Origin: a virus
UHGV virus genome: UHGV-0126275
Length of the DNA: 43,021 nt
Reading direction: 5' to 3' (one strand)
Shown here in pieces: positions 1-43,021 of this stretch. The notes below the pieces were generated by a model. It searched no databases and had not been told where the DNA came from. It was given only the letters and a program-made list of their open reading frames with translations. The position numbers and the translations under genes were made by a program. Numbering within the stretch: the first letter of the stretch is position 1; each line of letters begins with the position of its first letter.

Positions 1-49
1 AAGGTATACTCTCATACCGTCATGAAAATGGTTTCTATACGGGTGAATT

Positions 50-1306
50 GTGCTTACCGATACAAAATTAAAAAACCTCAAGCCGCAGGACAAACTGTAC
101 AAGGTCTCCGATCGTGACGGGCTGTATGTAGCTGTGCTTACGTCAGGTACGGTCTCGTTTCGCTATGACTACCGTATCAACGGTCGCCGCGAAACACTGG
201 TAATCGGGCAGTATGGGCGTGACGGTATCAGCCTGGCAGAAGCGCGGGAAGAACTGATTGCTGCAAAGAAGCTGCTTAAAGCAGGCCAGTCGCCGGCTGC
301 GGCTAAACGTGACGGTATCAAAAAGATTCGTGGTGCCGAGACGTTTGCGGTACATACCGACAGTTATATGAAACACGTCATCCTGGCTGACAGTACCCGC
401 GCAATGAAGCAGGCGGTGATCGACCGTGACATACTTCCGGTTCTTGGCAACAAAATGATGGCTGAAATTACCACATCGATGGTTCGTGATTTGTGTGACC
501 GGATTGTCGAACGCGGTGGCCGGGCAACAGCAGTGCAGGCCAGGGAGATCATCAGCAGCGTATACCGTCACGCCAATGACCGCGGTCATGGTTTGTTTAA
601 TCCTGCGGCTGATATTAAGCCTTCGTCTATCGCCATATTTAAACCACGAGAGCGAACGCTGACACCAGAAGAAATTGGTCTTTTCTTCCGCACGCTGGAT
701 GCCATTGGTGCTATGGGCACTATGAAAATGGCTTTAAAACTGGTGCTTATCACTATGGTTCGTAAAGGCGAATTCACCAATGCAACGTGGGACGAAATAG
801 ATTTTAAAAAATGGACATGGACAATTCCTTCAGACCGCATGAAGGGAAGCCGGGCGCACGTTATTTACCTGCCAAAACAGGCACAGGATATATTGGTCGG
901 GTTGCAGATGTGCGCTGGTGGAAGTGAATATCTGGTTCCTGGTCGTTACAATTTCCGGAAGCCATTATCTAATGCCGCACTGAACTCTCTGATCGACAGA
1001 ACGGTGAAAATAATAAATGAAGATGGTGAGTATATTCAGGACTTCACTGTACATGATATGCGCCGTACAGCCAGTACGTTGTTGCATGAGGCTGGTTATC
1101 CTTCAGACTGGATTGAAAAGGCTCTGGCACATGAGCAGAAAGGTGTGCGCGCCGTATATAACAAAGCGGAATACGCCAGACAGCGCGCCTACATGTTGCA
1201 GCAGTGGGCCGATATGATTGATTCCTGGATTAACGGGGAGCATACGGATCTGATTCCGTTCTCCCCGTCGAAGTTTGAGAAGTGGATGGAAGACAGTAAT
1301 AAATAA
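50..1306 (+). CDS. int: Tyrosine-type phage integrase (N-terminal arm-binding DUF4102-like domain, C-terminal catalytic domain)
   Basis: 418-aa ORF with GTG start; N-terminus 'LTDTKLKNLKPQDKLYKVSDRDGLYVAV' typical of P4-type integrases; C-terminus has 'HDMRRT...LAHEQKGVRAVYNKAEY' (R, HxxR, Y catalytic pattern). Confidence 0.9.
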   Translation: MLTDTKLKNLKPQDKLYKVSDRDGLYVAVLTSGTVSFRYDYRINGRRETLVIGQYGRDGISLAEAREELIAAKKLLKAGQSPAAAKRDGIKKIRGAETFAVHTDSYMKHVILADSTRAMKQAVIDRDILPVLGNKMMAEITTSMVRDLCDRIVERGGRATAVQAREIISSVYRHANDRGHGLFNPAADIKPSSIAIFKPRERTLTPEEIGLFFRTLDAIGAMGTMKMALKLVLITMVRKGEFTNATWDEIDFKKWTWTIPSDRMKGSRAHVIYLPKQAQDILVGLQMCAGGSEYLVPGRYNFRKPLSNAALNSLIDRTVKIINEDGEYIQDFTVHDMRRTASTLLHEAGYPSDWIEKALAHEQKGVRAVYNKAEYARQRAYMLQQWADMIDSWINGEHTDLIPFSPSKFEKWMEDSNK

Positions 1307-1308
1307 TT

Positions 1309-1968
1309 CTATCCTTCCTGGACTTTGGTAAGCGTCAGATTTCCGCAGAACACTGCGCCGGTGTCGATGTACATCTGGTTTGCATACACTAGTGGGTGAT
1401 GTGCTGGCGTATGACCGAAGATGAACAAATCGGCACCGGTTATCTCCGAGACAATACCGTCCTGCGCGTCGCTAACCCGCTCACGATTCCATATCACCAT
1501 TTCTTCCGGTACTGGCTTATCGAATGCGTATTCGTTGTGGGGGTAGTCTGCGTGGCAGATGACGACCTTCTTATTGCCGGTAACCAGTTCGATAATCATC
1601 GGGAGGTTGGTAACCTTTGGCAGAAGGTATTTGAGTTGCACATCCTGCTCAGAATCAAGTTGGCGCCACCATCCACCGCCGTTTGACATCCAATGTCCGA
1701 AACTTCCGCCGTTGACCAGTGCATCCAGCATCATCTGCTCATGGTTGCCACGAACAGCTCGGAACCACGGCATAGTAATCAAATCCAGGCATTCGACGTT
1801 TTCAGCGCCGCGGTCAACAAGGTCACCAACGGAAATAAGCAAATCGCGCGCCGGGTCGAATGAAACTTTGTCGAGTTCGTTCATCAGCAGCGTGTAGCAC
1901 CCATGCAGATCGCCGACGACGAAGATATTGCACCAGTCAGCGCCATTGATGCGTTGATATAGGTTCAT
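1309..1968 (-). CDS. Ser/Thr protein phosphatase (lambda PPase-like metallophosphoesterase)
   Basis: Motifs GDLHG, GDLVDRG, GNHE in the translation; start taken at internal Met '[12 protein letters not shown]' because the longer ORF overlaps the upstream gene. Confidence 0.8.
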
Positions 1969-2615
1969 GCTGAACGCTCCCGCCCCTGGTTGTCTGTTGG
2001 TGACAGCGGAGCATTGCTGAATGCATTTGTTAATCCGCCAATAGCCAACGCGTATCCAGGGTGTAGTTGCACTGCCGTGTCTTCGCACTGATTACCCCAA
2101 ACATCGAAGCCATGAGACGTCTGGCGGGCGAACAGTTCAATGCGAGAAACATCGCCTAATAATTGCACAAGTTTTTCACGAACGATATCTGGCTTTCTTG
2201 AATGCTCAAGCCGCGGTGCGGTAAATGACTGAACGATCCCTGCATTAATGCGCGTAGGTAGTTTTCCCTTTACCGCAAACAGGCAATCTTCACTATTGGC
2301 GCGAGTCATGTGTCCCATACCCATAACCAGTTTATCTGGTTGTCGACTACCACATTTTATCCACGTGAAGCCCTTCATCGTCATCAGACGGAATCCCCAG
2401 GTTTCAACAACTTTTAGTGCTTCGAGTGGTTGTGTTGGCACCCACCACATGGCCAACAGACAGTTTTCATCGGCCAAATCCCACACAGGAAGGCGGCAGA
2501 TATCCAGCACACTCATAACCGGATATTTAAAACCGGCACCGCGATTACCATCTGCGGCTTTGTCCCGGTATACCCAGGGTGGATCTGCATAGATTAGTGT
2601 GTATTTCTTAGTCAT
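1965..2615 (-). CDS. MT-A70 family DNA N6-adenine methyltransferase
   Basis: 216-aa ORF beginning '[16 protein letters not shown]' (the DPPW motif characteristic of MT-A70/Dam-like phage methylases); 4-bp overlap with the downstream phosphatase gene. Confidence 0.8.
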
Positions 2616-2907
2616 AAACCACCCCGCAACATCCTATACCGCTATAGTCTCCACGGCGAAGGCCGTTACCTTTTGTGATACATTGGTCCCTGCGAACCGC
2701 GATCCTTGCACGCTCAACATCACCAGAAGCAACATCCATACACTGAAGCCAAAGGTGAGCGGCAATGCGGAACTGCCCTTTTTTCTCTCTTTCAATCGCG
2801 CGTTTTTCGATCTCTATCGCCGCAGGAGTAACGGCGACAATCTTTGACGGACTGCGCATTGAAACCTTGTTCATGTGATATTTTTCAAGTCGGCTTAACT
2901 TTCTCAC
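2608..2907 (-). CDS. Hypothetical protein; start uncertain (GTG at 2907 or ATG at 2859)
   Basis: ORF in operon context between the AlpA-like and methyltransferase genes; no recognisable motif. Confidence 0.4.
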   Translation of the reverse strand: MRKLSRLEKYHMNKVSMRSPSKIVAVTPAAIEIEKRAIEREKKGQFRIAAHLWLQCMDVASGDVERARIAVRRDQCITKGNGLRRGDYSGIGCCGVVYD

Positions 2908-3016
2908 TTAATCCAACCCTCTCTGAAAATTAATGCCAGCAGATAAAGCCATGCTGAAACAGAGGCCAGGAATAAGTACCATCCTGACCATTTGCTCCAG
3001 TGCCTTAGCAGCACAC

Positions 3017-3265
3017 TCATGCAGCGTTGCTCACAGGACGATATACACGTTGCTGAACAGGAGGCTTTTTACCCTGGAACTCTGCCGGGCTTGCTGCCTG
3101 ACGTTCATCAAGCCAACGCTCAACTTCGTCACGGTTCCATGCGCAGCGTTTGTCAGTGATATACCAGCGTTTAGGAAATTCACCTGCGCGCTCCATACGG
3201 TCGATAGTGCTCCATGACAGTGGCACCACCGCCAGGAGTTCCTTCTTACCTAATGCACCTTTCAT
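3017..3265 (-). CDS. AlpA/excisionase-like DNA-binding protein (candidate Xis or regulator)
   Basis: 82 aa; 'LLAVVPLSWSTIDRMERAGEFPKRWYITDKRCAWNRDEVERWL' matches the AlpA/Xis winged-helix pattern. Confidence 0.6.
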   Translation of the reverse strand: MKGALGKKELLAVVPLSWSTIDRMERAGEFPKRWYITDKRCAWNRDEVERWLDERQAASPAEFQGKKPPVQQRVYRPVSNAA

Positions 3266-3314
3266 AAATACCTCTCTTGGTTGCAGTGCGGCGCGTGTGG
3301 CGCCGCGGTGGTGG

Positions 3315-4337
3315 TTACTCGAATTCTGGACGCATATCGTTAAGCGTCATCATGAATTTTTGGTGATATTCATCACCGAGCTTTTCAGCCATGGTGTTAA
3401 TCTCATTTTCAGCGCGCTTGAACATCGTTTTTGCATCTTCAGCAGATGGATCCAGGCTATTAAGTATCGCGATGATATATTCTCGAGCTTCTTCTCGTTC
3501 TGAATCTGAAATTGGCGACAGGTGTTGACGCTCATCGTCAACTACGGAATATTCACCAGTGATAACAGCTGCGTTATCTTGGCTAAGTCCAGCTTCAGCG
3601 CGCTCATCCATAACAACAGCCTTCTGCATTTCAATAGAAACAGGAAGATATTTGAATAGTCGGCGAATTACTGTTTTTTTAGCCATCTCATCGAAGTGAT
3701 CAACCCATGGGCCACTGCTACCGGCTTTGCTCAGTGCACGAACTTTCTCAATGTCTGCCCGGCTCATAACTTCAAATTGGACTCCGCCATCTTTCAGTCG
3801 TGCAACGGCGTAAACGTGCGTTAATTCTCCGCGGTCACCTGTTTCGCAAGGTAAATGCTCGAGCGTTTCTTCCAGGCCGTATGAGTAGCTGAATTTGTCG
3901 TTTGTATGTACGGTACGAGCCGAGATACTCAGGATCTGCCCAGAGCGGCGGGCAAGGTCAATCATTCCGCGATAGCCGATAATCAGCTGTGCTTCTGTAG
4001 ATACGGTTTCCCATCTTCCATTTACTTTCTGGCGTTTGTCGAACGGTATCAGGTAAGCGTGTCCAAGAGCTCCGCCTGGTTCAAGACCCAATTGGGCACA
4101 TTGCATAATTGCCCCCAGGAAGCTGGCTTGGTCGCATGATGCAAGTTTTGGAACCTTTCGGATCTCTGTGGTTGCTATGCGCGCCAGACGGTCTGCTGTC
4201 ATGTGCTTTGGAAGTGCCAAAGCCATCTGAGCTTTAATTTTTGGGTCTGCCAGAAGTCCGGCCAGAGTTGTTGGTTTCTCATTATGATGTGCAACTTGGT
4301 TACCGGTAGCCGCTGCCTTAAGTGCATTGATAGACAT
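3315..4337 (-). CDS. recT: RecT-family single-strand annealing recombinase
   Basis: 340-aa translation resembles RecT (central 'AYLIPFDKRQK...' region and acidic C-terminus); lies immediately downstream of a YqaJ-type exonuclease, the canonical pair. Confidence 0.8.
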   Translation of the reverse strand: MSINALKAAATGNQVAHHNEKPTTLAGLLADPKIKAQMALALPKHMTADRLARIATTEIRKVPKLASCDQASFLGAIMQCAQLGLEPGGALGHAYLIPFDKRQKVNGRWETVSTEAQLIIGYRGMIDLARRSGQILSISARTVHTNDKFSYSYGLEETLEHLPCETGDRGELTHVYAVARLKDGGVQFEVMSRADIEKVRALSKAGSSGPWVDHFDEMAKKTVIRRLFKYLPVSIEMQKAVVMDERAEAGLSQDNAAVITGEYSVVDDERQHLSPISDSEREEAREYIIAILNSLDPSAEDAKTMFKRAENEINTMAEKLGDEYHQKFMMTLNDMRPEFE

Positions 4338-4346
4338 TTTTTCTCC

Positions 4347-5225
4347 TTACTTCATTCTGAAGACGCGTTGTGTCGTTGTTGTTTTGAATTTTTCGAATAA
4401 CTCAGGGTGTACTGACTGGAATAGCTTCTGGTCGAATCTGTTGCTGATCTGAGATTTCCATGTGCAGAGCGGCTTTCCGTCCAGGGTCAGGACTGAGTGC
4501 TCTTGCATGTACATCTTCAGCTTCTCTTCTGATATAGCTATTTCTTCTTCCAGTGATTTTCTGCGTGACTTCATGTCTCGTAGATCGTTGAATAGTGCGA
4601 GTGCCTTTCCGTCAGCCTCGATACTTGTCCCTGCATCTTTCTCAAACATCAGCGATACATCGCTTACGCTGGTAGCTTCCGGCGGGTTAAGATTTTTCAC
4701 TCGGTCCCAGAAAGCGATTTCTTTTTCTAAGATCGCCTGGATAGTTTCTTCATCACGCTCAACCCGATAGATTCGGAAGTCGTCGCCACCGATAAGCACA
4801 CCGAAAACGCATACCTGTTTGTTTGTAACCATCAACCCGTGCATGGCCTGGGCCGTGTAATGCACAGGAATTGCATCTGTCTGGATTTCTCCCCATTCTT
4901 TGGCTTTGAACGGACTAACTGTTTTGATCTCAATGTTCTCGCCTGACGCTGCTTCTGCATCGATCTCAGCTGCAATAAAATCGTAATCACGGTGGATATA
5001 GCGGTTTCCGCGATGAACGATTTCCATCCCTGTTTCCTCAGAAAGCAGGTCTATTACGTATGGCTCCATACGCTGGCCACGCGTGAAAACTTTCTGCTTG
5101 CTTGGGTCTACTGGTTTGACACGTGGCTGGACCTTATCCAGATAAACCTCAAGCGGGGTGCGCCATGGGCTAATTCCAAGAATCCCTGCAACATCGCTTC
5201 CTCCGATGTATTTTGTTCTATCCAT
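4347..5225 (-). CDS. YqaJ-like (lambda-exonuclease fold) recombination exonuclease
   Basis: N-terminus 'MDRTKYIGGSDVAGILGISPWRTPLEVY' is the YqaJ signature; start taken at that Met. Confidence 0.8.
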   Translation of the reverse strand: MDRTKYIGGSDVAGILGISPWRTPLEVYLDKVQPRVKPVDPSKQKVFTRGQRMEPYVIDLLSEETGMEIVHRGNRYIHRDYDFIAAEIDAEAASGENIEIKTVSPFKAKEWGEIQTDAIPVHYTAQAMHGLMVTNKQVCVFGVLIGGDDFRIYRVERDEETIQAILEKEIAFWDRVKNLNPPEATSVSDVSLMFEKDAGTSIEADGKALALFNDLRDMKSRRKSLEEEIAISEEKLKMYMQEHSVLTLDGKPLCTWKSQISNRFDQKLFQSVHPELFEKFKTTTTQRVFRMK

Positions 5226-5242
5226 GATTCCAGCGTTCTGCA

Positions 5243-5542
5243 TCATGCCGCTTCCCTCTGCCCATCAATCCGATCCGCCAGATCCCAGCGGGCGATAATT
5301 GCCATTGCCTCGCGCCGGTAGGAATCCATCAGTTCTTCGAACTCAGGGCTGTCTTTAGCAGCCTCCAGCACTTCCTGACGAACGCCTTTGCCTGTTACAA
5401 CGTCGAAAGTTGAGGACAGTTGATGAAGTCGGATGCTCTCAATCAGTTCAACTTGTCGGTCATATAGCTGTTCTGACAGGCGGTAGTCCTTGTCGAATGC
5501 CAGCATGATTTTTTGAAGATTTTTCTGCTGATTAACGTTCAT
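5243..5542 (-). CDS. Hypothetical early protein
   Basis: ORF in the early-left operon; start chosen at 'MNVNQQ' preceded by GGAGG. Confidence 0.45.
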   Translation of the reverse strand: MNVNQQKNLQKIMLAFDKDYRLSEQLYDRQVELIESIRLHQLSSTFDVVTGKGVRQEVLEAAKDSPEFEELMDSYRREAMAIIARWDLADRIDGQREAA

Positions 5543-5544
5543 TA

Positions 5545-5697
5545 TCAGCCCTCCCATATCTCGTTATCGTTGGCTACATCGCGAGCTTCTTTGCTGACGA
5601 AAGCCCACTTAATGCCTTCCTGTAAGGTGCGGAACTTCCAGCTCATGAATCCGCATGCAGTAACGCAGTACCAACCGTTGATGATTTTCCACTGCAT
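5545..5697 (-). CDS. Small hypothetical protein (50 aa), first gene after the leftward promoter
   Basis: Translated by hand from the minus strand: MQWKIINGWYCVTACGFMSWKFRTLQEGIKWAFVSKEARDVANDNEIWEG; GAGGT about 9 nt upstream; not in the supplied track (under 60 aa). Confidence 0.3.
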   Translation of the reverse strand: MQWKIINGWYCVTACGFMSWKFRTLQEGIKWAFVSKEARDVANDNEIWEG

Positions 5698-5716
5698 AAC
5701 TTGTTACCTCGGTCTG

Positions 5717-5793
5717 TTACCGTTGAGGTAATAATTATGCTTATTTGGTTTGGTGTCAATAGATATGAGTTAAAAAAATTACCCGTAAGGTAA
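5717..5793. promoter_or_regulatory. Left operator pair: two copies of the palindrome TTACC-N5-GGTAA (5717..5731 and 5779..5793)
   Basis: TTACCgttgaGGTAA and TTACCcgtaaGGTAA bracket the candidate leftward promoter, one over the -10 and one just upstream of the -35. Confidence 0.6.
5731..5759 (-). promoter_or_regulatory. Candidate leftward early promoter (-35 TTGACA, 17-nt spacer, -10 AATTAT on the minus strand)
   Basis: Read from the reverse complement; flanked by palindromes at 5717..5731 and 5779..5793. Confidence 0.5.
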
Positions 5794-5804
5794 TCTATCT
5801 GGCA

Positions 5805-5830
5805 ATAAAAAAGCCGCCATGAGGCGGCTT
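5805..5830 (-). terminator. Rho-independent terminator after the repressor gene
   Basis: GCCGCC-ATGA-GGCGGC hairpin followed by a U-tract on the minus strand (A-tract on plus). Confidence 0.7.
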
Positions 5831-5850
5831 ACTTACTGAAAACTATAGTT

Positions 5851-6435
5851 TTATTGTTTGCTTTTTTCGTTCTGGTTGATGACAAATTCAATGTAACTTT
5901 CGATCTTTGCTTTCTCGGTTTCGGGTAACAATGCGTAGCGTGAGCGGTCATAGTTGATAGTCGCAGGGTCGTGCGGGTGAATCAGTAGTTCATATCCGTG
6001 ACGCCCGAATGCGGATGCAACATTCTCCAGAGTGGAAATGGAAACGCTGACCTCATTGTTTAACAGGCGGCTGATTGTCACCTGGGCGACGCCGGATGCG
6101 CGGTGAAGTTTTCCCTGTGTTGAAAGGTCGCGGCTTTCGCTCATCCAGCGTTCCAGGTTGTGAGCCGCCAGCTGACCTATATCGCTCGGGCCGACAGGCT
6201 GAAAACCCTCCTGAGAAAGCGAACGATCAATATCAAGCCAGTTACGGGGTTTATTGGCGGCAGCTTCAATTTTTCGTGCAACCTGGTCGCCGATAACCTT
6301 CTTGCCAAGAGCCCAGCGGTTTACCAGATTTGCCTGAGTTCCAAGTTTTTCTGCCATCCGCGTCTGAACACCATTGAATTCACGGTCGATCAAGTCGTTG
6401 AGATTTTGCCTGCGGACGTCCTGGATACTTTTCAT
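5851..6435 (-). CDS. Prophage repressor, tandem HTH (XRE-type) domains, no LexA-like peptidase S24 domain
   Basis: 194 aa; HTH-like segments 'VQTRMAEKLGTQANLVNRW' and 'LHRASGVAQVTISRLLNNE'; no Ser/Lys autocleavage domain; divergent from the Cro-like gene. Confidence 0.75.
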   Translation of the reverse strand: MKSIQDVRRQNLNDLIDREFNGVQTRMAEKLGTQANLVNRWALGKKVIGDQVARKIEAAANKPRNWLDIDRSLSQEGFQPVGPSDIGQLAAHNLERWMSESRDLSTQGKLHRASGVAQVTISRLLNNEVSVSISTLENVASAFGRHGYELLIHPHDPATINYDRSRYALLPETEKAKIESYIEFVINQNEKSKQ

Positions 6436-6490
6436 TTTCTGGAAAATCGCCTCATATATGAATCAGTAGATGATTCAATTTAAAGCAATA

Positions 6491-6553
6491 TTACCCAACA
6501 GGTAAATGCACCCCGTAGGTAACTATCCTTGATTTTTGTTACCTTATGGGTGA
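6491..6553. promoter_or_regulatory. Right operator pair in the repressor/cro divergent region (6491..6505 exact; 6539..6553 with one mismatch)
   Basis: TTACCcaacaGGTAA and TTACCttatgGGTGA; the second overlaps a candidate rightward promoter (TTGTTA-N17-TATTAT). Confidence 0.6.
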
Positions 6554-6589
6554 ATATTTATTATCTGAAATAAATATCAGGCAATAGCT

Positions 6590-6820
6590 ATGAGCGATAA
6601 CGGACATTTCGATTTCAAAAAGCACTGGCTTGCACTTACTCCGGATGAGCGTGAAGCCTTCGCACAGGAAGCCGGAACGACGAGTCACTATATCCAGACT
6701 CACTTAACAGGTAAGCGCAAAATGCCAGGTAAGGTATTGATGAATGGGCTTTTTAAAGCCTGTAAAACAAGACAATGGCTGCGCTCAAAAGCAGAACTGG
6801 CATACTTCTTCTACTCATGA
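6590..6820 (+). CDS. Cro-like / small DNA-binding early regulator
   Basis: 76-aa ORF divergent from the repressor gene, followed by a terminator; assignment is mainly positional. Confidence 0.5.
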   Translation: MSDNGHFDFKKHWLALTPDEREAFAQEAGTTSHYIQTHLTGKRKMPGKVLMNGLFKACKTRQWLRSKAELAYFFYS

Positions 6821-6842
6821 TATCCAGCTACAACCCTCTGTA

Positions 6843-6866
6843 GACCGCCACCCGGCGGTCTTTTCA
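6843..6866 (+). terminator. Rho-independent terminator (tR1-like) after the Cro-like gene
   Basis: GACCGCC-ACCC-GGCGGTC followed by TTTTCAT. Confidence 0.65.
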
Positions 6867-6970
6867 TATCTATTCGTACCTCAAAGGTAATAAAAAACCA
6901 AATCTGGTTGATCTTTTTTTTGTGTCAGCACAAAATGACCGTAATCCCAATACTAATAACAGGGCTTACC

Positions 6971-7171
6971 ATGGAAATCATTACACGTATTGATGCCGCA
7001 AAGCGCGGACTTAAACGCTACTACACCGGAAAACCATGTAAGCATGGACATGACAGTGAACGCTGGGTTTACAACGGACACTGTGTTGAGTGCACCATGG
7101 AATCAAACCGTCGCATCAGGGCAGAGATTAAGCAGATCATGATTAATTCCTCCCCACAACACTCAAGCTGA
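6971..7171 (+). CDS. Hypothetical Cys/His-rich (zinc-binding?) small protein
   Basis: Start taken at 'MEIITRIDAAKRGLKRYYTGKPCKHGHDSERWVYNGHCVEC'; near-operator site gTACCtcaaaGGTAA at 6876..6890 upstream. Confidence 0.45.
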   Translation: MEIITRIDAAKRGLKRYYTGKPCKHGHDSERWVYNGHCVECTMESNRRIRAEIKQIMINSSPQHSS

Positions 7172-7186
7172 TAGCGGAGATTAATC

Positions 7187-8020
7187 ATGAGCAGACATGC
7201 AACAGATTGGGCCTGGGAGACAGATCCAGGTAGCTCATCATTAAAGCTCATACTGCTCTCGATGGCTGACAGAGCCGATGAATATAACCTCTGCTACCCC
7301 AGCATAGAACGCCTCGTTAAAGACACTTGCCTGAATAAAAAAACCGTGCAGGCCGGGCTTATATCGCTCATGAAAATGGGGCTTATTTCAGATACCGGAG
7401 AGAGAAAGGGAGCGACAAAAAGAGTGCGGGTTTTCTCTCTTAATATAACCAAAAACGGGAACATTAAAGGCAACCGGGAGGGGGGCAATGAACCCGAAAA
7501 CGGTAATGTTACCGAAAACGGGAATATACCCAAAAACGGGATGTTGAATGATCCCAAAAACGGGATGTTGAATGATCCCAAAAACGGGATCCAGAACCAG
7601 TCATATAACCAGTCATTTAACCAAGAGAGGGAGAGCAGGACAAAAACCGGGGATTCTGTTCCTCATGACCCCGGCGCAAACAACGCCGTGATGAATAACT
7701 TTGTTCCTCCTGGTGGGCCAGGGCAATTAGGCAAATTTGTCATGCATGAACAATGGCAGCCATCAGATGACTTTCTTCGGAAAAGCTCATTGCAGGGAAT
7801 CTACCTGGACAGTCTGCCAACGGCACAGGAACTTGCAGAGTTCAGAATTTACTGGATGGCTGAGGGTAAGGCATACCATCAGGCACAGTGGGAGCAGAAG
7901 CTGGCAAGGCGCATCCAGTTCTGTAGACAGAAATCAGGTGAAGTCAGAAAGAGCCTTGACTGGCATAACACTGACTGGATAGATGAGGTGTGGGATGAAA
8001 TCAACTCCAGAACTTCTTAA
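7187..8020 (+). CDS. Replication initiator (lambda O-like), with origin iterons inside the coding sequence
   Basis: N-terminal winged-helix-like region; central low-complexity 'NGN...PKNGMLNDPKNGMLNDPKNG' encoded by the tandem DNA repeats; immediately upstream of a P-like gene. Confidence 0.65.
   Translation: MSRHATDWAWETDPGSSSLKLILLSMADRADEYNLCYPSIERLVKDTCLNKKTVQAGLISLMKMGLISDTGERKGATKRVRVFSLNITKNGNIKGNREGGNEPENGNVTENGNIPKNGMLNDPKNGMLNDPKNGIQNQSYNQSFNQERESRTKTGDSVPHDPGANNAVMNNFVPPGGPGQLGKFVMHEQWQPSDDFLRKSSLQGIYLDSLPTAQELAEFRIYWMAEGKAYHQAQWEQKLARRIQFCRQKSGEVRKSLDWHNTDWIDEVWDEINSRTS
7449..7620. repeat. Iteron array (candidate origin of replication): six CCNAAAACGGGA-type repeats, including two perfect 24-bp tandem units, then AACCAGTCAT x2
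   Basis: Repeat starts at 7449, 7493, 7511, 7529, 7553, 7577; 24-bp unit cccaaaaacgggatgttgaatgat at 7529..7552 and 7553..7576. Confidence 0.7.
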
Positions 8021-8777
8021 TGAGTACGATCGCTTTCGTGGTGGGCATGACCACTCGACGGCGGTTGCTTCTGCTGACGATGAAAGGGCAAAGAAGGAGC
8101 AGGTTGCAAGAATTTTCAACGAAATGTTTGTCCAGTTACAGGCTGCATTTCCAGGCAGCATCGCTGCTATCAGCGAGCAAGGAAAGCTAAACGAATTTCG
8201 AAAACAATGGATGCTTGCGTTTCTGGAGAATGGGATCACAACAATGGAACAGGTTAACGCTGGTATGCGCCACGCCCGCGCCAGTGAGTCTCCGTTCTGG
8301 CCGTCGCCAGGGCAATTCATCAAGTGGTGTAAAGACAGCAAGATGGTTCTTGGCGTCACCATTGACGATGTGATGGCGGAGTTTCACCGGTACAGCAAGG
8401 AAAAAAGTTTATATCCTGGTGGTCCCGAAAGATTCCCGTGGCGACATCCGGTTATGTACTGGGTCGTATGTGATACCCGCCGTGCAATGTATCAGCGCCA
8501 GCTTAGCGAGATTGAGGTTGAGAAACACGCGTGCAGGCTGCTCGATGATTGGGCGAAAAAGGTAGCTTCCGGACAGCAGATACCCGATCCGGTGATCAGC
8601 ATACAGGCAAAGCGAGAGCCCATGAGTACACCTCCGGATACAGGGAGAGACGTTTACCATCCACCAGGGCGAAGTTTCGGGTGCATGCCTAACGCCGCCA
8701 CCCTGGGGGGAATAACACCGGCGCAGTGGCTGATGGAGGAATACAGGCGGGGAAAGGCGGCAGGATTTATCAAGTAA
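7995..8777 (+). CDS. P: Replication protein P-like (DnaB helicase loader)
   Basis: 'LNEFRKQWMLAFLENGITTMEQVNAGMRHARASESPFWPSPGQFIKWCKD' closely matches my recollection of lambda P; start taken at 'MKSTPELL' with GAGGTG upstream. Confidence 0.7.
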   Translation: MKSTPELLNEYDRFRGGHDHSTAVASADDERAKKEQVARIFNEMFVQLQAAFPGSIAAISEQGKLNEFRKQWMLAFLENGITTMEQVNAGMRHARASESPFWPSPGQFIKWCKDSKMVLGVTIDDVMAEFHRYSKEKSLYPGGPERFPWRHPVMYWVVCDTRRAMYQRQLSEIEVEKHACRLLDDWAKKVASGQQIPDPVISIQAKREPMSTPPDTGRDVYHPPGRSFGCMPNAATLGGITPAQWLMEEYRRGKAAGFIK

Positions 8778-8782
8778 TACCA

Positions 8783-8803
8783 GCGCGATAGCGCATTTTT
8801 TTA
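8783..8803 (+). terminator. Rho-independent terminator after the P-like gene
   Basis: GCGC-GATA-GCGC hairpin followed by TTTTTTT. Confidence 0.55.
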
Positions 8804-8814
8804 CGTTTCAATGA

Positions 8815-8891
8815 TTACCTGGCGGGTAATAAAATATTCTAAAATCTATTGATTTCGTGTCTTATGTGGTTTTTAATTACCTTAGAGGTAA
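8815..8891. promoter_or_regulatory. Promoter (TTGATT-N17-TTTAAT) bracketed by two TTACC-N5-GGTAA palindromes (8815..8829, 8877..8891)
   Basis: Same geometry as the left operator pair: distal site upstream of the -35, proximal site over the -10/start. Confidence 0.55.
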
Positions 8892-8894
8892 ATC

Positions 8895-9239
8895 ATGAAA
8901 AAACAGATACAGGCTCTTGGTCGACTCAAAACAGGCCAGATGAACAAAACTGAATCTGCGTATTGCCAGCACCTTGAGCTGCGTAAACGTGCAGGGGAAA
9001 TCGCCTGGTATCGATTCGAGGGTATCAAGCTGCGGTTAGCTGACAACACGTTCTATACGCCAGATTTCGCTGTGATGCTCGCCACCGGAGAGATGGAACT
9101 GCACGAAGTGAAAGGTTTCTGGACCGACGACGCCAGGGTGAAAACCAAAGTCGCCGCAGATCAGTATCCGTTCCGAATCATCGGGGTAACGGTTAAACCA
9201 AAGAAAGCAGGTGGTGGCTGGAACATCGAAGAGTTCTGA
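8895..9239 (+). CDS. DUF1064-like putative PD-(D/E)xK nuclease
   Basis: 114 aa; 'FYTPDFAV...ELHEVKG' resembles a D...ExK nuclease core. Confidence 0.5.
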   Translation: MKKQIQALGRLKTGQMNKTESAYCQHLELRKRAGEIAWYRFEGIKLRLADNTFYTPDFAVMLATGEMELHEVKGFWTDDARVKTKVAADQYPFRIIGVTVKPKKAGGGWNIEEF

Positions 9240-9300
9240 ATCGACGATCTTTTTAGTTATCAATGTAATCAATAAGTTATGTGGATAAGCGAGGGTAAAG

Positions 9301-9840
9301 ATGAAACCGAGTTATGAAGAACTTGAAGAGCAACTGAACAGATCTCGACGTCTCTGTGATGCTGCTCTGGCTAATGAGCGGGCATGGGAAACAGCCATGA
9401 TGCAGGCATGCGGTGAAGACGGTCCGAAGTCAGTAGCTGATAAGTTTGCGGAACTTGAAGCCAGATGCGCGGCGCTGGCGGCGGAGAGTGCGCTGGCTCG
9501 TAAAGCAGTTCAGGCATTTTGCGATGTTGTTGGCGACAGCACCGAGGTTATCTGCGAGGAGATTGGGCGAGATGGCGTTCTGGTTATTTTGGAGGCAATG
9601 AAGGCAACAGGAAATATGCCAGCCACCGACGCTTTCCTGGCTGAAGTTCGGGCGCAGGGGGTGGATGCTGCTATAGAAGCTGCAAAAAATCTGGTGGCCC
9701 AAGAATATGAGTATAAGGATTTCAAAGCGGCGCAGAGTGATTGCTGTATGCACCCTGGTTCAGACCTGGTAGGGAAGGTTGAAATGACTGAGTGGTTAGT
9801 TGACTTTGCTGCCCAGCTTCGCAAAGGAGGCAACCAGTGA
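9301..9840 (+). CDS. Hypothetical protein (nin-like region)
   Basis: 179-aa ORF with GAGGG RBS; no confident motif. Confidence 0.5.
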   Translation: MKPSYEELEEQLNRSRRLCDAALANERAWETAMMQACGEDGPKSVADKFAELEARCAALAAESALARKAVQAFCDVVGDSTEVICEEIGRDGVLVILEAMKATGNMPATDAFLAEVRAQGVDAAIEAAKNLVAQEYEYKDFKAAQSDCCMHPGSDLVGKVEMTEWLVDFAAQLRKGGNQ

Positions 9841-10136
9841 CTGTATGTCTTATTGATAAACGTCGACGCGGGCAACAAATACCATCTGTTGAAATGCCGA
9901 ATCACACATGGTTTTGCGTACTTGATATCGATGGTATGGATACGTTGGTTGACACTCGTCATTACTGCGATACCGCAACAGCTACTCCGGCGAAAGCAAA
10001 GAAAATGGCTGCTCTGATAGAAAACTGGACTCCACCTGATGGTTGGTGCAATGGGAATGATCGAGATTGGCACGAAAAAATGAAGGGCTATATCTGCGAT
10101 TTTTTACGTAAATGCAACGGCTTCAGGGTGATGTGA
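9837..10136 (+). CDS. Hypothetical protein
   Basis: ORF overlapping its neighbours by 4 bp (translational coupling). Confidence 0.45.
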   Translation: MTVCLIDKRRRGQQIPSVEMPNHTWFCVLDIDGMDTLVDTRHYCDTATATPAKAKKMAALIENWTPPDGWCNGNDRDWHEKMKGYICDFLRKCNGFRVM

Positions 10137-10137
10137 T

Positions 10138-10770
10138 ATGACCAAAATTAACTATCAGGCACTGCGTGAGGCGGCAGAACGTGCAATTCCGGCAATGGAA
10201 CGCCTGTTAATGTTGCCAGTTGATGATGATCTGATAAGCGAACAGGAACTTAAAGATTACGGTGTGGATATTGATGCGCTCAACGCCTTCAAATTTCTGG
10301 CCGGACCAGAAACCGTGCTGGCACTGCTGGATGAACGGGAAAGAAACCAGCAATACATCAAACGCCGTGACCAGGAGAACGAGGATATTGCGCTAACGGT
10401 AGGGAAGCTGAGAGTTGAGCTTGAGGAAGCAAAATCAAAACTCAACGAGCAGCGTGAGTATTACGAAGGTGTTATCTCGGATGGAAGTAAGCGCATAGCA
10501 GAACTGGAAGCGCGGGAAATAAAACCAGCCAAAGGTGAAGTTCTGGTCGTTGTATCTGGTTTTACTGGTTGCGGAAAAAGCGCCATTGCCGGGGAAATAG
10601 AAATCGCGATGAAGGCTATTGGTGTATCGGTTAAGTGGACTAATGGCGATGCAGAAAAGCGCATGACTGGCGCTGACTGGCTGACTGCGATTGAGATGTA
10701 CAAACCAACTGTGCGCATCGTGGAAGTTAATGTGCCCCGCGCCGCTGGCATTGGCGTGAAGGGGGAATGA
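10138..10770 (+). CDS. Ead/Ea22-like prophage protein
   Basis: N-terminus 'MTKINYQALREAAERAIPAMERL' resembles the Ea22-like family as I recall it. Confidence 0.55.
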   Translation: MTKINYQALREAAERAIPAMERLLMLPVDDDLISEQELKDYGVDIDALNAFKFLAGPETVLALLDERERNQQYIKRRDQENEDIALTVGKLRVELEEAKSKLNEQREYYEGVISDGSKRIAELEAREIKPAKGEVLVVVSGFTGCGKSAIAGEIEIAMKAIGVSVKWTNGDAEKRMTGADWLTAIEMYKPTVRIVEVNVPRAAGIGVKGE

Positions 10771-11126
10771 GTATGGCTTTTGTATCAATCATAACTGGTG
10801 GCAGAGGTCGCAAGCGTGACACGGCAGGAATATCCGTTAAATATTCAAAATCAGGATCTGTGCAGTGCTATATCGGAGTTGATGTCAGATCGAACAGTCG
10901 ATTTATTTTCGTTGAGTTGGATGAGGAAAACAGGCAGATCAGGGTGATGCCAACCTCGGATGAAAAGGGTGCAAAGATGACTGGTGCAAGCGGAGGGACA
11001 TTCTCAGTAACTAAAAAGTTTGGGGATGTGGTTATACCTTTAGGACATAAAAAAGCTTTCATCGAGCTGGAAAAAAATGCTGATGGTTGGTGGTACGGTA
11101 AATATCAAGAAGGGGATACGGCATGA
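10767..11126 (+). CDS. Hypothetical protein
   Basis: ORF in operon with 4-bp overlaps. Confidence 0.45.
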   Translation: MSMAFVSIITGGRGRKRDTAGISVKYSKSGSVQCYIGVDVRSNSRFIFVELDEENRQIRVMPTSDEKGAKMTGASGGTFSVTKKFGDVVIPLGHKKAFIELEKNADGWWYGKYQEGDTA

Positions 11127-12022
11127 TCACTATTACTAAAGAGCGACTGCTGACAATCAAGCAGTGGCGCGAAACATACGGACCTGATAGCAACGTTGTA
11201 CTGCCAGCAGAAGAAGCGGAAGAACTGGCACGAATTGCTCTGGCATCGCTGGAAGCAGAGCCGATAGGTTTCCGTTGCAGGCGCAATGATAACCTTGGTG
11301 ATTGGAGTTACGTATATCATCGAGAGCCAGATGATTTTGAGCGCAAACATTTAGTGATAGAGGGCATTTACGCCGCCCCTCCAGCACCGGTAGTGCCTGA
11401 AGAAGCAACTCCGGAAAACGTAGAAATGCTCTCTGGCTATGTTTCAACGTACAAATTAACCGATAGCGAGCGCGATATTGCTGCCGAAATATGGAACGCC
11501 TGCCGCGCCGCCATGCTTCAGTCCGGAAACTTTTGGGAAAACAAGAATTCGTCAACCAATAATTTTCGGGAAATCGCGGAAACGTCAACCAACTATCCGG
11601 CAATTCCTAGTGAGGTGTTGTCCGCAATCCTGAAGGTTGCCAGGATTCGTGCCGATTTCGATGATTTTGACGGTGACAGGCGAGGTATCGGTGATTGTCT
11701 GGATGAGGCTGAGCAAGAGCTTATCGTTACCATTAACAAATATGCCAGTCAGTTGGCAGCAGAACCTATAGCGCCTAATGACGTTCGAGAGCAGACAGCC
11801 ATTCCACAAGTTCCGGTAACTCCGGATAGTTGGATAAGCTGTAGTGAGCGAATGCCGGATGACGGGCAGGAAGTTGTTGTTCAAACTCATTCAGGGTGGC
11901 GTTACATCGCATTCTACGAATCCCACTCTGGATTGTTCTATGACAGTCCTGAGGGTGATGTCGAGTATGTTCTCGTAACTCACTGGATGCCACTACCAGA
12001 ACCGCCGCAGGAGGTGAAGTGA
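11123..12022 (+). CDS. Hypothetical protein with DUF551-like C-terminal domain
   Basis: C-terminus 'SWISCSERMPDDGQEVVVQTHSGWRYIAFY...THWMPLPEPP' resembles DUF551. Confidence 0.55.
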   Translation: MITITKERLLTIKQWRETYGPDSNVVLPAEEAEELARIALASLEAEPIGFRCRRNDNLGDWSYVYHREPDDFERKHLVIEGIYAAPPAPVVPEEATPENVEMLSGYVSTYKLTDSERDIAAEIWNACRAAMLQSGNFWENKNSSTNNFREIAETSTNYPAIPSEVLSAILKVARIRADFDDFDGDRRGIGDCLDEAEQELIVTINKYASQLAAEPIAPNDVREQTAIPQVPVTPDSWISCSERMPDDGQEVVVQTHSGWRYIAFYESHSGLFYDSPEGDVEYVLVTHWMPLPEPPQEVK

Positions 12023-12306
12023 TGGACTCCTTCGCGAAATATACGATTATTGACTGGATAGCCTTCCTTCAGGTTTTGCTCATCTGGTTTTATATGGCTT
12101 ACAGGAGTGGACAGTGGATTGTCAGTATAGCCTGTAGCAAGGGATGGCGTTGGTGGAACCGGAAGAATAAAAAAGCACTGGCATTGGATTCGTTTTACGA
12201 AGCATTCAATCTTAACAGCCTTCAGCCTGGTTCTGTCATTGTAGTCACCACTCAAAGCGGCATGACGATACAAATTCACAAGCCAAAGGAGGAAGGTCGT
12301 GGCTAA
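12019..12306 (+). CDS. Hypothetical small membrane protein
   Basis: Hydrophobic N-terminal segment; operon context. Confidence 0.4.
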   Translation: MMDSFAKYTIIDWIAFLQVLLIWFYMAYRSGQWIVSIACSKGWRWWNRKNKKALALDSFYEAFNLNSLQPGSVIVVTTQSGMTIQIHKPKEEGRG

Positions 12307-12580
12307 CCTGCAACTTGCCGTTAAAGGTGAATACTTCGATGCCATGATTCGCGGGGAGAAAACGGAAGAGTATCGCCTGTGTAATGACTACTGGAAAAAG
12401 CGCCTCGTTAACCGTAAGTATGACCGCCTGATTATCACAAAGGGATATCCGAAGCGCGACGATTCCAGCCGTAGAATTGATGTTCCGTATGACGGATATG
12501 AAATCAAGACAATCACACATCCGCACTTCGGCGATAAACCGGTAAAGGTGTTCGCGATAAAGGTGAATATTGATGGCTAA
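12299..12580 (+). CDS. Hypothetical protein (possibly ASCH/PUA-like fold)
   Basis: 93-aa ORF in operon; weak family recollection only. Confidence 0.4.
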   Translation: MANLQLAVKGEYFDAMIRGEKTEEYRLCNDYWKKRLVNRKYDRLIITKGYPKRDDSSRRIDVPYDGYEIKTITHPHFGDKPVKVFAIKVNIDG

Positions 12581-12911
12581 ATCAGCAGCAGAGCGCAAAG
12601 CCGCTCAGAGAGCCAGACAAGCTGCATCTGGTGTGCGTAAGCTGGAGATTGTGCTTGATGCTCAGGAAATTGAAATGCTGGAGCGTAACTGTGCCACACG
12701 TCGCCCCGGGCGTGCGCCTTACGAATTTGGTGAGTATATAGCATTACTGATCCGCCAGGATGATGCGCGCGTGCACGGGCGTATAAAATCGATCAGCAGA
12801 AAACGTTGCGGTAAGTGCGGCGAGAGAGTTCCTGTGAATTCATGCCCGTGTAATGGTGACTCGCAATGCTGGGTGACTAAAGGCTGGCATGAAACGAAAT
12901 TAATATTGTGA
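12570..12911 (+). CDS. Hypothetical protein with Cys-rich C-terminus
   Basis: 113 aa; 'CGKCGERVPVNSCPCNGDSQC'; stop codon lies inside the 12-bp palindrome. Confidence 0.45.
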   Translation: MMAKSAAERKAAQRARQAASGVRKLEIVLDAQEIEMLERNCATRRPGRAPYEFGEYIALLIRQDDARVHGRIKSISRKRCGKCGERVPVNSCPCNGDSQCWVTKGWHETKLIL

Positions 12912-12960
12912 CATGTCACGAGTGGGTTATGCATGATGAATTTGATGGGTTTTGAATACT

Positions 12961-12987
12961 GCCGCCAACTATGGCGGCTTTATTTTG
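12961..12987 (+). terminator. Rho-independent terminator between the early/nin region and the packaging genes
   Basis: GCCGCCA-ACTA-TGGCGGC followed by TTTATTTTG. Confidence 0.65.
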
Positions 12988-12997
12988 CATGGTACTA

Positions 12998-13012
12998 TTA
13001 CCACAACGGTAA
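12998..13012. promoter_or_regulatory. TTACC-N5-GGTAA palindrome upstream of terS
   Basis: TTACCacaacGGTAA, preceded by TACTAT (-10-like) and followed by an extra TTACC half-site. Confidence 0.5.
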
Positions 13013-13029
13013 CTATTACCACGGTGGTT

Positions 13030-13629
13030 ATGATGCCTGCTGAACCTAAAACCTATAAACGCAAATCAACGCAATTTAAGCCACTAACAGCAATGCAGGA
13101 GGCTTATTGCCAGTCATACATCAAAACGCCTGAAAACCAGACTCAGGCAGCGATTAACGCAGGATTCTCCCCAAATACAGCGGCAGTTAAAGCCAGTGTC
13201 ATGATGCGCGATGAACGCATTCAAAAACGGATTGCCGAGTTGATGGAGGAGCGCAACAAACGAATGCGCGTCAGTGCTGATTACGTTCTCATGCGCCTGG
13301 TGGAGATCGACCAGATGGACGTGATTGACATTCTCAACGACGATATGAGCATCAAGCCGGTCTCGGAATGGCCTAAGGTCTGGCGGCAGTACCTGACAGG
13401 TTTCGAACTGGCCGACATGTTCGAAGGCCGTGGAGACGAGAAAGAGCTGGTTGGCATCCTCAAAAAAATTAAATGGCCTGACAAGGTGAAGAACCTCGAA
13501 CTGATTGGTAAGCACGTCGACGTCAACGCATTCAAAGAACGCCTGGATGTTAATGTGAATGTGACAATTGCTGATCGCATAGCGGCAGCCAGGAAGAGAC
13601 TGAAAGAACGTCAGGATGGCAATCAGTGA
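13030..13629 (+). CDS. terS: Terminase small subunit
   Basis: 'LTAMQEAYCQSYIKTPENQTQAAINAGFSPNTAAVKA' HTH-type TerS N-terminus; sits directly upstream of terL with overlap; start chosen downstream of the terminator. Confidence 0.7.
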   Translation: MMPAEPKTYKRKSTQFKPLTAMQEAYCQSYIKTPENQTQAAINAGFSPNTAAVKASVMMRDERIQKRIAELMEERNKRMRVSADYVLMRLVEIDQMDVIDILNDDMSIKPVSEWPKVWRQYLTGFELADMFEGRGDEKELVGILKKIKWPDKVKNLELIGKHVDVNAFKERLDVNVNVTIADRIAAARKRLKERQDGNQ

Positions 13630-15101
13630 CAGATACAGCGTTATCTCCTGAAGAGCAGTTAATCGAGGATATTGCAGGGTTCACTCACGATCCGCTTGGC
13701 TATGCCCTCTATGCGTTCCCATGGGGGGAAGAGGGGACTGAACTGGCACATGCCACCGGCCCACGTCAGTGGCAGGCTGATGCGTTCCGAGAGATACGTG
13801 ATCACCTGCAGAATCCAGAGACGCGATATCAGCCGCTTATGCTGGCACGTGCTTCTGGTCACGGTATTGGTAAATCCGCATTCATCTCAATGCTGATCAA
13901 CTGGGGCATGTCCACTTGCGAGGATTGTAAGGTCGTGGTGACCGCCAACACCGACAACCAGCTACGAACGAAGACCTGGCCGGAAATTATCAAGTGGTCA
14001 AACCTTGCTATCACGAAAGACTGGTTTACCTGTACCGCTACCGCGATGTACAGCAATGACCCTGGGCACGACAAGCGGTGGCGAGCTGACGCAATCCCCT
14101 GGTCTGAGCACAACACTGAGGCGTTCGCCGGACTACACAACGAGCGCAAACGCATCATCGTGGTATTCGATGAAGCGTCGAACATTGCGGATCTGGTGTG
14201 GGAAGTTGCTGAGGGTGCGCTTACGGACGAAGACACTGAGATTATCTGGGTAGCGTTCGGAAACCCTACACGTAACACCGGGCGTTTCCGCGAATGTTTC
14301 CGCAAATATAAACACCGCTGGAAAACTGCGCAGATTGACAGCCGGACGGTGGAAGGCACTAACAAACAGCAGTTGCAGAAATGGGTTGATGACTACGGGG
14401 AAGATAGCGACTTCGTTAAAATCCGTGTGCGCGGCATATTCCCTGATGCATCTGAATTGCAGTTTATCCCTACCGGTCTTACTGACGAGGCAATGAAACG
14501 GGTGGTAACCGCTGCGCAGGTTGCACATGCTCCGGTGATAATCGGTGTTGACCCGGCATATTCAGGCGTTGATGACGCGGTGATATACCTGCGGCAGGGG
14601 CTACACAGTAAGGTGCTGTGGACTGGCAACAAGACTACCGACGATCTGATTATGGCGAAGCGTATCGCTGACTTTGAAGACCAGTATCAGGCTGACGCGG
14701 TGTTCATCGACTTCGGTTACGGAACCGGTTTGAAGTCAATCGGTGACGGCTGGGGTCGTACATGGCAACTTGTTCCGTTCGGTGGCGCGTCTACTGACCC
14801 GCAGATGCTCAACAAGCGTGGGGAGATGTTCAACTCATGCAAGACATGGCTGAGGCTCGGCGGCATGCTGGATGACCAGGAAACAGCGGACGACCTGTCG
14901 ACGGCAGAGTACAAAGTTCGCGTGGACGGTAAAATCGTTATCGAACCGAAGGAAGATATCAAGGAGCGGCTTGGGCGTTCTCCTGGTAAAGGCGATGCGC
15001 TACTGCTGACGTTTGCGTTCCCTGTGTCGAAGCGTCTGCGAATTCCCGGGCAGCAGAACCAGCAAGGCAAGGCCATCACAGATTACGATCCATATGCTTA
15101 A
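13626..15101 (+). CDS. terL: Terminase large subunit
   Basis: 491 aa; position and size, with ATPase-like 'ARASGHGIGKSAF' (Walker A-like) and a nuclease-like C-terminus. Confidence 0.85.
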   Translation: MTDTALSPEEQLIEDIAGFTHDPLGYALYAFPWGEEGTELAHATGPRQWQADAFREIRDHLQNPETRYQPLMLARASGHGIGKSAFISMLINWGMSTCEDCKVVVTANTDNQLRTKTWPEIIKWSNLAITKDWFTCTATAMYSNDPGHDKRWRADAIPWSEHNTEAFAGLHNERKRIIVVFDEASNIADLVWEVAEGALTDEDTEIIWVAFGNPTRNTGRFRECFRKYKHRWKTAQIDSRTVEGTNKQQLQKWVDDYGEDSDFVKIRVRGIFPDASELQFIPTGLTDEAMKRVVTAAQVAHAPVIIGVDPAYSGVDDAVIYLRQGLHSKVLWTGNKTTDDLIMAKRIADFEDQYQADAVFIDFGYGTGLKSIGDGWGRTWQLVPFGGASTDPQMLNKRGEMFNSCKTWLRLGGMLDDQETADDLSTAEYKVRVDGKIVIEPKEDIKERLGRSPGKGDALLLTFAFPVSKRLRIPGQQNQQGKAITDYDPYA

Positions 15102-15149
15102 TCCGCTGGTGGGGATAATGTCGTTGATATCCTCTGATGAGGATAAAAC

Positions 15150-15175
15150 AAAGCCAGCTCATCGGCTGGCTGTTT
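15150..15175 (+). terminator. Rho-independent terminator after terL
   Basis: GCCAGC-TCATCG-GCTGGC followed by TGTTTG; immediately followed by the 12-bp palindrome. Confidence 0.6.
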
Positions 15176-15191
15176 GTGACATGTCACGGTG

Positions 15192-15563
15192 TTATTGCTC
15201 GCTTAACTTCTGCTTCAGCAAGTAACCTTCAAGCATCCAGATTTTGTTTACAGCATTCTGCCGGGCAATCTTCCGACCAATTTCCGCATCAAAGTTTTCC
15301 GGGCTTGCACAGGCGCTCTCTCCGGTGACGGTGAAGCCGTTGCGCAGCACCAGGATGCAGAACGTCAGCAGAGAAAGTGATTCGTGCGGCTGGTAGTTTA
15401 CCTCTCCGCCAGTATGTTTCTCTTTTATGGCTTTGCCAAAGGCACCATCTTCTGCTGTGAAATATGCCTCCTGAGCAATAATGCCTTCGATATGGTCTGG
15501 CGTAACGCGCGGTGCCGTTTTGCCTTTCTCAACGATTTCTTTTTCGATTTGCTGGTCGTTCAT
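15192..15563 (-). CDS. Hypothetical protein (123 aa) in the tRNA island
   Basis: ORF with AAGGTGAG RBS; terminator-like hairpin directly upstream of the RBS; LexA-like palindrome about 65 nt upstream. Confidence 0.55.
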   Translation of the reverse strand: MNDQQIEKEIVEKGKTAPRVTPDHIEGIIAQEAYFTAEDGAFGKAIKEKHTGGEVNYQPHESLSLLTFCILVLRNGFTVTGESACASPENFDAEIGRKIARQNAVNKIWMLEGYLLKQKLSEQ

Positions 15564-15628
15564 AATCTCACCTTAAAAAAAGCCCGCGAATCGGGCGAAC
15601 TGGAAGCAATGAGTTATGCCTTCCGTGG

Positions 15629-15644
15629 CTGTACTGGTTTACAG
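15629..15644. promoter_or_regulatory. Candidate LexA (SOS) box, CTGT-N8-ACAG
   Basis: CTGTactggtttACAG; central octamer only moderately AT-rich, so weaker than the 35610 box. Confidence 0.35.
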
Positions 15645-15679
15645 CATGAAGCCATCGCAATGGCGTCCTGCTGTAAAAA

Positions 15680-15716
15680 GGGCGGTGATAGTCCTTCAAG
15701 GGAAACCATCACCGCC
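15680..15716 (-). terminator. Rho-independent terminator downstream of the tRNA
   Basis: On the minus strand GGCGGTGAT (18-nt loop) ATCACCGCC followed by CTTTTTA. Confidence 0.5.
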
Positions 15717-15759
15717 AAGCCCCTGGAACTTCTGGCATCACGGTCCTTAGGCGTGATTC

Positions 15760-15836
15760 TGGCGTGGCATGCAGGATTCGAACCTGCGACCAACCGCTTA
15801 GAAGGCGGTTGCTCTGTCCAACTGAGCTAATGCCAC
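15760..15836 (-). tRNA. tRNA-Arg (anticodon UCU), phage-encoded, argU-like
   Basis: Reverse complement folds as a cloverleaf: acceptor GTGGCAT/ATGCCAC, D-arm GCTC-AGTTGGACA-GAGC, anticodon stem ACCGC/GCGGT with loop CTTCTAA, T-arm GCAGG-TTCGAAT-CCTGC, encoded CCA end. Confidence 0.9.
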
Positions 15837-16158
15837 AACGCTGAGAGCACTTAGCCTGTTAAGGCGCCACACTTTGTCGCGGCTCCATAAATGCTCTCAT
15901 CGTTGTACCCTCGTCTCTTCCGAGGCGTCACACCGAATCGCCGGGATGGTGAATCCCCGTGCGCGGAATAAAACCGCTCGACTTGCACATTCCGGCTACC
16001 TGGTTCGTTTGCCACAGCCAGGGAGGGTGCCCCTTAAACGTATCCAGACCGCTATCGGCGCATGTGCCATACGCCGTACTGCTCAAAATAAAAGCTCACT
16101 CCACCTGTTCAATTTAACGACAAGCCAGTCAGGTTAGTAACCGGAATGAACTCTTTTG

Positions 16159-16173
16159 TTACCTGAAAGGTAA
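16159..16173. promoter_or_regulatory. TTACC-N5-GGTAA palindrome upstream of the head-gene block
   Basis: TTACCtgaaaGGTAA, about 90 nt upstream of the ORF at 16264. Confidence 0.5.
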
Positions 16174-16263
16174 TAATTTGTGCGTTAAATGTCAACCACC
16201 TACGATAAATAAATCATATGTGGTTAAATTGGTAATAATTTAATTGCGTACGGAGTCATTGAT

Positions 16264-16470
16264 ATGTGCATGGGTAGCTCACCATCAGTGCCTGCAACAC
16301 CAGAAGTTCAGGCAGCACCACAGGAGCAGGATGCCGCCGTTGTTGATGCCCGCGACGAAGAAACTCGTCGCCGTCGCGCTGCTGCTGGTCGTAGTTCTAC
16401 GCTGCTTACCGGTTCTCAGGGCGACACATCAACCGCTAATACCAGCGGTAAAACGCTGCTTGGTCAGTAA
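16264..16470 (+). CDS. Small hypothetical protein (68 aa) upstream of portal
   Basis: Shares an almost identical ribosome-binding context (CGGAGTCATTGA-ATG) with the portal gene. Confidence 0.5.
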   Translation: MCMGSSPSVPATPEVQAAPQEQDAAVVDARDEETRRRRAAAGRSSTLLTGSQGDTSTANTSGKTLLGQ

Positions 16471-16484
16471 CCGGAGTCATTGAA

Positions 16485-18164
16485 ATGGCGGAAACAACTA
16501 AAGAGCGATTGAACAAACAGTTCGCACAACTTGAAAGCGAGCGTCAGTCGTTCGAGCCGCACTGGCGCGAGTTGAGTGATTACATCAACCCGCGTGGTTC
16601 CCGCTTTCTGGCTTCTGAGGTTAACCGTAACGATCGACGCAATACACGCATTATTGATTCGACCGGGACTATGGCGGCGCGCACTCTCGCCAGCGGCATG
16701 ATGTCAGGCATCACAAGCCCCGCGCGTCCGTGGTTTCGCCTGGCTACGCCAGATCCTGAAATGATGGATTATGGCCCTGTTAAGTTGTGGCTTGAGGCGG
16801 TGCAGAACCGCATGAACGATATGTTCAATAAGTCGAATCTCTATCAGTCGCTGCCGCAGTTATACGGAAGCCTCGGCACATACAGCACTGGTGCAATGGC
16901 AGTGCTGGAGGATGACGAGGACATCATTCGCACAATGCCATTCCCGATAGGCAGTTACTACCTGGCTAACTCACCTCGTGGCAGTGTGGACACCTGTTTT
17001 CGCAAGTTCTCTATGACTGTTCGTCAGCTTGTTCAGGAGTTCGGGCTAAATAACGTCAGCGAATCCGTAAAAAGCATGTGGGAAAGCGGAACCTACGAGA
17101 AGTGGATTGAAGTGATGCATTCGGTTTACCCGAACATTGACCGCGATACATCGAAGCTGGATAGCAAGAACAAGCCATTCAAATCGGTTTATTACGAGGT
17201 TGGTGGCGATAACGACAAGTTGTTGCGTGAGTCCGGATTCGATGAGTTTCCAATTATGGCCCCGCGCTGGGAAGTTAACGGCGAAGATGTTTATGGATCA
17301 TCATGCCCGGGTATGCTGGCGCTTGGACCTGTTAAGGCATTGCAGCTTCTCCAGAAGCGCAAGTCGCAGTTGATTGATAAAGCCACCAATCCGCCGATGG
17401 TTGCTCCGAATTCCCTCAAGAATCAGCGTGCCTCCCTTCTTCCTGGCGACATCACGTATATCGATCAGATTACTGGTCAGGATGGTTTCAGGCCTGCTTA
17501 TCTGGTTAACCCCAGTACAGCAGATTTGGTGGCAGACATTCAGGACACTCGTCAAATCATTAACAGCGCCTACTTTGTCGATCTGTTCATGATGTTGCAG
17601 AACATCAATACCCGCTCGATGCCTGTGGAAGCGGTGATCGAAATGAAAGAAGAAAAACTTCTGATGTTGGGGCCGGTTCTGGAGCGCCTGAACGACGAAT
17701 GTCTTAATCCTCTCATTGATCGCTCTTTCTCGATGATGGTGCGTAAAAACATGCTGCCGCCACCGCCTGACGCGATGGAAGGCATGCCCCTGAAGGTCGA
17801 ATACATTTCCGTCATGGCTCAGGCGCAGAAGTCTATCGGCCTGTCCAGTCTGGCGTCCACGGTTAACTTCATTGGTCAACTTGCGCAAGCGAAACCAGAA
17901 GCTCTCGACAAACTCAACGTTGATCAGGCGATCGATGCATTCGCTGATATGTCCGGAGTGTCTCCAACCGTCATTGTTCCGCAGGAACAGGTTGAGCAGG
18001 CTCGCCAGCAACGGGCACAGCAACAACAGCAGCAACAAATGATGGCGATGGGGATGGCGGCGGCACAGGGTGCCAAGACGCTAAGTGAAGCTAAAACTTC
18101 GGATCCGAGTGTTTTGTCAGCTATGGCGAATGTAGTTAGTGGTCAGGGTGGGCAATCACAATGA
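16485..18164 (+). CDS. Portal protein
   Basis: 559 aa, immediately after terminase and before scaffold/capsid; poly-Gln segment near the C-terminus. Confidence 0.8.
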   Translation: MAETTKERLNKQFAQLESERQSFEPHWRELSDYINPRGSRFLASEVNRNDRRNTRIIDSTGTMAARTLASGMMSGITSPARPWFRLATPDPEMMDYGPVKLWLEAVQNRMNDMFNKSNLYQSLPQLYGSLGTYSTGAMAVLEDDEDIIRTMPFPIGSYYLANSPRGSVDTCFRKFSMTVRQLVQEFGLNNVSESVKSMWESGTYEKWIEVMHSVYPNIDRDTSKLDSKNKPFKSVYYEVGGDNDKLLRESGFDEFPIMAPRWEVNGEDVYGSSCPGMLALGPVKALQLLQKRKSQLIDKATNPPMVAPNSLKNQRASLLPGDITYIDQITGQDGFRPAYLVNPSTADLVADIQDTRQIINSAYFVDLFMMLQNINTRSMPVEAVIEMKEEKLLMLGPVLERLNDECLNPLIDRSFSMMVRKNMLPPPPDAMEGMPLKVEYISVMAQAQKSIGLSSLASTVNFIGQLAQAKPEALDKLNVDQAIDAFADMSGVSPTVIVPQEQVEQARQQRAQQQQQQQMMAMGMAAAQGAKTLSEAKTSDPSVLSAMANVVSGQGGQSQ

Positions 18165-18457
18165 CAGATTACGAAGACGATCAACTGAAAGAAGAAAACG
18201 CCCGTAAGCAACGTGACATGGCACAGCGTGAAATTGATGACATTCGCTTTGTCATGAGCAGTGAACAGGGGCGTCGCGTTGTCTGGTCGGTGCTGGAGAA
18301 AGGCCGTGTGTTTTCCGCTATCTCACCGATGGATGCTATGGCAATGGCATTTAATGAGGGGCAACGCAATCTGGCGCTGGAATTGTTTCAGCGCGTTATG
18401 GCGCATTGCCCTGAACAGTATTTGAAGATGGCCAAAGAGGCCAGTGAACAGGAGTGA
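18161..18457 (+). CDS. Hypothetical head-module protein
   Basis: 98-aa ORF overlapping the portal stop by 4 bp. Confidence 0.5.
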   Translation: MTDYEDDQLKEENARKQRDMAQREIDDIRFVMSSEQGRRVVWSVLEKGRVFSAISPMDAMAMAFNEGQRNLALELFQRVMAHCPEQYLKMAKEASEQE

Positions 18458-18459
18458 TC

Positions 18460-19155
18460 ATGAGTTTATTTGAGCGTTTGCTGTATCGCCGTCTTTGCAA
18501 TGAGCAACAAGTCGATGGTGGGGCAGCTCCGGCTGCGTCAGAACCGTCAGCGCATGCAGGTGATAACCCTGCTCCAGTTGGTGATCCATCACAACAGGAA
18601 GGTGATAAGCCACAACCTGTTTCTGATGGCGATAAACCTGCTGATGACAAAAAGCCTGAAAACGATAAGCAGGATGAAAAAAAGGGCGGCGATAAACCAG
18701 AGGGTGCGCCTGAGAAGTACGAGTTTCAGGCTGCCGAAGGCGTAGAGCTGGATACAGAAGCGTTGAAGGAATTCGAGCCGGTGGCGCGAGAACTAAACCT
18801 GACCAACGAGCAAGCGCAAAAGCTGGTTGATGCTTATCCGAAGATTCTGGCAGGTGTTCAGCAGCGCCAGGCAGAAGCCTGGCAGAAAACAACCGAGCAG
18901 TGGGCTGCGGATGTAAAAGCCGACAAAGAAATCGGTGGCGACAAGTTGATTTCTAACCTTAGCGCCGCACAGCGTGCGCTTGACCAGTTCGGGACACCTG
19001 AACTCAAAGAATATCTGAACACCACCGGGCTGGGTAATCACCCTGATCTGGTCAAAACGTTCGTGATAATCGGAAAGGCGATGTCTGAAGATGGCATGGT
19101 CACCGGTGGTAATGAAGGCCAGCGTAGTGCGGCCGAAGTGCTCTATGGCAAATAA
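18460..19155 (+). CDS. Scaffolding protein (candidate)
   Basis: Acidic, Pro/Asp/Lys-rich N-terminal half and helical C-terminal half; sits between portal and major capsid; ATG at 18460 with GGAG RBS. Confidence 0.6.
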   Translation: MSLFERLLYRRLCNEQQVDGGAAPAASEPSAHAGDNPAPVGDPSQQEGDKPQPVSDGDKPADDKKPENDKQDEKKGGDKPEGAPEKYEFQAAEGVELDTEALKEFEPVARELNLTNEQAQKLVDAYPKILAGVQQRQAEAWQKTTEQWAADVKADKEIGGDKLISNLSAAQRALDQFGTPELKEYLNTTGLGNHPDLVKTFVIIGKAMSEDGMVTGGNEGQRSAAEVLYGK

Positions 19156-19163
19156 GAGAGGAA

Positions 19164-20156
19164 ATGACAATGGCTGTTAAAGGCTTAACTGCGCTGACGC
19201 TGGCTGACTGGGGTAAGCGCGTCGATCCAAACGGGAAAGTCGATAAGATTATCGAGCTTCTCGGTCAAACTAACCCGATCCTTCAGGATATGCCTTTTGT
19301 CGAAGGGAACCTTCCTACCGGACACCGAACCACCATTCGTTCTGGTTTACCTTCAGCTACCTGGCGTTTGCTGAACTATGGCGTACAGCCAAGCAAATCA
19401 ACCACAGTGCAGGTAACCGATTCCGTGGGCATGCTGGAAACCTATGCTGAAGTCGATAAGTCACTGGCTGATCTGAACGGCAATACCGCCGAATTCCGCC
19501 TTTCTGAAGACCGCGCATTTATTGAAGCGATGAATCAGCAGATGGCGCAGACGCTGTTTTATGGTGATTCCAGCGTTAACCCTCAGCAGTTTATGGGACT
19601 GTCCTCCCGCTATTCCAGCCTGTCTGCGGGTAATGCTCAGAACATCATTGATGCTGGTGGCACGGGTACAGATAACACCTCAATCTGGTTAGTGGTGTGG
19701 GGCGAAAACACCGTGCATGGCATCTTCCCGAAAGGGCAGAAGGCTGGCATCCAGATGGAAGATAAAGGCCAGGTGACACTGGAAGATGCTAATGGCGGCA
19801 AGTACGAAGGCTATCGCACCCATTACAAATGGGATAACGGACTTGCTCTGCGTGACTGGCGTTATGTTGTTCGCATTGCAAACATCGATGTCAGCAATAT
19901 TTCAGAACCATCCTCTGCCGCAAATATTGCGAAGTTGATGGTTAAAGCACTACATCGCATTCCAAACCGTGGCATGGGCCGCCCGGTGTTCTACATGAAC
20001 CGCACTGTAGGCCAGACTCTTGATCTGCAGTCTCTGGAGAAAACATCTCTGGCTATCAGCGTAAAAGAGACAGAAGGCGAGTGGTGGACTTCATTCCGTG
20101 GTGTACCAATCCGTGAAACTGATGCGATTCTGGAAACAGAAGCCCGCGTGGTGTAA
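19164..20156 (+). CDS. Major capsid protein
   Basis: 330 aa, position after the scaffold, followed by a stable hairpin. Confidence 0.75.
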   Translation: MTMAVKGLTALTLADWGKRVDPNGKVDKIIELLGQTNPILQDMPFVEGNLPTGHRTTIRSGLPSATWRLLNYGVQPSKSTTVQVTDSVGMLETYAEVDKSLADLNGNTAEFRLSEDRAFIEAMNQQMAQTLFYGDSSVNPQQFMGLSSRYSSLSAGNAQNIIDAGGTGTDNTSIWLVVWGENTVHGIFPKGQKAGIQMEDKGQVTLEDANGGKYEGYRTHYKWDNGLALRDWRYVVRIANIDVSNISEPSSAANIAKLMVKALHRIPNRGMGRPVFYMNRTVGQTLDLQSLEKTSLAISVKETEGEWWTSFRGVPIRETDAILETEARVV

Positions 20157-20172
20157 CGCCTGTTATTAACCT

Positions 20173-20192
20173 GTGGGTCGTAACAGACCCAC
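20173..20192 (+). other. Stable stem-loop directly after the capsid gene (no U-tract); candidate partial terminator or RNA stability element
   Basis: GTGGGTC-GTAACA-GACCCAC. Confidence 0.45.
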
Positions 20193-20207
20193 TAATGGAG
20201 AAAGAAG

Positions 20208-20645
20208 ATGATCACCGACAAACTGTTGATGTTCTCCGAAGCTCAGGCGGTTACGAATACCGCGGCTTCTACTGACGTAATCGATCTCGGTCCAATTGAC
20301 GGAAAACGTCGTGATATCGGCGTGGGTTACCCGCTTGAGTTTTGGGCGCTGGTTAACGCAGCCGCCGCGGCAAGCGGTGATGCAACTGTAAACATCCAGT
20401 TGCAGACGAGTGAGAATAACAGCTCATGGACCACTATTTATGATAGTGGCGCACTGGCAAAGACCGCCCTGACAGCAGGTAAACGAGTTGTTTCTGCAAA
20501 GGTGCCTGCCGGTGTTCAGCGATATCTGCGTGTTAACTACTCCGTCGCAACTGGCCCACTAACGGCTGGCAAATTCACTGCGGGTATCAGTCTGGATGTT
20601 GATGCCAATACGCCGTACCCGATCCGCTCAAAAGTAACTGGTTAA
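20208..20645 (+). CDS. Hypothetical virion protein (possible capsid decoration)
   Basis: 145 aa, Ala/Thr/Gly-rich, position after the capsid gene. Confidence 0.45.
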   Translation: MITDKLLMFSEAQAVTNTAASTDVIDLGPIDGKRRDIGVGYPLEFWALVNAAAAASGDATVNIQLQTSENNSSWTTIYDSGALAKTALTAGKRVVSAKVPAGVQRYLRVNYSVATGPLTAGKFTAGISLDVDANTPYPIRSKVTG

Positions 20646-20646
20646 G

Positions 20647-20991
20647 GTGATATCGATGTCAGGTGAGAAACCAAGATACCGCGTTCTGCGCCTCTCTCAT
20701 ATCCATAACACTCTGTGGCCAGAGGGGGCAGAAATCGAATACGAAGGTGAGCCTGGTAGCGCACTGGAACCTGTTAACGATGCAGCCAGACAGGCAAAAG
20801 CAAAAGTTGCAGGAAAGGTGTCTATGGCAGCAACCAGCACCAAAATCATCAACGATGTGTCAGATGATGGTGAACTGGATAAGCTCCGTGAAGAGTACGA
20901 ATTGCTCTTTAACGAGAAGCCACACCATAACGCCAAAGCCGAAACGCTACGCGAGAAGATCGCAGATAAGCGTAAAGAACTGGGCGTGTAA
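20647..20991 (+). CDS. Hypothetical virion-module protein
   Basis: 114-aa ORF in the structural operon. Confidence 0.45.
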   Translation: MISMSGEKPRYRVLRLSHIHNTLWPEGAEIEYEGEPGSALEPVNDAARQAKAKVAGKVSMAATSTKIINDVSDDGELDKLREEYELLFNEKPHHNAKAETLREKIADKRKELGV

Positions 20992-21047
20992 GCCTCGCGA
21001 ATCAGACAAGGGGCTTCGGCCCCTTTATTGCAGGAGTATAGAAACTT

Positions 21048-21653
21048 ATGGCCTCTGTAGTAGAGATCTGCAATCGTGCGCTGTCCAATATTGGCAACAG
21101 CCGCAGCATTAACAGCCTGACGGAAGCCAGCAAGGAAGCGGGGGAATGTTCGCTGCACTTTGAGGCCTGTCGTGATGCTGTGCTTTCTGATTTTGACTGG
21201 AACTTTGCTACCAAACGCGTGGCGCTTGCAGATACGAGCAATCCACCGCCTGACTGGGAATATGCGTACCAGTACCCGTCAGATTGTCTGCGCATTACTG
21301 AAATTATGCTTCCTGGTGTACGCAATCCAACAGCAGCAATGCGCGTTCAGTACGAAGTTGGTGCAGACACCAACGGAACAGGAAAGTTGATCTACACAGA
21401 CCAGCCTCAGGCATGGCTCAAGTATGTCTCTCGCGTTACAGATGTGAACATGTTTGATGCCATTTTTATGGAGGCGTTGGCCTGGCGTCTTGCGGCAGCT
21501 ATTAACATGGCGCTGACTGGGAATGCAGACCTCGGTACGTTTGCCCTCAATATGTACAATCGCGTGATTCTTAGTGCTGGCTCGCATAGCCAGAATGAAT
21601 CACAGGAACCACAGCCACCGGTTGATGAGTTTACCATTGCGAGGTTGTCCTGA
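21048..21653 (+). CDS. Head-to-tail adaptor (T7 gp11-like)
   Basis: About 200 aa followed by an about 820-aa protein, the gp11/gp12 size pattern. Confidence 0.5.
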   Translation: MASVVEICNRALSNIGNSRSINSLTEASKEAGECSLHFEACRDAVLSDFDWNFATKRVALADTSNPPPDWEYAYQYPSDCLRITEIMLPGVRNPTAAMRVQYEVGADTNGTGKLIYTDQPQAWLKYVSRVTDVNMFDAIFMEALAWRLAAAINMALTGNADLGTFALNMYNRVILSAGSHSQNESQEPQPPVDEFTIARLS

Positions 21654-24124
21654 TGGCTATCAGTTGGATCCAGCCCAGCTTTGCCGGTGGTGAGATTGGA
21701 CCGTCGTTGTACGGGCGTATTGACATGGCGAAGTACCAGGTAGCATTGCGCAAGTGCGATAACTTTATCGTGCGGCAGTATGGCGGCGTTGAGAATCGAC
21801 CTGGTACGCGTTTTGTCGGTGCCGCCAAATACCCAAATCGGAAATGCCGCCTGATCCCGTTCCAATTCTCGACGGTTCAGACTTATGCTCTGGAGTTCGG
21901 ACACCAGTACATGCGCGTTATCAAAGATGGTGCGTTGGTGCTGAACAGCAGCAATGTTATTTATGAAATTGCCACGCCATATACTGAAGCCGATCTGTTC
22001 CGAATTAAATTCACGCAAAGCGCCGACGTGCTTACGCTGGTTCACCCGGCATACCCGCCGAAAGAGCTGCGCCGCTATGCGCATGACAACTGGCAACTGG
22101 TTGATGTGGTAACGAAGAACGGGCCATTTGAAGATATCAATATTGATGAGTCAGTGACGGTTTATGCCAGCGCCAGCACCGGGACAATTACGTTAACGGC
22201 AAGCGCCTCTATTTTTGGCGCGGAGCAGGTAGGCAAATTGTTCTATCTGGAACAGCCTGCAGTGGATTCTGTGCCGGTATGGGAAACCAGTAAGAGTACG
22301 TCGATTGGCGATATTCGCCGTGCAGACAGTAACTACTATCGCGCCGTTACAGCAGGCAAAACAGGCACTTTGCGCCCTTCGCATACAGAAGGCACATCAT
22401 GGGATGGCTGGGGCGGATCCGGTGATGATGATACTGGCATTGAGTGGGAGTATCTGCACAGTGGTTTTGGCATTGCCCGTATAACTGCTGTAAATGGCAC
22501 TACTGCAACTGCTGAGGTGATTTCCTATATCCCTTCGCAGGTCGTTGGCGAGGATAATGCCAGCTATAAATGGGCTAAATATGCCTGGAACAGTGTTAAC
22601 GGTTATCCTGGCACGGTTGTTTATTATCAACAACGTCTTTACTTCGCCGCATCGACAGCGTTCCCTCAGACTATCTGGGCCAGCCGTACTGGGGATTATA
22701 AGGATTTTGGCAAAAGCAATCCTACGCAGGATGACGACAGAATTATCTACACCTATGCCGGGCGTCAGGTTAATGAGATCCGCCACCTGATTGATGTCGG
22801 TTCGCTGGTGGCACTGACTTCCGGAGGTGAGTACGTCATCACCGGCGACCAGAACAAAGTGCTTACCCCATCATCATTCGCATTCAGCTCTCAGGGATCA
22901 AATGGCTCAAGCAACGTCCCGCCAATTGCCGTGGCGAATATTGCTCTGTTCGTCCAGGAGAAAGGCAGCGTTGTCCGTGATCTGGCCTACTCATTCGATG
23001 TTGACGGCTATCAGGGGAACGACCTGACCATCCTTGCCAATCATCTTTTTCAGAAGCACAGCATTGTTGACTGGTGCTTCTCGATAGTCCCTTACTCCAG
23101 CGCCTTCTGCATTCGTGATGACGGTAAATTACTGGTGATGACCTATTTGCGTGATCAACAGGTTTTTGCATGGGCACCACAGTCCAGTACCGGAAAATAT
23201 GAAAGCACATGCAGTATCAGCGAAGGCAATGAAGATGCGGTGTATTTCGTCATTAACCGAACCGTTAACGGGCAAACAGTGAGATACATCGAGCGACTGT
23301 CCAGCCGTTTATTTACCAGCGATGAAGATGCTTTCTTTGTTGATTCTGGCCTTAGCTATGATGGAAGAAATACGTCTGACAGAACGATGACCATCACTGG
23401 TGGTTCTGGCGAATGGGATTACCGCGCGGAATATACAATCAGTGTTTCTGGTGGTGCGTACTTCACCAGTAGTGATGTCGGCGCGCAACTACAGTTCCCT
23501 TATACCGGAACTGATCCTGATACTGGCGATGAGGTGTCAAAAGAATTACGTTGCGACATTATTTCTGTAACCAGCAATACCGCTGTAGTGGTTCGTGCTA
23601 ACAGGAACGTCCCGCCATCCCTCAGGAATGTGGCCACCACGAACTGGCAGATGGCGCGCCGGACATTTGGAGGCCTGTCTCATCTTGAAGGCCAGACCGT
23701 AAACATTCTCTCTGATGCGAACGTGGAACCACAGAAAGTGGTTTCCGGAGGTGCCGTCACGCTGGAATCTCCGGGGGCTGTAGTGCACATCGGCCTGCCA
23801 ATAACTGCTGAATTCGAAACACTGGATATCAACATTAACGGACAGGAAACGCTGCTGGACAAAAAACAGGTGATCCCCTCCGTTACTCTGGTTGTGAATG
23901 CCAGTCGCGGCATCTGGGCGACTACGCCCGGCGGTAAATGGTACGAATATCCACAGCGTGAATTCGAGTTCTACGATGATCCTGTTGATGATGCTACCGG
24001 AAAAGTAGAAGTGAAACTGGACAGTAACTGGGGCAAAAACGGACGTGTAAAAATCCGTCAGCTTGATCCGTTGCCGCTGTCTGTTCTTGCCGTTATTCCT
24101 CGCCTTACTGTTGGGGGATTCTGA
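21653..24124 (+). CDS. Tail nozzle / tubular protein B-like
   Basis: 823 aa immediately after the adaptor-like gene. Confidence 0.5.
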   Translation: MAISWIQPSFAGGEIGPSLYGRIDMAKYQVALRKCDNFIVRQYGGVENRPGTRFVGAAKYPNRKCRLIPFQFSTVQTYALEFGHQYMRVIKDGALVLNSSNVIYEIATPYTEADLFRIKFTQSADVLTLVHPAYPPKELRRYAHDNWQLVDVVTKNGPFEDINIDESVTVYASASTGTITLTASASIFGAEQVGKLFYLEQPAVDSVPVWETSKSTSIGDIRRADSNYYRAVTAGKTGTLRPSHTEGTSWDGWGGSGDDDTGIEWEYLHSGFGIARITAVNGTTATAEVISYIPSQVVGEDNASYKWAKYAWNSVNGYPGTVVYYQQRLYFAASTAFPQTIWASRTGDYKDFGKSNPTQDDDRIIYTYAGRQVNEIRHLIDVGSLVALTSGGEYVITGDQNKVLTPSSFAFSSQGSNGSSNVPPIAVANIALFVQEKGSVVRDLAYSFDVDGYQGNDLTILANHLFQKHSIVDWCFSIVPYSSAFCIRDDGKLLVMTYLRDQQVFAWAPQSSTGKYESTCSISEGNEDAVYFVINRTVNGQTVRYIERLSSRLFTSDEDAFFVDSGLSYDGRNTSDRTMTITGGSGEWDYRAEYTISVSGGAYFTSSDVGAQLQFPYTGTDPDTGDEVSKELRCDIISVTSNTAVVVRANRNVPPSLRNVATTNWQMARRTFGGLSHLEGQTVNILSDANVEPQKVVSGGAVTLESPGAVVHIGLPITAEFETLDININGQETLLDKKQVIPSVTLVVNASRGIWATTPGGKWYEYPQREFEFYDDPVDDATGKVEVKLDSNWGKNGRVKIRQLDPLPLSVLAVIPRLTVGGF

Positions 24125-24588
24125 TGATCGATGTTCAAATTATTCCCGCAACCGAAGAGCATCTTCAGATGATTTTGCCGGATGTTCGTCAGGCTGATAT
24201 TGACGAACTGTATGCGGTATCACTGATGACTACCGAAGATGCGCTGCGTGTTGGTCTGCGTACTGCGACTATGGCCTGGTCAGGATTTGCGAACGGAGAA
24301 CTGGTAACCATGTTTGGCGTATCTCCGGCGTCAATGATCGGTGGCAATGGTACGCCCTGGCTGGTCGGAACCAGCCGTATCGAAAAATATCAGAAGACAT
24401 TTCTTCGCCACTGCCGCCCTGTATTGCAGCAGATGCTGGCAGTTTATCCGCGCCTGGAAAACTATGTCGACGAGCGAAACCATGTTGCCAAAGCATGGCT
24501 GCACTGGCTTGGATTCAGGCTTGAAGAAGCCGCGCCTTATGGTGCTCTTGGTCTTAATTTCCACAGATTTCACATGGAGAGAAAATAA
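24124..24588 (+). CDS. Hypothetical virion protein
   Basis: 154-aa ORF, coupled start/stop. Confidence 0.45.
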   Translation: MIDVQIIPATEEHLQMILPDVRQADIDELYAVSLMTTEDALRVGLRTATMAWSGFANGELVTMFGVSPASMIGGNGTPWLVGTSRIEKYQKTFLRHCRPVLQQMLAVYPRLENYVDERNHVAKAWLHWLGFRLEEAAPYGALGLNFHRFHMERK

Positions 24589-25133
24589 TGTGCGATCCGG
24601 TTATTGCTGGTGGCGCAATGCTCGCCATGAGTGGCATTCAGGCATACACCCAGTACCAACAGGGAAAGTATGCCTCGAAGGTTGCAGAAGCGAACGCAGA
24701 TATAGCCACAGCTCAGGCAAATGATGCAATAAACAGAGGTAACGCTGAAGCTGAGCAACGGCGCAGAGAGACCCGACAGCGGCTTGGTACACAGGCGGCG
24801 ACAATGGGGGCTACCGGCGCTGATTTATCTACAGGTAACGCGCTGGATATATTTGGCGACACTGCCCAGTTTGGCGCTCTTGATTCTCTGACGACGGTGA
24901 ATAACGCGCAACGCGAGGCTTACGGTTATCAGGTTCAGGCTGCCAACTATAAAGCAGAAGCCAGTTCAGCCCGTAAACAGGGGAATGTGGGAGCAGCAAC
25001 AACATTGCTCACTGCGCCTCTGAAGGCATACGGTGCGTACCAGATGTTTGGTGGGACGTGGAGTCCGTTTACTCAAAGCACCCCTGCGCCAATCGGGGCA
25101 GCAGCAGGAACCAGATTACCCGGAGGATTATAA
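24588..25133 (+). CDS. Internal virion protein-like (Ala/Gln-rich)
   Basis: 181 aa, low-complexity Ala/Gly/Gln-rich. Confidence 0.45.
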   Translation: MCDPVIAGGAMLAMSGIQAYTQYQQGKYASKVAEANADIATAQANDAINRGNAEAEQRRRETRQRLGTQAATMGATGADLSTGNALDIFGDTAQFGALDSLTTVNNAQREAYGYQVQAANYKAEASSARKQGNVGAATTLLTAPLKAYGAYQMFGGTWSPFTQSTPAPIGAAAGTRLPGGL

Positions 25134-27646
25134 TGCCAGTCGTACCAACAGTATCCGGCCGTCAGGTTCAGAGCCGTGGAGTTCAGTCAGCAGGCTTGCA
25201 GACGTTTTCTCAGCCAGGTATTGGTGATGCTTTTGTTCGGGCAGGGACAGAGGCAATTGATGTTTTTGGTCAGGCAAAACAGCGTGCCAATATCGCTCTG
25301 GCTCAGGAGGCATCTCTTAACCTCAGTCAGATAAGCAGTGATCTGCTGAATAATCCTGAAACAGGATTGCTTAACCTGAAAGGGAAAAATGCTATTGGAA
25401 AAGGCCATGAGTATACGCAGCAGTTTGATGCTCAGGTCGAACAACTGGCTATGTCGCTGCCGGATGAACAGGCTCGTAATGCTTTCATGCAGCAGGCGCA
25501 GCAGCAGCGCATTCAGTTCACTACGCAGGCCGGGAGGTACGAGATAGGGCAAATAAATGCCTACGAAGAAGGCCAGTTTCAGGCTACGCTGCTGAACAAT
25601 GGTAAAAATGCCGCAGCATTGTATGGCGACAACGCCGCATACGTATTGGCTAATAAGCAAACTTTCCAGCAAATTGAGGATTACGGCATTGCACATGGCT
25701 GGAGTGACGAGCAAATCCAGGCCAAGAAAATCGAGTTTAAAGAAGCAACAGCAAAAGCAACTGCTCAAAATGCTATTGGAGCAAACTATCTTCAGGTAAG
25801 ACAGCAAAACGGCGAGTTAAGCGATACTGCTGCTGGTTCTCGCCGTGCTGTAGCAGATAGTGGCTCTTCCGATCGTACCCGCGGTATACGCAACAATAAC
25901 CCCGGCAATCTTGAATACAGCAAAACTAATCCGTGGGTTGGGCAGACTGGTGATGATGGTCGCTTTGCCAAATTCGAAACCCCTGAACACGGTATTCGTG
26001 CATTAGGGCGGAACCTGATGTCGTATCAGCGGCAGGGTATTGATACCGTCAGCGAGATAATTAATCGCTGGGCACCGCCTACTGATAAAAATGACACTAT
26101 GTCGTATATCAAAGCAGTGTGCGAACAACTTGGCGTTTCTGCTGATGAGCCTCTCGATGCATCAAATCCTGATACCCTGAAGGCGCTTTGTGCAGCCATT
26201 ATCCATCATGAAAACGGTAGCCAGCCATACAGTGATCAGCAGTTAACTGCAGGTGTTAGTGCTGCGCTGGGGCTTTCTCAGCTACCGACAAAAAATAAAC
26301 GTTATACCGGTGTAGCCTGGTTCGATGCTTTAAGTGAATCAGATCAGGCCAGCGTGTTGCGACAGACTGATGCACTAGCCAGACAACAGCAGGCTGAATA
26401 TAAAACGATGCTCGACAGCCGGGTTCGCGATGCGACGGCTGCGTATATGCGTGGCATTGAATTTCCTAACCCACCTGGTGAGGATGATTTTATTGCAGCT
26501 TATGGAGTCAGAGAAGGAAACCTGCGATATACCGAGTTTAAGAATACGCAGATCGCCGGACAGTATATAGGCTCTTTCCGCAACATGCCGACAAGCAGCA
26601 TTACAGCATATGTTGAGCAATTACGCCCGGATACTGGTGATACAGGGGAGGGGTATGCGGCACGCGCAACTCTTTATGACAACGTTGTTTCGGCTGCAAA
26701 TCAGGTGATAAAGCAGCGGCAGTCGGATCCTGTGCAGTTCTCTCTTGCCTCCGGACAGGCAAAGCCTATCGACATGAGCAATAAGGATAACTTTGGACAG
26801 AGCGTTGCCTTGCGTGCCGCTCAGGTCAGTGACCTTGCTAAGTCATATGGCACTCCACTGACGTTCTTTTCCAAAGACGAGGCCAATCAGATCGGTGTTT
26901 TCTTTCGTGATGCTCCAGTTTCCCAACAGGCAGCATATCTCGATACCATCAGGCAGAGCACTGGTGGTGGGCAGGTGTATATGTCAGCACTACAGCAGAT
27001 CAGTGCCAACGCTCCATCTGCTGCCGTTGCCGGGATACTGATGGATAAGCCTGGTGGTATTTTGGCAGAAAAAAACTGGTTTAATCCGGATGTTTCCGTG
27101 TCTCCTGAAACCGCTGCGCAGACAATTCTTGCTGGCGCGGCGGCTCGTAAAGGTACTGATGATGCGAAAGGTATTCCGATGCCTAAAGATGCTGATCTTC
27201 GCCTTGAGTTTTCTGACATGGTGAAGGATGCATTTGCTGGTGACGCTCAGGGCGCATCAATGGCATACGAGATCGCAAAGGATTATTACGCTGGTGTGAT
27301 GGCGAAAAAAGGCGTGGTATCAGGCGAAATTGACAATGATGTCTGGAAACAGGCTGTTAACGTAGCTACAGGTGGCGTGCATGACTATAACGGAATGGGG
27401 AATGTCCTTTTGCCGTGGGGAATGTCTGCAGAGCAATTCGATAAGCAGGTTAATCAGGCTTGGAATGAACAAGTTGTCGGCTCCGGGATAAAAACACCGC
27501 CTGGTCAGTATGGTTTGCAAAGTTACGGCGATAGTCAGTACCTGGTGAAACTTGGTACTGGTTATCTGCTGAAAGATGATGGTTCTCCCGTTGTTCTTAA
27601 TCTGACACAGAAGCGTCAGAGATTCTCCGGAGATATTCCGCAATGA
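25133..27646 (+). CDS. Large internal core / ejection protein
   Basis: Start taken at 'MPVVPT' (TAATG overlap, GGAGG RBS); about 837 aa; contains 'GIRNNNPGNLEY...' segment. Confidence 0.55.
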   Translation: MPVVPTVSGRQVQSRGVQSAGLQTFSQPGIGDAFVRAGTEAIDVFGQAKQRANIALAQEASLNLSQISSDLLNNPETGLLNLKGKNAIGKGHEYTQQFDAQVEQLAMSLPDEQARNAFMQQAQQQRIQFTTQAGRYEIGQINAYEEGQFQATLLNNGKNAAALYGDNAAYVLANKQTFQQIEDYGIAHGWSDEQIQAKKIEFKEATAKATAQNAIGANYLQVRQQNGELSDTAAGSRRAVADSGSSDRTRGIRNNNPGNLEYSKTNPWVGQTGDDGRFAKFETPEHGIRALGRNLMSYQRQGIDTVSEIINRWAPPTDKNDTMSYIKAVCEQLGVSADEPLDASNPDTLKALCAAIIHHENGSQPYSDQQLTAGVSAALGLSQLPTKNKRYTGVAWFDALSESDQASVLRQTDALARQQQAEYKTMLDSRVRDATAAYMRGIEFPNPPGEDDFIAAYGVREGNLRYTEFKNTQIAGQYIGSFRNMPTSSITAYVEQLRPDTGDTGEGYAARATLYDNVVSAANQVIKQRQSDPVQFSLASGQAKPIDMSNKDNFGQSVALRAAQVSDLAKSYGTPLTFFSKDEANQIGVFFRDAPVSQQAAYLDTIRQSTGGGQVYMSALQQISANAPSAAVAGILMDKPGGILAEKNWFNPDVSVSPETAAQTILAGAAARKGTDDAKGIPMPKDADLRLEFSDMVKDAFAGDAQGASMAYEIAKDYYAGVMAKKGVVSGEIDNDVWKQAVNVATGGVHDYNGMGNVLLPWGMSAEQFDKQVNQAWNEQVVGSGIKTPPGQYGLQSYGDSQYLVKLGTGYLLKDDGSPVVLNLTQKRQRFSGDIPQ

Positions 27647-29445
27647 GTTACTTTGGCCTTAATCCAGTAAACCAGAATCAGCAGCTTGACGAAGCAGCAT
27701 CAAATCCAGCTGGCTTTAACAGCGATGTTGGTTTTTTCGACAATGCTGTAGGAGCGGCATTGTCTGGTTTGTACTCCGGGCTGGTGGCAAAGCCAGATCA
27801 GTTGCTATGGGCAGGGATGGATAAAATCGTATCCCCGATTGCTCAGTTTGTTAACGAAAACACCTCGATCAATGACACTTCAGTTTCATACATTGCTGAG
27901 CAGAGAAAACTAGCAGAGCAGCAGGTTAAGCGGCTGACGCCTGATGCCGCGACAACCGGAACCGCCGGGCAGGTCCTTTATGGGTTGTTCGATATGGGCG
28001 GGCAGGCTGTTGTCGGTACAACGCTCGGTGGTCCGGTCGGAGGTGCTGCGGCGGTAACTTCTCTACAGGGTTTTTCTGAGTTTGAACGGCTTACAGCACA
28101 GGGTGTTGATTTCAGGACGGCGCAGGAAGCGGGATTAGTGCAGGGTATTACTGCTGGTGCCGGAACACTGATCCCTATGAGCCTCGGGTTACGTGCTGGT
28201 GGTGCGCTGGCGGAAGGTGTGGCGGCTCAGCTTGCGCGGACGGGTGAAAGTTCAGTGCGACGCGCCGCAGCAACAGCAGTACGTGCAACGCCAGATATTG
28301 CCTATGCCGCAGGTACAAATATTGCGTTCGGTATGGCACAGCGTGGGCTTACTGCAAAAACGCTTCGTGATGGTGGCTATAGCGAAATGGCTAACCAGTA
28401 TGATGTGTTGGATCGACAGGCAATTGCTATTGATGCTGTTCTTGGGGTGGCGTTTGGTGGTGTCGGCAGATTTATTAACTCTCGCGGCGAGTCTACAAGC
28501 GCACCAAATTTTTCACCAGTTGATATCGATGCTGCACTGGCGGCGAATGCCGCTCATCATGCTGAAATTGATATTGCTCCCGGCGTGCCGATCAACGTGC
28601 TTTCGCGTAATTCGCACATTCAGGCTCTGCGAAAAGCCATGTCTGATGTTAGCCAGGGGAGACCTGTAGACGTTGCCAGCATTGTTGAGTCTGCATCTTT
28701 CAGTGAAATTCCTGGACGCAAGAGTCTGCTGTCTCAGGCAGTTAATGAGGCTCTGTCATCTGTAGATGATGGAGTAACGGCGCGCGCTATAGAAAATCGG
28801 TTGCTTGAAGAACAGGCCGCGCAGCTTTTGCCGCGTGGCGATAGACAGGTTTACCAGTCTGAAATCGCTAATAGCCAACGAATTATTGAAAATCTCACTG
28901 AACAGCGCGCACAAATTCTTGCAGAAGATCCAGCCGGTAGCGGTAAGGCTTTATCTCGTGCTCGATCAGATAAACAGGCCAGACTTCGCGATATTGACCA
29001 ACGAATCCGGCAGGCACAAGAACGCCTGGAATTTTCTCGTAACGCGTTGGCACCGCATGAGCCTGGCGGTCAGTTTTTTGAAGCTCGAGCAGAACTGGCT
29101 CGGAGACAGCAGGCAGAAAGTGAACTTAATGCTCAGGCTGTTTCATTCTATAAAACAGCAGAGGTCAGGACGCCAGACGAAGTAGCTCCTTTTGAGCCTG
29201 ATAAAATATTGCAACAGGCAGAACAAAAAATGATGTCAGATCAGGCAGGAGATATTGATTTGCGCATAGCTGAAGACTCGCTGCTTGAATCACCTGACAT
29301 GATAATCACCGTGCTGGATGATGATGGTAATCCACAATCGCGCAGTGCGCGTGAAGCACTGGATGAAGCGAACAGGGAAAGTGAGCAGGCAATACAGGAT
29401 TCCAGCCTGTTTGATGTCGCTGTGGCGTGTTTCTTGAGAGGTTAA
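27643..29445 (+). CDS. Large internal core / ejection protein
   Basis: 600 aa, Ala/Gly-rich N-terminus and coiled-coil C-terminal half. Confidence 0.5.
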   Translation: MSYFGLNPVNQNQQLDEAASNPAGFNSDVGFFDNAVGAALSGLYSGLVAKPDQLLWAGMDKIVSPIAQFVNENTSINDTSVSYIAEQRKLAEQQVKRLTPDAATTGTAGQVLYGLFDMGGQAVVGTTLGGPVGGAAAVTSLQGFSEFERLTAQGVDFRTAQEAGLVQGITAGAGTLIPMSLGLRAGGALAEGVAAQLARTGESSVRRAAATAVRATPDIAYAAGTNIAFGMAQRGLTAKTLRDGGYSEMANQYDVLDRQAIAIDAVLGVAFGGVGRFINSRGESTSAPNFSPVDIDAALAANAAHHAEIDIAPGVPINVLSRNSHIQALRKAMSDVSQGRPVDVASIVESASFSEIPGRKSLLSQAVNEALSSVDDGVTARAIENRLLEEQAAQLLPRGDRQVYQSEIANSQRIIENLTEQRAQILAEDPAGSGKALSRARSDKQARLRDIDQRIRQAQERLEFSRNALAPHEPGGQFFEARAELARRQQAESELNAQAVSFYKTAEVRTPDEVAPFEPDKILQQAEQKMMSDQAGDIDLRIAEDSLLESPDMIITVLDDDGNPQSRSAREALDEANRESEQAIQDSSLFDVAVACFLRG

Positions 29446-29450
29446 ATTAA

Positions 29451-31925
29451 ATGAGACAGGAATGTATACAAGCGGTTCAGCAGGCGGCGCAGCGCATGTT
29501 AACGGCGCGAGAAATACAGAACATTGAAGACCGCATTTATCGAAATATGCGCTCCATTGCTCGTGATGACCCTATGTCGTGGCGACAACTTTCCGAATCA
29601 GAGCGGCTATATCGAGCAGCACAATTGGCATCTGAAGAATTACAGCGAGAAGCGGCATTAAAGAAACGTCGTGTGGCTCTCACTATAGCCGCGCGTCAGA
29701 GATTGGATAAATTTATCAATAGCTATCAAGGGGCTGATGGGAAACTTGGCGCTCTTAACCGTACTATAGCTTTTAATGCAGACGGTAAATCTAATTTCCT
29801 CTCTGTTGAATCCAGAACAAAAGCCACCCGTGATTATGCATTGAGTCAATTGCAGGAGGCATTCGAAGCAGTTGATCCTCGCTTTTTTGGTCTGTTTGAA
29901 GATGAAGCGGGCGTACGTGACCTGGTATATGAAATGCGGGGGCAAAATACTGGCAATGCTAAAGCAAGAAACGGTGCTAAGGCGTGGAGAGAAGTTACAG
30001 AGCTGCTGCGCCGCCGGTTTAATGATGCTGGTGGGGACATTGGCTATCTCGAAAACTGGGGGATCCCTCAACATCATTCTATGGAAAAGGTTGGGGCAGT
30101 ATCAAAGGATAAGTGGGTTAGCGATGTTATAGGTAAGCTGGATCGCAAATATTATATCCGAGCCGATGGACAACTGATGAACGATGCCGAGTTGTCTTCA
30201 TTTCTTGGAGAGGCTTATAACACGATCGCTACTGGTGGGCTGAATAAGCTTACTGATACCGGAATGCGAATTTCCGGCGCACGTGCTAACCGTGGTAATG
30301 CATCACGACAGATACATTTCAAAGATGCAGATTCCTATCTGCAATATCAGCAACTTTATGGCGATCGCTCTCTATGGGAAATCATGGTCTGTCACCTGGA
30401 AGGTATCAGTAAAGATATTGCACTGGTGGAAACATATGGCCCAAACCCCGATCATGTTTTCCGCTCTCTTCTTGATCAGGTGAAGGCAGAAACGGCAACA
30501 GCTAACCCGAGTAAAACCGGTAAAGTCGAGCGGCTGGCGAACAACACAGAGAATCTGTACAACTTTATTTCCGGAAAGACACAGCCTGTAGCGAATCCGC
30601 ACATCGCGCGATGGTCTGACAATATCCGCAACTGGCTGGTTGCCAGCAGACTCGGATCCGCGTTGCTGTCATCGTTCTCTGATCTTGGAACCATGTATCT
30701 GTCTGCGAAGGTTACCAACCTTCCAATGAACCAGTTATTCCGCAACCAGCTTGAAGCTATGGACCCAACGAACCGTACAGAACTTGCGCGGGCGCGCCGC
30801 GCTGGTCTGGCGATGGAATCTCTACTTGGCAGCGTTAACCGCTGGGCGATGGATAATATGGGGCCGTCAGTGTCTCGTTGGGCGGCAACGGCGGTAATGC
30901 GTGCCAGTGGGCTTACAGCATGGTCAGATGCGCACAAGCGCGCCTATGGCGTAACCATGATGGGAAGCCTGGGAGAAGTAGTGTCACGGACACCAGACCT
31001 TCGTAGCCTCGATGACTCTGATTTTCGTATCCTGAAAAGCAAAGGGATTACTGACACAGACTGGAGCGTATGGAAGCTGGCGAAACAGGAGGACTGGGGG
31101 AACGGTAATAATACGATGCTGACACCGGAAAGCATTATGCGTATCCCTGATTCAGCAGTTAAACATCTTGGTGAGCCTGAACGCGTGAAATTTGAGGCAA
31201 TGCGTAAACTGCTCGGTGCCGTAACTGAAGAAGTTGATATGGCTGTTATTACACCGGGAGCACGTGAGCAACTGATAACCGGTTCTGGTATTCAGCGTGG
31301 AACATGGAAAGGTGAATTAACGAGAAGTGTTTTCCTGTTTAAATCGTTCCCTATCTCGGTTGTTATGCGTCACTGGTCACGCGCTATGGGTATGCCGTCT
31401 GCTGGTGGGCGTGCGGCATATATTGCGACGTTTATTGCCAGTACGACCATTCTTGGCGCTTTGTCGCAGCAACTTAACGACCTTGCGTCTGGTCGTAATC
31501 CTCGAGAGATGACAGGAGAAGATGCCGCAAAATTCTGGCTTGGTGCTCTACTGAAAGGTGGTGGTCTTGGCCTTTACGGTGACTTTTTATTGTCAGATCA
31601 CACTAGGTACGGAAGCGGCGCGCTGGCGTCGATGCTTGGCCCGGTAGCTGGTCTGGTTGATGACGTAGTGAAGATTGCTCAGGGCATACCGTTAAATGCT
31701 GTGGAAGGGAAGAGTGAGCAGACTGGTGGTGATCTGGTGAAGCTGGGGAAAGGTTTGATGCCTGGTGCGAATCTCTGGTACTTGAAGGCGGCTCTCGATC
31801 ACATGATCTTTAACCAGATGCAGGAGTATTTTTCACCAGGCTATTTGCGTAAAATGGAGCAACGTTCGAAGAAAGAGTTTAACCAGACATACTGGTGGCG
31901 ACCACAGGATGTCACTCCGCAATAA
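29451..31925 (+). CDS. Large internal core / ejection protein
   Basis: 824 aa, last of three consecutive large virion genes. Confidence 0.5.
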   Translation: MRQECIQAVQQAAQRMLTAREIQNIEDRIYRNMRSIARDDPMSWRQLSESERLYRAAQLASEELQREAALKKRRVALTIAARQRLDKFINSYQGADGKLGALNRTIAFNADGKSNFLSVESRTKATRDYALSQLQEAFEAVDPRFFGLFEDEAGVRDLVYEMRGQNTGNAKARNGAKAWREVTELLRRRFNDAGGDIGYLENWGIPQHHSMEKVGAVSKDKWVSDVIGKLDRKYYIRADGQLMNDAELSSFLGEAYNTIATGGLNKLTDTGMRISGARANRGNASRQIHFKDADSYLQYQQLYGDRSLWEIMVCHLEGISKDIALVETYGPNPDHVFRSLLDQVKAETATANPSKTGKVERLANNTENLYNFISGKTQPVANPHIARWSDNIRNWLVASRLGSALLSSFSDLGTMYLSAKVTNLPMNQLFRNQLEAMDPTNRTELARARRAGLAMESLLGSVNRWAMDNMGPSVSRWAATAVMRASGLTAWSDAHKRAYGVTMMGSLGEVVSRTPDLRSLDDSDFRILKSKGITDTDWSVWKLAKQEDWGNGNNTMLTPESIMRIPDSAVKHLGEPERVKFEAMRKLLGAVTEEVDMAVITPGAREQLITGSGIQRGTWKGELTRSVFLFKSFPISVVMRHWSRAMGMPSAGGRAAYIATFIASTTILGALSQQLNDLASGRNPREMTGEDAAKFWLGALLKGGGLGLYGDFLLSDHTRYGSGALASMLGPVAGLVDDVVKIAQGIPLNAVEGKSEQTGGDLVKLGKGLMPGANLWYLKAALDHMIFNQMQEYFSPGYLRKMEQRSKKEFNQTYWWRPQDVTPQ

Positions 31926-31933
31926 AAGGAGAT

Positions 31934-32059
31934 ATGATGGTTCAAATAACTTTTATTGTACTAATATGTGCAGCGTTTTTATGCTATTCATACATTTTGA
32001 TAAAAATGGGTTTCAATTGGAATCTCTGTTGCGTGCAGCGGCATGGTTCGGCTTTGTAG
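31934..32059 (+). CDS. Small hydrophobic protein (41 aa)
   Basis: Hand-translated: MMVQITFIVLICAAFLCYSYILIKMGFNWNLCCVQRHGSAL; strong AAGGAG RBS; not in the supplied track. Confidence 0.35.
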   Translation: MMVQITFIVLICAAFLCYSYILIKMGFNWNLCCVQRHGSAL

Positions 32060-32144
32060 TATTCGGAATTGTATTGTTCGGAAGAATAATAAAATAACTA
32101 GTTAATTTGTGGATTGGTGCTGTTTTTCCATGATAGGGGTAATT

Positions 32145-32525
32145 ATGAGAAAAGTATTTTTGATTTTTGGATTTATGCTTCTCGTTGGATGCCAGTCAGC
32201 TGCACAGTTTGAAAGAAATATGCTTACGTGGCGCGGGCAGAGTATAGACGCAATGGTTCAGCAGTGGGGGTATCCTCAGGGAGAGCTTACATCTCCAGAT
32301 GGAAACAGAGTGTATGTTTACTCAAGCTCTGGTAGTTATAACGTACCACAAACCACAACGTATAATACTACGTCTAATCTAATTGGTAATACTATATATT
32401 CAAACACATACGCAACAACTGATGGCGGTTATACACTCCATTTCAGTTGCTCTGTTTACGTTGAGTTTGGTGCTGATAAGATTATTAAAAATGTTACATG
32501 GCGCGGTAATAATTGCGTTGCGTGA
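32145..32525 (+). CDS. Lipoprotein (accessory/moron gene)
   Basis: Start at 'MRKVFLIFGFMLLVGCQSA' (lipobox LVGC); stop codon embedded in the 12-bp palindrome; terminator follows. Confidence 0.6.
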   Translation: MRKVFLIFGFMLLVGCQSAAQFERNMLTWRGQSIDAMVQQWGYPQGELTSPDGNRVYVYSSSGSYNVPQTTTYNTTSNLIGNTIYSNTYATTDGGYTLHFSCSVYVEFGADKIIKNVTWRGNNCVA

Positions 32526-32534
32526 CATGTCACA

Positions 32535-32558
32535 GGCCGCTTTCGCGGCCTTGTTTTT
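32535..32558 (+). terminator. Rho-independent terminator after the lipoprotein gene
   Basis: GGCCGC-TTTC-GCGGCC followed by TTGTTTTT. Confidence 0.7.
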
Positions 32559-32597
32559 AACGAATGCCACCGCCGCCCGGGCGGGAATCCGCAGACA

Positions 32598-32621
32598 CAA
32601 AAAAGCCCGCGGCGCGGGCTT
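32598..32621 (-). terminator. Rho-independent terminator after the 211-aa gene
   Basis: On the minus strand AGCCCGC-GCC-GCGGGCT followed by TTTTTT. Confidence 0.65.
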
Positions 32622-32627
32622 AAAGAA

Positions 32628-33263
32628 CTATTTTATTGGCAGCTTATGCTTTGAAATTATGGCCAATCTGTTTTGGAAGTTTTCCGCATCACCCCACAAC
32701 CAGGTTTCACCTTTCTCAAGTTCTTCCTCGTTATTCATCTCTATAAGTTCGCATGTCATCATGTCGTAACCATAGAGATGGAGGCCAAGTTCCAGTGCGT
32801 CATACATGCGAGCCTGCCAGAACGACATGCCTTCATGAGTCTGGTTGCGATCAGACACGATGATATCGTACCGTTCCAAGAGGTAGTTCATGAAGATGAT
32901 GCCAGCGAAATCATGAAGCACAGCACGATGCTTAGGCTTCTGGGTTCTCCATACCAATATCTGCGTGACAGGACGGCAGTTAAGATAGCTGTCAGGCTGG
33001 ATAATGACACGATTGTAATACACTACCTCTTCGGTGAGGTCATTTATCAATGACAGTTCAAAGTGCGCCTGTGGAATCTCGCCTTTCTTACGATCGTCTA
33101 CACGGACAACGCGGTATCCAGGAGCCAGAGAAACGCCTTTGACATCAGATGTGACATCGTTGCCGTTCACTAACTCTGAATACAGGGCGCGGTTGTCTGG
33201 AGTTTCGTTCAGATGAGCGAAAACCTCAGTTACCTTTGCCGGATTCAGCAGTTGTTGTGGCAT
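32628..33263 (-). CDS. Hypothetical protein (211 aa), stand-alone accessory gene
   Basis: ORF with GAGGTG RBS, own candidate promoter and terminator; no recognisable motif. Confidence 0.6.
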   Translation of the reverse strand: MPQQLLNPAKVTEVFAHLNETPDNRALYSELVNGNDVTSDVKGVSLAPGYRVVRVDDRKKGEIPQAHFELSLINDLTEEVVYYNRVIIQPDSYLNCRPVTQILVWRTQKPKHRAVLHDFAGIIFMNYLLERYDIIVSDRNQTHEGMSFWQARMYDALELGLHLYGYDMMTCELIEMNNEEELEKGETWLWGDAENFQNRLAIISKHKLPIK

Positions 33264-33303
33264 ACATCACCTCATAATATATAGATGCTTCTTTAAGCGG
33301 GAT

Positions 33304-33318
33304 TTACCATTAGGGTAA
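33304..33318. promoter_or_regulatory. TTACC-N5-GGTAA palindrome in the leader of the 211-aa gene
   Basis: TTACCattagGGTAA. Confidence 0.5.
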
Positions 33319-33462
33319 ATGAACTATCCGAATGTTAAACGCCTTCGTACTCGTCAAATTTTCTCATGTGGGCTCCTCCTGTATCGGTGCCTAATCGCTA
33401 TGGATCACCCGTGAGGTAATAGTACGCTATTCACCCACAGTCTGCAATCTGTACAGAATTAT

Positions 33463-33480
33463 TTAAAGGCACATCCCTGT
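33463..33480 (-). terminator. Terminator after the Bro-N gene
   Basis: On the minus strand GGCACA-GGGA-TGTGCC followed by TTTAAATAATT. Confidence 0.5.
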
Positions 33481-33491
33481 GCCGCCGCTCG

Positions 33492-34184
33492 TCAGAAGAA
33501 CCCTGCTTTGTCGTTGATATACTCCGCGTGGGTCTGGATATCACGCAGGCATTTGCTCACACCGACGATGTAGCAGAACATGGTGGTCAGCTCCGCCGCC
33601 GCGCCCGATACGTCGTGCCCGTCGTCCTGTAACTGGTTCAGCAGATTCATCAGCAGTGAGTTCTCCGTCAGGCCGAGAACACCAGACGGCGAGTGAATCA
33701 GGCTGCGGTAGCCGGGCTTCAGCGGGGCGCTGTAGGTTTTGTTCTCTATCTTCATTGCCTGCATTACTGCTGACGCCGTGGCGTTGGCTACCTGGTCGGC
33801 AACCATCTTTATGCGTTCTTCCTGCGGGAGCGAGTTTTTAATGTAACTTCCGGTGCGGCGGATCTGAGGAAGAACCTCACCTGTAACCCATTCAAGAAAT
33901 CTGAATGCTCTCGTTCCCTCAGTCATTGCCTCTTTGCAACGCAGAATAAGGATGTAGAGACCTGATTCTGAAACGATGGATAGTTCTTGTATTCCACCAG
34001 GGGTCTGTATTGAATACAGCCCCTTTTTGTTCCAGCCTTTTTTATCAAGTTTTCTCGCTTGTGTAACATCAATATTCAAAGCATTGCACACATCTTTGGT
34101 GACAAACCAAGGTTCTCCGTCAATCATGAACATACGGATCTGGCAGGATGACTCAAAGGAAAAGATGGAAGGTTTGGTATTCAT
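33492..34184 (-). CDS. Bro-N domain protein (antirepressor-like) with C-terminal domain paralogous to the small protein at 35331..35588
   Basis: Start at 'MNTKPSIFSFESSCQIRMFMIDGEPWFVTKDVCNALNI' (Bro-N signature); AAGGTG RBS. Confidence 0.7.
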   Translation of the reverse strand: MNTKPSIFSFESSCQIRMFMIDGEPWFVTKDVCNALNIDVTQARKLDKKGWNKKGLYSIQTPGGIQELSIVSESGLYILILRCKEAMTEGTRAFRFLEWVTGEVLPQIRRTGSYIKNSLPQEERIKMVADQVANATASAVMQAMKIENKTYSAPLKPGYRSLIHSPSGVLGLTENSLLMNLLNQLQDDGHDVSGAAAELTTMFCYIVGVSKCLRDIQTHAEYINDKAGFF

Positions 34185-34451
34185 AGCGATCACCTTTGTA
34201 GTTAGGTTAATCACCACCGCTGAGACCAATCAGATGGTGGTGAACTGTGCAGAGTTGGTCTTACCGGCTACAAAGGAACCCGGCGCACCTTTCGGTGCCC
34301 CCACACAGCCCACCATAGAATAGGTGCGCTTTACACATAAAAAAACCGCTTATGCGGCATATGTGCCTCTGTAGTAATCCGGGAGACCAATCCCGGCACT
34401 GGATTTTGCCAGTGCCCGATTACTATGGCACAAGAGGAGTGCGATGTAAAT

Positions 34452-34559
34452 TTACCGCAAAGGTAATGATAAACGCGAAGAAATATTAAAATCAACCGTA
34501 TTTGGTTGATTGCGTTTAACGCTTGATCACCTGAAAGCAAGATATTACCTTTAAGGTAA
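34452..34559. promoter_or_regulatory. Two TTACC-N5-GGTAA palindromes (34452..34466, 34545..34559) in the divergent region between the Bro-N gene and the zinc-ribbon gene
   Basis: TTACCgcaaaGGTAA and TTACCtttaaGGTAA. Confidence 0.5.
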
Positions 34560-34579
34560 TGTTATTGTGAGGAAAAGCA

Positions 34580-35308
34580 ATGGAAGTTTTCTGGATAGTT
34601 GTTGGTGTGGTTGCGGTGATTATTTACGTTATCAACCAGAACAAGACTAAGATCTCTGATCGTACGGTCGTTAATCATAACAAAACGATAAAGACCGAAG
34701 ATGGGGAGATAACGATTAATCGTACACAGGTGATAGAACACACCTCTACTCAGTTTCAAAAAACTGGAGGTAATGCGCCTAATATTTCCGCACCTCCTGC
34801 TTATGATAGTGCGGTAATCCAGACATATTATAAACAGCAGGAGTTAGCAAAAGAGAGGCAACTGATTCAGCCAAAGCCGTTTACAGCTGAGCTTCCACCT
34901 GGAGTGTCAACGCGTCCGGCATATCATGGAAGATTCCCTGGTGATGACATATCGTCTCAGTCATCTAAAAAAGCACCTCAGGCAGTATCAGAGCCAGCAA
35001 GAATACCTTCTGTATCGCCGCCAAAAGAAGAATCAGCTAACAGAGTTTCAAGTGGCCGCAAGCAGTGTTTGCGATGCAGAATAAACCTTCCATATGACAA
35101 ATTCCGGAAATCGTCAAAAAATCCAGATGGATTGACTAAGTGGTGTGCAAGGTGTCTCGATGGCCCAAAGAATACACGCCATATGAAGTGGTGCCCAATT
35201 TGTAATGTCCGCAGAAAACGGACCAGCTTTTACCCTAATAATCAAAATGCGGACGGCTTAATGGCATGGTGCAAAACGTGCTGGGACGAGCACAAAGCGA
35301 AACGATAG
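34580..35308 (+). CDS. Membrane-anchored protein with tandem C-terminal CxxC-x22-CxxC zinc ribbons
   Basis: N-terminal 'VFWIVVGVVAVIIYVI' TM helix; Pro/Ser-rich linker; 'CLRC...WCARC' and 'CPIC...WCKTC' repeats each containing 'DGL'. Confidence 0.65.
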   Translation: MEVFWIVVGVVAVIIYVINQNKTKISDRTVVNHNKTIKTEDGEITINRTQVIEHTSTQFQKTGGNAPNISAPPAYDSAVIQTYYKQQELAKERQLIQPKPFTAELPPGVSTRPAYHGRFPGDDISSQSSKKAPQAVSEPARIPSVSPPKEESANRVSSGRKQCLRCRINLPYDKFRKSSKNPDGLTKWCARCLDGPKNTRHMKWCPICNVRRKRTSFYPNNQNADGLMAWCKTCWDEHKAKR

Positions 35309-35324
35309 GCCGCTCTTGCGGCCT
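35308..35324. terminator. Hairpin between the convergent zinc-ribbon and antirepressor-like genes
   Basis: GGCCGC-TCTT-GCGGCC with weak T-run. Confidence 0.45.
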
Positions 35325-35330
35325 TTAAAT

Positions 35331-35588
35331 TTACCGGGTTTGTTTTCGTAATTGTTCGGCACAATAGTCGAGATGTGTTTGCAGATCCTGCATAGACATC
35401 TGTGAGCTGGTGACGTAGTTAATCAGTGCAGTCAGTTCGGCAAGTGGGCCATCGACATTAAATCCATCCTTATCGAGATCCCGGAGTAATTTCATCAAGT
35501 GCGATCCCTCCACCAGTGACCTGACGCCTCCCGGCGTGTGAATCCTTTCGGTAAATCCGTCTTCCAGTGGATAGTGATACTGCTGCAT
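35331..35588 (-). CDS. Small antirepressor-like protein (about 85 aa), LexA-box-controlled
   Basis: Start at 'MQQYHYP' (GGAGAAG RBS); homologous to the C-terminal domain of the Bro-N protein; LexA box 22 bp upstream. Confidence 0.6.
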   Translation of the reverse strand: MQQYHYPLEDGFTERIHTPGGVRSLVEGSHLMKLLRDLDKDGFNVDGPLAELTALINYVTSSQMSMQDLQTHLDYCAEQLRKQTR

Positions 35589-35609
35589 CTTATCTTCTCC
35601 ATGCAATAA

Positions 35610-35625
35610 CTGTATGTTTATACAG
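35610..35625. promoter_or_regulatory. LexA (SOS) box CTGT-N8-ACAG
   Basis: aaCTGTatgtttatACAGta; near-consensus with AT-rich spacer, just upstream of the small antirepressor-like gene. Confidence 0.7.
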
Positions 35626-35664
35626 TAACAAATAATTTGTTTGCTATCCAGCACGTTTTGCAAA

Positions 35665-35679
35665 TTACCCGAAAGGTAA
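35665..35679. promoter_or_regulatory. TTACC-N5-GGTAA palindrome upstream of the antirepressor-like gene
   Basis: aTTACCcgaaaGGTAAt. Confidence 0.5.
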
Positions 35680-35783
35680 TATCTATTGGTATTTATAGTC
35701 TTTTTATCCATATATGGTTTTTCAGGTAATAGAATAACCAGATATGCGGCGCAACGGGTGCTGCGACTATCTGGAGATTTAAC

Positions 35784-38700
35784 ATGACGGTCTCAACCGA
35801 AGTTGACCACAACGAATACACCGGTAACGGCGTTACGACATCGTTTCCGTATACTTTTCGAATTTTCAGAAAATCAGACCTGGTTGTTCAGGTGTCTGAT
35901 CTGAACGGAAACGTAACAGAATTGGTCCTGGATACCGGTTATACGGTAACTGGGGCGGGCACTTATAGTGGCGGTTCTGTGGTTCTTCCGTCTCCGCTTG
36001 CTACTGGATGGCGAATTACGATAGATCGTGTGCTTGATGTAGTGCAGGACACAGACCTTCGCAATCAGGGAAAATTTTTCCCCGAAGTGCATGAAGATGC
36101 CTTTGACTACCTGACGATGCTGATCCAGCAATGTTTTGGGTGGTTCAGACGTGCATTGATGAAACCATCTTTGCTTGCAAAATATTACGATGCAAAGCAA
36201 AACAAAATTTCTAACCTTGCAGATCCATCATTTGAGCAGGACGCTGTAAATAATCGCTCAATGCGTAATTATGTCGATGCTGCAATCGCCGGAGTTGTTG
36301 GTGGTTTTGGTTGGTTTATTCAGTATGGTTCTGGGGCTGTGTACCGAACGTTCCAGGATAAAATGCGTGATGCTATTAGCCCCAAAGATTTTGGAGCTGT
36401 TGGTGATGGTATAAATGACGATTCCACTGCAATAAGCGCGTGCCTTGAAGCCTCATCTCCAGGTTATAAAATTGACGGATTAGGGCTTACTTTTAAAGTA
36501 TCAACTCTTCCGGATGTCAGTCGATTTAAAAATGCTCGTTTTTTATTTGAGAGAATACCGGGCCAGCCTCTTTTTTATGCTTCTGAAGATTTTATCCAGG
36601 GAGAGTTATTTAAAATTACAGATACACCGTGGTACAACGCCTGGACGCAGGATAAAACGTTTGTATATGACAATGTCATCTATGCGCCTTTTATGGCTGG
36701 AGACCGCCATGGTGTAAATAACCTCCATGTTGCATGGGTTCGCTCAGGAGATGACGGGAAGACCTGGACAACGCCGGAATGGCTTACAGATTTACATGAA
36801 AACTATCCCACAGTTAACTATCACTGCATGAGTATGGGGGTTGTCAGAAATCGCCTTTTTGCTGTAATTGAGACGCGGACCGTGAGAGGAAATAAACTGC
36901 AGGTTGCAGAGTTGTGGGATCGCCCAATGAGTCGCAGCCTTCGCGTTTATGGTGGTATAACGAAAGCAGCAAATCAGCAAGTCGCTTATATTCGCATTAC
37001 TGATCACGGATTATTTGCTGGTGATTTTGTCAACTTCTCAAACTCTGGTGTTACAGGTGTTACCGGGAATATGACGGTGACTACTGTTATTGATAAAAAT
37101 ACCTTTACAGTTACGACGCAAAATACCCAGGATGTGGATCAGAATAACGAGGGTAGATACTGGAGTTTTGGCACATCATTTCACTCGTCACCATGGAGAA
37201 AAACCAGTCTTGGAACTATTCCTTCTTTTGTTGACGGAAGCACTCCTGTTACTGAGATTCACAGTTTTGCGACGATTAGCGATAACAGTTTTGCTGTTGG
37301 CTACCATAATGGTGATATTGGTCCACGCGAGCTTGGGATACTCTATTTCTCTGATGCTTTCGGTTCTCCTGGTAGCTTTGTTCGCAGACGCATACCTGTA
37401 GAATATGAGGCGAATGCATCTGAGCCATGTGTAAAATATTATGATGGCATTCTGTATCTGACGACCAGGGGGACATTAAGTACTCAACCCGGTAGTTCAT
37501 TGCACAGAAGCTCTGATTTAGGTACATCATGGAATTCTCTTCGCTTCCCAAATAATGTTCATCACTCAAACCTTCCTTTTGCCAAAGTTGGCGATGAGCT
37601 GATTATTTTTGGCAGTGAGCGCGCATTTGGTGAGTGGGAAGGAGGAGAACCTGATAACCGTTATGCAGGAAATTATCCAAGAACATTTATGACCAGAGTT
37701 AACGTCAATGAGTGGAGTCTGGATAATGTAGAGTGGGTTAATGTTACTGATCAGATTTATCAGGGCGGAATAGTTAACTCTGCGGTTGGTGTTGGTTCAG
37801 TTTGTATCAAAGACAACTGGCTGTACTACATTTTCGGTGGGGAAGACTTTCTAAACCCATGGAGCATAGGGGATAACAACAGAAAATATCCTTATGTTCA
37901 CGATGGTCACCCGGCTGATTTGTATTGTTTCAGGGTGAAAATTAAACAGGAAGAATTTGTTTCAAGGGATTTTGTCTACGGAGCCACTCCTAACAGAACG
38001 CTTCCTACTTTTATGTCGACGTCAGGCGTGAGGACGGTTCCTGTACCCGTTGATTTCACAGATGATGTTGCCGTCCAGTCACTGACTGTCCATGCAGGTA
38101 CATCAGGACAAGTTCGCGCGGAAGTCAAACTTGAGGGTAATTACGCCATTATTGCGAAGAAAGTACCGTCTGATGATGTTACCGCTCAGAGATTAATCGT
38201 TAGCGGCGGTGAAACAACGTCTTCAGCAGATGGTGCAATGATAACGTTGCATGGTTCCGGAAGCAGTACTCCACGTCGCGCGGTATATAACGCACTCGAA
38301 CATCTTTTTGAGAACGGAGATGTTAAACCTTATCTTGATAATGTAAATGCTCTTGGTGGTCCGGGAAACAGGTTCTCGACAGTTTATCTTGGCTCCAATC
38401 CTGTGGTTACCAGTGACGGAACATTAAAGACAGAGCCGGTCTCTCCTGACGAAGCATTGCTGGATGCCTGGGGTGACGTCAGGTATATCGCTTATAAATG
38501 GCTGAACGCTGTCGCTATAAAGGGGGAAGAAGGGGCGAGGATACATCATGGTGTAATCGCGCAGCAACTTCGTGATGTTCTTATTTCTCACGGACTCATG
38601 GAAGAAGAAAGCACAACATGCTGCTATGCCTTTCTTTGCTATGACGATTATCCCGCAGTATATGATGACGTCATTACTGGCCAAAGGGAAATGCCGCTGA

Positions 38701-38903
38701 CTGATAATGACGGGAGCATCATTGTTGATGAGGATGATAATCCAGTGATGGTAATAGAAGACATCATTGAGCGCGTTGAAATAACGCCAGCAGGATCTAG
38801 ATGGGGGGTCAGACCTGATCTCTTATTCTATATCGAGGCAGCATGGCAGCGCAGAGAAATGGATAAGATAAAAGAGCGGGTTCAGTCTCTGGAAGAACGT
38901 TAA
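35784..38903 (+). CDS. Tailspike / tail fibre: T7 gp17-like N-terminal adaptor domain, Asp-box (sialidase-like) central region, C-terminal intramolecular chaperone (peptidase S74-like) domain
   Basis: 1039 aa; Asp-box-like 'SGDDGKTW' and 'SSDLGTSW'; 'VVTSDGTLK' (Ser-x4-Lys dyad, Ser codon at about 38412) followed by 'GVIAQQLRDVL', as in endosialidase-type chaperone domains. Confidence 0.75.
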   Translation: MTVSTEVDHNEYTGNGVTTSFPYTFRIFRKSDLVVQVSDLNGNVTELVLDTGYTVTGAGTYSGGSVVLPSPLATGWRITIDRVLDVVQDTDLRNQGKFFPEVHEDAFDYLTMLIQQCFGWFRRALMKPSLLAKYYDAKQNKISNLADPSFEQDAVNNRSMRNYVDAAIAGVVGGFGWFIQYGSGAVYRTFQDKMRDAISPKDFGAVGDGINDDSTAISACLEASSPGYKIDGLGLTFKVSTLPDVSRFKNARFLFERIPGQPLFYASEDFIQGELFKITDTPWYNAWTQDKTFVYDNVIYAPFMAGDRHGVNNLHVAWVRSGDDGKTWTTPEWLTDLHENYPTVNYHCMSMGVVRNRLFAVIETRTVRGNKLQVAELWDRPMSRSLRVYGGITKAANQQVAYIRITDHGLFAGDFVNFSNSGVTGVTGNMTVTTVIDKNTFTVTTQNTQDVDQNNEGRYWSFGTSFHSSPWRKTSLGTIPSFVDGSTPVTEIHSFATISDNSFAVGYHNGDIGPRELGILYFSDAFGSPGSFVRRRIPVEYEANASEPCVKYYDGILYLTTRGTLSTQPGSSLHRSSDLGTSWNSLRFPNNVHHSNLPFAKVGDELIIFGSERAFGEWEGGEPDNRYAGNYPRTFMTRVNVNEWSLDNVEWVNVTDQIYQGGIVNSAVGVGSVCIKDNWLYYIFGGEDFLNPWSIGDNNRKYPYVHDGHPADLYCFRVKIKQEEFVSRDFVYGATPNRTLPTFMSTSGVRTVPVPVDFTDDVAVQSLTVHAGTSGQVRAEVKLEGNYAIIAKKVPSDDVTAQRLIVSGGETTSSADGAMITLHGSGSSTPRRAVYNALEHLFENGDVKPYLDNVNALGGPGNRFSTVYLGSNPVVTSDGTLKTEPVSPDEALLDAWGDVRYIAYKWLNAVAIKGEEGARIHHGVIAQQLRDVLISHGLMEEESTTCCYAFLCYDDYPAVYDDVITGQREMPLTDNDGSIIVDEDDNPVMVIEDIIERVEITPAGSRWGVRPDLLFYIEAAWQRREMDKIKERVQSLEER

Positions 38904-39209
38904 AAAAAAGCCCGCAAAATATTGCGGGCATCAAAAACGGAGTTGGTGAAAAGTTATCTTTGAATTCTATCATGAATCAGTACGTATTTTAAATACATGT
39001 TCAGGTTTATTACACCATAGCATTATTAAATACAAAATTAAGTCTATGGTTCCTGTACAACTGCCCCCACTCTGCTGGCTCGTTCTGTAAAATCATTAGT
39101 ACTTTTATTGAGATATATGATATGGAACAATAATGATTCATATATGGTTTACTATGCGGGTTTAGTCATCAATAATTGACTGGCTTATAGATAGTAAACA
39201 GGAGAAAGT

Positions 39210-39614
39210 ATGTCTGCTCAAGTAACAAGTGAGCAATTAAATCAGTTGCTTAGTTTTGGTTCTCTTGCTGCAGTTATTGCAGGTGTCCCTCCGGAGGTTG
39301 CTTTAGGGGCTTTGGCTGGGGCGGTAATTTTTGTTACCTCTGCAGTAGAGTACCCCATCCGTCGCCGGGTGCTCCTGTCGATGCTCAGCTTTCTTTGCGG
39401 CCTTCTCTTTTACAAACCAGCAGCATCAATTCTTATCGGCATAGCCAGCCTGATCCCTACCATCACGCAGGACTCTTTTGAAAAAGGGATTGTTTTCTCT
39501 GCAGGCGCATTCGTGTCAGCAATTGTCGCTGTGCGTATTGGTATATGGCTCTATCACCGTTCCGATAATCCACGCGAGTTAATTCCGGGGAGAAAAGACG
39601 ATGGTAACGCATGA
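39210..39614 (+). CDS. Holin-like membrane protein
   Basis: 134 aa with several hydrophobic helices; directly upstream of the endolysin. Confidence 0.5.
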   Translation: MSAQVTSEQLNQLLSFGSLAAVIAGVPPEVALGALAGAVIFVTSAVEYPIRRRVLLSMLSFLCGLLFYKPAASILIGIASLIPTITQDSFEKGIVFSAGAFVSAIVAVRIGIWLYHRSDNPRELIPGRKDDGNA

Positions 39615-39909
39615 GTTTTTTTTGCTTATCACTAATGCAGTTATTTGCACTGGCATAGCAATTCGCGTTGTCACATTCCGGCGTAACGGCTCTCAACATC
39701 GAAGGTGGGGAGGATGGCTTGCTTATTTCCTGATTGTTGCTGCGGCCAGTATTCCTGTTCGAGTCGCCTATGCAATCTGGTTACGTACGCCAATGGCTGT
39801 GGATTTATCTGAGGTCATTATCAACGCTGTCATGCTGGCTGCGGTTATTAAAACGCGCGGTAACGTCGTTCAAATTTTTAAAGTATCGAGGTCTAAACAT
39901 GGAGATTAA
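39601..39909 (+). CDS. Second small membrane protein (holin/antiholin candidate)
   Basis: 102 aa with hydrophobic helices; overlaps both neighbours. Confidence 0.45.
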
Positions 39910-40528
39910 ACAATTCCAGCGAGCTGCTGGTATCAGCGAGGCACTGGCCGCACGCTGGTTCTCGCATATAACTTCTGCGATGAAAGAGTTTGGTATCAGC
40001 AAAGCAGAAGATCAGGCAATGTTTATTGCTCAAGCCGGGCATGAGTCTGGGGGCTTCACCAGGTTGCAGGAGAATTTCAACTACAGTGTCAGCGGACTGG
40101 CTAACTTCGTTCGGGCTGGGCGTCTCACTCAGGGGCAGGCTAATGCACTGGGGCGCCGTGCTGGTGAACCACCATTGCCACTTGAGCGCCAGCGCGCGAT
40201 CGCAAATCTGGTATACAGCAAACGCATGGGGAACAATGCCCCTGGTGATGGCTGGAATTACCGAGGGCGCGGACTTATCCAGATTACCGGTTTGAATAAC
40301 TATCGTGATTGCGGAAACGGTCTGAAGGTTGACCTGCTGGAGAGCCCTGAACTGCTGGCGCAGGACGAATATGCGGCTCGTAGCGCGGCGTGGTTCTTCG
40401 CCAGCAAAGGATGCATGAAGTATACCGGCGATATTGCACGTGTAACTCTGATTATCAATGGTGGCCGGAACGGCATCGACGACCGGCGAGCGCGGTACAT
40501 CACTGCCAGTAAGGTGCTGGCGGTATGA
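39899..40528 (+). CDS. Endolysin, glycoside hydrolase family 19 (chitinase-like lysozyme)
   Basis: Start at '[12 protein letters not shown]' with GAGG RBS; '[12 protein letters not shown]...[12 protein letters not shown]' matches the GH19 endolysin signature. Confidence 0.8.
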
Positions 40529-41007
40529 TCTGGGCATTCGTAAAAGCATACTGGAAACAGTTTCTTATCGTGGCAGTGCTTGCTGTTCTGGTCATATCAG
40601 GAGTGGTTGCCTGGAATATACACGGCAGTCGCCAGTACGATGCCGGGTATGCTCAGGCGGAAGAAGACCGCAAAGCCGAAGAAGACAAAGTTCGTCAGTA
40701 CTACGAACAGGAGAAAGTGACCAATGAACGTGAAGCTCAGCAGAGGATCGACCAGGCGCGCAATGATGCTCTTGATGCTGCCGCTAGCGCTGGCCGGTTG
40801 CAGCAACAACTCTTTGCCATCCGTGAGCAGCTCAGGCAGTATAACGCCATTGTCGGCGCTGGGTCGTCAGCCGCAGACACCGGAGTTTTGCTTGCCGACG
40901 TGCTCAGCAAATCTCTCGAGAGAAACAGACAACTGGCAGAGTATGCTGACCGGGCAGCCGAAGCCGGAAGAGTCTGCGAAAAACAGTACGACACTTTGAC
41001 CAGATAG
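40525..41007 (+). CDS. i-spanin (Rz-like)
   Basis: N-terminal TM helix, coiled-coil periplasmic domain, follows the endolysin. Confidence 0.7.
40724..40999 (+). CDS. o-spanin (Rz1-like) lipoprotein, embedded in a different frame within the i-spanin gene
   Basis: 'LALAGCS' lipobox; Pro/Ser-rich mature region; entirely nested in the Rz-like ORF. Confidence 0.65.
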   Translation: MNVKLSRGSTRRAMMLLMLPLALAGCSNNSLPSVSSSGSITPLSALGRQPQTPEFCLPTCSANLSRETDNWQSMLTGQPKPEESAKNSTTL

Positions 41008-41161
41008 CATGGCATTTTTCATGGTACTGATTTCCGGTGACGGTATATAAAACGGTACGGGAAAAATTGAGATTTGGAAAAATGTTATCACTCAATTGGT
41101 TATGGTTATCGTAAATAATTGAGTGGGAATGATTTGAACCCTGCACTATGAATGAACAAAA

Positions 41162-41187
41162 CCCTCTGTTACTACAGAGGGTTTTTT
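41162..41187. terminator. Bidirectional rho-independent terminator at the prophage/host junction
   Basis: CCCTCTG-TTACTA-CAGAGGG flanked by an A-tract upstream and TTTTTT downstream. Confidence 0.7.
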
Positions 41188-41225
41188 ATACTCACGAATC
41201 ATAGGCTTGAAGTTACTGACATCGC

Positions 41226-41765
41226 TTAGTTAAACCAGCTGTCCGATTTGTTCTCTTCTGCTTTACCCACGCTTTTCATCAGATCGCGACCGCCTTCAGT
41301 CATATTTCTGTTTGCGTCAGCTTCAGATTGCACCACATCGGTTTGCGCAGCTTTGTGCTTCAGTTCCTGATCGATAAATTCGTTTTCGCGCTTGACGCGG
41401 GCTTCTTCTTTCGCCAGCGCCAGTTTTTGTTTCTGAATCTCTAAGCTGCGTAGCTCATCTTCATAACTTTGATCGCGTTTTTTGTCCGCAGTGGCTTCGG
41501 CGTCCAGTTTATCCTGACGAGCTTTCTTATTCGCCGCTGCCGTTGCCGCTCTTTTATTAGCCGCGGCCTGGGCGTTTGCGCGACGTTGCTTCTCTTGCTG
41601 GATTTCCCTGTTGCGCTCCGCGACCCATTCGTCATGCTGCCTTTGCTCTTCATTTTTACCTTGCTGTTCCGCTTCTGCGACAGCCGAGAGTTGATCCTGC
41701 AATGATGAGGCGATAGCCGGATAGCTTAAGGAGGCTAAGATGGCGCAAAGAAAAACTTTCTTCAT
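41226..41765 (-). CDS. Secreted coiled-coil Lys/Ala/Glu-rich protein (probable host gene)
   Basis: Signal peptide 'MKKVFLCAILASLSYPAIA'; charged low-complexity body. Confidence 0.5.
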   Translation of the reverse strand: MKKVFLCAILASLSYPAIASSLQDQLSAVAEAEQQGKNEEQRQHDEWVAERNREIQQEKQRRANAQAAANKRAATAAANKKARQDKLDAEATADKKRDQSYEDELRSLEIQKQKLALAKEEARVKRENEFIDQELKHKAAQTDVVQSEADANRNMTEGGRDLMKSVGKAEENKSDSWFN

Positions 41766-41780
41766 GACTCCTCCTGATCA

Positions 41781-42299
41781 TTAGCTCTTTTCAGGACATT
41801 TCGTATTTGGCTGAATACGCGTTTCGTTATACGTCGTGGTAATAACAACGGCTAAAGCTGTCGTAAACTGGCACTCTTTACCCACCTGGGTGGAGGTATA
41901 CACTTTGGTGCCTTCCTTATACGTTAGAGAAACACCTTCCACTAAGGTTTTATCATTCACCATAGAACCCGCTGCCGCGCCAACAGCTCCGCCGCCAACT
42001 GCACCTGCCGTCGTTCCGGAATTGCTGCCAGACCCCACGTTGTGGCCGATTACACCGCCAGCGACTGCACCAATAAGCGCGCCGAAGGCTTGTGCGTTTC
42101 GTTTATTTTGGGAGTTGTCTACGGCAACTTTTGCGGGAAGAATGGAAATAATATTAACGGTTTTAGTTTCTTGTTTGGTATTCAGTTGATCGGTTTGATA
42201 AACATCGGCGGCATGATCATCAGCATTTGACTGGCATCCTGCCAGAGTGAATGACGCTAACATTGCCACAGGCAGAAGACATTTTTTAAATTTCATCAC
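41781..42299 (-). CDS. Glycine-zipper lipoprotein (YcfJ-like; probable host gene)
   Basis: Lipobox 'FTLAGCQ'; 'GALIGAVAGGVIGHNVGSG...GAVGGGAVGAAAG' glycine-zipper segment. Confidence 0.6.
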   Translation of the reverse strand: MMKFKKCLLPVAMLASFTLAGCQSNADDHAADVYQTDQLNTKQETKTVNIISILPAKVAVDNSQNKRNAQAFGALIGAVAGGVIGHNVGSGSNSGTTAGAVGGGAVGAAAGSMVNDKTLVEGVSLTYKEGTKVYTSTQVGKECQFTTALAVVITTTYNETRIQPNTKCPEKS

Positions 42300-43021
42300 T
42301 ATTCCTTGTTATACACATTACGAAAAATAAGACATTTAAGATCATCAAAAGAGGAAAGTAAATGTATTGCGTATAAAGGAATAGATTAAATTTATTAAAA
42401 TTCATGCGGGAAATAATTTATAAAAATACATCATCACAACATATGTATTAATGATGTATTTATTTCGCAGCCGAACAGGATGAACTTCAGTCAGAACAAA
42501 GACGTAAAATTTAAGATGAAAGAATATCTGCCGCTTTGATAATCTCAAAGAGCAAAAGCATCCGACAGCGAGGTGCCGTTATGTTCTGTGAGAGTGGAGA
42601 AGGTAACCGCTAACGTTGTACCGGTGATTCGACGGAGAGTGTGGATTGCTGAGCTTCTTTTTTGCTCTGATGGTGCTGCCAGGCACCGACGGACGAGTAG
42701 ATAAAACGGCCAAAGAAGAAGATAAAGCTGATGAGCAGTACGATACGGGTCATGCGACTGTTAAATCGGTGTCGTTTTCGCATACTGGTTGCCTGACTCA
42801 CAAAAGGTTCCTTGAAGTATGTCCCACGCCGTGGACGGTACTTACATTAAGGCACAACAGGACAAAATGGTCAATTCTTCGTTATGTAAAAAAGCGTCAG
42901 TGGATACATATTTTAATGTTATGGAAGTTAATTTAATTATTTACAATGATGATGTAATAATGATGAGTTAACATGATAAACGTAATAATTCATTAGTCAG
43001 GGTTATTTTGTTTGATATATA

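Follow-up and report, generated by a model that had tools for sequence, protein, structure and literature searches.

The best described counterpart of the locus analysed here is the Ant-Rep-LexA switch of phage SPC32H, which is said to have been worked out by the genetics of Kim and Ryu in 2013 and by the structures 5D50 and 5D4Z of Kim and co-workers in 2016. In that phage, the LexA site reportedly overlaps the promoter of the antirepressor gene, ant, and the 2013 study is said to have found that, with a point mutation in this site, Ant becomes constitutive and the phage turns lytic; the Ant-driven release of Rep was reportedly demonstrated in 2016 by the crystal structure 5D50 and by biochemistry. 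The SPC32H repressor binds DNA as a tetramer, which is broken when an Ant tetramer binds two Rep dimers (PMC9638917). Ant traps Rep by conformational change and not by occlusion of the DNA-binding surface (bioRxiv 10.1101/2025.11.27.690993). In these Salmonella phages, self-cleavage of LexA allows the antirepressor to be made, which then inhibits the repressor by protein-protein contact (PMC7380047). A LexA-controlled antirepressor logic has also been described for GfoA, GftA and GfhA of the Gifsy-1, -2 and -3 prophages (Lemire et al. 2011, PMC3121763), and for Tum of coliphage 186, which acts against a CI that is itself not cleavable (Shearwin et al. 1998, cited in PMC7380047).

The DNA studied is the virus genome UHGV-0126275, taken as a single stretch of 43,021 nucleotides that is referred to below as the window. 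It shares 91-98% DNA identity with the Escherichia phages TL-2011b, EC.W1-9, ZX5 and phiV10, is syntenic, down to the divergent arrangement of ant and the tailspike gene, with phiV10, TL-2011b, epsilon15 and SPC32H, and is assigned by this resemblance to a phiV10/epsilon15-like prophage of E. coli, genus Uetakevirus (epsilon15-like podoviruses). Our main finding is that this prophage very probably carries, next to its tailspike gene, an SOS-responsive induction trigger that is orthologous to the SPC32H switch. The features on which this reading is built are as follows.

35331-35588, minus strand: ant, an 85-aa antirepressor gene (stop codon included), recognised by homology to SPC32H Ant
35597-35600, minus strand: ribosome-binding site (RBS) GGAG, 8 nt before the ant ATG, invariant in an alignment of nine sequences
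35610-35625: LexA (SOS) box with the 16-mer core CTGTATGTTTATACAG, read directly
35622-35650, minus strand: candidate ant promoter, from a relaxed hexamer scan and the nine-sequence alignment
35307-35324: GC-rich hairpin between ant and a convergent 242-aa ORF, from a terminator scan
35784-38903: tailspike gene, with its ATG at 35784, divergent from ant
5851-6435, minus strand: rep, the 194-aa prophage repressor with two HTH-type domains and no S24, the predicted target of Ant
6590-6820: cro-like gene, divergent from rep
50-1306: integrase gene

The att core, with the sequence given for phiV10, epsilon15 and ZX5 (PMC9782041), is present once in the window, at 41118-41134; considering this position together with that of the integrase gene, the window comprises an integrated prophage that is almost complete, together with about 1.9 kb of DNA from the host. 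The ant gene is flanked on one side by the end of the late (virion) operon and on the other by the tailspike gene, from which it is divergent across an intergenic region of 195 bp, which is the position that characterises an SPC32H-type Ant; 3.4 kb of extra DNA separates the last late gene from ant, and the distance from ant to rep is 29 kb. The hairpin between ant and the convergent ORF is likely a bidirectional terminator, and a homologous hairpin (GGCCGC...GCGGCC) is found 3' of ant in SPC32H and is marked as a terminator in the epsilon15 annotation. As for the tailspike, its N-terminus is of the epsilon15 type, and the phiV10 record remarks the same similarity; joined to it is a complete endosialidase with an S74 chaperone domain. 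The tailspike is a K1-capsule endosialidase.

The ant reading frame starts with the ATG at 35588-35586, ends with the TAA at 35333-35331, and encodes a protein of the sequence MQQYHYPLEDGF...KQTR. A previous sequence-only reading of this DNA had claimed an ORF of roughly 85 aa with a strong RBS, and both claims agree with the minus-strand frame of exactly 85 aa and with the GGAG at 35600-35597. The mechanical ORF list also offered a longer frame of 126 aa that opens with an ATG at 35711, and this was rejected as ant. This ATG is not the ant start, because it lies beyond the promoter and its frame would run through the LexA box, and because the homologues start at the internal ATG; the ant CDS of SPC32H indeed begins at the ATG homologous to 35588. 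By tblastn, the protein is 88% identical over 83 aa to the product of SPC32H_020, which is annotated in GenBank as ‘ant: anti-repressor protein’, and by phmmer it matches chain E (‘Anti-repressor protein’) of PDB 5D50 with an E-value of 3.5e-47. It also covers 85 of the 88 profile positions of phrog_450 (E=5.1e-48), and is 100% identical to unannotated ORFs in phages ZX5 and TL-2011b. No Pfam match of Ant exceeded the cut-off, a match to DUF724 being dismissed as noise (17.5 bits against a cut-off of 38.4), and a search for Pfam or NCBIfam models of the Ant family returned none. Judged by this homology, the small protein is an SPC32H-type Ant (Uetakevirus; PHROG 450).

The box in front of ant had been called near-consensus and was said to lie 22 bp upstream of the ORF. 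The distance is correct as the difference between 35610 and 35588, i.e., 21 intervening bases, and the resemblance to the consensus was borne out by each of the stricter searches. On the plus strand, the 20-mer at 35608-35627 reads aaCTGTatgtttatACAGta. The bare motif CTGT-N8-ACAG occurs three times in the window, where 0.69 occurrences would be expected, and 2 of 100 shuffles had as many as three; when the full 20-bp consensus TACTGTATATATATACAGTA was used with up to 3 mismatches, this was the sole site in the window, with 0 expected from 100 shuffles. A position matrix was then derived from 19 E. coli SOS boxes, which were taken from the literature and not drawn from a database. On this 19-box matrix the site scored 25.7 bits, level with the best of the training sites, as compared with 12.1 bits for the runner-up site in the window and a maximum of 18.9 bits in 200 shuffled windows, making it the single outlier; in the same scan of the window, no further LexA box above 12.1 bits was found before the second antirepressor gene described below, before rep or before cro.

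The intergenic region was aligned across nine sequences, namely the window, phiV10, SPC32H, epsilon15, the Enterobacter phages Tyrion and BUCT554, and three Klebsiella phages, and the position of the box was found to be kept throughout this set, which spans four host genera. Of the two arms, the right one is ATACAGT in every sequence of the set; the left one is TACTGT without exception in the six phages of E. coli, Salmonella and Enterobacter, and TATATGT in the three Klebsiella phages. The central 6 to 8 bases, on the other hand, vary freely (ATAAAC, GTATTT, ATGTTT, ATAAGC, ACATAT, ATATAT). Constant arms around a variable centre are what one would expect to see if selection were maintaining a LexA site. 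Furthermore, SPC32N and SPC32H differ in the homologous region by one base only, ACAG>AAAG, which falls inside the box and matches the mutation that the 2013 study is said to have described.

A default sigma-70 scan of positions 35200-35900 returned no promoter. The candidate obtained by the relaxed scan consists of a -35 hexamer TGGATA (35650-35645), a 17-nt spacer, a TG dinucleotide (35630-35629) and a -10 hexamer TACTGT (35627-35622); by consensus it is weak, with 7 of 12 matches plus the TG. The positions of the -35, TG and -10 elements are nonetheless kept in 9/9 aligned sequences, the -35 block reading TGGAAA in the Klebsiella phages, and the spacer is constant in its length of 17 nt but not in its sequence. 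Other candidates, including TTGCAA-18-CAAATT, were rejected on the ground that their -10 is not kept among the relatives. We infer from these elements that the ant promoter is of the extended -10 type and that the left arm of the LexA box serves as its -10, in which case bound LexA would occlude it.

The predicted target of Ant, the repressor Rep, was examined in the same manner. Residues 1-190 match chain A (‘Repressor’) of PDB 5D50 with an E-value of 3.5e-42, and the C-terminal half matches 5D4Z, the Rep C-terminal domain, with 3.6e-20. Pfam HTH_3 was found at residues 106-147 (38.5 bits, cut-off 23), while residues 1-76 gave weaker HTH-type matches, including a YdaS-like one of 20.9 bits that is below cut-off, and matched PHROG ‘transcriptional repressor’ families with E-values of 1e-10 to 1e-11. 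The S24 C-terminal domain that defines a repressor of the lambda-type SOS induction was absent from the Pfam matches of Rep, and when LexA, UmuD and lambda CI were searched by tblastn against six frames of the whole window, the best E-value was 3.5. The repressor with two HTH domains and no peptidase S24, as proposed from the letters alone, is thus confirmed by the HTH_3 and HTH-type segments and the empty S24 searches, and the logic built on it, that of an SOS box, a small antirepressor and a non-cleavable repressor, is supported by direct orthology and not by analogy alone, as both proteins match chains of one and the same Rep-Ant complex, 5D50. The repressor is 99.5% identical to those of phiV10 and ZX5, and 42.7% identical to its SPC32H orthologue, which is annotated as rep in GenBank. 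Homologues of Ant were retrieved in 35 phage records and those of Rep in 36, essentially the same genomes, and in every E. coli phage with this Rep allele, Ant is kept at 97-100% protein identity.

The sites at which such a repressor would act are suggested by a recurrent palindrome, ATTACC-N5-GGTAAT, of which the window contains 4 exact copies against 0.01 expected, and 16 copies within 2 mismatches against 1.2 expected. The copies relevant here are listed below.

35664-35680: 17-bp palindrome ATTACCCGAAAGGTAAT, between the divergent ant and tailspike promoters, presumed Rep operator
5716-5732 (1 mismatch) and 5778-5794 (exact): two palindromes where the leftward early operon begins, just past the 3' end of rep
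6490-6506: palindrome ATTACCCAACAGGTAAA, in the rep-cro intergenic region
34451-34467 (1 mismatch) and 34544-34560 (exact): two palindromes upstream of an isrK-type RNA and of the divergent 242-aa ORF
8895: palindrome before the gene at this position
12997 and 13015: palindromes before the small terminase gene
16158: palindrome before the portal region

It is to be noted that these palindromes stand at the heads of transcription units. The one next to ant is 13 bp upstream of the proposed ant -35 and is kept in 9/9 aligned sequences. Homologous sites carry the label ‘protein_bind: repressor’ in the epsilon15 GenBank record, where sites are annotated at the positions matching the 5716/5778 pair. 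The ATTACC-N5-GGTAAT palindromes are predicted to be Rep operators.

When these elements are put together, the following course of induction can be envisaged. In the lysogen, Rep, lacking an autocleavage domain, would keep the lytic promoters closed by means of the 17-bp operators, and LexA of the host would occupy the box at 35610-35625, which overlaps the -10 TACTGT and the start region, and so hold ant silent; the silencing by LexA is deduced from the sequence, its conservation and the SPC32H/SPC32N pair. Upon DNA damage, activated RecA would bring about the self-cleavage of LexA, and ant would be transcribed. The resulting Ant tetramer would bind the C-terminal domains of two Rep dimers, whereby the DNA-binding Rep tetramer would be broken up; by homology to SPC32H, Rep would then leave its operators and the lytic genes would be turned on. 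For this particular pair, Ant-Rep binding is an extrapolation, since Rep is a more distant relative of its SPC32H counterpart (42.7% identity) than Ant (88%). That this divergence would be an obstacle is made less likely by the shared distribution of Ant and Rep homologues over phage records and by the 97-100% identity of Ant wherever this Rep allele is found.

The extra DNA next to ant contains a second antirepressor gene, 1.1 kb to the left of ant and on the same strand, together with two putative regulatory RNAs, both of which are located in the leader of this gene:

33492-34184, minus strand: second antirepressor gene, 230 aa, with a Bro-N domain and an Ant-like C-terminal domain
34415-34339, minus strand: isrK-type Hfq-binding RNA with a terminator, an Rfam match at gathering level (74.7 bits)
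34320-34233, minus strand: C4 antisense RNA of the P1/P7 type, Rfam RF01695 (78.6 bits, gathering score 45)

Pfam recognised Bro-N in the 230-aa protein with an E-value of 1.8e-13. Its C-terminal domain aligns with the small Ant over 74 aa at 42% identity (E=1e-15), matches 5D50_E (E=1.6e-13), and retains the 21 alignment columns in which the small Ants show no variation. The protein as a whole is 80% identical to ORF4 of ZX5, the C-terminal 107 aa being identical, and overexpression of ZX5 ORF4 reduced lysogens from 10^9 to 10^6 (PMC9782041). Within the leader, the C4 loop CCUUUGUAG and the 9 nt CUACAAAGG at the RBS of the gene (34201-34193) are perfect complements, as are the C4 segment UCACCACC and the 8 nt GGUGGUGA (34218-34211), 10 nt upstream of the RBS match. 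A promoter-like sequence, TTTACA-17-CATAGT, was recognised by eye adjoining the palindrome at 34451-34467, about 7 nt before the 5' end of isrK. An isrK-C4-ant cassette lies beside the small ant in five relatives, namely ZX5, TL-2011b, phiV10, Tyrion and a Klebsiella phage; in the SPC32H and epsilon15 records, no such second antirepressor gene was found next to ant.

The second antirepressor could share the inducing role or take it over. As a tentative proposal, to which we give less than even chances, a subset of these phages (this prophage, ZX5, TL-2011b, Tyrion and the Klebsiella relatives) may possess a two-tier antirepression circuit in which the LexA-gated small Ant acts first. The small Ant would strip Rep from the palindromes before isrK and thereby unlock the second antirepressor, in which the same Rep-binding fold is combined with a Bro-N domain and which would be gated further by C4 and isrK. 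If so, the circuit would provide a feed-forward commitment step, or else an anti-immunity function on superinfection, and the small Ant would correspond to the C-terminal domain of a larger Ant in the style of P1/P22, occurring on its own. A precedent for a second antirepressor is FsoA of Fels-1, which is controlled by the repressor and not by LexA (PMC3121763).

The presence of two antirepressors raises the alternative that the small Ant is only a conserved relic, that the effective inducer for the diverged Rep is the Bro-N antirepressor, and that the gene under the LexA box is irrelevant to induction. Such a view would draw on the 42.7% identity of Rep to the SPC32H Rep, the one shown to bind Ant, and on the 1000-fold fall in lysogen count when the ZX5 Bro-N antirepressor was overexpressed (PMC9782041). 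We nevertheless consider it improbable, as a relic would hardly be expected to be 97-100% identical in every E. coli phage with this Rep allele and to have kept its LexA box, RBS and promoter elements intact, and the ant module is found in 531/5426 complete E. coli genomes, mostly at 95-100% identity. The Bro-N gene, moreover, has no LexA box of its own, the best other site scoring 12.1 bits, and alone it therefore gives no route from DNA damage to induction. Finally, in phiV10, where Rep is 99.5% the same, the Bro-N protein has no tblastn match to the small Ant, i.e., no detectable Ant-like C-terminal domain.

Even less credit is due to the idea that ant is not the sole target of the LexA box, which would instead control the divergent tailspike operon or both genes. 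The box does lie in the 195-bp divergent intergenic region that ant and the tailspike gene have in common, but only 21 nt separate it from the ant ATG and the conserved ant -10 lies within its reach by direct overlap, whereas the best candidate promoter in the tailspike sense, TCCATA-17-TAGAAT (35707-35735), has its -35 about 80 bp away, with the box upstream of it. LexA represses by occlusion, and repression from such a distance cannot work. The SPC32N box mutation, a sequence difference that was itself observed here, is also reported to derepress ant. The last alternative, that the palindromic box arose by chance in front of a small ORF without expression, appears next to untenable: the bare CTGT-N8-ACAG motif, occurring 3 times, is indeed not significantly above chance, but the matrix score is far above those of all shuffles, the arms are conserved around a variable spacer in nine phages of four host genera, and the orthologous Ant protein has been crystallised together with its target. 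The reading that we retain is the one stated at the outset, that of an SOS-responsive trigger acting through the small Ant.

LexA-gated antirepression of a non-cleavable repressor is already known in this phage genus, and the locus itself is not new, since it is orthologous to the switch of SPC32H, with its genetics of 2013 and structure of 2016. What has escaped annotation is its spread. Of 5426 complete E. coli genomes, 531 contain a 453-bp segment consisting of ant and the intergenic region, mostly with 95-100% identity, and in those 531 genomes, as well as in phiV10, TL-2011b and ZX5, ant is labelled ‘hypothetical protein’, a label that we attribute to the lack of a Pfam or NCBIfam model for the Ant family. 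The 2022 study of lysis and lysogeny in ZX5, the Ant of which is identical to the present one, makes no mention of the small ant, LexA or SPC32H (PMC9782041). Recognising ant predicts that these widespread E. coli prophages would be SOS-inducible, for example by fluoroquinolones. The practical value of the finding is one of annotation; what modest interest remains attaches to the unannotated occurrence of the module across E. coli and to the neighbouring second antirepressor with its putative control by RNA.

Comparison with the known systems places the two antirepressors differently. In the immI region of P1, the c4 antisense RNA, icd and ant follow one another, and C4 loops face the RBS region of ant. 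It is the second antirepressor gene only that follows this P1/P7 design here, with C4 upstream and its loops complementary to the RBS. The isrK RNA has its parallel in the isrK-orf45-anrP arrangement of Gifsy-1, in which the isrK promoter drives an antirepressor-like gene that is translationally silent until activated (PMC4825925). No homology was found between the Bro-N protein and AnrP of Gifsy-1; its C-terminal domain is of the SPC32H-Ant type, and the gene would be controlled by C4, isrK and Rep.

With respect to the small Ant, the locus had been likened to the Gifsy-type prophages, and this comparison is valid for the functional logic, as both have a LexA-controlled small protein outside the immunity region and a non-cleavable repressor. 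It is, however, a functional analogy only, and the proper reference is the SPC32H/epsilon15 switch. The Gifsy phages are lambdoid siphoviruses with a different repressor family, and a passage of PMC3121763 has their antirepressors most likely interacting as dimers, while in SPC32H both Ant and the Rep on which it acts are tetramers (PMC9638917). The 73-aa ORF of Gifsy-1 beside a dinI homologue (STM2621.1n) is, by its position, presumed to be GftA; BLASTP of Ant against this ORF gave no alignment at E<=100, and tblastn of Ant on a phage collection that included Gifsy-1 had no Gifsy record among its matches. A review calls such Ants ‘homologous to Tum’ (PMC7380047), but no sequence match found here supports that.

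In SPC32H, by contrast, nearly every element recurs. The phage belongs to the same genus, Uetakevirus, and has ant in the same position, divergent from the tailspike gene; the arms of its box are identical and stand at the same distance to the same RBS and ATG, with the same operator-type palindrome upstream. Its Rep has the same two-domain architecture and aligns over the full length, although it is a different allele (42.7%). The differences are these: in the sense of ant, the 8-bp spacer of the box is ATAAACAT here and ATGTTTAT in SPC32H, each being the reverse complement of the other; Ant is here one residue shorter; and the 3.4-kb insertion beside ant, with a second antirepressor putatively under RNA control, is present here and was not found in the SPC32H and epsilon15 records. 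The full-length homology of Ant, a cognate Rep without S24, and a LexA box over the inferred ant promoter together align this prophage with the SPC32H-type systems.

Beside the small ant gene, which encodes the 85-aa antirepressor of this prophage, there lies a second antirepressor module, in which a pair of palindromes resembling the presumed operators of Rep, the prophage repressor, is followed by two small RNAs and a Bro-N gene; the elements of the module and the insert that separates it from small ant are as follows.

33492-34560, minus strand: second antirepressor module (palindromes, then isrK, C4 and the Bro-N gene)
34451 and 34544: two Rep-type palindromes at the head of the module
34415..34339, minus strand: isrK Hfq-binding RNA, downstream of these two palindromes
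34320..34233, minus strand: C4 antisense RNA, between isrK and the Bro-N gene
34580-35308, plus strand: 242-aa ORF, the insert separating the two antirepressor modules

The last 80 amino acids (C-terminal) of the Bro-N gene product are homologous to small Ant, and the ribosome-binding site of the gene is complementary to the loops of C4. The isrK-C4-Bro-N cassette is also found in ZX5, TL-2011b, phiV10, Tyrion and one Klebsiella phage; in the SPC32H and epsilon15 records, no comparable Bro-N-type gene was found adjoining ant. Small ant itself is labelled 'hypothetical protein' throughout E. coli (531 complete RefSeq genomes, plus phiV10, TL-2011b and ZX5), its start is misplaced in the record of the Enterobacter phage Tyrion, leaving a 54-aa CDS, and neither Pfam nor NCBIfam holds a model of the family.

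In the LexA box upstream of small ant, the 8-bp spacer, read in the ant sense, is ATAAACAT in the window (35610-35625) and ATGTTTAT in SPC32H (L002 2458-2473) and epsilon15. The two spacers are exact reverse complements of each other, such that the palindromic box looks as if it had been flipped between the window and these two phages, although four substitutions would explain the difference equally well. The spacers of other relatives are unrelated to either.

Further genes surround this region, and a tRNA gene lies farther off.

32109-32525, plus strand: 138-aa ORF with a GTG start
32628-33263, minus strand: 211-aa protein gene (phrog_1349)
33303 and 33404: Rep-type palindromes upstream of the 211-aa gene
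35784-38903, plus strand: chimeric tailspike gene, epsilon15/phiV10-type N-terminus plus endosialidase
15760-15836, minus strand: tRNA-Arg, anticodon TCT, flanked by the large terminase gene and the portal gene

The 138-aa ORF and the 211-aa gene are extra cargo, placed after the last virion gene and ahead of the antirepressor region; from an internal Met, the former reads MRKVFLIFGFMLLVGC..., resembling a lipobox-containing signal peptide of a lipoprotein. An exact Rep-type palindrome lies upstream of the 242-aa ORF, whose product combines a hydrophobic N-terminal part with two CxxC zinc-ribbon repeats at the C-terminal end; it gives a Pfam Stc1 match below threshold and PHROG endonuclease VII/Lar-like matches, and its own PHROG family is phrog_6762. 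Its TL-2011b counterpart region bears just a misc_feature, 'similar to hypothetical protein'. In the tailspike, the head-binding N-terminal part is of the epsilon15/phiV10 type and the remainder is a complete endosialidase (End_N_terminal, beta-propeller, beta-barrel, tailspike domain and S74 chaperone), which suggests that this temperate podovirus targets the K1 (polysialic acid) capsule. The tRNA is oriented opposite to the late operon.

The att core of phiV10, epsilon15 and ZX5, which insert at the guaA 3' end, is ATTGAGTGGGAATGATT (PMC9782041). It occurs once in the window, at 41118-41134; judged by this match, it is the prophage end, and therefore 41135-43021 is host DNA. The other copy must sit immediately outside the left edge of the window.

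The palindrome ATTACC-N5-GGTAAT, allowing at most two mismatches, occurs at 16 sites in the window against 1.2 expected.

Rep-type palindromes (17-mers): 5716, 5778, 6490, 6875, 8814, 8876, 12997, 13015, 16158, 33404, 34451, 34544, 35664

These palindromes stand at the heads of transcription units, scattered genome-wide, and their homologues in the epsilon15 GenBank record are annotated as repressor-binding sites. The scatter of these putative Rep operators resembles that of the dispersed C1 operators of P1.
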